Positions 1 to 64,000 are shown, numbered from the stretch's first letter. The stretch is DNA of 64,000 nt from Moniliella sp. 'wahieum' (GCA_003971905.1 RSEE01000097.1:124001-188000); one strand, 5' to 3'. Translations and numbers: made by a program. The notes: generated by a model not told the origin, from the letters alone.

Positions 1-389
1 CATTGTGGAAAATGTGGGTGGGAGTACGCAAGAGGTACTGGGGAACGATGGGGAGGGATAGGGCGTTTTCTGGGCGCGGGGAGGGGGCTTCTTATACTGC
101 TACGGCGGGAATGCCAGTGTGGGTGCATCATCCTGGCCATCGGCAGCAGAGCAGGGAGCCGGCGTGGGTGCTCAGGCTGAGCGGGGAGGCCGGCGGAGGA
201 TTGTGCAAGAGGCAAGTGCTGGACGCTGGCCAGAGCTGGCGATGGTGGGTCGACATTCGCCTTGGCCGCTGAGCCAGAAGGAGCAGTTTAATTGGGAGGT
301 TTAACTTCAGCCTGGCATGGCGCCAGTGTCACCACCCCTCCTCTTCCGGGCACAGGGGCACTCTTCGGTCCGTGCACACACCCTAGGTT

Positions 390-1460
390 GTGAGCGCACC
401 TGTGCGGCCGGCGCTACCAGGCACTGGCTGCCCATCATATGATCGGCCATCGATCCATCCTGCCTCCCCATCTTGCCAGATCGGCCAGATCCACACCGGG
501 CACCCTCTGCCATCACTAGATCGCCTATCATCTTCCCTTCCATTTCTTCTGGCTCGAGCGCGTGAGCTAACCTCGCCCCTCCTCGTGAATATCAAACTGC
601 ATAGCTCAGCACACGCACCACTCAGTCTCAGTGGGCAGCTGTGCCTACCGCAGCCAGCAGCTACACCACACCAAATTTCAACCCAAGTGGGCGCAGCTCC
701 ATCGAAAACCCAAACTTCCGCATTCGAAGGGCACACCTCATGGTTGACATGTTGACATTCAATATTCAATGACCTTACTTCTCTCAGCGGGCCTCGCCTT
801 CAGGTCAAAACGTTGCAGGGACCGTGGAACCGACGAGAGCTCGTTCTCAAAAGCATTGGCAGCAGGCTTAACTGTGCCTCTTGGAACTTAGTCTCAGATC
901 TCAGTTGTCACGGGCCTAGCTAGCGAGGCGGGGATGGGGAATGGATATGGTATTCCAGAGCTATACTAAGGAGAGCCAGACCTATGGGCCGGTATATAGG
1001 CGCCGGGTTCGGAGGCAGTGGAAGCTCGTGGAAGGTCCGGGACGCACTGCCCCTCCGGTGCACTGTGCGTATCGGGCCACGTGTCACTGAAGGCCGATGG
1101 GCTCTGGGCCACTGGGCGGTCAACATCAGTTGGGAGTATGTGACAGTGGGGAGAGCATCGAAAATAGCCACATCCCTGGGTGTGTGCTGCGCGCGAGAGT
1201 ATATGTGAGCCCCTCAATTCTCTTCCTGAGGTCTTCCAATACCGTAGAAAAGCCTTCCCATATCGGCCTTCAACTGCTTTACAGACGAAGATCGATCCGA
1301 TTATCAGGGATTGTCGCTTGTCAACATAGCCTAGGTACACACACGCCAGATAGTTGATCGCGGTGCCACAGTTATCCGCTAGAGAATCTTGCTGTTGTCG
1401 AGGAAAGAATATTGGAAGGAATGAGACTGCACAGTGGCCGCGCAGCAAACCGGCTTGGGT
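390..1460 (+). mobile_element. Heavily degenerate Ty3/gypsy-like pol relic (protease?-RT-RNase H)
   Basis: Motif remnants in gypsy order across frameshifts: QIHTGHPLPSLDR (~DTGA protease), VDIQ.FNDLT (~VDYRxLN), FSKALAAG (~FSKLDLxxG), MDMVFQSY, WALGH (~FLGH), KIATSLGVC (~VRSFLGLC), SPSIL..KP..LLY...SGIVA (~APIL..KPFxLYTDAS), HSYPLENLAVVEE (~NYxxxExLAVVEA). No intact YxDD. Confidence 0.45.
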
Positions 1461-1865
1461 CTACGGGTGCGACTAACTTCCAGTGCGACACCATCCCAGC
1501 CCTGTCTCTTGCGTGTAATTATTTGATTCCGGGCGGTGGATTCTTCTCCCTTTGGGGCTTCTGGGTGAAGCTCGAAGTGCGATTACTTTCGTGGAAGAGA
1601 TGGAACTTATGCGGAGATTGTGATCAGCTTGATGGTTATCGGTTATCGGTTACCGGTTATGAGATGTCTTGCAAACCCACCCACACAGAAGGATCAGATT
1701 GATCACAACATCAGATGTGCTATACCCCAGATTGAGGAAAATGGCGTCGTCTATAACTGGTATCGCCATACTCCTCACATAATCCCACGGTCCACTACTA
1801 GCCTCATAACCGACATGATAATCTCTCTCTGTAGTATCTCTGGGGGGTAGGCACCCTAAGCGGGA

Positions 1866-1885
1866 CCCCCCCCCCCCCCCCCCCC
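1866..1885. repeat. Poly-C tract (C20)
   Basis: Read directly. Confidence 0.9.
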
Positions 1886-2676
1886 ACCGATGTAGACTTG
1901 AGGCTGAACGGATGGGTACTTGGCGTACTCAGGCCTGTTGTGGAGGCAAGATGGAGAACCCACCGCGTTTCAGACCCAAAGGTCCCTAGCACTAAGCTGG
2001 GTGGTGCGTGGCGGCGATCATGAGTGAGGCCTAAGGCTTGTAAATGGATAACACCACGTCTGGCCGTGGTCGGCGCTGTCGAGGCACGAGGCTTTTGAGA
2101 AATGGACGTAAAAGATGTGGGTTTTGTTGTTTCTCCTTGAGAGACAATCGAGGTGTGGTTCTGCGGTGACCGGTGACCGTTGGGATGGAGGCGAGCAATA
2201 CCAAGAAGAATAAGGGGGGGGGAGGGTGCCTACAGCGGAAGTGGCTGGAGAAAACGATCAGAGAAGCGAAGAGAGGAGATGATGAGGTTTGATGGAAGAC
2301 CACATATGAGAGACGAGGCACAGAAATAATGTGGATCGGCAGAAAAGAGTAACTGCCTGTGGCACGTAAGAGGACGGCAGGAAAGGGAGTGAGCTGTGAG
2401 AGCTCACATTCGAGCCTTGGGCGCTGAACCTCATCCCTTCGCTTCCCCGCTGTAGGAGCCAACATTTTGAGCTTGGCTGGGTGCCTTGAAGCCACCCTTA
2501 TAATGAGGCATTTGCTGTTCGCGCCATCATTCTTTTCTCATGTGCCTCACTGGCCACATATTACCTCTCTTCATCTTCGACGCTGTGATTTGGCTTTTCT
2601 TTCCCCTATGCTCTGCCTCGTACAGGGTCGCTCTCTGTTAGTATGCAGTACTGCCACATCTCCTTTGTATTGCCCT

Positions 2677-2703
2677 GTTGTTGTTGTTGTTGTTGTTGTT
2701 GTT
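2677..2703. repeat. (GTT)9 microsatellite
   Basis: Read directly. Confidence 0.9.
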
Positions 2704-3348
2704 CTTTCAGAGCGACCGTCGCGTCGTCGACAAAGGACGGGTTGGCGGAGTGGGTGGGAGGAGGTGGGGGCCGCCGTTGATGTTTCTTGTCGATTGCATC
2801 TCTTGCGTGGTTGGCAGAGGGCAGAGGGCGGAAGAGGTGTGAACGTTGAACGTTTGAACATGCGACCTCACCACGTGACTGGCACAGGTCACATGACGCC
2901 TGTCTCTGCGCTGGGGGTGTTCGATGTGGAGGATGCGTGATGCGTGATGTGTGATGGATACGCACAGCGGCAGATTCCGCAACGCCGCACGCCCGCACGG
3001 CGCCACACTGGCTGCACGGGGCACTCAGCATGCGCACAGGCCATTTGTAATTGGCGCCCAGCTCGCCCGCCCGGCGCCTGTCTTCCCCGCCTCGGTGCGT
3101 CACCCATCCCCCGATGCGCTGCTCGCCGGGTGCGAGGCCACGGGGGCAGTATGCCCCTGCGGCCAGGCTGCCTCCCTCACCGGTGGGTCATGGCAGCGCT
3201 GGTTGAACGCTAAACGCATTCAGGCTGAACACGTTGAACCGATGACCAGTCGCCCATTGACTCGGCCAGCCTGCTGGCCAGTACTTATCGGCGTGATAAC
3301 CGCCCTCTTCCCCCTCCCCCCCCCCACCATCCCCAGCGGAGTGTTGCC

Positions 3349-5832
<2,484 letters not shown>

Positions 5833-6567
5833 AATGCACCCCGCCGAGACCCCTCGGGGGCAGGTAAGTTCGTCTTCTACTATAGGATTCGTCTTCTAGG
5901 ATGCTATCGATCTTATGTTGTGTTGAATGCGGTTGCTGGTAATATAGTGCACAGTAGTTGGCTAGTCTGTTGGATCCGATGGGGGGTTGCCATGGCTCTT
6001 GCGTTTACGCAACAACAGCCTGCAATGGGCGCCCGCCAGGTGTGTGCGGACGCAGCGCAGCCCAAAGGGACCAAACAAGAGGGGTGTGTTGCAGGGGACA
6101 AGACCTCCTATCGGCTATCTAGCGTCTGGCAACGCAACATCAACCACCCTTCATTCGTCTACCGGGAGAAACACAAAGACCACAGCAAGTGGGTTGTCCT
6201 GCGCCCGGGAACGAATAATAAGTGACGCCGAACCAGCCAGCACCAGCCAGTACTCGACTAATAAATACGACTTTGGTGGTCCCAAGCGCCGCGTCGCGTA
6301 CCCAGAACGACCCGTGACCGATCGATGATCGCCGCGCCACCGCGTTTGGATCATGCTATTCACCCTACAGACGCACAGTCAAGCTAGTCATCGATCATCG
6401 GGCAGAGATCATCGATCAGAAGCGAGAAAAGGCCCAAGAACCGATGCGAAATTGGAGCGAGTTTAATTAGTCGTCAAACGGTGTCTCTGCGGTGTGTGTG
6501 GCCACCTGCCGGCCTGAGTCAACAGGGCCCAGGCGGAATTGCGGGAGTCATCCACAGGGTGGGCAGC

Positions 6568-9500
6568 ATGGTAGGTGCGCCCTCCACCCCCCCCCCCTCC
6601 GTTTTTTGCTACCACCTCTTCGCACACGAGACGTGCAGAAGGGCCAACCAAAGCCCACCTTCCCAGCCCGTCCCGTTCAACGAGAGCGATCCTACCAGGC
6701 CGATAAAATGGACTCGCTGCGAGACTCTGCCGCCGACCCCTGGTCTGGCCTACCCAGCGAGCCTCACTTTAACCGCCGTGGCAGGGCGGTACCCGCTGCG
6801 TTGGCCGAGGGCCAAACAACGTGGGCGGAGGAGGAGGATGTGTTCCCAGTGGACGATATGCTGCTGCTGTGCCACTCCGACAACCGCGTATGTTTTTTGG
6901 GCTTTTAGCACAGGTTTTGCGCGTCAACGGCGAGCGGGTTCCGTCCAACGACGTAACTGTGACCGGGCTTCAGGACGGTGAGGATGTCCCGCTGGCCGAC
7001 GTATGGGATGTCTTGATCGGCAAGCACGTTGCTGTCCGTTCGGTTGCTGTTGCGGGAAAGCAGATTGACCATACCGTGGTCTGGATCCGGACCGCTGCGC
7101 TTGACCTCTTGGTAACCGCCTTGAACGTGCTTCCTCTTCACGTTGCCGCGCTGGACCAGACCTCTTCGCCCTGGGCGAAGCTCCCTTCCGCCCCAGCTGC
7201 CACCGAAATCACAACTCCTGCCGAGGCTGCCGAGGCTCTTCACAAGCTTGGTGTGGTGCCCAAATTGAGTGCCAACGTTCACTCTGTCCCCAATCCGGAT
7301 CAACTCTACCAGTGCTCACTTTCCTCACCAGTCACAGCGCTGCGGCTGCAGCCGCAGTGGCCGCCTCGCCCATGCCCACTTTTGCCTTGACAGCCGCAGC
7401 CGACCCAAGTGGGGACCATGACCACCTGGCCCCCTTGGCTCTATTGGACGCGCTGGTCGGCTTCTCTTCCAAGACGGCAAAACAGTTATTGGAGGCCCAA
7501 CCTATGGGGCTGCAGGATGTGCTACTACAGATCTTGACCAGCGTTAACGTTACCACCATCGTGTCGGATCCGCGACCAAGCACGTGCCCTCGTTGCAATC
7601 CGGATCCTGCACCATCTTGCCTTGTACGCTTGGCGACCAGCTTGGCTCACCGTCTCGGGAACCGTGTGAGTGCGCTGCTTGTCCAGCTCACTTCCCATCC
7701 TCTGCCGCCCCATCTCTCTTGAACGAGACCCTTGCCTTGCTTACCACTTGGACCACCATCTCTACCGACCCTTACCCCCCGCCGCCGGGCAGGAGGTGCA
7801 CTTTGACACTGTGAGCGCATGGCCCGCATTCAGTTTGGACGTAATCCGTGGAGCAGCGGGGCAGGCAATGGTGAACGATGCGGTTCTGGCGGCTGCCTGT
7901 GGCCATATACACGCCGCTCTTCGTTTAGTGGACGAGTACCCAGATGCCCCTTTGCCTGCAGCCGCCTCGCCCCTCGCCTCGGACCGGGCCATCTTTCTGC
8001 AACTCCTACCTTCTTTGTCTAACCGTGCCCTCGCTACGTTCCCGCTACGTTCCGCTCTTTGGCGCACACACAGGCATTGTACACGCAGGCATTTGCGCCG
8101 GCGGGTACCTCTCTTCGGTCCTCGCCCTGGCGGCGAAAATCGAGTCGTTGCCCAGCTCGGTGGTGGAGGAAGCGCAGCGCGTTGCGCGTCACCTCCTGGA
8201 CACCAAGGACGGATGGGATGCCGTAGCCTCGGCTCCAAACTGGACATTTTCTGCGTCGACAGCAATCATGTCCCCGCGCTTGGCGGCGGCACGCTACGTT
8301 CGCGTGGTATCGTCGGTTGCCAAATCTGGGTCTGCACGTACTGTGCAGCGCCAGATAGTCCTGGACCTGATTTCCCGCTTGCTTCCCTATCGAGGCGAAA
8401 ATGACGTGGCGCAGGATTTGGCTTGTTCCTTGGTGGATGGCGACCCGATTCTGGTCCCCTTTTATCAAGTCAAACTTCGTGCTCGTCCTCGGGCTCGACA
8501 GGTCGAAGAAGAAAAGGTAGCTGATGCGCCTGCCTTGGCGGGACCCAGCGTTCATACGACTATGTGGGGGGTGGTGGAGCCACAAGATGTACTTGCCTAC
8601 CAGAAGCGCACATCCATCTTCTACGACCTACCGCACGACAAAACCAACTCCGCTTCTCCTGGACAGGCACCCAATGCGGCCGGGAGAAGGGATACATTCT
8701 ATCACCCTTACTTTTCGCCGGACCATGTCGGGTTGCCCGCCTTTCCCAATTGGCCTTTTGCACCGTTGGATCATCTGGTGTATTGGAAGAATTCGGAATT
8801 GCTTCAGGCCCCGGGCATGCTTCCACCCGACAGGAAGTTTACCCTGAAACAGGTTCTTGTAGCCACGCTGACGTTGGCGTGCGAGCTGTTTGGTTCGGTG
8901 CCCACCCAAGCGCCGCAGGACGGCGTGCCGAGTGCAGCGGCCATATGGTTGGCACTTCTCCAAGTCTACGAAATGGATCGATTGCCCGACCCGGCGCAGA
9001 GAAGCAAGCGAGCCTTGACTGCCGACCCGGGCATTGTAAGGTTGATCCGCAAGCTTGCCGAGCGAGCCATTGCGTCTGAGAAATGCGGTTGGGAGAAGGA
9101 AACGGCCTGCGATGTCGACAAACGAGAAATGTTCTTCTTCCCGTCTCTGCGCGGTCCTTACCACCAGTTCCACCAGTTACTTTGGTCTTGGGATCCCGAT
9201 TCGGAGGGTGTCGATGATCCGCTATTTGCATTGGTCATGTTTCACATGACCAGGGAACGGGGGACGACGAACAACATATCGTGTGTTGGATTACCCCAAT
9301 ATGCTCTGTGCCGTTCCCGCCACCAAGGACGATGTGCATTTCGCTTCGTTTGTCCAGCCGTCCGAAAAGAATGAGGATATGCTGGGAGTGTATGCAAAGA
9401 CTGATGAATGGGCGCGTGAATCGGTCCCATCCCTTGATGTGGGCAATCGCAATGACCCACTTGGCTGCCCACGTGTTTGGTCCCGATGCGCGTGACATAT

Positions 9501-9849
9501 TTGATTCGGCTGTCCCATTGACCAAGATGATCTTTGCTCCGACTGTTTCGACTCCCTATGCAGCAGACGTGCAAGAGGCCTGCTGCATTGGTCGGATGCG
9601 CCCGATTCGTCCGGGGTAAGTGAAGCTACCATCGAAGAGCGGCAGAAGACCGTGTCGCATAACCTCAAGTACTTGGTGACTGGATGCGTAAGACGGCACC
9701 AGGCGAGGTGGGATGGGGCAGAGGTGAATGAGATGAAGTGGCTCGGCAATGCGTTTTCAACGAGCGAAATAGATAGTAGGCCAAACGGCAACGTACTCCA
9801 TCACCGTCATCAACTGGCAGGAAAACGACAAAAGGGATGCATACGATGA
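6568..9849 (+). CDS. RPAP1/Rba50-like RNA polymerase II-associated protein (divergent, frameshifted; boundaries uncertain)
   Basis: PHFNRRG...FPVDDMLLLCHS...LAQVL resembles the RPAP1_C core. GLPAFPNWPFAPLDHL...LPP...VLVATLTL resembles the C-terminal block of basidiomycete RPAP1. Possible intron 6571-6638. Confidence 0.55.
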
Positions 9850-10836
9850 GCTTAGGTGAGTGGGATTCACGCTTGGCTAAGCGGGGGCAGACTGGGCTCA
9901 GGTACCCCAATGACCCGTTGGCAGCTTCTTTCCCTTCCTCCTCCGCCTCCTTTGGGCCCTCTTTGTCCGACGTGGACAGAGGGACAGTTGGAAGACAGTT
10001 GCTAACGGACGTGCCGACGCCAAGGCAAACGGGGAGCAGCGTGTCCATGCCTTCCCGACGCAGGCGGGCGCAGGCGGTGCATAGACAGAGCAGACCCAGC
10101 CTAGTCGCGTGGGGGTGCCCATCGGTCACGTGCGCATGCGGACGCTAGAACCCATGTTTCTCTCCTTCGCATTCCGCCACACACACGTGAACCGTGAACC
10201 CACGAAAGGCCAGCCAAAGTTTCAACCGGCCAGCGCGCGTGCGATTTGAAACAAGGCCAGCCGCTGCATGCTGTGATGCATCATGCATCACACGCAGATA
10301 GGAGGCGTGGCACCGGCCGCCACATGGCAACCCTACCGGGTATCTGTCGCTCGGGGGCGCAGCGGCAGGCAGGGCGCCGTGTGCGGGTGCCACGCCGATC
10401 GGATGACGTGAAAACAAACGCGCTTCCGGCGCTGCCCGACGACCGAGACAGCGTCACGGCAGCAGACACGCCTGGGCCGCCCAGCGCCGCCACCAGCCCG
10501 CAGCCGCCGCGGCCTCGGTGCAGCCGCCGTGCTGCTGCCTGCCAGCCCCCCCGCTCCGCCCCGTGCCTGCGCAGATAGCCCGCCCCCACGGCGCCAGCAC
10601 GCCAGCACGCGCCCCCCCCCCGCCCGCACCGCGCCAGTGTCCGCTTTGTTTTCCACACTCCCGCCTCCACCGCAAAAAGGTTCCTCGCACCCCACCAGTG
10701 TCCTGCCGCTGCTGCCCTGCTCCCTGCTGCTCCCGGAACCTTCCTGCCCGAACCTTCCCGCCCCTCCCGCCGCCTTATAACGCTCTGGCACCGCCCGCCC
10801 CCTCCGTCTTCCACCACCACCTCCTCTTCTTTCACC

Positions 10837-11773
10837 ATGGGTGCCGTTGTCGACCCTGCGCAGAAGCCCAAGACGGCCTCGTCCTTCTTCACCGACTTCA
10901 TGATGGGTGGCATCTCCGCCGCTGTCTCCAAGACGGCGGCTGCCCCCATTGAGCGTGTCAAGCTCCTCATCCAGAACCAGGACGAGATGATCAAGCAGGG
11001 CCGTCTTGACCGCCCTTACAGCGGTCTCGGCGACACCTTTGCCCGCACCTACAAGTCGGAGGGTCTTGTCCTTCTGGCGCGGCAACACGGCCAACGTTAT
11101 CCGTTACTTCCCCACCCAGGCCCTCAACTTTGCCTTCAAGGACTACTTCAAGGCCCTGTTCAAGGTGCCCAAGGACGCCCCCTACGTCAAGAAGCTCAGC
11201 GCCAACATTGCCTCGGGTGGTGCCGCTGGTGCCTCGTCGCTTCTGTTTGTCTACTCGCTCGACTACGCCCGTACCCGTCTTGCCAACGACGCCAAGTCGG
11301 CTGGCAAGGGTGGTGAGCGCCAGTTCAACGGTCTCATTGACGTGTACCGCAAGACGATTGCCTCGGACGGTATCGCTGGTCTCTACCGTGGCTTTATCCC
11401 CTCGGTCGTTGGTATTGTGGTCTACCGTGGTCTCTACTTTGGTGTGTACGACTCGGTCAAGCCGGTTGTCATCACGGGTCCTCTCGAGGGCTCTTTCCTC
11501 GCTTCCTTCCTGCTCGGCTGGGTCGTCACCACGGGTGCCGGCATTGCTTCGTACCCGCTCGACACGATCCGTCGTCGCATGATGATGACCTCGGGTGGCA
11601 AGACGCACTACAACGGCATGTTCGACGCTGGTCGCCAGATTGTCGCCAAGGAGGGCGTCAAGTCGCTCTTCAAGGGTGCCGGCGCCAACATTCTCCGTGG
11701 TGTCGCTGGTGCCGGTGTGCTGTCCGGCTACGACAAGCTCCAGGAGGTGCTGTTCGGCAAGGTCTACAAGTAA
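10837..11773 (+). CDS. AAC: Mitochondrial ADP/ATP carrier (one apparent frameshift near 11066)
   Basis: [54 protein letters not shown] signature. TTATAA about 60 bp upstream. Confidence 0.98.
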
Positions 11774-12373
11774 ACCTGCCACCTTTTTTGTCGCCTTGGT
11801 CTCCTTGGATTCCCAGGCCCCAGGCCCGAAAAATGCACTGCCCCCTTTTGGGGGGCATCCACTGCCATCCCCCTCTGCGTGGTTGGATAGAAGACGTAGA
11901 ATGCGTTAGGTAGGCGTTGGGCTGATTGGTTCGGCCACCCGAGATGCGAAGGAAGCGCCGTTTGGATGCACTGGCAGCGGCAGCGTGAGGCTCCACTGGC
12001 CCGCCGCCTACGATTTGAGCTAGCAGCAGGGGCCTGACGCGGAGGAGGGGGGCTGGGCGGGGTTCGATAATGCCCCAACAGATGCCTGTCGATTACCGAT
12101 TTCGATTACCAAGCGGACGCGGGGAGCCGAGTGCGTTGCTGGCGGAGCCGGGATGCATGATGAATGATGGGGACGGGTGATCTGCCTCTGAGTCACAACG
12201 GTGGGTCTGTGCGGGCGGAAATAGGGTGCCCTGAGCACCGACAGCCCACAGCCCCCTGCAGATACGACCAAGTACGAGTGCAGCCAAGCACGCCACGCGG
12301 TGGTGCCATTCTGCTTCCCACCACCCCTCGGCCCGTTTCTCGCCGCCTTGCCATCCATCCGCCTTGGTCCAGC

Positions 12374-13405
12374 ATGTCTCTTTCGCTGCGCATCCCCAAC
12401 CTCTTGGCCGGCAAGGTCGTCCTGATCACCGGCGCATCCAGTGGCATTGGCCGCGCAACCGCTACCGCCGTGAGTACTTGAGTCCCATTGCCCGCGAGTG
12501 CCTGGGGATCGACCAGCCAGCGGCCCTTCTCCTTTTCTTCGTACACTCGCCCTTGCCTTCTGACTGCGGGTGGAAGAACCAACCCAACAATACGCATTCC
12601 GATGGGCCAAGCTGTCTTTTTTGATCTCTTTGCACGCTGTACTGACATGCTTACTGGTGTCTGCAGTACGCCCGCGCTGGCGCCAGTGTCGTCCTTGTCG
12701 CCCGTCGTGCCGAGCGGCTCGCGCAGGCGGTAGACGAGTGCAAGGCGGCCGCGCTGTCGGCGCAAAAAGCTGGCGACTTTGGTACCCGCCGTAGGCCAAT
12801 TCTTCCCGCTTACCCTCGACATGACCAAGCGGGAGGAGGTGGGGGCGATCAAGTCCAAGCTGCCCCCCTGGGCGAGCGAAGTGGACATTCTGGTCAACAA
12901 TGCTGGACTGGTGTACGGCGTGGAGCACGTTGGTGCGCTGAATCTGGACGAAGTGCAGACCATGTTTGACACCAACGTCCTTTCGGTCATCCAGCTCACC
13001 CAGCTCTTCTTCCAAGACTTTAAAGCGCGCAACCGAGGCCATATTGTTGTCCTCGGTTCCATCGCTGGCAGAGAAGCGTACCCCGGCGGCTCGATTTACT
13101 GTTCGACCAAGTTTGCCATTCGCGCCTTCTTGTCCGCCATGATGAAGGAGGCCGTGGGTACCAAGGTCCGCTTCACCGAGGTCGCACCAGGCATGGTCCA
13201 GACCGAGTTTAGCATTGTCCGCTACCGCGGCGACGTACCAGCGGCCGATAAAGTGTACGAGGGCATCGAACCCTTGACGGGCGAAGACATTGCCCAGGAA
13301 ATCATCTGGGCTACCAACCGTCCGGACAATGTCAACGTGGCAGAGACGGTGATTATGCCCGTTCACCAGGCGGGGCCCTACCACAATTTCCGCGGAGGCA
13401 AGTAG
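12374..13405 (+). CDS. Classical short-chain dehydrogenase/reductase (YMR226C/YdfG-like NADP-dependent 3-hydroxy-acid dehydrogenase); intron 12470-12666
   Basis: LITGASSGIG, ILVNNAG, LGSIAG, YCSTK (YxxxK), APGMVQTEFS. GTGAGT..CTGAC..CAG intron. Confidence 0.9.
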
Positions 13406-14899
13406 ATGTCCCCCCTCTGCTCACGGCTGGTCGCTGTCTCCGCTACGTTGCAGCCATTCCCTGAAATGAATACTGGTGCGCCTGCAGGAGAGATGGCATG
13501 AAACGGAGGAAGGGCGACAACCTGTCGTAGCTGGTAGCTGGACGGAACGAATATGCACGGGCCTGTGGGCCACTAAAGAAATGATCAGCTCTAAAGACAG
13601 AAGGGTGCGGACGAAAGCGGCTACAGTGACTGGTGGGTGCCGAATCGAAGCAAGCTGTCATGTACGGAGGGATAACCCTCCTCTATTCATGTTCAGCACG
13701 TTCAACGTCTGGAGTGGTAGTTCCAAGGCGAAGTGGGCGCTGTCGTTGATGCGCTCCACCGCACCCATTGATGGTATGGTTACGACATATTCTACGTCAG
13801 ATTGGGGTACACTTTCTTGGTCCGGTTCACCACCTTCTTGGCCATCTTGGCTGCGCGCTCGAGGCTACCGGCTTGCAACTGGGTTAATGGGCTCGGTGAG
13901 CAGATTGCGCACATCGAGCTCCGGGCAACGAACTGATCGAGCACAGCCTGTGCGGGCAAATGGCACAAGGCGCATGCGTGGTGCCGCCTGTGACGAACAT
14001 TACTATGTGCTCCTCCTCTCCCAACGACAGCAGCTGTCCCCATCGCACGTACCTATGCAGCGTCCGCCCATTCCTGGTCAGATCCAACAAAAACTTTTTA
14101 GGGTCGACACAAGTGATAGATCCGTCAGCAAAGCCGCTGGTCGAAGTGCTCGTTGCAGGTCAGGACGGACAAGCGGGCTCATCTGTGGCGTCAAAAAGAG
14201 AGAGACGGGGTGAGTGATGTGTTGAAAACGATCTATTCGCCCACGCAGCCCGGCCAGGTGGGTTTGGGGTGGTTGAGCAGGGTTGGGATATGTTGTTGAG
14301 AGGCTCCCTGCTGGGCTCTCCCTCAGGGCATCGGCGTTGGAATTCATAGCTGGAATCTATGGCGAGGATGGCGGTGGTGGTGGAGCGTAGGAGGGGCTGT
14401 GGCTCCTACCTGGCTTCCCCTGCCAACCGATGTGCTTCCATCGGTCACTCTTCGACCTTGCCAGTCAAGAGTAAACGGCGGTGGGGCCGACCTGACCGCA
14501 GCGGGGGCGCCACAATCCAAGCTTGCAATTTGAAATGTTGGCTGGCGCATTGGAGGAAGGGTGCGAATTTAAGTGCGGGGCAGTCGGAAGACCACAAATA
14601 GTAACCCCGACTTGTTTGCGGGGTAACGGGTAAGAATGGAGACACAGCTTCAACACCCTCACCGCTACTCTCTCCTCTCTCACCACCTTGGACTCCATGC
14701 CAACTCCTGCTTCCCCTACCACGCCTCTGCCGAGGGAGACAGCCACAAGCGACGATGACCTATCGGGAGACGACACGTCAAGCACAACCTTCGCCACCGA
14801 GGATGGCGTAACCAGCACGAAGAGACCATCCAGCTCAACAGCTCACCGCCAAAGTAATGGCACCATTTCCGACAATCTGCTCTCTGCCCGCGCTCTCCT

Positions 14900-15150
14900 G
14901 TCCAGGCAAGGCACCGCTCAAGCGCAAGCATGTTTCGGTCGAGCTCAAACGCTACGTGGCCCAGTTGGTGGTGGAAAACCACGTGGAGCGCGGCAGGCTT
15001 GTGACAAAGGACATTTCCTTGGCCACCATCAACCGAGCCGTCCGCTCATTTACCTTGACGGGAGCCGTGCCAGCCCAAGCCCACGCCAGCGGGCGCCCGA
15101 CCATCCTGACAACAGACGTGCAGGAAACCCTTAGGGCATGCCAAGACTTG
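14900..15150 (+). mobile_element. Tc1/mariner-like transposase N-terminal HTH remnant
   Basis: RKHVSVELKRYV...ISLATINRAVRSFTLTGAV...SGRPTILT matches the paired-like HTH + GRPR pattern. No DDE domain or TIRs recognised. Confidence 0.5.
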
Positions 15151-16768
15151 TCTATGAAGAGCTCCAGTCGGCCGTCAAGGCTAAACACAACCTGTCGGTT
15201 AGCAAGTCCACCTCCAGCGTTGGCTTTCCAAGCAACGGAGAGTCCAAGCCCCCGGGCCTCGAGTAACAACGAGAGTCGCATACCTGCACCCAACGCCGCA
15301 CTCCTATTACTGGAGACTCGCGCATGGCTCACAGTAGTAGGGGTAACCCCTCCGCCTCTTCTCGCAACATCGGCCAGGGTCGTCCTCCTATTCTTCAACC
15401 AACTCATCGTCGCTACTGCCATCCTTGCAACCCTTTTTGAGACGCGTGGAGATCCCACAAGGCTGCTCAACCCAGATGCTGATTCCGATCATCGACGGCA
15501 CAGCGTACCTCTCCCACCAATCTACTCGGCGGCCAACACTACGACGGCTCTCCCATCGCTGGTGCCACCTGCTCTATGGAGACCTCACCCCCACCCCACT
15601 GGCAAAAAGTTCCCTCCAACCGGCGCCTCTTCACGGGACGAAGGAAGACTTCTTTCCTCCTCTCCCTCTTCATTGCCGCATCACCATCATCATCTCCCTC
15701 CGACCCGACTGCCACCCATGAACCAAATCGAAATCGAACCCACCACCAACAGTCCTGTGACGCAGCACAGTTCGAAGTTCGTCTTTCCCGGCCCGGGCCC
15801 TTCATCCTCTCACCATCCACACCTTACTCAGCACCGCTTTAGTCTTGTTCATTCGTCTACGCTGCCTGTCTTCGACCCGATCCCCCACCTGGAGCTGGGT
15901 TGTGATCAATTCAATTATATCCTAGTTGCACACCCATCCACAATCCATAGTCCAACCATCTCCCTGAGAGCTTTATTGCCAACACGTAGTACTTAGTACT
16001 CATTCCACCTCTTCACGATGGAGTATGTGACGTGTGACGTGAACGCTGAGCCTGAGCGCTCTGAGCCTGAAAGATAGACGCTGAGCCGCTGAGGTGTTCA
16101 GCGTTCAGTTCAATAACACTTGAGATCTCTGAGATCTGAGATGAGATCGTTGAGCATGCCTCAACACGTGGAGGCAAAAAGCGGGCAGGTGGACGGAGGG
16201 ATGGCTATAGTTAGTGCGTGCCACATCCGCATCTCGAACCCCAGCCTCGTCCCCACCAGGCACCCAGCCCACGCTGAGCCGCATCCGCCATCGCAACCGC
16301 GCCGTCTCTGCGTTGGGCCGATCCGGCCGGATTGGAATCTGATTGTGTTTGGTTGGCCACGAAATAGCACACAAAAGCAACGCGCCACACAAGTCGGAAC
16401 CGATGATGCCGATGATGTCGCTACATAGGAATAAGCATATGACGTGCCGCAGCCTTAACCCGATAGAGGCCGGGAACCAGTAAGGCTTGGAGCTTGACTC
16501 GAGAGCTTGAGTAGTCGTAGAGAAGTAGTAGCTGGTAAATGATGTTCACCCCACACGCCCCCCTCTCCACCGGCTCTTGCCTCTCCTCCATTTCCCCCAC
16601 CCCCAATCCTCCCCTTCTCAGCATCTTCCTCAGCATCCCCCTTCCTCAGCATCCCCCTTCCTCAGCATCTCCCCGCCCAGAGCCGATCGGTGCTACGCTT
16701 CAACCTCAACCAACCTCTAGCACACCGACCCCTCAATACCCTCTCGTCCCATCCTACATTTCCACACA

Positions 16769-18147
16769 ATGGTGGTCACCTCCCCTCCTTCACTTGGTCG
16801 GCCCATGTCGCTCATTGCCCCGCTTAGCGTTGACTCGTACCATCTCGACAGTCCGCCTTTCTTTGGCTCCGCTGTTGGCTCCAATGGGATCAAGCACCGA
16901 GACTGGTCTTCAGAGTCTTCCTCGTCCACCTCCGCATTATCCTCTAGGCCAGGCACGGGCTCCGTGGGCTCCCCGCCGGCCACGCTACCCCCCTTGGATG
17001 ATGGCCTTGACTCTACCTCTGCTGAATCGCCCTCCCAATCACCTACCTCACCCCCCACCAGCTCCGGAGGGGGCGATCATGATGTGATCCCTCTAGATCT
17101 GGACGATGCCGCTACCAACTTGGGCAGTCTACCAGCCTGTTGGGGAGGAAATAAGGAGCGACCCTTGTTATCCTCTTTCGATAACGATGTGCAAATAAGG
17201 GGAGAAGATGGGTCGGGGCCTAAGGACGAATCCATATCTACTTCCCTCCCCACCCTACCTGTCCCGTACCGATTCAGGCCCAAAGTATGGCAGAGTACCA
17301 GTTCCCTACGCATCGGTTGCCCCAGCGCATGCACGACGAAACCAAGACTCCCCTCGTGATCGTTGCTTGCGGATCCTTTTCTCCGCCCACGTACCTCCAC
17401 CTCCGCATTTTTGAGATGGCCAAAGATGCCATCCTTGAATCGGGACAGTACGAGCTGCTGGGGGGTACTACTCGCCCGTATCGGATTTGTACAAAAAGCC
17501 CGGCCTGGCACCCTCCACACATCGCGTGCGGATGTGCGAGTTGGCAGTGGAAAAGACTTCGACGTGGCTCATGGTGGACGCATGGGAATCACTGCAAGAC
17601 GAGTATCAGCGGACTTCGGTGGTGTTGGATCATTTTGACGAATGCCTTAACCAAGGCCCTCAGGGTGGCGTGGCCCTTCGCAATGGAAAGCGAAAGCCTG
17701 TGCGCATCATGCTGTTGGCGGGTGGTGACCTGATTCAGAGTATGGGCGAGCCTGGTGTCTGGGCCGAGGCGGACGTGCGTCACATTCTGGGTCGGTTCGG
17801 ATGCCTCATTGTGGAGCGAACAGGGGCCGATGTGTCGTCCTTTCTTTTGTCCCACGACCTGCTTTGGGCTGAGCGACGACACTTGCTCGTCATCAAGCAG
17901 ACTATTGTGCGTGCCCCCCCCTTCCTAGCGAGCTACAGCGCACTGCGACGGTCTTCGTGACTTGCACCCACTGACACGTTTCGGGAATGCACTCTCGACG
18001 CCAACAGTACAATGACATTTCGTCAAGGTGCGTCTGTTTATCAAAAGGAACATGAGTGTCAAGTACCTCCTTCCCAACTCGGTCATCAGCTACATCAACC
18101 AACATCGACTTTATCGCTTGCCTCAGCCACAGCCTCAATCCGAGTAG
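16769..18147 (+). CDS. NMA1: Nicotinamide/nicotinate mononucleotide adenylyltransferase; intron 17907-18007; frameshifts
   Basis: PLVIVACGSFSPPTYLHLRIFEMAKD, YKKPGLAP..HRVRMCELAV, WLMVDAWES, MLLAGGDLIQSM, NDISS.KVRLF, SVKYLLPNSV. Confidence 0.95.
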
Positions 18148-18441
18148 GGGCCCACTTGCTTGTCCCCCGTCCTCAACTGGACTAGAGGTTGGGGCGTATT
18201 ATGCGTTAAGTTAAACGTGATCGCTGTTTGCTTGTGCCTTTTCTGTATTAGGCTTTCTCCGTAACTCGCCAATCGATATCCCTTCCTGAAGGGTCCTTTT
18301 TTACTGGGCAGGATCCTTCTTCCTTATTGGCAGGGTAATGGTTGTATCTGCTTCTGCTTGCATAGCACAATAGAAGCTCAGGGCTTGCGCCCGCGTGTGC
18401 GTGTGCTTACGTAACCAACGCGCCTTTGGCATAGCAACACG

Positions 18442-21400
18442 ATGACCTCAATGCATCCGATCCACTTTAACGCCCACGCATTTTGCTTCGCCGCACACAG
18501 CCTTCCGTATTTATCCACCTCGCACCCGCCATGTCCCGCATGGGCGCGCGGGCATCGCCACTCGCCCCACGCTGCATGCACTGCCCTCGTGCTCATGGCG
18601 CCTTCTTTCCACCCACCTCTGCGCCCAAAGAGGAGCAGGAGACGGAGGAGCACATCGGCCGTTCAACCAGAAAGTGGCAAGGCACCAGTACCCTCTCTAC
18701 GTCAGACAATGGACCTGTCCTGCTGCGCTCTGGCCAGTACGCGAAGAGCGTTTCACATTTCTCCCACACTATCCGTCCCCCCCTCGGATCCATTGTACCG
18801 GAACCTTCCTGAACAAGAACACGAGCAGCACCAGGCATTGGGATCTTCCATCGGACGGAAGGCCGACCAGACCAGATCGGAGAACGGCGAATCAGGGACT
18901 TCAGAGCCCATCTCACCTGCCGACACCGTTGCACACTAACTGGTGGGACTGTTCCTGCACCGCCAGAGGACGGGACTGCCTCAACCCAGTCCCCCCGCCT
19001 CTCCCCCTTTCGAATGAGGATGCTGAACCCACAAAGCCGGGACGACGACGGGGTCGGCCACGCAAGCTAAGTGCCCTGAACCTACTTCCGTCCCGAGTTC
19101 ATATCTTGAATCGGAACTGGGTGCGAGGACGCGCACTGAGCTCGACCCGAGCCTGGCATGGGCAAAGCCGCAAAGCACGTCGATCTCGGTCGGATGCCGA
19201 GAGCATGTCGGCCCAACGGGCTAGTGCTAAGAAGGAGGCGAAACCTGATAAGGAAGAAGATGAGGAAGATATGCTGGTGATTCGGATCCCCAAACGCAAG
19301 CGCAAGACAAAGAAGTCCAAAGCCGACCAACACCAAGAAGTTGTGGTACTGGAAGATCTGCCAACGACCGCACAGGGTTCTATGGGTCCCTTGCCTCCGC
19401 TCAACCTCAAAGGACGGCCCCTTTCGCCTGAACAGGCCGAACGAGGGCATGGGCCGCATCGTTGCTGCCCAAAGAGCTGTGGGCGCTAGAGAATGCACCC
19501 AAAGAAGGATGGACGCCTCTGGTCCAGGAGTTTTTGTCCAACATGGTAGCCCATCCTGGTTGTCTCCTTTTGACCCGCGTGGGCAGTTTCTATGAAACGT
19601 ATGACACAGGCTCAGGAACTCTCTCGCTTGACTGGACTTCGGTGCGCTATGATGACGTGGCGCGGGCGCAAGGTGGAAATGGCCGGGTTTCCCTGTCTGC
19701 AGCTTCCCAAATTCGTTGACATTCTCGTTCGCTCTCATGGCCGCATCATTGCCCTGTGCGACGAGTTTATCCTTTCACCTACCCCCGAGTCCAAGCAAGA
19801 TGGAAAGGCAAGTCGGGCTCGAAGTCCAACAAAAAATCGGACTTGACCGGCCTGGCTCAGATGCGCAAGCCTCTCGCGTCTGTGAGGGAGCCTAGCCGGC
19901 TCAAGGCCGACGACACCCTGTTGCGTAGGGTGACCGAGATCATCAGCCCCGGCACATTGGTAGATGATTCGTTAGTGGATCCCTATGCCAATAACTTTCT
20001 TTTGGCCATCTCGGCTGCTCCTTCCCCCTCGTCCAACGCATCGGGCACCACTACGTCCACATATGGACTTGCCTGGCTGGACCTCGGCACGTCAACATTT
20101 TCCTCGACCATATGCCCCGATGCTGAAACGCTCCGGGACGAAGTGGCTCGGATCTCACCTAGGGAAATCGTGTTACCCGATGGCGTCTTTGGCACACCGG
20201 TACGCCCTCCTGCGCCTTCCCCTGGCCCCTTGGATGCAAATGGGTGGCCCACGTTCCCTCGCGCCGAGCAAGGGGCATACGGGCAAGAGCTACCGTACCG
20301 ACGGTTCGATCATCCCATTTGGGAAGTGGTTGGGGAGAGCAGGATCACATTTGTGTCTTCGGCCGTTGCACCGGATCCGGTACCGTCCTCGGCTACCACG
20401 GGACCCTCGGCGGAGGAAGTGGATGCGATTGGTCGGTTGAAAAGCTTTTTGAGCCGTCGCTTTCTCTATCGCCCCGATGGTATGGGACGCATTTACCGCC
20501 CCGACCAGCACCTGTCGGAGAACCAGCAAGACGTGTTTTCTTACTTGGCCGTCCCAGCTGCACAGCGCCAACATAGCGATATGCGGATTGATGCCATACG
20601 CTCGCTGCGCTCGAGGTACGTCGGGTGGGGCGGGGGCCGCAGGAACATGCCAAGTCGGCAGCGTCCAACGCCACCGACGGTTCTGCGTTTCGTCCCGGTT
20701 CGGCCCCGCTACAACCGAGCGTGATCTTGCCTGCTGGATCGGGCAACGTCGGCAGCGTCGGCAGCTTGCTCCATGCCGTTCGTCGTACCATCACGCGCGG
20801 TGGGGCTCGTTTGCTCGAGCGCTGGCTCATCGCCCCGTCTACTAACGTGGATGAGATTCAGCAGCGACACGAGACGGTCGCCTTTTTTTTGCGCCATGCG
20901 TTTCTCAGTGCCGATCTGCGCTTGCTCTTCAAGGCCAGCACAGACCGTTCCGATTCGACACGGAACGGTCCAAGTCGACCTGGGCCGGTACGGACGGCCT
21001 TGATCCGACGGACGGGGTGACACTGGACCGCACCGATGGTGGTGCGGATCCTATCCGGGCCATGATCAAGTCGCGCATGGCCAACTCGACGCCCGAGACG
21101 TTGAGCCACGTTCTTCGGTTTCTTCAGTTGGTAGAGGATATTCGGTCGGCCATCTTGCTCGCCTTCCCGCAGGCCAAGCGCCTGTTGGATGATGCGACTT
21201 ACTCTCCCATCGATCCTAACCAGTCTACCGACGTTGATTTGGCCCTTGGCCTGGTGCGCGCATTGGATCCCTTGCCGCACATTTCCTCATTGCTAGCAGA
21301 CGCGCTCGTTTCCACGTCCCAGTCCCAGGAACCTGAGGAAACTGCCGAGACGACAGCGACCCCTCCCCTGGAGGCAGAGGAGAATGGCTCGGACGCAGAG

Positions 21401-22997
21401 GAGGAGGCGGGTAACGCGAAAGATAAACTAGCTCCAGGAGCTGGTATCCCACCCATTGTGCTTCAGCTACGACCCGAGTACGTGCCTGTCTGGTAATTTC
21501 CCCTGCCACAGCACGTTGTGACTGAGTACTTAGTACTGACTGTTGACTGACCGTTCTGCTACTGCGACTGCGGCTGCGAAATGCAGGACCTTCTCGAACT
21601 TGCTGCCCTCGCCGAAGAGTACAATCAACTGCGAGCCAAGGCGATCCGAATGGAAGGTGCGTTGCGTCGGCGCCTGCCCGATTCGGATCGACGACGCTTG
21701 GCACTTCGTTCGGTCCCTGGTCGAGGCCCGATCGTATGGTTGGAACGCTTGACCCCAACGACGGTCGCCGCCCTCGGTGTGAACCAACCCACGGGTTCGA
21801 ATTCGGATGCGGGTTGGGACACGGAAGCCGAAGCGGACGTCGATGTGACCTGGTCGACCGAGCCCGTCCACTTTTCCTCGCGGAACGTGACCGGTCTGCG
21901 CTCAGGTTCCGGAACGTTTATGCCCTGGACCAACTTGGCTGCCGATCTGGCTGCGGTGCGGGATACCATTCGGTCGCCGAAGAGGACATCCTGGCTACGT
22001 TGGCCGAGCAAGTGTGGGATGAGATGCCCGTGGTGCGGGCCAACACTGAGGCGATGGACCGCTTGGATGTGTTGCTGTCATTTGCCGCGTTGGCGTCCGA
22101 ACGTGCCTTGGTCCGGCCCGAGGTGTATGCGCCGACGCCCGAGACAGGCGAGGGGACAAGACGGCGGTAGCGGAACTGGATGTGCGCGGGGTGCGCCACT
22201 TGGTGGTGGAAACGGCGCTGGAAGGTAGTGGCCGCACGTTTACTCCGAACGACGTTGTGCTCACTGGGCCAGTTCGGGCCGGGGTGATTACCGGGCCCAA
22301 CATGGGCGGCAAATCGACGGTGTTGCGAGCGGTGGCACATGCGGTCCTCTTGGCCCAGGCGGGATCGTATGTGCCCGCGACGTTTGCGCGGGTGGGGGTG
22401 GTAGATGGACTTTATGCGCGCGTGGGCGCACGCGACGCACTCTGGAACGATCAGTCAACGTTTATGCTCGAGATGCTTGAGACGGCTCACTTTCTCACCC
22501 ATGCCACCCGCCACAGCTTGGTCATCGCCGATGAGATTGGCCGTGGCACCGCCGCCGAGACTGGCGTGGCAATTGCGCATGCCACCTTGGCCCATTTGAC
22601 CCACATCATTGGCGCTCGTACCCTGTTCGCCACCCACTTTCATCCGATTGTCGCCCTGCTGGGGTACCCGGACTTATTGACCACCACCACCTCCTCCTCT
22701 TCCTCCTCCTCCTTCTCTCCTTCTGCTGATAACGAGGACAACGCGTCGTCACCGTCCGTGCCGCCGTACCCGCCTGGTTGGCCACCAACGCTCCAACTCA
22801 AGAGCCCGACCCAACAGTGACGTTCTGGTACACAGATGCCCACGCGACTTCGACCGGCGTGCTGTTTGACCATCGGCTCCGCCCGGGGGTCAACACCCAG
22901 TCGTACGGTCTTGCGGTGGCTCGCTTGGGGCGTACCCACAAAGGTGGTGCAGCAGGCAGAACAGACGCTCGAGGCACTGATGCAGCGCGTCTCGTGA
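18442..22997 (+). CDS. MSH1: Mitochondrial MutS homolog (MSH1-type); intron 21478-21586; start uncertain; multiple frameshifts
   Basis: Domain I LLLTRVGSFYE..MAGFP, domain II RRVTEIISPGTLVDD/GLAWLDLGT, domain III TRGGARLLERWL, ATPase ITGPNMGGKST, QSTFMLEMLET, IADEIGRGT, TLFATHFH, SYGLAVARL. Confidence 0.88.
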
Positions 22998-23340
22998 CTG
23001 CTCCTCCTGTGACTGCTCTCATGGTTGTACCCGTTCGTGACTGCTGGCGTCGCTCCCCTCTTGCGAGGGCTCCTCTCGTGACTGTTTCCCTCGCTCCATC
23101 CAAATGTCTTTTCCGTTCACCCGAACAAGACGAAACCCCCCTCTTTTTTCCCCTCCTGTATTCCCATTGTGTTCCTTCTGCCTCGCTCCCTCATTCCCCA
23201 CATCCCCCCTCTGCCCCCCCAAAAGCATACCCCCGTATCTAACCACACTAACTACACTTGGCATGCCAGCGCTGTCCAGTCAGAAACCAGTGAACCACTG
23301 ACAGGAGGAAGAGAACGCTATGATGGGGGCAAACGTGATC

Positions 23341-25333
23341 TTAATCATAATGTGCCAGACGGTAGACCAACACTTTACCCCTCGAGTTGCTCACTGCCAG
23401 CCCGCATCCGGTCGGATCAAAGTCGACGCTGGAGATATGGGCCAGGGGCGTGTTGGCAGTAGGCTAATTGGCAAAGACAGAGCCCGACTGGGCGTGGAGG
23501 ATGCGCAAAGCGTCCCGTTTGGGTCGGCTGGCCATCGCCATCATCTCACTTTGTGGGTGCCAGGCCAAGGCGGTGATGGCGGTGGCAAGGTTGTTGAGGG
23601 TGGTGCGGGGCTGGATGGTACGTACGGTAGCGAGTTGGCCAGCAGCCACGGCGGCCGCCTGCGCTTCAGCCGACAAGAAGCTTCCTCCTCCGTCCGACAA
23701 GCCTGCCAAGCACGCCATATCGTACAGCGACACAATCCCATTGCTCGCGCCTACCGCTATCGTCGTACCGTCCGGCGAGACCGAGAGACTATTGGGACGG
23801 AACAGGTCCGTATCCGTCGCTCGCACTGTCGATGTGAGCATCCTCGTATCCCACACGCCTACCTCGCCCGAACTCATGAGCGATAAGAGACGCGGCGCCG
23901 GACGTGACGTCCCATGCCATGCCGGCTACCGGACCAGGCGCCTGCAGCGTAGCGACCACCGACGCCGACCCGGCGCCCGACCGCCCCCAATCCAACAAAC
24001 TCATCTCGCCTTGTCGCCCGCGAATCGCAACCAAGGTATCTTTTCCGCCCCTGGCCTGCATGGACGGCGGCATGGGCCATGCGTAGGCAAGCGAGCGCGG
24101 CTCGTCGTCGGTGCGTGTACTTGCGTTGGACAAGCGCCAAGGGGTGGAGTGAACGATTTTTTGGCTGGCCAAGTCCCATGCATACAAGAACGGTCGGTCT
24201 CCCGATAAGAGCGCACTCGCATTCGTCCCGACCGTAGCCCATGCGACGGTGCGGATAGGCAAGTGGGGTACATGCGCTTGCATAACCAGTTGCCCGCCTG
24301 GGTCCCGCTGGGCGGCCGAGGCAGATGCCGAGGCCGAGCGCGCCAGCGAAGGAAGTGACCATAGCCGCACACGTCGGTCCCGCGAGCCCGTCGCAAGTAA
24401 TGGTGCCCCGCCCGTAGGAGCAGGGTAGAATTGCATGGCGTCAATCGCTGATCGTTGGGCCTCTTCCATGTTTGCCGTCACATCGCGCACACGGGTCACG
24501 ACGAGTTGGTGGGCAGGCAAGGGAGGTTGCTTGCCCCGCCCGCCCGTGCCCGGCCGAGGAGAGCAAAGGCCGGTCACTAGCCAAGAGGGCCGACAGGGAC
24601 GAGGATGCAGCTGCACCCGCACTGCCCATCTCGTCGTCGGTCGGGGGACGACGGAACATGCGCGCGGCCCATGGTGGCGCAGGCGTCGTACGCGCATGCA
24701 ACGCACGCAACCGTCTCGCGTACTCTTCCCCGTCCGCCGAGGTTTCCTCTGGGTACAGCCGCAGTTTCTTCAGACGTCCCGTCCCTGATGCGCCTCCATC
24801 TGCGGTGCGGGCTAATGGCCCGGCGAGCGGAACGGTCAGCCGCTCGTCGTCCGGATCCACCCAGGCTGGCCGACGGTCAATCTGCTCTTTCTCCTTGGCT
24901 TCCTCATCGTCGCTGGCAGGGTCAGCGTGCTCGCTTGCCTCGTATTCCGTCTCGGACTCGGGATCGGTCGTGCCCGATCGGTGGTACGCGGTCTGGCTGT
25001 CGTCATCATCATCGTCGTCGTCGTCATCGTCCTGATCGCTGCTGTCGGTGGCGCTGTGGCGGTCGGCGCCGCCGTCAAGGACAAAGAGCTGGTCGTCGGG
25101 CAGCGGGACGGGGGCCGCGTCGTGGGTGGCAACGGAGCGGGAGCGGGTGGTGAGGGAAGTGGAGCCAAAGAGGGACGCTTCGAGCGCCGCCTGGCTCGCC
25201 ACCTCCTCGGCCGTCAAGGGCTCCCGGGCGCGTTTGGGGGGGCAGGGTGGGCTGGATGGCGCTCTAACTGATTTTTTCCCACTATAATTAGAGTAGTCTG
25301 GGGGAGGAGGCTGCACCCTTTCCCCTCGCCCAT
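23341..25333 (-). CDS. UTP18: U3 snoRNA-associated WD40 protein Utp18 (5' end uncertain; frameshifts)
   Basis: LEASLFG, PAWVDPDDE, RLKKLR...EYARRLR...PPWA, LNNLATAITALAWHPQSEMMAMASR.KRDALRILH..SGSVFAN, C-terminal GKVLVYRL. Confidence 0.88.
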
Positions 25334-25597
25334 TTGCACCGAGGGCAGGGAGCACGTGCCTGGGGGTTGAACGTTCAAGTCTGGAAGCTTGATCTGAGAC
25401 GGGGCATGTGTGACAGGCGGCATCACATGTGACACATGCGGTCGCCAGCAAGCAGCGGCGCCCGGCTGGCTGCTCCACTCCAACACACACTGGGCCTGTG
25501 CGGGCGGGCGGGCGCGCGGGCGGGGCAAGGCAGCGGTGTGGGTGGTGGGCACGGGGGCAGCGCGCGGGCGGGCGGCGTGTGAGCCTTACCGCTGAGC

Positions 25598-28500
25598 ATG
25601 GGCGCGTCACACCACCCGTCTGACCATCCAGCAGCGCATCCATTCTCCTCCCCTCCTCCCGCCACGCCTGCCCGATGCCCGCGCCGCCCACGCAGGCCCC
25701 GCCGCCCACCGGCAGCAGCACACGGCAGCACCACCACCAGCAGCCCCGCCGCCAGCAGGCCGCCCACCCGCCTCGCACCCACCGCCACGCCCTTCGTGCC
25801 CGCCCCCGCCCGCCCGCCTTCCACTTCCCCCGCCGCCCCGCCCGCCGCCCCGCCCGCCGCACCCGCACCCGCGCCCCGTGCCGCCCGCCCCTCCTACACG
25901 CCCCTCAAGCTCGCCGGCCACAACTCCACCCCCAGCGTCGCCCTCGACCCCGCCGCCTTTGCCGCCTCCCTCATCGCCCGCGCCGCCCAGTCCACCTCGC
26001 CCCGCCCGGACACCCAGCCCTCGCCCCGCCTCTCGCCTCGGCCCTCGCCCCGCCCGTCGCCCCGCCGTCGCCCCGGCCCTCGCCCACATCACGCCCCAGC
26101 TCAGCGGCGTCGGCGCCCCCCCGGCCCCCGCCGGTCGCCCGTGCCCGCCACGGCGTCTCTGGCAGCACCACCCGCCCCGCCCGGCGCGGGCGGCCTGGTC
26201 CCCGTCCCAGCCAAACGCACCCCCCAATATACACCGTTCAGGCTCAGCGGACACAATTCCACCCCCAGTGTGGCCCTTGACCCACTCGCCTTTGCCGCCT
26301 CCTCGACTCTTCTCGTCCTTCCACCGCAGTCGAACCCGACCCTGCCATTGGCCCCATCTCCGAAGAAGCATCCCCTGGCGCGCCGCGCCAGCCATCTTTG
26401 CCCCCCAGCCCCATCCCTCCGCGGCTACGGAGGAACGTCTGGGCCATCGTCCCTCCCAAACCCTCGTCCCTGCTCCTACAGCCCACATCCCGCCCAAGAC
26501 CCAGCATGCCCGCACCCCCACTATGGCTCCGGGCGCAGTCCAAGTCCTCGTTCAAACCCAAACCAGGCTCGGAAACGGTACGTGGTCAGCCTGCCGCAAG
26601 ACAAGCTGCTCGGCTGCCCGCTCCCCGCCCCCGCTACGTTGGCACCCCATAGCTCCGGCGCCCCCAGTTCCAGTTCCAGTTCCGGCTCCGGCTCCGGTTC
26701 TAGCCCTGCTTCGAGTGAGAGTGAACAAGGGGGCCCTTCCTCATCGTCTGCGGACGCATCGTCCTCGGGATCCTCGGATCAATCAGCAGAAGACTTGCTG
26801 GAAGCGCACCGTGCGGCGGTGCGTGCTGCCTGGCGCCCTCGCGCCCCGTTGGACAAGGGCATTGACTTTGTTCCCGATCCGCTCTTGCTGCCCTCCCCCA
26901 CTTCGGCCGACACGGCACCTATTGCAGCGCCCATCGGACTGGTCGAGGCCGCGGCGGATGCAGTAGCAGCGGCCGAGGCAGCGCGAGCCCTGCCGCCCCA
27001 GCACCCCATGCCGCCGAAGTAACGGCCGAGGCAGAGGCTGCTGCCGAAGCCGTGGCGGCGGAAGAAGCGCACGAGGCTGCGCTGGAAGCGGGCTTGGCTC
27101 AGGGCCGTTCGTCGTTGGCCGTGTACGAGGCGCTGGTCTACCCGAGACGATCGATATTTCCTGCCGGGCCAAACAGCGTGGAACGAGTACCGTGCCGAGC
27201 GCTCGGCAGCGTTGGCGGCACAAGCTCAGTTTGCTGCGCAGGCGGCGCAGATGGCCCACATGGCGCAGCTGGGTGTCTCGCCCAATGGCATGCCGCCGCT
27301 GCCTTCGGGAGAGAATGCATTGTCTCCTATCGGGCATGCCCAGCCCTCTTCCTGCTGCGCCGCTCGCTGCCCCTCCTCCGGGCTCGGAAGGCGGCCTGGC
27401 CTCCCCCTCGTGTTCGAAGGCCCCATGAACCGTCCGCCTCCGATCGACGACGAGCCTGACCAGACTGACCAGGTGAGCATGCCTCTTCTAACTGCTACGT
27501 CGGGAACTGACCCTGTCCATCAGATGCGGCCCTCGTCGGCGCATAGCTCCAGCTTGGTGCCCAAATGGCTCGCGAGCGGCTGGTCTCGCCCAGGTCCGTC
27601 TCCCACCCCGTCCCAGGAACGCGACGCGGAGCAGCCCACGAGTGGGCCAGCAGTCCAATTGAGCGTCTCTCCTGGTGGTACACCCAACCCAACCGCCGCC
27701 CCAGGAACGCTCACTTTCCTCCAACGTCTGTCAGGTGCAGCTAAGCGGGCGAGCCTAAGCTTGACTCATTATGGCGATGCTTCCTCGGCCGGCGACCGGG
27801 ACGGCCTTCGTTCCCGCAGCCGCTCGCCCAACCCGACCGAAGAGGCATCGGAGCATAAGGGCACAACGGGCTCCATGCTGAACGCGCTCGGCTTCCGCCG
27901 CTCCCATCCGACCTCGCCCCAACCCGTCAACGAAAAGGGCGCCCGTCCGGCATGGCAAAGTCTCGGTGCCGGATTGGGTATGACATTCCCCCATTCGCTC
28001 GTCTTCAGGCTTATCGACGCAAGCGGATGCCGAGGCGGATCGATCATTGTCCAAGAACGACGAGATGGAGGAGGTGGACATGCGCACCAACCCATCCGAA
28101 GATGGTGACACGTCTTCCCTCGAAGAAGGCGAGCGTGGCAAGCTCGACTTGGACTTCCCACGGACGTGGAAACGCCTGCCATGACAGCGGTGCCTCAACC
28201 GCCCTTGGCAAGCCTCGGCCACGGACGGCCGACAACATCTCACGCCGGTCGCTCGGACCGTACCTCGTCTGCATCGAAATATGCCCCGTCGCATGATCGT
28301 GTAACCAGTGGCCTTCAACTCAACGCTTCTGCGCCCTCGTTCACCCCAGGCAGCCGGGCCCCCAGTGCCTCCTTCACCTTTGTCGCCCCGCCCACAGCAC
28401 CCAAAATGGCCTCGCCCCCACCACGCGCCCCGGTCGTTGCGGACGATGGCGAGCAAGGCAGGGAAAAACGTTTCCGGCCCACCATGCCCCCTGGCGCTGA

Positions 28501-31500
28501 CCTCCGTCCCACTGGCCCCTCGGGCAACTCGGCTCGCGCCAACAGATCCCATCCTGCCATCCCACCCTCCTTGTTTGCCCTCCCACCCGCGACACCACGC
28601 AAGCTAGAGATCCGAGCGCCGGCGCCCGATCCTCAGCCGCAGCCGACTGCTCTTGGCTCAGCCACCGCGCCTGCCACCCCTGGGCCCGAGCCCAAAGCGG
28701 GTCAAACGAGTGCCCCTACTCCTGCTACTCCTGTTGCTCCTTCTGTCCCATCCGGCCTTGCCCGACTTTTGGCTGGGCGCGATGCCGGAGCAGAAAAGGA
28801 AGTGGCACACCCACCTCTCGATGCTGACGAGACGGCCGTGGCGTCTGATGAAGAAGATGGGTCGGAACAGGCACACCGAAGGCGCCGGAGTCAAGCGCCT
28901 TCGCATTCAAGCGAGCGGGCGGCCGCAGCAGCCAAACTGTCGCAGGTGGTGCGCACGGCGACCCAACGGCACGCCGCCACCTTATCTGCCACCTCTATTG
29001 GTTCCCGCACGGGGCTGCCCGCAACACCGCGGCGAGCTCGGCTGGCATCGGACCTGCCTTCGTCCATTGGTGCTCCCGATCCAATCGCTGCCGCTCTGGC
29101 TGCCGCACGGGCCGAAGCAGCCGAGGCAGAAGACATTGTCGACCAAATCGTCACCCGGCTCGATGCGAGCCTGGACAGCTGGGGGCAGCGCCTCCTTGCC
29201 CGGGTCGAAGCTGAGCGGTTGGCTTCGGCTTCGGCTTCGCTTCGCTCGCGCGTGGCCGGGCAACCAGTCCTCCACGTGCGCTACCCAGTCGGGCCAACGC
29301 ATTGGTCACCCCCACGCGCAGCACCTTGCGTGGCACGCCCCTTTCGCTCCCGGCCGCCCCGCGGCCTGGTGAGCCCAACCCGTTCCCCTCGCCCTCCCAT
29401 CTGGCTTGTTCCCACCCCCCCGCCTCGCTCTCGCTCTCTTCCCCTCGACCACCCCGCCCGAGGTGCTTTCGCGCGTCGAGCAGGGCGTGCGCACCACCTT
29501 CTCCAACTACCTCAAGCGCCTTCCTGGTCTGGGTGCCCCCGCGTCCGGTTCGGACGGCAACCACGATGCGCGTGCAGCGCTCCCTGCTCGCCCTCCTCAC
29601 GCGCCCGCCAGTCCCGACTCGCTCACCGACGCCCAGGGTCCCCGACTTTGATTATGTCGAGGAGACGCTGCGTGCCAAGGTGGTCGAGTTGGAAACGGAG
29701 GTGCTGGCCATTGTCAAACAAGGTATCACCCCGCTGTGCAGCAGCAGCAGCAGCAGCAGCACGTGCCAACCGACCCGTCGTCTGCTCCCGCTCCTGCTTC
29801 CGCTCCCGGTCCTGCTCCCGCACAGGTCACGGTGGCCATGTCGGCGGAGGAGATAGGTGCGTTGGCCGATACGCTGGACGAGCGGATGAGCAGCTCGTTC
29901 GAGGCGGCCCAGGCTGAACTGGTGCGCTTGCTGGGCCAGCCGTCGGAACCGGTGGTGCGTATCTTGCGCGAGACCGAGGCGGCGATCGAGGCGCATGCAG
30001 CTTCGTTCATGGCGACACAGCAGTCGGTCGAAACGCTGCTGCATACCTTGCCGGCCAAGTTTGATTTGGCGGCAGATACGCTGGCTGGGCTGGGCAAGGT
30101 GTAGCCGCGCAGGTACAAGCGAGTGTGGTCAGTGCGCTGCAGCCGCAGCTGGAGAACCTGCGTGCCGAGTCGGAGCAGATGGATGGTGAGGTAGTTGCAG
30201 CGCGGGTGCTTGCGGCATTGGTACCCCTGCTTGAAAGCAGACAAGACGAGATGCCCGATCGGATGGCCGAAGCGATCGCGGGCCAATTACGAGCCGAATT
30301 GCGCACCCAAATTCACCTCCAAATGCAAGCTCACCTCCACGACCAAGCGCACGAGGCCGAGGCAACGCGTACCGCCGCCTTGCGCCGCTTGGCCTTACCG
30401 CCTGCCTCACTCGGTGCGCCCAGCTCAATCAGCACCACCTTGTCCTCGCCCCCGCCGAGGCGCGATCGCGACCGCGACTCGGACAGTGGAGAAGCCGCTT
30501 CGACCACGGCGGCTACCACGGTGACAGATACCGGGTCGGTCGGTGCCGGTGCAGCGCATGAGGAGGACACCGACCGACCGCTCGCCACTCCTACTGACCA
30601 GACCGAAGGGCAGGACAAGGACGGATCGGGTCTGACGGCGGAAACGGTGGCAGAGCTGGCCACGGCGTTGGCGAATGAGCTACGGGCGTCGGGAGGGCTG
30701 AGTTTGGACCCGCTGCTGGAACGACTGGACCCGCTTGTGAGCACGCAAGAAAAGACATGGCAGTTGGGCAATGACTTGCTCGCCCACCAAGCCGAGTTGG
30801 CCGGCACGTTGCGTGCGCTTCCGGCGTCGTTGGGGGCCAAGACGGATGTGCTCCTGACTGCGACGAGGGAGACGCACCAGACCCAGCAGCTCATCCTGGA
30901 TCGTCTGATGCACGTGGCCGAGGCAGCGCAAGCAGCGCAAGTACGTATCTCGGAAGTGGAAGAAACTGCACGGAGTCGGACAGAGGCCATGGCCGAAGCG
31001 CAAAAGCGTCACGGTCAGATCGAGGTGGAGCTCAAAGCGGCCCAAGCCGAACTCGCTGCGACCAACAAGTACGTTGCTACGCTCAAGGAGGAAGTGGAGG
31101 ATTTGGAAAGTCGATTGGAATCGGCCCAGACGACAGCAACGACGGCAACGGAGCAACTACGGGATGCGCATTCGCGCTTGCGCGATGCGGTCGAAGCACG
31201 CCATGCTGCTGAGCGGGGCAACGATGATGTGCGTCGACGCATGGCCCAGGCTGAGGCGGAGGTGGCGCGTGCCCAGTCAGCCAGCTCGTTGGCGAGTACG
31301 CGTGCGGACGAGGCGCGTGCGGCGCTGGATCGGGAACGGGAAGATCGGGCGGTGGAACGGACGCGGATGCAGGCCGAGGTGAGCGACTGGCGTACGCGCG
31401 CAGCTCGTGCCACCGAAGAAGCCGAGCAAGCTCACACCCTCTCGACTCGTTGGTCAACGATGCCCAGACGACCCGTACCAACGCTGCTTCCGACGTGGCT

Positions 31501-32299
31501 CGTGCCCAAGCCCAAGCAGCCAAGGCCGAGGGTGCGTTGGGCGTGGCGCAAGAACGTGTCACCGAGTTGACCCTCCAAAACCAAGATCTGATCCAGCTTT
31601 GGCAACCCAAAAGCACGCCGCTGCTTCGGCCCAGCAACGTTCGGCCGAGACGAACGTCGGATGCAAGGCGCCCTGACGCGGTCTAACGACTTGTCGGCCC
31701 AGGTGGACGAGTTGAACAAGGAACTGACCACGAGTCGTGCAAATGAGAAGGTACGTGATCGTCTGCTCTGCCACTGCTACCTTTTGCGTCTGCCCCAATA
31801 CTAAACTACATTGAACTGAACTGAACTAACCTGACACTTATCATCGACCAGAACCTGCGCGACGAAGTGGGCCAGCTCACCACCCAATTCGCCGCTGTCG
31901 AGACGGAGGTGGCGTCAATGAAGGAGACGTTGGTCAGCAAGGACGTACGACGATGCCTGCCGCGAAACCGAGCTGGCGCGGCGCGAGACGGACACGCTAC
32001 GTACCGAGCGGGACGAGTTGCGTAGGCAACTGGATGCCCTGCGCGCCGACTTGGCTCGCACCACCACTTTGGCCTCGACCTCCACCTCGGCACTCAAGGG
32101 AACCCAGCAAACGTTTACGTCTCCGCGCGCTGTTCTGCACGAGGTGCAGGATGAGAACCTCGCTCCGGCCCAGAAGGAACAACTGGACCAGCCCAAACTC
32201 TCCTTTGCACCCTTTGTTCCGGGCCGCGAACGTGCTCAGCCGTACGACTGGTCCACCGACCTTGTCGTGCAAGAAGATGACGATGGCTGGTGGAGCTGA
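25598..32299 (+). CDS. Very large hypothetical protein: Pro/Ser/Ala-rich N-half, long coiled-coil C-half, ends ...VQEDDDGWWS; intron 31751-31851; many frameshifts
   Basis: Chain of overlapping + ORFs (25598, 27212, 28166, 29736, 30125, 31450, 32018) with consistent codon use. Heptad-rich 30900-32050. Duplicated YTP(L/F)xLxGHNSTPSVALDP motif. GTACGT..CTGAC..CAG intron. Confidence 0.6.
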
Positions 32300-32370
32300 G
32301 CCCCGAACCCCGGACCTTGGCCTGAACTCCAAGCGCCAATCCCCTCCCTCAATACCTTCTCCAACAGCTT

Positions 32371-32432
32371 CAACCCTCAACCCTCAAACCCTCAACCCTC
32401 AAAACTCAATTCTCAACTCTCAACTCTCAACC
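32371..32432. repeat. Degenerate heptamer repeat (CAACCCT/CAACTCT)n in 3' flank
   Basis: Read directly. Confidence 0.7.
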
Positions 32433-32636
32433 ACCAACCATCTCATTCACAACCTTTTTAGTTCACCCACTATACGTTGATCCTGCCTTTACCCCCTCTC
32501 CTCTTTCTCCTGGCTACTCCTCTCCGTCTTCACCAATTTTGACCTCTGTACCCGTTGCGCCTACCCCAAGAACCCATTGGACCAGCCCGGCTTTTGCCCC
32601 CCCCCCCCCCCCCCAGGGCGAGCTGAGAGCTAAGAG

Positions 32637-33194
32637 CTCAGGCTGAGCCGCGAGCTACTGGCTGGCTTCCATGGTTTCTTCCCCCTGCGCCTATCCGTCC
32701 TGTTCTCCCGAATCTCCGATGCTATGTGTCCTGTTTCTCCCAAACTCCCAAAAGGAACTTTTGTCCAAAAATAAAGAAAGAAAAAAAACAAATGAGAATA
32801 GGGGTATGTATAGGAGGGGGAGGTTGTGGATCTGGTAAGTGGGGGAGCCTAATTTAGTTGGTAGGATGTAACCCTCCCAGCGGGACGGGAGTGAAAAAAA
32901 TAGTGCCTTCTGGTAAAAGCATCAAGATCAATGTTATCAACCGTTGCGGTCTCCAGTGCGGCGCATGAAGAACGTGAGAAACGTAAATGGCGAAGGAAAC
33001 GGGGAACGGGGGAAACGTGCCGCTGGCGCTCAGTGTTTGCGCCAAAAGGGTAAAACAAAACGTATGCCATGCAGAATCGGCATGAAAAATATGCAGCAAG
33101 AAAAGGGTAGATATAGTTTGGAGAAAGAGATCAAGTTGAGGATGATCGCAACCACGAGAAAGAACACGTCTCAGCTCTCGGCTCTCAGCCTGAG
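32637..33194. mobile_element. Possible MITE-like non-coding element with ~20 bp imperfect terminal inverted repeats
   Basis: Left CTCAGGCTGAG-CCGCGAGCT vs reverse complement of right end CTCAGGCTGAGAGCCGAGAGCT. A-rich, non-coding interior. C18 tract (32597-32614) just left. Confidence 0.35.
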
Positions 33195-33411
33195 AATTTG
33201 AGAGGGTAAAAAAAGGGCACGATGGAAATAGAGGCCATAAAACAAGGGTGGGAAAGGTATAGAATCGCCCGCCGCGCGGGGATCACGAGCTGAAGGCACA
33301 CTGTGGTGCGGACGAGGGGTATGCACAAACGCGGAGGAGGAGTATATACTCGGTATAGACGGAAGGGAGAAATGGTACGAGAGGGGTAAAAGGCGAGTGT
33401 TGGAATCGATA

Positions 33412-35945
33412 TTACTCTTGCATCTCGGGCACCTGATCCAGTTCGGAAGGTTGGCCCATATCAGAAGATGTCAGTGCCGTCAGTTGTTCGACCAAGGCCA
33501 TGGTGAACACTTCTTCAGTCAACGGGCTGCCTCGGGTCACACCATCCACAATCCGCACGTTTGCGTTGATGAGGGCGAGAGATTTGGGGGTACAAATGGT
33601 ATCGTGGCGGGCCTGGATCAGTGTGAGTGGGATGTGCACTCCTGCCATCGAAACAGAGGGAAGGTGGGCTAGGATCGAGGAAGAATTGGAAGCGGAAGCC
33701 AAGGTTTCCTGTAGGTGTAACAGGATGGGGTGTCAATACTCGGTGACGTCCTTGAATAAAGCGGGAAGATACGTACCTCGTCATTGGAAGTCAGGTTGGG
33801 CACGGAACGGCCTTGAGCACGCTGCCAAGCGTTCCAAGCATGGGCCAGAGCCAGCTTTCTTGGTCGAATTACGTCCGTGGTGGGGTGCGCCAAGTTGGAT
33901 GCGACAGATTGGAGGACCGATTCGTACTCGTTCACCGTGATTGTATCTTCTTCCTTAGCGGGGACGATATCAAGAGCGGCCCGGACCTGGCGCCACGCGT
34001 CGCTACAGCTGATGGAGGCTGCGGCCAAATCATGCGAGGTCGGATGACCAAAATCAACATCATGGGCCACCAGGGCTTTGGCAATTTTCGGGAAGGCAAG
34101 TGCGTACGTCCATGCGGGAACGACCCCTGTGCCCCTTGCGACGAGAATGCTCCAGTTGGGAATGGAGAGCCTTGAACGTAGCGCCTCCAGTTGGGTAGGA
34201 GTAGGAATGGCGTCGTTCGCCACAGAATGGGGGATGGTGACGAGGACAACTTGCTGATGCATTGTGTCGAGGACGGATCGCACGAAACTAGGTACCATTT
34301 CCGAGTCCGTCGCAGACTCAACCATGTCGGGGAGGTACAATAGGGTTGGGTCAGGGTATTGGCTTGGCCAAAAATGGAATAGTGCATCGCTTTCCCCCCG
34401 ACAAAGTGATCTCCCCAGACTCAAGCTCCCCACTCCGACCCCACTGGAACAAGGAAAATTGGGGGACAATCTTTTTGTGGGACTTGATTATCGCAGAAGA
34501 AGCCTCCACTCCATCCCGAGCCAAGTCTGCATCAAGGTCGGTTGATCCCCGGGGCGATCCGAGAAGAGAATGAGACGGCGAGGTGGGCGAGCGGAGGATG
34601 GAGGCCGAGCGAGCATCGGTGGAAGCCATACTGTTCAAGCGAGCGCGCCGCTTGCCCTCCCGCGACGCGACTGCCGATACAGACGTGGTTGCTGCGTGGG
34701 GGTCTGTCGGAAGGGCAAACTCGCCTCCAATGTCGCCCATTTGCAAGCCTACCATGGGTGCAGAAGAGATCAGTTCGGCACTCACTACGGGGCGGGCCAA
34801 ACTCGGAGCCCCCAATAACGAGTGTCGCGGCGTATGACTGCGTCCAGAGGCAGTAGACCACACGCGCATCCGGCGGTGCGTTGAGACACTCATCGCAACA
34901 CCCGGCGAGTCGAGAGGAGACGAAATCGAGGGCGACGACTCCAACGTACCCATCAAAGACAATTGTAGTCCTACTCCTTTGCCGCCCTGGGTACTGGCCG
35001 GGGCAGCCGGTGGAGTCTTCGGGTCAGTGACCGGCTGTGCCCCCCAGTTTCAAGCATGGAGGTTGACAAGTCTACTTTTTTGGAGGGGAACAGGACGCCA
35101 CCACCAGAAGCGAGCCCGGCGGTAACCACAGCTGTATGGGTAGTGGGATCCTTCGTCCCGGCCGCTTGAATTGGTTCAGTCGATTGGGATTGATCAATCA
35201 CGACCGGATCCGATCCGGTTTTGACGGTTTCAGCAGGGTTGAAAGGTGGCGGAAAGTGGAGAGAAGCAAGTGCGGTAGGTGCAGGCTTCGGAGATTGCTG
35301 GGTAGGAGATATAGTGGCTGCTGTAGTATGCGAACGTGGACGAGACGGAGACGAGTCCTCAGGAGCGGGCCTAGACTGCGACACAGATGCCCCCGTGGCG
35401 GGACTCTTGGGAGGCGAGATTTGGAACGACGCAGGCCGATCTGTGTGCAAATGCATACTAGCTGATCGCACGGCCGCGCTCATGGCGAGGGACATGCGTC
35501 TGGTGCGGGTACGCACCCGACTGACTGGAGACGCGGGCTTCTCAGTGGCAAGCGAGGTTGGAGGCGCATCTCCTGAACCTGCCTCTTGAACAGGAAACAG
35601 AACAGTTGCGTGCGCAGGCGCCCTCGAGCTGGCGGCTTTCTCGTCCATCATCTCCGTCTCACGGCGAGGCGAAGCGCCCAGAGCGCTAGCGAGGCTCATG
35701 GTGCGCAAATGGGAAGGGCGGGTGACATTGGAGTGGATGTAGATGCGCGAGCGGAGTCGTCCAAAGCTTGTGCTCGTCAAGGACGGTGCTGGGGCGACAG
35801 AGGGATTGAGCAGGGACGCGTTCTCATCCCCTGTTGCCCCCCCCAACGACGGGAAGGGATGCAGGGGGGGCTTCATCGGCCCGGACGTTTGACTGGCACG
35901 CGACAAGGTGCGCCGTCGAATGGCTTCGGGAAAGGATGTCATCAT
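33412..35945 (-). CDS. Hypothetical protein (Ser/Pro-rich disordered N-terminus, globular C-terminus)
   Basis: Tiling minus-strand ORFs 34971-36008, 34351-34962, 33669-34469, 33412-33702. No family recognised. Confidence 0.55.
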
Positions 35946-37089
35946 GGGGAGGGAGATGGGGAAGAAGGGAAATAGAGGTGGTGGTGGTCGGGCGTCGAGC
36001 AAATGCAAGGCCCTAGAGCAGAAGAATCCAGAGACGTCTCGTTGTGGCGCACAAAAACCTTGCCCACAGCAGGATTTAATATCGACGCTGGCGCTGGGCC
36101 GAGCAAAAGCCTACATAGCACCCCCTGTAGGACGCCCCCCGTCCTCTGCTCTGCTGCCCTCCCCGACCGGTCAACTCGATCAACCTGATCAACGCGCGCA
36201 TCTCAGTCATCACATCATCCGTCGCCGTCTTATCCACCACCGATCCTCTCGGTTTCGCAAAACCTTCAGTTGGTGTGATGTGGGGGTGATAGCTTGCCTA
36301 GGCTGGTGCTACGGCTCAGGGGCACTAGACCAGTTCATATGCCAGAGAATCGACGTGCTGCGCGTGCGCCCGCCTTTCCTGTCCTCCTTTCTGCAGGGCG
36401 TCTTTGTTGTCTCTCCACATCACCGCGCCCCTCTTCGCTTCACTCGTAGCCGCGTCCCCCCTCTCTGTAACTGATAGACTGGCCACCTCCCCTGTAGACT
36501 GCTCGTCGGAGAGTGCCATATTCTACGGCTCAACAACTTCTGCCCAAGAAGGGATAGATACACCAAAGCAAAAAACCCGAAAACATTTGATTGTTGCCAG
36601 GTTGCATCACCATCGCCACTGTCGGCACTACCGCCCCGCCTCCACTCCCATGATTATGCTACTACGCTAAGTCCGCATCCGCACAACGCACACGCCCCTG
36701 GCGTGATTTTAACCGTGGGATAAATACAGCAATGTGCTACACAGAAGAGCCAAAGAGTGTGAGTTGTGGAGATGCCCGAGAAGTCCTTCTCTCTTATTCC
36801 TTTTCTAATCTACTACTGATACCCACTTTGTGGAGGTACAGGGTCATAACCTTCGAGATCTCTCAATAAAGTTGCTTTTACATCCAACTTTCACACTGAC
36901 TGAGCGCCATCGCGGCCCTTTGCCAACCAAAAAGAGAAGCAGGAGGTTCTTCCCCAACGTCTCAGCAAACAAGAATGCCACAGGGATCGAGCCACCCTCG
37001 CGCGTCGAATCAAGCTCAGGGAGTCAGACACGTTTATCTTCCACATACGAAAAGAGACCTGGATGAAAATCCGATGGGAGGTGTCATCT

Positions 37090-37188
37090 GTTCCATTAGC
37101 TCAGTTGGCTAGAGCGTCCGACTGTTACACAGACGGCCTTTGCCCCTTTGGCATCGGGAGGTCGTTGGTTCGAGCCCAACATGGAACG
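37090..37188 (+). tRNA. tRNA-Asn(GTT) with 25-nt intron (37128-37152)
   Basis: Acceptor GTTCCAT/ATGGAAC, A-box TAGCTCAGTTGG, anticodon arm TCCGA-CTGTTA^A-TCGGG, B-box GGTTCGAGCCC, downstream T-run. Confidence 0.95.
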
Positions 37189-37195
37189 AATTTTT

Positions 37196-37440
37196 TGTTG
37201 CTTTTGCCGATGAGACCTAGTTTGATGGTCCTCGAAGGTGATGCAATCCACTGATGGTGGCGGTATGGTAACCAGCAATGCCCATAGAGGAACATCAAGC
37301 AGCGAGTCGCCATCAGGGGCTAGGCTGCAGGACAAAAGGAGAGAAAAACAGGATATAGGGAAAAAAACAGCGGAACTCTTCCTAGGCCTGAGGAGGAATT
37401 GACGGGACATTGGCCAAAGCACGAGCCACTCAGCTCAACA
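37196..37440 (-). repeat. 3' LTR (245 bp)
   Basis: Aligns with 44387-44629 (about 90% in alignable cores by hand count, plus indels). TGTTG...CAACA termini. Confidence 0.85.
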
Positions 37441-37554
37441 CCCCCCGGGCCAAGGGACCAAAGCAGACCCGTAGGCCACAGGATGTTAAGAAAGAAACGA
37501 AAAGTGAAGAAAGAGGTGCCAAATCGAATTCTGTTGAGAGGTGTTGAAAAGGAG

Positions 37555-38460
37555 AGTTTGGGAAACCAACAGGTTTGGTGACCCAATCAGAGAGATGATC
37601 CACGCCAGGGGCATATGATGAACGACAAGTGTTAAAAACGAAGACAGGGTCTAAAGAGAGAAGGAGAGGGGGACGAAGGTGATGGATCTATTCCAAGGAG
37701 GAGCCCGTTAGGGGCAGAACATAGTAGGGGAGAGCCGGATAGAACGCGCGATTTGTGAGGCGTGATCAGCTGCATGCATGATGGCGCTGAAGACGACAGG
37801 AGAGGGGGGGGCGACTTGTGGGGCATGACCCACACACCGGCTACTGAGAGAGAGGAGGGAGCTGTGTCGGTATCAGACTCACTTGATATATTATGCTCCC
37901 CTCTTCTCGATCCGTGTGATTCACTCGCATGTTCTCTTCTGCTCCGAGGCATATATATACCTCGCCCTCTGTCCACACTCGATGAATGTGATCCTCATCC
38001 TTTCCCCCATTCATCCGCCTCCTAGGTGCCCGTTGAGGAGGCGCAGAGATGGAGAGGTGTTGGGACAGGCACTTGTGAAAAAGAGGGGATATGGGCCGGA
38101 TATTATAACCCTGGTTCCTTAAATGGGTTGGCGATACCAAGCAGCATACGCAAGATGAACGGGTCGGTTTAGGCATAGCGTTTCCTTGTCCAAGCCTTAT
38201 TAAGCTGTCAATGATATGGATGAATATACGGCAGAGAGTGTATTAGTGCCGCCACCCCCACGAAGTCGATGGCAACTAGCTTTGCAACTTTCGAGGAAGG
38301 AATAGTCCAGCTTGGGTGAGTGCTCTCCGACGGCAGCAATCTAACCCCATATAAATCCGCGTTTGTGTGTCGGCTGGCCGGCAAGCATCTCCAAGTAATA
38401 AAATCGGTTGGTTGGCCTGCACTTTTTACATCAGCTGCCCGTGACACGTTCCCAGCCACC
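37555..38460 (-). pseudogene. Eroded copia reverse transcriptase-RNase H remnant
   Basis: DLYGVR (~SLYGLK), IRPISPLFHKCLSQHLS (~TRPDIxxAVxxLSQ), GGKDED..TEGEVYICLG (~WGGD..STSGYVF), HGSRR..ISSESD (~WxSxxQ..SSTEAE), YAPGVDHLSDWVTKP (~YxPTxDxxADxxTKP). Confidence 0.6.
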
Positions 38461-38535
38461 CGCAGCCAGAGTATCGGTGATATTATTTACCCTCTCCAGC
38501 GTGGAAGGGTTCCAGCGTGGAACGGTAGCGACGGT

Positions 38536-38667
38536 GGAACGGTGGCTAAGGTGGCGAAGGGGACCGGTGGCTAAGGTGGCGATGGTGGGCGGGGGAACGG
38601 TGGCTAAGGTGGCGACGGGGGAACGGTGGCTAAGGTGGCGAAGGGGGAACGGTGGCTACGGTGGCGA
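38536..38667. repeat. G-rich minisatellite, 5 copies of core CGGTGGCTAAGGTGGCGA (~26-bp period)
   Basis: Cores at 38540, 38565, 38598, 38624, 38650. Confidence 0.9.
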
Positions 38668-38832
38668 CGCAGCAGACCGGGCCGTAGGCCCGGTGGTCTC
38701 CTCGTATAGATATAGACAAAAGGCATATAGATAACTGTGTGCGAGTCAGCACCAGCTCGGCTCAAAAGACGCAACCGCTCCTGTGACTGCAACACCGTTT
38801 GATCCCTGTAACCCCCGCCCCCGGTTCCTCCG

Positions 38833-38839
38833 TATATAA
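38833..38839 (+). promoter_or_regulatory. TATA-like box (TATATAA) upstream of the F-box gene
   Basis: About 60 bp before ATG 38901, followed by a CT-rich leader. Confidence 0.45.
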
Positions 38840-38900
38840 CCCTACTCCTATCATCCTCTCCTCAGCTTCTTGTGCTCACACCACCACCACCACATCGCCA

Positions 38901-40888
38901 ATGGAAGCGCACGCCTCCCATACCCGTTCCCCTGCCGCCCGCCGTCCGGCTCGTCTGGCCCAATTCCGCCCCCGACACTTCTTGCAGCCAACAGCCCCCA
39001 ACCCTGCCACCAGCCGCTTTACCGCCCCCTTCCTGCCCTGGGAATGGGCCCGTCTGCCGCATGAAGTTCTGCTGCAGATCATGGAAACGGCTGCCGCCAT
39101 CAGCAGCGATCTGTTGTTCCCTTGCCTCCTCGTGTGCCGGACGTGGAGTGCGGCCGCAGTCATCCCGCTCTGGCATTCTCCCTCGTTTCCCCATCCGGCT
39201 ACCTTGGACCGCTTCACGTCCATCTTGGCCCAGGCCCAGACCCATTCCACTTTTTACCCATACTCCATCTTGGTTCGCAACCTCGACCTTTCCGTCCTGC
39301 CCGATGACTTCCCGCCGCTCCGAACCGTGCACGTGGATAGCTTTAAATTGTGCACACGCATGCAAACGCTGGTACTCAGCGACCGCGGGTGCGACTTGTT
39401 GACGGATGTCCAAGTCGCGGCTCTGATCCGAGCCTACCCTCGCCTCTGCCATGTGGGTCTCTTATGCATGAACAATGTCGGCCCATCGACGATGGAGGCC
39501 TTGACGTTGGCCCGTGACTTGCAACATCTTGAGCTGAAGGACTGTACGTTCGTTACGAGCACCATGGTGGAGCAAGTGCTACTCAAGCGTCCCCTACTGA
39601 AAGAGGTCCACCTGGGCGGCACCCACAACATAATAGGCGACCGGGGGATTGGTGCCTTGGCCCGTCTCTGTCTTCACCTCGAGCACGTCGAGCTAGACAG
39701 CCTTATCTACATTACCGACCAGGCAGTGCGAGCGCTGTGGACGCACGCAGAATTCGTACGCACGCTGCGCATGTGGAATTGCCCTACATTGTCCTCATAT
39801 GCGTTCCCCAACCGCGGCGACGTCCCCCTTCCATCAACAGGCGCAGCATGGCTCCTGCCACCCACCCGCGATTCACAGGGTTCGGGTCGGCCCTTTCTCC
39901 AAGATAGCAGCTTACCGCCTCCGCACGACCCATCCCGGTCGGACGACGACCGAGCCTCCCCCGAGACAGTCGACCTACATCCTTCGTCAGCTCTTCGCCG
40001 CACCAAATTGTACCAACCGCTCCTGATGGGCAAGTGCTTGACCACGGTTTCCTTGATGGGCTGTAGCCAACTCACCGACCCAGCGATTCAGGGACTCGTT
40101 GCCGCAGCACCCATTTGCAAGACGTAACGTTGGGCATGTGTCCGCAGTTGGGCGATGGAGCGCTGGACGCCTTGGGCCAGTTGGGCACAGGCTTGCAGTT
40201 TGTCCTGTTGGCGTATTTGAGCCACATTACGGATGCGGGAGTGGTGCGGCTGACGCAACAGTGCACGGGCCTGAAGAGGGTAACTTTGACAGAATGTCCG
40301 CTGAGTGATCGGTCGGTGTTGAACCTGATGGTTCGCCTCCGCCAGCTGCGCGGGATTGCGCTGCACCGCATGCGGGGGTTGAGCACGATGAGTGTGTATG
40401 CGCTGGCGCTTTGTCAGTCACTGCAAGCGGTGCTTCTAGGCGGGTGGCAGCCGGCGTTCACTCCGTCGCCTATCTTTCATCTCCTGATTACGCTCCCGCA
40501 CTTGCATAGCCTTAAGCTCAAAGTCAATCCTGTGAATCAAAAGAACGATTCGCAGCAATCTTTCCAGCCCAATCCAGCCGACTCGCTTGGTCCGGCGTGG
40601 TGGGACCCAGCCAGCTCGCTCGGTCCCGCGTGGTGGGACCCAGCCGGTTCGCTTGGTCCTGAGTGGTGGGACCCATCCATCTCGAGCTACGTTCGCCGTC
40701 AGGGCATAGTTGCGCTTAAAGAGTACATGATCAATTGTCTTTACCGCCCTGGCACTGTCCAGGCTGTCCTGTCGCTCCCGCTATACGACAGGGATGACTT
40801 TCTGGCCCAAGCCCTGCCCCCTCTCCGCCCCCCTATCATTACCAAACATAGAAGCACGTTCACCCTTCCCGACCCTATAAACTTTTAG
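38901..40888 (+). CDS. F-box/leucine-rich-repeat protein, divergent Grr1-like SCF adaptor (one frameshift ~40115; may extend to 41106 via a second)
   Basis: F-box ARLPHEVLLQIM...CLLVCRTW...LWHSP, then YPYSILVRNLDL and Cys-containing LRRs (LCTRMQTLVL..CDLLTD, LELKDCTFVT, SLMGCSQLTD, LAYLSHITDAGVVRLTQQC). No introns seen. Confidence 0.88.
40574..40672 (+). repeat. 3 x 33-bp coding tandem repeat (PAxSLGPxWWD)
   Basis: PADSLGPAWWD/PASSLGPAWWD/PAGSLGPEWWD. Confidence 0.92.
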
Positions 40889-40947
40889 TGCCGCCAGCGG
40901 ACTCGCGCCAATGGCGGCAACAACACCATCACCACCAAAAACATGAA

Positions 40948-41013
40948 CAACCACAACCACAACCACAACCACAACCACAACCACAACCACAACCACAACC
41001 ACAACAACAACAA
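40948..41013. repeat. (CAACCA)9(CAA)4 microsatellite; poly-PQ if translated
   Basis: Read directly. Confidence 0.9.
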
Positions 41014-41249
41014 CACGAATCCTCACCCCCCCTTCTTCCTACCTTGCACCAACGGCTCAAGGCGCGACTGTCGCAACGGAACCGGCGCCGATCAATGAGA
41101 CGCTGAACCGTGTTATGGGGCGCTCCGGTCATCTCCGGACACCGAGCCCCGCATTTCGTAGAAGACCTCTCATCGAAGCACACTCCAGCCCCACGACACT
41201 TGTGAATAAGAGTCAGCACGGGCAACTTGCCGCGGATACTTTTCGCGGA

Positions 41250-41920
41250 AAGCCGGGAAAGGACGGCCGGACTTATTAAACGGTACGGCGCTTCGTATCT
41301 GTGGCGCCCCGTCTTGGTAGAACCTCACATCTACTGCGCCCAACGGATCGCAGAATGGGCAGAACGGGCCGCCCTTTACCTCTTACTACTGTAGATTCCC
41401 TTTCTTCTGTTGATGCCTGTTCTGAGTTACGGTATATAAGCAGCCCTGTCTGTGAGGCTTGCTGGCGGTGATCCTCACCGCCCAACCCACGTCTTCCCTC
41501 CGACTTCCCTCTTCACTCTTCACCCTTACGCTTACGAATTTACGACTTATGTGGACCACTCTGCAAGCCGCGGTTACTATCAGTAGCGCTTGCTCTTCTT
41601 TATAAGTAAGCAAATTCGTGCAAAAATGCGGGGTCGTGAATCGCATCTTGTGCCTGTTCCGTAGACCACTCGGGGTGTACATCTTGAAGATGCAACAGGA
41701 ATATGAGCTCACTCTTAGGTAGCTTCGGCAGGAAGAATGGGACCTGCGGGCTCCTCGTGGAGGGTAGCTTCAGCAGAGAGAATGACGTCGGCAGGCATGC
41801 TTTCGGCGCGTGGGTTACGCTTTTCTTGGAAAGGGGTGGAAAGGCAATATCGGCTCAGGACGGAGGCCAGGCATTCAGCCATGCGGGGTAGGGATGCTAG
41901 AGTGCGACTTGGGAGCACTC
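41250..41920 (-). pseudogene. Eroded copia integrase remnant
   Basis: LLTYKEEQAL (~LKxKxE), VRVKSEEG / GGED (~RSDxGGEY), QTGLLI...STEERES (~GIxH...QQNGxAER), AVPFNKS (~AxYxxNR). Weak individually but in the right order and position. Confidence 0.4.
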
Positions 41921-42139
41921 GCGATATGGATCAGCTGCAAAGCAGCCTTCAGACAAGGCGTGAAGGCAAAGTGGTGAGCCACAAGTCTTCAAGCAACGTC
42001 TGAAGGGAAGGAGAAAGGAGAGAGAGAAGGGAGATGGAGCGAGCAGGGCGTGCGCGGCCTGCGAGCGGAACGCTTCGCTCGGCTAGGCGAGCGTCACGAT
42101 CCATTGAGGGCCGCGCAGGAGAACCAGTAGCAGCACCCT

Positions 42140-44264
42140 CTAACAAGGGATAGGTGGGAAAAGAATATAAGCAGGGGAGGGCCGATACAGGGTGGATATA
42201 TAGAAATAGGCAGTGCCAATGCTATTGACTCGCACTACCCGTCCATCTGCAAGGACTATAGGACGGAGCACGACTAGGACGTAGTGAGGTAAATGCGTTC
42301 TTATCCTTGAAGACAGACGGGCGCGCGCGCGAATCATGTTGCGCAGGGAGGGCGGCTGGCGGAGGACTCCGCGCACCCTATTGCTGATGAGGGGAGTAGC
42401 TGTGGATGCAGCAAAACTAATGCCCGCGCTAGGTGCCCGTCCCTGAGAGTTGGTCCTTGTTGGTTGGTGGAAAACGAGCGGCACGGCCCCACGTGTGCTC
42501 ATATGGTATGAGGCAGCGGTAGAAGGAACAGAGAGACCGCAAGGATTGGTAGCCCACTGTGCGGTACCGTGCGAAGGGGGGTAACCAAGGATGCGTCCAG
42601 CACTATGCCTCCACCCTCGCGCAAGACATTGCCAGTTATGGAAGCAGTATGGCCGGGAAGGGGTGGCACCTCGGAACGAGCGTCCACTTCTGAAAGACCC
42701 GCCACGGGAACTAGTGTTGGTGCGATGATCGTGTCCGCGAGCAGAAGAGGAAGAAAACGACGCCACAGGACGAACTGCAGATGAGTGAGTTGTCAAAAGC
42801 ATCAAGAGTTCCTCGTATGTTTTATCGGCATATGGAATCACCATGCCGTTCTTCTGTATCGCGTTAATGACCGCTATACGGAGGATGGGTTGGCAGAGGA
42901 GAGTCCAGCCACAAGTTGGTCTTGTGTACCAACAAACGATGCTGCTGAACAAATTGGGCCCCCATCCGTGAAGCAAAGGAAAGGCCAAGAAGGTCTATCA
43001 ACGTGTCGATTTTCTCCGAGGGGAGATGTGACCGTAGCGTTCGCGAAGGAGAGCAAACGGGACGCTGCACGAGAATCCACTTCATTCTCATGAAATGAAT
43101 CCTGAATAGTGCGATGTAGTCGGACGTAAAGGGGATCAAAAAGCTTACGGTCCAGACCGGGCTTATAACCAGCGCCGGTAGGCCCATGCTCCACAACCTC
43201 CCGTGCCCCCAGGATTGCCCGATCCATAGCCGCAAGGGCGTGGTTGGCCCACGGCCAAAATGGTTGTCCGGCCTTGAACTTGTCGTCTTTGTCCACCGTG
43301 GTAGTCAGGGTTTTCAAAGCAGATAACGTATCTGGATCCTTGCCTTCGTCACGGAGTTGCCGGAACAAAACCATTTGTGCTTGGTGCCCAAGGTCCGAAC
43401 CATAGCTGCTGACGGCATATTCGTGGATTCGGTTCCAAGGCATTCCACCGTCAATGAAGACGGTGCGCAAGTAGTCGATTGCTTCATCCAAAGTGACGGT
43501 AGAGGGAGAAACAGGGATTGCATCTTTCAGTGCAGCCGCAGAATGCGTAGTGTCGGAAGGCAGTTGCTGTATAACCTCCATAGCAGCTGGAAGGCCCACG
43601 TCAGCACCCCAACGTTTCTCGGCTACATCCAGGAGGCAGTCCGCAGATACGCCGGAACGGAAAAGCTTAGTTAAAGTTGACAAGATTGTATCATCAATCG
43701 GAGGAGTAAGCGGCGTTATCGTTGTTGCCACAGGAGTATCACTAATGGATTCGTCGTGAGACACGGGTGACGCGACCGGCCGTGGAGTTGGGACGGGATC
43801 TGGAAGGTCAGATGTTTCGGAGGAGTGTATGTGGGAAGAGGAGGGGGGGAAATAGGAAGAAGAGGAGAACCAAGATGACGTGCAAAAGCCCAGCAAAACA
43901 TGACGAAAGGTGGTACGCAATTCGTCGAAGTGGCGCGCGACAACAGCAGACGTTTGGGAAGACCGATCGCTGGGAATCCGCTTAATAGGATCACCGATCA
44001 TTTTCTCGATCTTGGGGTTGAGGGATGAGATATGCGGAGATGGACTTGAAAATCAGGCGTGAGGTTTTTGGCTACCAGCAGAGGGGTCTGGTCCTGAAGA
44101 ACATGGTAAAGGGTTTGGTATTGGTCCAGTTGTTCTTCAGCCATCTGAGACGCGCGTTCGAAGGTGATGCCTTCTGTAGGAAAAGGAGATGGAAGATGTT
44201 CGTCTGCCCAGTCCGGGTTCGAATCCAAGGGGGAAGGGGTATTAGGGAGTGGAGTGGCGCTCAT
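42140..44264 (-). CDS. Gag-like polyprotein with protease remnant (split over 4 overlapping ORFs)
   Basis: Starts ~120 bp inside the 5' LTR. FWPWANHALAAM, RGG-rich tract followed by PYCFHNWQC..H (degenerate knuckle), RNMI...RPIVLADGRVVRVNSIGTAYF (copia protease/beta-barrel pattern lacking DSG). Confidence 0.6.
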
Positions 44265-44386
44265 TGTTGACGAAATACGCCAAAGGGATTGATTGGGAAT
44301 GGGAATGGGTATGAGTATGGCAAATGGATGGAATTGACGAATGCTGTTGGGTGATCACCGTTGCTCACTGGATGAGCGAAGAGAGT

Positions 44387-44629
44387 TGTTGTAACTCTGA
44401 TGAGACCTGCGAGCTGGAGTCCTGATGGTCCTCGAGGGTGATGCAATCGCACTGGTGGTGGTGGTGTGGCAACCAGCAATGTGTACAGAGGAACATCAAG
44501 CAGCGAGTCGCCATCAGGGGCTAAGCTGCAGGACAAGGAGAAAAACAGGAGAGGGAAAACAGCGAAACTCCTAGGCCTGAGGAGGAACTGAAGGGACACT
44601 GGCTAAAGCACGAGCCACCCAGCTCAACA
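44387..44629 (-). repeat. 5' LTR (243 bp)
   Basis: Direct repeat of 37196-37440. TGTTG...CAACA termini. Confidence 0.85.
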
Positions 44630-45217
44630 TTTGCTTTTGCTGTTTCTGAGTTTAAAAACCCGGGTAACATTGGCCGCCCTCGACTGAGTATTGATTCCAC
44701 CTGAGGCCTGATTAACGATTGCACTCGTAGAGTAAGCACCCCATCCCCTATACTGGGAAGAAGCTGTATGATCGGATCATCCTCCTGTACATGCAGTACA
44801 GGTGATATGCATGGCGGTATCACTCAATACATTTGTGGATGCCAACGCAGTGGTGGAAGGAGCCAAGGTCCATTGAAAAAGGAGTGAGGGTTGTGTTTAC
44901 AGTCCACATTGTAATACTGGAAGAAGAAACGAGGGTATGCTTGGGCAAGAGAAGAGAAAAAAGGAGTGGAAAAGGAGAGGAGATTGTCCAAAGATCAGCA
45001 GATCAGCCAGCGATCTCGATCAGTATCAGTCTGGGGCCACAACAGAGAAACCTGTTTCGGTTCTGGAGCAACAAGGGTCCCAAAAACAAAGCAGGACAAG
45101 AGATACGATAGCAAAAAAAAACGAAAAAAAAAACAGGTGCCACAGCCCAGAGGGTTCTGGGTAAATATCAAATCCCCACCCTGGCAAGTGCGACAGAGAA
45201 GAAGCGAGGCAGCGCAA

Positions 45218-47528
45218 TCAAAACATCGGCATCTCCTCCTCCTCGTCGTCATTGTCCAGTTCGGGACAGGTCCAGTCCACTTGGATCGCGACCAGGCCGG
45301 GAAACGCATGGTCGATTTCCTCGGCGCCGAGGCGGAGGGTATGCGCACCTGGACCGGACGCTTCGAAAGCAGGAACGAACCAAGCCCATGAAGCCGGGGG
45401 TAGCGTGGCCTTGCGCGGGAACGGGGTTAGTGTCGCGGGAGCCGAGCCACGGCGGCGTGGAGGTGGGGTGAGAACCACCTGGACGCGCACTTCCCGCTCA
45501 GCGTCCATAACGATGCCCGATCCAGGAGGCAAGAGTGGAGCCTCGTATACGGTGGTGTTGGGCAGTGCTTTGGTTTTGGCGACACAGGCCAAGGTAGCAA
45601 CCGTTTGAACTTGCATCTCTTTTTGGTTTTGGTTCGCACCGTGTTCTTTTCGTCCGGATGGCGGGGCGGACGACGGGGTCGGAGGCGCAGCTGACCAGCT
45701 AAATTGACGCACCGTCTCAGCTTCCGCATCGACATTGATGCCCCAAGAATTTTTAGCGTCGAGCCAGGTGCGTAGGTCGGCGAGCTGAGCGAGGCGCTGC
45801 CGCCCCGAATCGTCATTGACCACTTGGTCCTCGCTGTCCAGGCACCCTGGGTCCACATCCGGTCGACGTGGTGCGCCCAGGGGCAAATCGTACGCTTCGG
45901 CACTGGGATGGTGATTGCCATACAGCGCCCAGGTCCGCCGCGCTTGTCGTTCCCACCCACTCATCCGGCTTACCACCTCATCGTCGTACCGGCCCAGAGT
46001 CACCGTCACCTCCGCTTCCGGGGAGCAAGACGAATCGAGCTCGACTCGCAAGCGGGTAACCACGATGGAGCGCGGTGCGAGCGGGAGCACACTCCGCACC
46101 CCCCTGCGCGGGTCTTGAGACGCGGTCAGGATCCGGGCCCAGTAGGTGGCCCAGCGCATGTGGGAGGGAGGCAACGTGCTGGCCATAGGTAAGGGTGGGA
46201 CCTGGTGTGCTTGTGCTTGTGCGCATGAGGCCGGTTCGTTCGATCCCCAAAGGGGGGAGCAGGACAATAGCCCGGAAGAGTTGAAGGAGCGACGGGTGCT
46301 CTGTGGAGACAGGGCAGCGTCTTGGGAAGACGAAGAGCGGGACCGGGCGGAGGTCAAGTCGGTCTCAGGCTCTGTGTCGGTGGAGGATGGATCCGAGTGA
46401 CTCGAAAGCACCTCGATGTGGTCGTCGGGGGGGATGGCGCGGCTGGCGTCGGGGGGACAGGCGAGATTGTCGAACGACTTTCGCCGTGCTGGCGGCGGGC
46501 GAAAAGAGGGTGGTGACATGGGCCGGGCGGGCTTCGTCCATAGAATGGACAAGACGTTGGTGATAGGCAAGAGGTGACACTGACAAAAGTCCATTGGCCA
46601 CGGTGTAGGCGGGCGGAGGTTGGGTCCTGGGTCGTGAGGCTGATTGGGAGCGAGAGCGAGAGCGGGATGGAGAGCGGGGGCGGGGGACAGCCGCGCTGAG
46701 CTTGGCGGAGCCCAGGGAACCAAAGGAGGAAAGGCGCTCCCGAAAGGAAGGTTTGCGGCGCAGGGCGGGGGTATGCGTTGCGTGCAAGGCCAGCGCTTGA
46801 TCCAGCCGATCAAGAGGTGTGGGATTGGTAAGGGCCTTCGTTTCTGCAGAGGGGGGCTGAGAAGCATCAGGCTCGACTTGGGCTCGGGCCATCAGGGGGG
46901 CTGCCGTACTAGTAGGCGGGGAGCGTCGTGGGCCATCGAAGCTAACCGAGGTACGAGCGGTAGAGGCGGTAGGTGCTGGGTGGTCGGGGAGGCGGACGGA
47001 GTGAAAGCGGAATGGAAGGATGGTCGGGCCTCTTCAATAGCGCGAGGCTCCTCCCCAGGAAGCGCTGCAAGGCTGAGGAGGTAGCAGACAGCCATCAGCG
47101 CGGTGCGGCTGTCGGGACCGTAGAGGGTGGCCGAGCGGCATCACCGGCCAGCAGCGAGGCGGAGGGACGATCCAGGAGCGCAGATCAGCCACAAACATGG
47201 CGATCATACTGAGCGGGGGCACATGGCCCAGGGGGAAGGGATAGCGACTAAGGCCGTCGTCGGCGCCAGCGCGGGCCGAGAGGGCTACGCGCGGGGCAAA
47301 ATCGTAGACGTGATTGTGTTGGGATTCGGGAGCATTCTTGCTGGGGGAGAGAGACAAGGCGGCGCGGACGCCGCTTGCTGGCCGGGGTTGGATGCGCATG
47401 CCAGATGGCCATGCCATGGCCCCACTGGTGGTAGGGGGCGAGGTTGCGAGCGGCAGGGCGCTGCTGGTGGGCGTACTGGGAGCAAGATGATGGCCATCGG
47501 GGTGCGGAGGAGCCGTGCGGGTGGGCAT
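45218..47528 (-). CDS. PTEN/Tep1-like phosphatase-C2 protein, apparently catalytically degenerate; frameshifts
   Basis: MAWPSG, SRYPFPLGHVPPLSMIAMFVADLRSWI, RTALMAVCYLLSL, PSHMRWATYWARIL, C2-like VTLGRYDD...VMDAEREVRV...WAWFVPAFE...EEIDHAF. Confidence 0.7.
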
Positions 47529-48105
47529 GGGTCCCGACACAGACGCAGCGGTGGGTGGTGGTGGCGGCGGAGGGATGGCGGTGGTGGGGCGCGGCGAGAT
47601 ATAGGAGGCCAGAGGGGCCGACCAGTGGGGGAGCGACCTGGCGTGTGGGGGGGGGGCAGGGGCCACCCGATCACATGCGGGACGCGATATAGACAGCACA
47701 CTGGCCCCGTGCGCCCGCCGCGCCTTTTGCCCGCAGGGTTGTCCGCCGCTGGTCTTGTGCTGTGTGGTGCGGCGGCTCGCATGCTCGCCCAGGCTGTGTC
47801 AGAGACCGCCGCAGCAGGCCACTGTCCTGCTGGCCATCGGATGTGCGTTCCCAGATGCCTGCCATGCCCAGCGGTCCCCACTGCGCCCCCGTGCCCGCGG
47901 CGCAGGCAGCTCGCTGTCTGACGAGCGATGATTGGATCGGTGATGCGGCGCCAGGCAGGGCGGCAGAGGGTGGGGCGCCGCGCTGGGCTTGGCATGCAGG
48001 CGTTCTAGAAGACGCACCGCCGCCCAGCTCGGCTTCGCCCGCTCCCTCCATCCCCCCCTCCCTCACCACACACACCCAGCCCCACGGCCCACATTCCGCA
48101 TTCCA

Positions 48106-49852
48106 TTACAGTTCGTCATCCTCCTCCCCCTCCACATCCGACAGCAGATGCGCACGTGACGCCCTTGGCCTCGCCCCGGCCCAGCGCGGCCCCCAGCCGC
48201 CCACTCCGCTCCTCCACCTTGGACTTGGACTTGGACTTGGACTGCTGCCCTCGCTCGTCCGCACTCGCATCTGCTCCCCACGAGCCCAGTTCGGGCTCAG
48301 GTGCAGAACGCCTGCTCCCTCCCCCGGGCACCTTGTCCGTCTGGGAGAGCGAAGAGCGGGGTGAGCGGGACGAGCGAGAAGGGCGGGAGGGCTGGAGGAT
48401 ACGAAGGTCAACGTGCTCCGATGCCCTCCATCCGCCTCCTCGTCCTCCGACACGTCAAACAGCGTGGCACTCGTTGCACTTTCGCTGCGTGTGTGCCGCG
48501 CCGACTGACCCGGGGCGGAGCGGCGGGACCAACTGGGCCGGTGGCTGTGGCTGTGGCTGTGGCTGTGGCTGTGTCCGCCGCGCCTAGCAGGCACCTCGCC
48601 GGCCGGGCGTGTCCATTGCTCTGACGCTCGGCCGGCGGGACCCCGTGGCCCGTAACGAGGCTCATGCGTGCGTCTTCGGTGATTGGGTCGTAGAGACGGT
48701 TCATGTTCAAGAGGTAGACGCCTACGAAGATGACCACAAACCCACATAGTAGCGACACGGCGGGCGCAGCACCTTGCGTGTTGAACCCGCGAAAGAGCAG
48801 GAAGGAGGCGAGGATGGTGCTGGTGGTAAACATGACGTAGTAGATCGGGTTGACTACGTTGGTGGAGAATCTAGGTGGTGCAGCGAGAGGAGAGAGAGAA
48901 ACAAGTACCATGTGCTGTCAGTTCTGCAAGTTTGGAACGGAGAGGGAGAGGGAGGGGCGGGTGGGGAACCTACTGGTCCAATGCTTTGTTAAAGTAATTC
49001 ATCTGCACCAAGATGCAAACGACGACGACGATGGCAAAGCCATAAGTGGAGGGTGTGTGAACTGATGGAGCCGTTGAGGGTGAGTTTGAGAGCGATGCCA
49101 AACGCTTTGACGGACATGACCGAGATGGAGCCAACGGAAGAGCAGATGGAGATGTACACAACGGTGTCCTCTTACCCCACCTCGGCACCACCCAAAAAAT
49201 CATTCCCACCGCAAACACGCACACCGCGACGCAATACGTGCCAAACGGCAGCTGCATCGCATACCCCAACATCTCATCCACCGTTCGGATCTCCTTATCT
49301 TCCGGCGCATTGAGAATAATCAGCAGCGTGCCGACCAGGCACAACGTACAGCCTACGCGGCCTAGCCGGCCCAGCTCTTCATGGAGGATAAACGACGCCA
49401 ACACTGCCCCAATCAGCACCGACAAGGCGCCCAACGGCGTGACCAAATCGGCGGCGCAAATGTATACGCTGCAAAATTCGCAATCTCACCAATCACCATA
49501 CATGCCACCCGGCCCACCAGATCGGGTTGGCAAGGTACGTATGTTGTTCGCTCGCTAGCTCGCCCGCCGCATCGCCCGCATCAATCAGACCCTTCTTGGT
49601 GATGATGAAGCTGGTGCCAATAGCGAGCGAACTGCTGATCGCCAGCCCGAGTCCAATCCACTTTTCCCGCCCTAGGTTGGGCATGTACCCGCCCCCGTCC
49701 GTCTCGTCGGCGGGGAGCGGGGGGGGGGAAGCAAGGGCGGGCGGGTCGAGGGGCGTCTGGTCGGCAGGGAGGGGGTGGGGAGAGGTGGGGCCGGGCGCAG
49801 GCCGCGCTGGACCAGCGCGAGCGGGGCCGGGGCGGCAGGGAGGCAGAGACAT
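48106..49852 (-). CDS. NIPA-type (DUF803) magnesium transporter; intron 48871-48973
   Basis: KWIGLGLAISSSLAIGTSFIITKKGL, YLANPIWWAG, VTPLGALSVLIGAVLAS, QMNYFNKALDQ|FSTNVVNPIYYVMFTT. Confidence 0.93.
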
Positions 49853-50510
49853 ACGCTTAGGCTGCACAGCAGCAAAAGCAGGTGGGGGACAAGCCACCGC
49901 ATGCTCCTCATCCTTCCGAACGCACACCGAACGTGCCGAGGTTCAATGGAAGCCAGGACGCCGAGGCGGTGGTGGCGGTGGCGGCTGTCCATTCGGCCCC
50001 TGAGGCTCAGGCCCCACCCTTACTAGGTTGCTAGTTGCTGCGCCTCGGCGAGGGCGTGGCGCCCCCAAACCGTCCGAGATACAAATGTGAACGTTTTCAC
50101 TCACCCGCTGCTCGCATTCCTGCTCCTACAGGGCACTTGACACGTGACCGCGTGACCGCCAGACCAGCACGTGCTGCTCCATATCAGATGCGCCTAGCCA
50201 GGCCATCCATAAAGCCCAGGGGATGCTAGCAGCCAACTGGGCCGGCGATGATCGAGCGGACCACCACGCCGGCTCAGCTGGCGTCTTCACAGCGTGGAAC
50301 ACCAAATCCTACCAGTCCAACACGAATGCAGGAAGAAGGAGGAAAGAAAGGGATGTGGAAGGGGGGACCAAAAGAACAGCAAAGAACGAACAGCAGTGGG
50401 AGAGGGAAGCAGCAAGCAGCAGCGAAGGGAGGAAGCAATTGAGGCGTTGGCAGACCCAAACCCCTAGAGACCAGGGGGCAGGATGCAAATATGCAAATTC
50501 GTCATGACGG

Positions 50511-54102
<3,592 letters not shown>

Positions 54103-54943
54103 GGGGGTGGGGGGGGCGGGGAGGGGGGGGCGCAGCGGGGGCTGGGCAGCAGGCGATAAGCGCTAAGCGGCGCGGGGGCGGAACAGAGGCACTGCGTTTC
54201 GGAGCGGGTGGGGTGGTGGTGGTGGTGGGAGGGCGGGAGGAGGCAGCTGGGGAGGGGCGCGTGGGGCCAGGGAGGCGCGTGGGAGCGGGCGGAATGGGTG
54301 GGCGATGGGCGGGCGCGAAAGGGGGCTGAGGCGTTGGAAGGCAGACCAAGGCCAGGCTGCGATATGGGCTGGGCAACCGGTGCATCATGCATCACCCATC
54401 CCAGCACACAAACCCCCTGGCTGCCCACGCTGCCCCCGGCTGCCCACGCTGCCCCCGCCCCCAAAGCTCTCACGCACCCGCCCCCACGTGACCTCCCTCA
54501 CGCCTCACCGGCCTCACCCTCGTCGACAGGCCCTCTGCGCCGCCCCCAGCTGCCACCTTCTTCGAGTGCGCCGGCTTGTCTCCCTCTGGTCGGGTATGGC
54601 TGTTTCTTTCGTCTTGCGTTGGTCCGGTTGCCATGTTGCTACGATGGCCTCCATTCCTTGGCCCCTTCATGCCCTGACTGCCTATTACGCTTGTCCCTAT
54701 TTTGGTCTGACCAACCTGTTTCTGGTGCCTCGCCTGTCCGTTCGATCGATTCCCGCACCTGCCCGACCCATCTTTCTTGCCTCGCAATTTGCCCCGAGCT
54801 CCAGCCGCAAAATCTCACGTTGACTGTCGCCCCCCCCCCCCCCCTAACCCATGCCCCCCGCTCTTCCTGCCCTTGAGCAAAAAGAAAGCTGCAGATAGAT
54901 GTGCGCTGCCACAGAACAGCATCCAGGACGTTGCATTACGCAG

Positions 54944-55950
54944 TTAGGACTTGCTCCCCGCCAGCACCGCCCGCACCATCTCGCGGGTGGTCTTGAGCCC
55001 CGGGGTGTCGGCCTCGCCGGCCGAAGCAGAGTAGGCTTGCAACAACAACTTGTCTGCCAATTTGCTGATCGCTGGCACACGTTCCGGCGTCAGGCTCTGG
55101 CTCTCGGCGGCAGGTACTTTGCCCGACAGAGCTGGGCCGTGCACTGCCACGAGGGATGGAGATGTTAACATGAGGGGGGAAGGCAAGAGGGCACGCCCAG
55201 CACAGCACAGCACAGGGAGACGAAAAAGAAAAATAACGTACCAGTTTCAGCCCCCAGAGCGCGCGCAGTCGTGGACCGCCGGGGCTAGCGGGCGCGCCTT
55301 GGTCCGAGGGATCGACGTCCAACTCGATGACTTGAAGAAAGGTTTTGTAGGCGCGGTTGATGTTGCCCTGGGTATACAGAGTCTCTGCCAGCTGCAAAAG
55401 GAAGAAGCTGTTGGTAGGTTGGAGCAGCACGCATTCCTCCAACGCAAAGCACGCTCGGTCCCAGAGACCTGCGTCGGTGTACAAGCCAGCCAGTTCCAAC
55501 CACGCTTCCGAGTCGGAATAAAAGTGGTCGAGCAACTGGACCAAAGCCTGGATCGCAGTTTCGGTCCGACCCAGCGCTTTCAGCAACGCGATCCGCCGCT
55601 TGGCCACCAACGCATCCGCTGGCTCTTCCACCAACGCCGCATCGTACAGTTCAATGCCGCCTCGGGCTCAGGCCCACCTCCAACAACGCACCTTGCAAGC
55701 ACTTGGTCCGACTCGAGTCGGGGAACTTGAATGCCACACGCTCAATGCACGCAATTGCCAAATCACGGTTGCCCACATCCAGCGCCGCATACGCCAACTG
55801 TTCCAGCGTCGGCCACACTTCGTCCCCAATCTTGGCCAACGCTCCGGAACTGAGCAACGCCTCGCCCACCGCTACCACCTTGGCGCTCTGGGTGCGGTCG
55901 GGCACGCGGCGCTGCTCAGCAAGAAAAGCAATTCCGTCCATGGCCGGCAT
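54944..55950 (-). CDS. EMC2: ER membrane protein complex subunit 2 (TPR protein); intron 55144-55241
   Basis: GDEVWPTLEQLAYAALD...KFPDSSR..LQGALLE, KRRIALLK, LDHFYSDSEAWLELA.LY, FALEECVLLQP.N, RALWGLKL. Confidence 0.9.
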
Positions 55951-56299
55951 TTTTCGCGCGAGGGGGCCAGAAAGGCAGGGCGGAGGTGGAGGTGGAGGTG
56001 GAGGTGGAGTTGGAGATGGCCACGAGGGCTAGGGCCTTACTAGGTAAGATGGGGGGGAAGTGGGGGCCTTCGCAGCCCAGCGGCAGTGGGTCGCTGGTCG
56101 CTGGTCACCGGTGCCAATCATGCGTCACGTCCGAAATGGGCGTGGCAGTCCGCATTACCTAAGAGCAAAGTACAATGTTGCAAGCCCGCGGAGGCGTTGG
56201 GCTGGATTTCTAAGCCAAGCTACGCTCTGCTACGCTGCTGGTTCCTGCCCCCTCGGTCGCTCGCCGTCACCACCAGGGTTGCCCCACGACACCGACACT

Positions 56300-56948
56300 A
56301 TGGTACGTCCGGTGGTCTTGGTGCTATGCACTCAGACTCAGGCCCAACTGGGTGGTAGCCGCTTGGTCCCCCCCGCTCCCCCCGCCCGATGGAACACTGA
56401 CGATTGACTCCACTCCCCCCTGCTGTGTTCTTCTTTGGGTACTGCCTGTGCTTCGCAGGCGCACGGAGAAGAGAAACAGGGATACAGGCCTTGGACGCCT
56501 CTTGGCGGAAAACAACCCAAGTGCGTACCCCCCCCCCCCTCCCGTACTTCTCTTCCCTCCCTCGTGCTCCGCGAGACTAACTTTTGCGTTCCCCAGCCCG
56601 GCACGGTGGAAGGTCAACACGGCGATCGGCATGGCCGGCCTCATCTTTATCAACTACTTTGCCTTCCGCATGGAGATGGGCGACCGGGTGGTACGTGTGT
56701 CCGTTTGGAGGTGGGGTGCTTTGAGTGTTGGGGTGCTTTGGGTGCTGCGACCTGGCAGAGAGATAGCGCGCGCGTGTGTGTGTTGCGATACTGACGCTCT
56801 TGTTTGTTCTTGGTAGACGTACCACCGTCTGCCTGTACGGTGGACGCCGTCGATGCTGTGGCACAAGCAGTTCACCTCGGGCGAGTACGAGGCGGATCGG
56901 TCGCTGTTTGAGCACCCGGCTGGCCACCATCAGGAGGAACACCATTAA
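56300..56948 (+). CDS. Small mitochondrial complex I accessory subunit (NUUM/NDUFB6-like); exons 56300-56302, 56459-56520, 56597-56690, 56817-56948
   Basis: Three canonical introns splice in frame to MAHGEEKQGYRPWTPLGGKQPNPARWKVNTAIGMAGLIFINYFAFRMEMGDRVTYHRLPVRWTPSMLWHKQF...; WxPxGG..PxxWKxNTAI and PSMLWxKQ motifs. Confidence 0.75.
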
Positions 56949-57476
56949 GCCTTCCAGTCGCGGTCGAGTACATGAACGTTGAACCCTGATCCTCCGAGCG
57001 TACTGATACGGAGTACTGCGTGTGCTGCGCTGGGAACGAAGTTGCCATAGCGCGAGACGCGGAGGATGACGAGACCCAGTTCGAGACACCAAAGTGCTGA
57101 TAAGGCCTAAAGGTTGGATCGACGCGGGAGACTAGAACGGTTGTGTGTGGTGGTGTGCTCCAGGGAAAAATAAGAACGACTCGACCCAGGCTGAGAGGAG
57201 CATACAACGGGCTAGCTAGCTACCGGGTTGGCTCGTAAATCTCAGTCCCAGGCAACTAACTGCCACGATGGGTGAGTGACTAGCCCCCCAAGCCAGTTGC
57301 TAAATTCCAAACGCCTCTTCCACACATGATGATTGTGCGTGCTTGGGAGATGGTTGTGTGAGGGGATGGTATCAGTGGTTGACGAGTACCAGGGTTTGAG
57401 TACCGCCTCGACGGAAAAGAGTAGGAAAGCAGAACAGGGGAAATTGGGGAATTTATGCCCGGGAAGAAAAAAAAAA

Positions 57477-57573
57477 CGTTCCATGTTGGGCTCGAACCAA
57501 CGACCTCCCGATGCCAAAGGGGCATAGGCCGTGTGTAACAGTCGGACGCTCTAGCCAACTGAGCTAATGGAAC
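57477..57573 (-). tRNA. tRNA-Asn(GTT) with 23-nt intron
   Basis: Exons identical to the 37090 copy; intron differs by a 2-nt indel and 1 substitution; T10 terminator. Confidence 0.95.
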
Positions 57574-57859
57574 AGGTGATTAGGTAGTTAGCCTATTAGG
57601 AAAAAGGCGGCTGACAAGCAAGCATTCATGCTGGTAGACATAGGTGGTTTATATTGAAGGCTGGCAATCAACGAGGGGACAACCACCTTCGTCTCCCCCC
57701 GTCTGCAGCATCCCTCGGGTGGCTTTGGTTGATGCGATTGCCCTCCACGATGCCCACTGCGCCCCCGCTGCCTCGGATGCCCACCACCGCCCTCCAGCTC
57801 GGCTCTCGCCTGTATGCTGCCGCTTAAACTCCGGCCGCCTCGCGGCCTTGGACCCTGGC

Positions 57860-59592
57860 ATGCCCATGCCCATCCCCCTCCCCACCACCAGCACCACTGC
57901 TCCCGTTTCCCTCGTGCCCCATGCTGAGGGCCATCCCTCGCCTCCTTCCCCGGCTCCTGTGCCCGCTCCCGCGTGCGGTGTCTCTGGCTCTGACCAAGTA
58001 ACGATCAAGCGGCTGGAGACCAATGTCAAGGACCTCGCCAAGCTTGTCCATACCCTCGACCACGGCATGACCACTGTTCTCTCCAAGCTCTTTTCCCTTG
58101 CCGATATGCAGGATGTCGTGCAGACCGTCCCGCCGACGATCAAAGAATCGGGTATGTATCCGTTTGTGCTCTGTCCTCTTGGGTGCCAACACAATGGTCG
58201 AAGAGGGGTGAAAAGGCTGACGACCTGAGGACGTGTTTTTGTATTTGGTGGCCTCTATCGGTCGGCATAACAGCGGACCAGCTGAGGGCTGAGCAGGCCA
58301 AGATGGCGCGTGCGATCGAGGGTCAGTTGGACAGCATCCAACAACACATGTTGATGCAACAAGACGCAAGCAAAAAACAGGTCCGTATATCCCCCCTCCC
58401 ACCTTCCCTTGCATTCCCTCCTCTCTTTGTCTTCCCCCAAAAAGCAACGTATGGAGAGGAAGCTGAGTCGCACCCCCCATTCCTTGCATACACCAGCCTA
58501 TGCCGGTCGCCGCGTGCCAAGTCACCGACCTTGCGACGCAAGTGGAAACCGTCCAAACTCACCTCCAAACCCTGCACACCAAGCTCGACACGCTGCTGCC
58601 CGCTTGTCTGCCCCCCAACCTGAATCCCTTACAACAAGCCGTCGATGGAATGGCGCAGTCTCTGGCGCTCGGCATTGCGAGTGTGAAAACGCATCTGGCA
58701 CAGCTCGACGATACCGTTGCCACCGAGGGGAGCAAGTGGAAAACGGGGTTAGAAGCAGTACTCAACGCCCAGGCGGATGCCGTGCAGGCGGTACAGAGGA
58801 TGCACCACACTCCTCTCCACGGCCACCAACGTGGTCTGGATAACGTACTTGACGCCGTGCATTCCCTGGCAGAAAAAGTTACGCTTCTCATGCCCTTGGC
58901 ACACTCGGGTCCACCTCCCCCTCCAGCCTCATGTACCACCAACCCTCCACTTGCTATTCCGACCACCCCCGTCCCCTTCCTACTCTTCATGCACACACAA
59001 TGTCGTCCGACCAGACCGTCATACCTCCCTCCCTCCCCGCCGAAGTCCCCGCCCACTCGCCCCGCCCACATCCACATCCACATCCACATCCAGACCCACG
59101 CCCACACCCTTCATCTTCCCTCGCCGGCACCCGTTCGCCCTGCGACCTATTTGCGGTGGTTCACCAGCGGGAACAAATCCAGGTCCAGGACGAGTCCCAG
59201 ACGGATGTGGAGGTGGAGATGGAGATGAATTGTACCTCGGTCCCCGTTCCCAACACGCTCGAGATGCGGGGCAAGTTGCGTCCCCGTTGCGCGCCCGCGG
59301 CAAACGGGATGGACATGCAGCCTGCCACCCACCTCGCACGCCCACGCCCCCCGCCCCTCCTCCCAACGGCAAGGCCAAGGGCGAACCGGGCGGGAAGGCC
59401 AAGGCCAAGCGCGAACCGGGGGGGAACGCCAAGATCAAACGCGACCCCGCTGGACACAGGAAAGTCAAACGCGAACGTGAACGCGAACGCGAGCCAGCTG
59501 GGCACGGCAAGGTCAAGCGCGACATACAGTGCCCGATCACAAGAGCCGAGCTTCGTCGCCCACTGCACAAGCGGCCGCCGCCGTCGTCGTAG
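57860..59592 (+). CDS. Hypothetical coiled-coil protein with basic C-terminal repeats (spliced; boundaries uncertain)
   Basis: Heptad segments KRLETNVKDLAKLV and VTDLATQVETVQTHLQTLH; donor-like GTATGT at ~58152 and GTCCGT at 58381. Confidence 0.5.
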
Positions 59593-59989
59593 GCGCACCC
59601 TGAGTACCACGGCCGGTCTGGGTCTGGGCAGGGCCTGCCCGCCATGCCAAGGAGCACAAGGCCACGCGAAGGCGGAAGGAGGCGGTAGCTTCAGCTCACT
59701 GTAACATGTAATGGCTTGTTGACGGTTCCCAATTCCAGGTACCCTGGTTGAGGGGGGTATGGGTCTAGACTATAAAATAGTATGGTACGGAAGGCACGGT
59801 GTTTCTTTTTGTTGGGGCGTGTTTTGTGTTCCCAGTTTTGCGGGCCAACATCTTACATGGATACCGCACCATGTGCACGATGAGCAGGCCACTATATGAT
59901 CCAAACTAGAGTCTGTGCCGCCAGGGATGCTAGGAAGGAAGAGAGATCTTTGGGCAGAGATCAAGGAGCGGATGCGGCAAGGTGGAAAC

Positions 59990-60290
59990 CTAACGGAAGA
60001 GAGAAGAGTGGCCGAGAGGCGAATGTGGTGAGACGCAGATTGAGCTTTAATTCGTGAGCCTTTTGGAGGCTGTCAGACACTGCTATGTGGGATAAGAAAG
60101 GGTCGGCACATCGTGCTTCGAAGTTATAGCTGAGCCCAAGAAGGGAGATAGATGTACGAAGGTGGGTTTGGCGGGGTGCCACTCAGTGACGATTTCCCGG
60201 CAGGCGTGGTCGTCGGTATATAAATACGTCGCTCTGGGATTTGTAAACCGGCGTACTAACTCGCTCAGATAGGCTCTTAACGCCACGGAT
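59990..60290 (-). mobile_element. Copia RNase H fragment (possible short LTR TGTTG..CAACA at 59717-59850)
   Basis: LRAYLSEL...ATYLYTDDHACREIV...LSYPT..SDSLQKA matches WLRxLLxEL..PTxIYxDN..YxPT..ADxLTKA. Confidence 0.6.
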
Positions 60291-60450
60291 CCTTGTAAAT
60301 CAATCTATTCGAAACGAATGATATAGACTACCTGTGCACACTCCAACAGCTGGTTTCCCAAAGGATATAATGGACATGCGGATGGACCAAGGTTGGGGTG
60401 CACCCAACACAGTTTTGGAAGAGAGAGGAATAGGAGCCAAGGACCTAAGC

Positions 60451-61625
60451 TTACTCGAAGACAGCCTTGAGCTTGCGCGGGCCGAGGAAAGCGTCGGCCT
60501 CCTCGCGGGTCTGGAACTGACCGTGACCGTGCTTGGACGAGGTGTCGATCCACTTGAGAGCGACGTTCTCGAGCGCAGCACGCGAGGTGTGGTGGGCCAT
60601 CGACTTACGGAGAGTCACCACGCGCTTCTTGGTGCCGGGGATAGAGCCCTTGAGTAGGACAAAGTCCGAGTTGACGATACCGTAGTGGGGGAAACCACCC
60701 ATGGGCGTGATGGCCTTCTTGGTAGCGTCAAACTCGGTCGAGCCCGAACCTTCCTCCGAGCCAGTCGCGATGCGGTAAATCTTCTTGTTCAGCTCGGTAC
60801 GGTGGTGGTACCCGTCCTGACCGGCACGCGCAACGGTGAAGCGCACGTTGGCCGGGTGCCAGGCACCAATGCAGGCAACCTTACGCAGACCACGGGGGTC
60901 TTGCGAGGAAGCTTCTTGACGCCCCAACGGGCCACCACACCCTCGTTACCGTGACCCTTGGTGATCGAGATAACGTCAACAATCTCGTTCTCGGCAAAGA
61001 CCGACTTGAGGTCGACCGTCTTCTCAAAGTGCTCCTTGGCAAAGTCGACCTTGTCGGAGATAGAGCCACCGTTGACCTGGATCTCCATCAGGTGCGCCTT
61101 CTTCTGCTTCAGGCCAGTCTTGGAGAGCTGGGTGTGGGCAAGCACACGGACGACCGTGCAGTACTTGCGGATGCGCTCCAGCTCCTTGCTGATCGAAGCA
61201 CCGCCATCCTCAGAGTACTTCTTGGCGTAGGTAGTGAACGCCTTGCGCTTGGAGCGGTACCAGTTCTTGTAGAAGCGACGCTTGACTTCCTCGGACAGGT
61301 GCTCGGCCCAGACGGTGGTCAGGGCACGGAGACCCTTGGGCGTCTCAATGTAACCAACGGCACCCACAACCACCAGAGGAGGCGCCTCGACGACGGTAGC
61401 CGACTCGACAATCTCCTTCTTGTGCATCTTGGACCCGGGGCGCTCGAGCTCACGCACAATGTGGGTCATGCCGGCCTTGTAGCCCAGGAAGGCGGTCAGG
61501 TGGACGGGCTTCTTAGGGTCGTCCTTGGGGAACGCACGCACGCGGCCGCGCGGGTGGGCGGCACGCTTGCGCGGCAGGAAGGCAGTGCTGCCGTGACGGG
61601 GGTGCTCGTACTTGCAGTGGGACAT
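60451..61625 (-). CDS. RPL3: 60S ribosomal protein L3 (uL3); one apparent frameshift ~60893
   Basis: [77 protein letters not shown]. Confidence 0.98.
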
Positions 61626-62479
61626 GGCGGTGGAGGGCGGCGTCGTCGAGTCGTCAGCCCGTCGTTTTCCGTAGTCAGCCGGCGGCTGGAAGCGGCGGCA
61701 GCAAAAGAAAACGCAGACGCAAAATGATAGGGTTGTCGCATTGCACCGTATGACCCCCTGCGGGGTTCTTTTTATTGCGGAGGGCCACCCGGGCGTCTAG
61801 TGCCAGTGCCGATATGCAGCTACAATCGCAGGTCAAACTTTCAGTGGGTTGCATCATCCACTTTAACCCCCGGCCGCGGCAGACCAATGGGCTCAGACGA
61901 GGGCCAACACGTCCCAACGCAACGCAGCACTTGTTAGTTCTCAGTAGCACCCCCGTTTGGGGCAGGGCAGCACTGCATGGTGCCAAGAACGATAGCAAGA
62001 TGAGATCCTAGCCATGTCCTCCATCCTCACCCACCCCGACGCCGGAGAGGGGTCGGGGTTTTGAGGAACGCCCTTACCCGGTGGGCTGTGACAGATGCGG
62101 ATGCGCAGCGCCACCCACTTCCCCCGACAGCACCCGCCTTGTTGTTCTCACGCCGACGGATGCGTGCTTGGAGCTCACCCACCTCCCTCCAATTGGGGTT
62201 ACTCTATTGCTACCGTTAATGCATTGCTCTCATTCTCCACCCATCCTAATCCAAGCTCAATCGGTATGGGCATATGCGCCGCTCCATGCCCCAGTCGAGC
62301 GAATTTGGCGCGGCACTGGAAATATGGAAAACCTACACTACATTTCCGCGTGGCTCGGCCGAAACATGTGGGAATAAGGGGATCGATCCCTTTATCCAGA
62401 ATGGCGGGATCGAATTGGATTTCGGGACCGAGTCCAAATCCACCCCCTTGCCTACGAAACCCACTCGACCCAGGCAGAT

Positions 62480-62800
62480 TTCGATGCTGGCTCTTGTACG
62501 AATACGTTATCTGTATCTCCAGCTCTTCCCGGGACCGTTGCACATCCGTCTTACCAACTGTGGCCACACATCTTGCACATCTTGTTTCGAAGATGGGATT
62601 ACCTTGTATGCACGCCAAGGGGACTTCCCAGCTGCACGTGCGTGTCCGACAATCGAGGGCGGTGCTGTGCACAAGGGACGGCATCCTCGCCCAATGAGAT
62701 ATGCAGCGACTGCTTCAACATGATGCGATTGAATTTGACGACGACGATGAGGTCGAAGCGGCTGTGTGGATGTGCCCCGGATCGGAGAAAAGCTTAGGCT
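62480..62800 (+). pseudogene. Possible degenerate RING (RBR-like RING1/IBR) fragment
   Basis: IC...RLTNCGHTSCTSCFEDGITLYARQGDFPAARACP, later VWMCP; frameshifted. Confidence 0.3.
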
Positions 62801-64000
62801 TATTCCCTTTTCTCCATCATTCACCACATCACATATACCCAACAGATCGCGTTATATCCGTCCTCTGGCCGACAAACCCACCTCTCTGTCACACCTTTGC
62901 ACACGAATGGACTATAGACGAACCTTCAGACGCGGATATAGGACGGTCATAGTGTTGTATAGGACCCGCAATGGACTATAACCGACACGATATATCTCCG
63001 TTGAGGGCGATTGCCAGTTTAGAGAAGGTGCATGACTTCACTATGGGGGTGATGATAGCTTCCCCAGACAGATACCATGTGTTTGACGGTGGTACTAGGT
63101 TAGTATCGTGAGTTATATTTGCGCCTGCACTTTCTTTGCGCTCTCTTCATCGACTTCATCTCTCACTGTCTTTGCTATCCTCTCTTCCTCTCCTTTTCCT
63201 GTCCATCTATCTTTTTGAGCCATTGACCACTTTCACCTGCACTCCCGGCATCTTGATCCCACTTAAATGCCAATCTGTCTACTATTTCCTTTCCCCCTTT
63301 TGCGGGTGTGTTCAGTTGTAGAATGGTATGGATGGTGGCTGTGAGAGTAGCAAAACGAGACGGCTATCATGATGCTTGGTCCTGCCTCTGCCTGTTCATC
63401 GCAATTATAGGTTGGCGCCTGAGGTGTTTTGAAAGGTGCAACATCCCCGGCTGCTGTGTATGTACGGGTGAGACTGAGGCAATGGATTGGTGATGCATGA
63501 TGGTCCTCGGCGGAAAGCAGGCGCGGAACGCGGACGCAGCAGTGGCCCTGGCGAATAATAAGGCCATCCCAGGCCATCCCAAGCCACGCCCCCGCCAGAC
63601 AGCGCCGAGGGACCACACCTCAATCCGGACGCTGGCACTGCTCCGGCTGAGCCAATGTCTGTCCCGCGCTTGGGTCTTGGCGTGCGCACCTTGAGCACCG
63701 CGCCTGCCCTCTGTGCTTCTGCCCCTCCCCCGCGTCCGCCCCTTCCTCTGTCTCTGTCTCTTCTTCCCTTCTTCTTCCTCTTCTTCCGCCGCTGCGGCTC
63801 CTGCCCCCACTCCTGCGCCCGGCGGCGACTCGGACCACAGCAAGGCCCATCCCTACACCCTCGCCGAATTCCGTGGCGCCATCGAGCTCGACCACAATGA
63901 CTTCCTATCCCGCCATCCCTTCTGGAGTGGCATGGCAGGTCTGCTGAGGCTGCGCCGAGTCCCCCACTCGTGGTACTACCGCGACTTGCTCCAACGGCTC

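Follow-up and report, generated by a model that had tools for sequence, protein, structure and literature searches.

Capture and transduction of a gene by a retroelement is exemplified by Bs1 of maize. Among bdelloid LTR elements, autonomous elements have acquired ORF3s that lie on the sense strand (PMC5408684). In Drosophila, telomeric non-LTR elements carry captured fragments of 140-235 bp that are thought to act via small RNAs, one of them from the F-box gene CG12520 (PMC13534243). In plants, the Ty3/gypsy elements Retand, Grande and RIRE2 contain antisense additional ORFs (aORFs) between pol and the 3′ LTR which mostly have a TRP28 domain and are common to most copies and across species (PMC11963269). 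Here, we describe a fungal locus, located in a window of 64 kb (the whole stretch of DNA analysed), whose most probable reading (about 0.55) is an old single insertion of a pol-less LTR element that encloses an antisense host-type F-box/LRR gene, the block with this gene having entered the element lineage once.

The insertion is bounded by two direct repeats 7.19 kb apart, at 37208-37440 (233 bp, plus strand CGATGAG...CTCAACA) and 44398-44629 (232 bp, plus strand TGATGAG...CTCAACA), which delimit an element of 7,422 bp (37208-44629) with an interior of 6,957 bp. Both repeats have the same orientation and they are the only two copies of this LTR within the window. Their ends follow the pattern (C/T)GATGAG...CTCAACA, with CG..CA in the left copy and TG..CA in the right one, and their alignment contains 202 identical positions out of 221 (91.4%), 16 transitions, 3 transversions and 8 gap events (K2P 0.093), in line with the ~90% likeness of the LTR cores noticed in an earlier, sequence-only reading of the locus. 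That reading had delimited the repeats as two ~245-bp TGTTG..CAACA units. Although the repeats themselves hold up, the edges had to be moved: homology begins at 37208 and 44398 rather than at the TGTTG of 37196 and 44387, the stretch of 7-8 nt that separates TGTTG from GATGAG differs between copies, and the earlier edges give 3/5 flank matches. With the edges placed at the limits of homology, a perfect 5-bp duplication, TTTGC (5/5), can be read from the sequence on both sides, at 37203-37207 and 44630-44634. In addition, the 10-mer TTGCTTTTGC is common to both outer flanks, as would be expected if a (TTTTGC)n target had been split. Because of the perfect duplication, the shared 10-mer and the (C/T)G..CA ends, the repeats and the target site duplication (TSD) are one LTR-type insertion, and the possibility that the two LTRs belong to separate insertions, which the earlier reading had named as one that would overturn it, went against the evidence.

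Six C residues (37441-37446), which read as G6 on the minus strand, adjoin the inner edge of the left repeat and correspond to the polypurine tract (PPT) that had been proposed there, although the run is short and best called PPT-like. This run, together with a long gag-like ORF on the same strand, places the element on the minus strand, so that the left repeat is its 3′ LTR, with the G6 run directly upstream, and the right repeat its 5′ LTR. The locus thus shows the traits of an LTR retrotransposon, namely TG..CA-type repeats, a TSD of the 4-6 bp class and a PPT beside the 3′ LTR. As for the primer-binding site (PBS), none was found in either orientation: no TGG follows either LTR, and at best 5 nt are complementary to tRNA-Asn, the sole tRNA species in the window and the only one compared.

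The element inserted into a T-rich (TTTTGC)n tract, 14 nt downstream of a gene for tRNA-Asn(GTT). This gene (37089-37189, plus strand, found with aragorn -i) contains a 25-nt intron and is followed by a T6 Pol III terminator (37191-37196). There is no tRNA gene beside the right LTR, and the second tRNA-Asn gene of the window has no LTR beside it. tRNA genes are integration hot spots for some LTR elements, and Ty1 and Ty3 of yeast and DGLT-A of Dictyostelium, which target them, integrate upstream of tRNA genes. The present insertion resembles these elements in lying less than 20 nt from a Pol III-transcribed tRNA gene and differs from them in being downstream, just past the terminator, and in being a single case.

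Which genes does this element contain? The sequence-only reading had recognised IN, RT and RNase H remnants on the minus strand and had suggested an HMMER check for rve, RVT_2, RNase_HI_RT_Ty1 and Retrotran_gag. None of these families was found. Pfam searches of 140 ORFs (sets of 70 minus-strand ORFs, 68 plus-strand ORFs, and two F-box pieces with 12 long minus-strand ORFs), in which weak pol remnants could go unseen if frameshifts had cut them into fragments below 35 aa, returned no gag, protease, rve, RVT or RNase H family. The same was true when the three full minus-strand frames, with X at stops, were searched at E values up to 10, and a six-frame regular-expression scan found no YxDD, D(S/T)G(A/S), HHCC or CCHC motif. 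The remnants are thus absent from all three scans, and the Ty1/copia domain order PR-IN-RT-RNase H (rve, RVT_2, RNase_HI_RT_Ty1) was not observed. Once the gag-like ORF and the F-box block are set aside, only ~2.0 kb of interior is left, into which a copia pol does not fit. The ORF, motif and Pfam scans of this remainder gave one stretch with neither a long ORF nor a family match (37447-38069, GC ~0.52) and another with stops in all minus-strand frames and no family match (41213-42139).

Because the LTRs are 91.4% identical, a pol coding sequence present at integration would still be ~95% intact. On this ground we infer that the element was already pol-less when it integrated, and in that case its enzymes must have come from elsewhere. 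The earlier proposal that the last move took place in trans, without a pol of its own, therefore holds as far as LTRs ~9% apart and an undetectable pol can carry it, the mobilisation in trans being the probable explanation. With LTRs, TSD and PPT present, enzymatic domains absent and a size of several kb, the element is LARD-like.

The long ORF in the orientation of the element begins 134 nt inward of the right LTR and is a gag/PR-like ORF of ~2.1 kb (42140-44264, minus strand), composed of three overlapping frame pieces, 43998-44354 (Met at 44264), 42874-44052 (392 aa) and 42140-42994 (284 aa), with no in-frame stops and a GC3 of 0.49-0.53. Its assignment comes from the ESM Atlas, where the clusters nearest to the 284-aa tail piece are copia gag/Pol_BBD at 0.82-0.85, values that fall below the 0.9 bar of the tool and are rated by it as a lead only. 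The ten clusters listed for this piece are mostly copia gag, Pol_BBD or zf-CCHC, and 8 of its 10 best matches with a family belong to a common family or clan. The 392-aa piece gave no usable Atlas match, Pfam (in which a copia-type Gag would match Retrotran_gag_2/UBN2), PDB, BLAST and sequence database searches recovered no homologue of the ORF, the motif scan found neither a CCHC nor a D(S/T)G motif in it, and its AF2 model (pLDDT 38.7) is unusable. Hence, of the gag and PR genes claimed for the minus strand, the open reading frame stands and the Gag/PR identity is kept as a lead only; the ORF beside the 5′ LTR probably encodes a Gag of copia type that has diverged strongly, together with a protease that is dead. 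The label "Copia" for the whole element comes from this language-model similarity (0.82-0.85) and from motifs, and it is not supported.

On the opposite strand, antisense to both the gag-like ORF and the orientation defined by the PPT, lies a gene of ~662 codons (38901-40888, plus strand; ATG at 38901, stop at 40886-40888) which, judged by its sequence, is a real F-box/LRR gene of the FBXL type. The F-box (39045-39188) matches Pfam F-box-like PF12937 with an E value of 1.1e-7 (32 bits, cutoff 24.3 bits). A single frame switch occurs at a C-run (40110-40112), and FBXL2 is matched in the PDB on both sides of it (3.3e-9 before, 3.1e-12 after), the LRR match picking up at residue 2 after the switch. 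FBXL17 (~1e-7 and 2e-8) and COI1 are further PDB matches, so that C-terminal leucine-rich repeats of the FBXL type are present. The protein also has a proline-rich insert, a C-terminal tail of no known family and an 11-residue unit (..SLGPxWWD) repeated three times, encoded by an in-frame 33-bp ×3 repeat at 40574-40684. All the parts of the plus-strand cassette described earlier are there: besides the ORF, a GGTGGC-rich minisatellite upstream of it (38507-38672), a TATATAA 62 nt upstream of the ATG (38833-38839, a sequence match only) and a (CAACCA)n microsatellite 3′ of the stop codon (about 40918-41016). Yeast Grr1 is the fungal archetype of FBXL-type proteins, and the description of the gene as Grr1-like holds for its architecture only. 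Two word-index searches, in which distant relatives can be missed, gave no match with E≤0.001: there was none among 8000 scored candidates in one, and a single LRR match at 7.8e-3 among 3102 candidates in the other. Like human FBXL2 and FBXL17, plant COI1/TIR1 and yeast Grr1, the protein has an N-terminal F-box followed by cysteine-containing LRRs of ~26 residues; unlike them, it carries the proline-rich insert, the 11-residue repeat and the familyless tail, and the word-index searches found no orthologue of it.

The claim that the F-box ORF matches nearby housekeeping genes in intactness holds in this error-rich assembly: in the same window, aconitase contains at least 4 intron-less frame switches, RPL3 contains 1 and the F-box ORF 1. 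Since aconitase and RPL3 carry frameshifts of the same kind, that of the F-box ORF is probably an assembly error. With the LTRs as neutral yardstick, which comprises 221 positions only and in which some 1-nt gaps may be assembly errors, neutral substitution at K/2 would leave the F-box ORF free of new stops with a chance of 0.20 × 0.27, and the gag-like ORF with one of 0.66 × 0.28 × 0.34. Moreover, these two ORFs of ~2 kb contain 1 and 2 frame switches respectively, versus 8 gap events in ~230 bp of LTR. In composition, the F-box block is host-like (GC3 of 0.68-0.70 in its ORF and 0.59-0.80 among 13 further ORFs in the window, against 0.49-0.53 in the gag-like ORF), and this difference in GC3 suggests that the F-box and gag-like ORFs do not have a long shared history in one element. 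The 3.1-kb block is enclosed by a 16-nt direct repeat, CACTTGTGAA[A/T]AAGAG, whose plus-strand copies (38070-38085 and 41197-41212) match at 15 of 16 positions. Of 300 Markov shuffles, 3 produced a pair on either side of the ORF. The repeat was spotted post hoc, and the 7-kb interior as a whole should hold ~0.28 such pairs. The repeat would fit the insertion of a discrete block and gives no date for it.

In the reading that we favour, a pol-less LTR element would have been placed on the minus strand by integrase, with a 5-bp duplication, in the (TTTTGC)n tract, with IN, RT and RNase H presumably supplied in trans at integration. The element would have kept one open ORF of ~2.1 kb beside its 5′ LTR. 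The 3.1-kb block, apparently a complete host-type FBXL-class gene in antisense with its own upstream region, most likely joined the element lineage once, as DNA, with the 16-nt direct repeat as its boundaries. Its entry after integration comes close to an even bet, and its presence on board at integration is a possibility that we would hold somewhat more tentatively. Today the gene may serve the fungus as one of its SCF substrate adaptors, ordinary in function and specific to the lineage. With one copy to go by, travel of the gene with the element is a possibility only.

The sequence-only reading went further and proposed that the element had already captured the F-box/LRR gene when it last retrotransposed, in trans, as part of a gene-carrying family that spreads the adaptor. 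A single insertion with a TSD and no pol at the time of insertion suit this model, and the two ORFs have decayed less than the LTRs, as expected of a unit under selection. In addition, a gene placed antisense between the gag-like ORF and the 3′ LTR, beside tandem repeats, reproduces the layout of the plant aORFs (PMC11963269). However, no second copy was found in the 64-kb window, in metagenome contigs or in viral contigs, which are weak negatives, and the GC3 of the F-box gene is host-like, unlike that of the gag-like ORF. We regard this model as unlikely.

Could pol instead have been lost in place? An autonomous copia element that inserted here and lost pol by deletions and replacement with the F-box block, without any move in trans, would require the fewest steps, and deletions are needed anyway to leave ~2.0 kb of interior. 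But at 91% LTR identity its gag-PR should match the Pfam families copia gag, zf-CCHC and Pol_BBD, and the gag-like ORF, though open, matches none of them and contains neither a CCHC nor a D(S/T)G motif; nor is there any rve, RVT or RNase H signal in the 0.93-kb and 0.62-kb leftovers, which makes this course of events improbable. Least credible of all is that a solo LTR near the tRNA gene and a 3′-truncated element, inserted independently, bracket a resident F-box gene with a TSD that matches by chance: the host-like composition of the gene and its own upstream region, the attraction of Ty1/Ty3-like elements to tRNA genes and the lack of a PBS tying the interior to the LTRs would agree with it, but the duplication is 5/5 at canonical TG..CA edges with TTGCTTTTGC on both outer flanks, the LTRs are co-oriented, the G6 immediately adjoins the left LTR on its inner side and no tRNA gene accompanies the right one.

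How does this old, pol-less insertion enclosing an F-box/LRR gene compare with known systems? With LARD-type non-autonomous LTR elements it shares TG..CA ends, a 5-bp TSD, a PPT-like run, the absence of IN, RT and RNase H and a size of several kb; it departs from them in its open gag-like ORF of ~2.1 kb, in the complete antisense host-type gene, in having no recognised PBS and in being known from one copy. The captures of bdelloids and Drosophila likewise place host-derived coding sequence within a retroelement, and one Drosophila case also concerns an F-box gene; in the present locus the gene is whole, comes with its upstream region and lies in antisense, and any mobility with the element is putative. 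Finally, in comparison with Retand, Grande and RIRE2, the present element is a single copy from a fungus that encodes an F-box/LRR protein and lacks pol, and it has in common with them an antisense ORF before the 3′ LTR and short tandem-repeat arrays in the same region (PMC11963269).

We read the stretch at 37208-44629, in minus orientation, as a non-autonomous LTR element that inserted once, long ago, next to a tRNA-Asn gene; it has kept a gag-like ORF and encloses a host-type F-box/LRR gene that entered as a 3.1-kb block, and we give this reading slightly better than even odds (about 0.55). The observation made in the sequence-only reading is confirmed in part, and its interpretation has partial support. 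Within the window, the repeats that define the element occur twice, as direct copies 7.19 kb apart. The sequence-only reading had recognised this pair, but it set the edges at TGTTG (37196 and 44387); the 7-8 nt that separate TGTTG from GATGAG differ between the copies, and homology begins at GATGAG. The left copy, which is the 3′ LTR, covers 37208-37440 and runs from CGATGAG to CTCAACA (CG..CA ends), and the right copy, the 5′ LTR, covers 44398-44629 and runs from TGATGAG to CTCAACA (TG..CA ends). In a global alignment they are identical at 202 of 221 aligned positions (91.4%) and differ by 16 transitions, 3 transversions and 8 gap events, with a K2P distance of 0.093. With the LTRs about 9% apart, divergence since integration would come to about 5% for each copy and likewise for the interior. 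Simple repeats of the GGGAATGGG/TATGAGTATGG type (44277-44344) lie just inside the right LTR; a similar tract 6 kb off (50615-50758) is 78-83% identical over 41-65 nt, a resemblance that is probably one of simple sequence.

The gag-like ORF consists of three minus-strand pieces at 43998-44354 (with a Met at 44264), 42874-44052 (392 aa) and 42140-42994 (284 aa), which overlap head to tail, each in a different frame, and look like one ORF of about 2.1 kb interrupted by two indels. Its start lies 134 nt inward of the right repeat. A phmmer search of 1.84 billion representatives returned one match to the 392-aa piece (1.4e-4, in 8 short stretches), which we have taken as low-complexity, and the C-terminal half of this piece (residues 215-392) gave no usable match in the ESM Atlas. 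For the 284-aa piece, there was no relative among 2766 candidates and no PDB sequence match at E≤10, and the AF2 model, with a pLDDT of 38.7, was unusable. Its nearest ESM Atlas clusters are of the copia-type gag/Pol_BBD/zf-CCHC kind, with 8 of the 10 best family-bearing matches in agreement, at scores of 0.82-0.85, where the tool itself rates anything below 0.9 as a lead. Compared by eye with copia consensus motifs, this piece bears a resemblance to a protease stretch lacking the catalytic aspartate, followed by a beta-barrel-like stretch. Viral contigs contained no match to the gag-like ORF.

On the plus strand, the F-box/LRR ORF extends from the ATG at 38901 to the TAG at 40886-40888. Its F-box-like domain scores 32 bits against a Pfam cutoff of 24.3 (E 1.1e-7), and in a PDB search its repeats match the LRR domains of FBXL2 (3.3e-9), FBXL17 and COI1. 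The frame shifts by one base at a run of C residues (40110-40112), and the piece downstream takes up the FBXL2 match again at residue 2 (3.1e-12); the two pieces are therefore a single gene carrying a 1-nt indel. An intron was considered as the cause of the frame switch and rejected: the candidate GT..AG pairs (24, 51 and 57 nt) do not restore the frame, the 57-nt candidate would also delete part of an LRR, and the LRR match runs straight across the break. Frame changes without introns also occur in the window in the genes for aconitase (3800-5700, at least four) and RPL3 (60790-61800, one), which makes breaks of this kind a feature of the assembly. Indel errors amount to about one per 0.5-1 kb of coding sequence, and lone frameshifts here are no sign of pseudogenisation. 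The earlier proposal that the cargo ORF is as intact as the housekeeping genes is borne out, with one frame switch against at least four in aconitase and one in RPL3. The label 'Grr1-like' fits the architecture of the protein but finds no homologue at E≤0.001 in two word-index searches, which did return an LRR protein at 7.8e-3. In metagenome contigs, the protein had a single match, to a generic LRR sequence with 29% identity. Within the ORF, three in-frame copies of a 33-bp unit (40574-40684, 87% identity) specify an 11-residue ..SLGPxWWD.. motif that belongs to no known family. About 230 nt upstream of the start codon lies a minisatellite (38507-38672) that is rich in GGTGGC and has spacings that vary irregularly (9, 17, 25 and 33 nt).

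How have both ORFs stayed open? Under random substitutions at K/2, the chance of remaining stop-free is 0.20 x 0.27 for the F-box ORF and 0.66 x 0.28 x 0.34 for the gag-like ORF. The LTRs carry 8 gap events in about 230 bp, and the two ORFs, each of about 2 kb, carry one (F-box) and two (gag-like) frame switches, a number not above that seen in essential genes. Either purifying selection has acted on both ORFs since the element integrated, or neutral decay is overstated by the small LTR sample; for the F-box block, a third possibility is that it is younger than the insertion. GC3 is 0.68-0.70 in the F-box ORF and 0.49-0.53 in the gag-like ORF, the latter as in the non-coding interior, and 0.59-0.80 in 13 other ORFs measured in the window. 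From this contrast we infer that the F-box gene has a host-gene past and no long shared history with the gag-like ORF. The 3.1-kb block lies between the two copies of a 16-nt direct repeat (38070-38085 and 41197-41212, 15 of 16 positions identical) and comprises the minisatellite, a TATA-like box and the ORF, with about 300 nt beyond its 3′ end. Of 300 Markov shuffles, 3 produced a repeat pair flanking the ORF, and pairs at any position numbered 0.28 per shuffle. Because this repeat was noticed post hoc, we count it merely as a hint that the F-box gene might have arrived as a discrete DNA block, and it carries no indication of when; it may be an insertion junction or microhomology. The block edges show no poly(A) tail, TIR or helitron-like end. 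A second pair of 16-nt repeats (37846/42018) was dismissed as GA-rich low complexity. That the block was already on board at integration seems to us somewhat less than an even bet.

The sequence-only reading had also placed integrase, reverse transcriptase and RNase H remnants in the interior. We scanned against Pfam all stop-to-stop ORFs of at least 35 aa that overlap the element (70 on the minus and 68 on the plus strand), together with the two F-box pieces and the long minus-strand ORFs, and F-box-like was the sole family above the cutoff; no gag, PR or pol family was found. When the three full minus-strand interior frames were read with stops as X, no retroelement family appeared at E up to 10, the sole match being HEAT_Maestro_2 (E 0.38), and none of the six frames contained a YxDD, D(S/T)G(A/S), HHCC, CCHC or ADxxTK motif in a regular-expression scan. 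Moreover, the interior left outside the long minus-strand ORF and the F-box block (37447-38069 and 41213-42139, plus the copies of the 16-nt repeat) amounts to about 2.0 kb, around half of what a copia pol needs. None of these approaches supports the proposed remnants, and motif-level readings of this kind can be illusory.

The most economical view is that the element was non-autonomous by the time it integrated and would have been mobilised in trans, because a change of about 5% would leave an intact pol obvious to Pfam unless it had been removed, and because the gag-like ORF, though open, fits none of the copia models and lacks both knuckle and catalytic motifs. Movement in trans had been proposed from a barely recognisable pol; that premise fails, but the inference itself holds, given LTRs about 9% apart and no detectable pol. 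Alternatively, an autonomous element could have integrated and lost its pol in place afterwards, which requires that the part kept, gag-PR, be recognisable, and it is not. We therefore prefer an element lacking pol from the time of its integration.

Directly outside both LTR ends lies a 5-bp duplication, TTTGC (37203-37207 and 44630-44634), and the 10-mer TTGCTTTTGC is common to both outer flanks, so that a single integrase-type insertion of 7,422 bp is indicated rather than two separate insertions. One (TTTTGC)n-like target would have been split by a 5-bp staggered cut. The element lies 14 nt beyond the end of a plus-strand tRNA-Asn(GTT) gene with a 25-nt intron (37089-37189; ARAGORN, introns allowed), which is followed by a T6 terminator (37191-37196). 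A second tRNA-Asn(GTT) gene, with a 23-nt intron, lies on the minus strand at 57476-57574, and the two are 93% identical over 103 bp, intron included; with default settings ARAGORN missed the first and labelled the second tRNA-Cys(ACA). The second locus has no adjoining LTR and was rejected as a paralogous empty site, as its downstream flank fails to align with the right flank of the element. The other genes of the window are ordinary eukaryotic ones, including those for aconitase, a MutS homologue, a protein kinase, EMC2 and RPL3. The region from 25000 to 30000 is very GC-rich (0.65-0.72) and has long ORFs that overlap on both strands; those of them that were scanned matched no Pfam family.

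Does the element disperse the gene? A 35-mer from the LTR core was matched in neither metagenome nor viral contigs (0 in each), both weak negatives, and we consider it unlikely that a dispersing family of such LTR-F-box copies exists. Some plant and animal viruses use their own F-box proteins to send host factors to the proteasome, and LTR elements without pol that are mobilised in trans are well known. The F-box/LRR gene could be true cargo, kept by selection for the element's own benefit as a retrotransposon-encoded SCF adaptor that, expressed antisense from its own promoter, would mark a host restriction or silencing factor for degradation by the proteasome while the pol-less element spreads in trans beside tRNA genes; we regard this as very improbable. 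If the gene did travel with the element, fungi would provide here a rare example of an LTR retroelement carrying a whole host gene complete with its promoter, and a ubiquitin-ligase adaptor would be placed to serve the element against its host. What the present evidence offers, and what is useful for genome annotation, is a clear example of an LTR element that lies beside a tRNA gene, lacks pol, retains a gag-like ORF and has a lineage-specific gene embedded in it; to call it a new kind of element is not yet warranted. The literature that we searched contained no fungal LTR element with a complete F-box/LRR gene, and earlier reports may exist. Outside fungi, several systems offer comparison. 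The plant elements Retand, Grande and RIRE2 regularly have additional ORFs in antisense, placed between pol and the 3′ LTR and accompanied by tandem-repeat arrays, and transduction-like additional ORFs are usually present in one or few copies (PMC11963269). Bdelloid LTR elements have acquired diverse ORF3s (PMC5408684), and Drosophila telomeric non-LTR elements have captured host-gene fragments of 140-235 bp, one of them from an F-box gene (PMC13534243).
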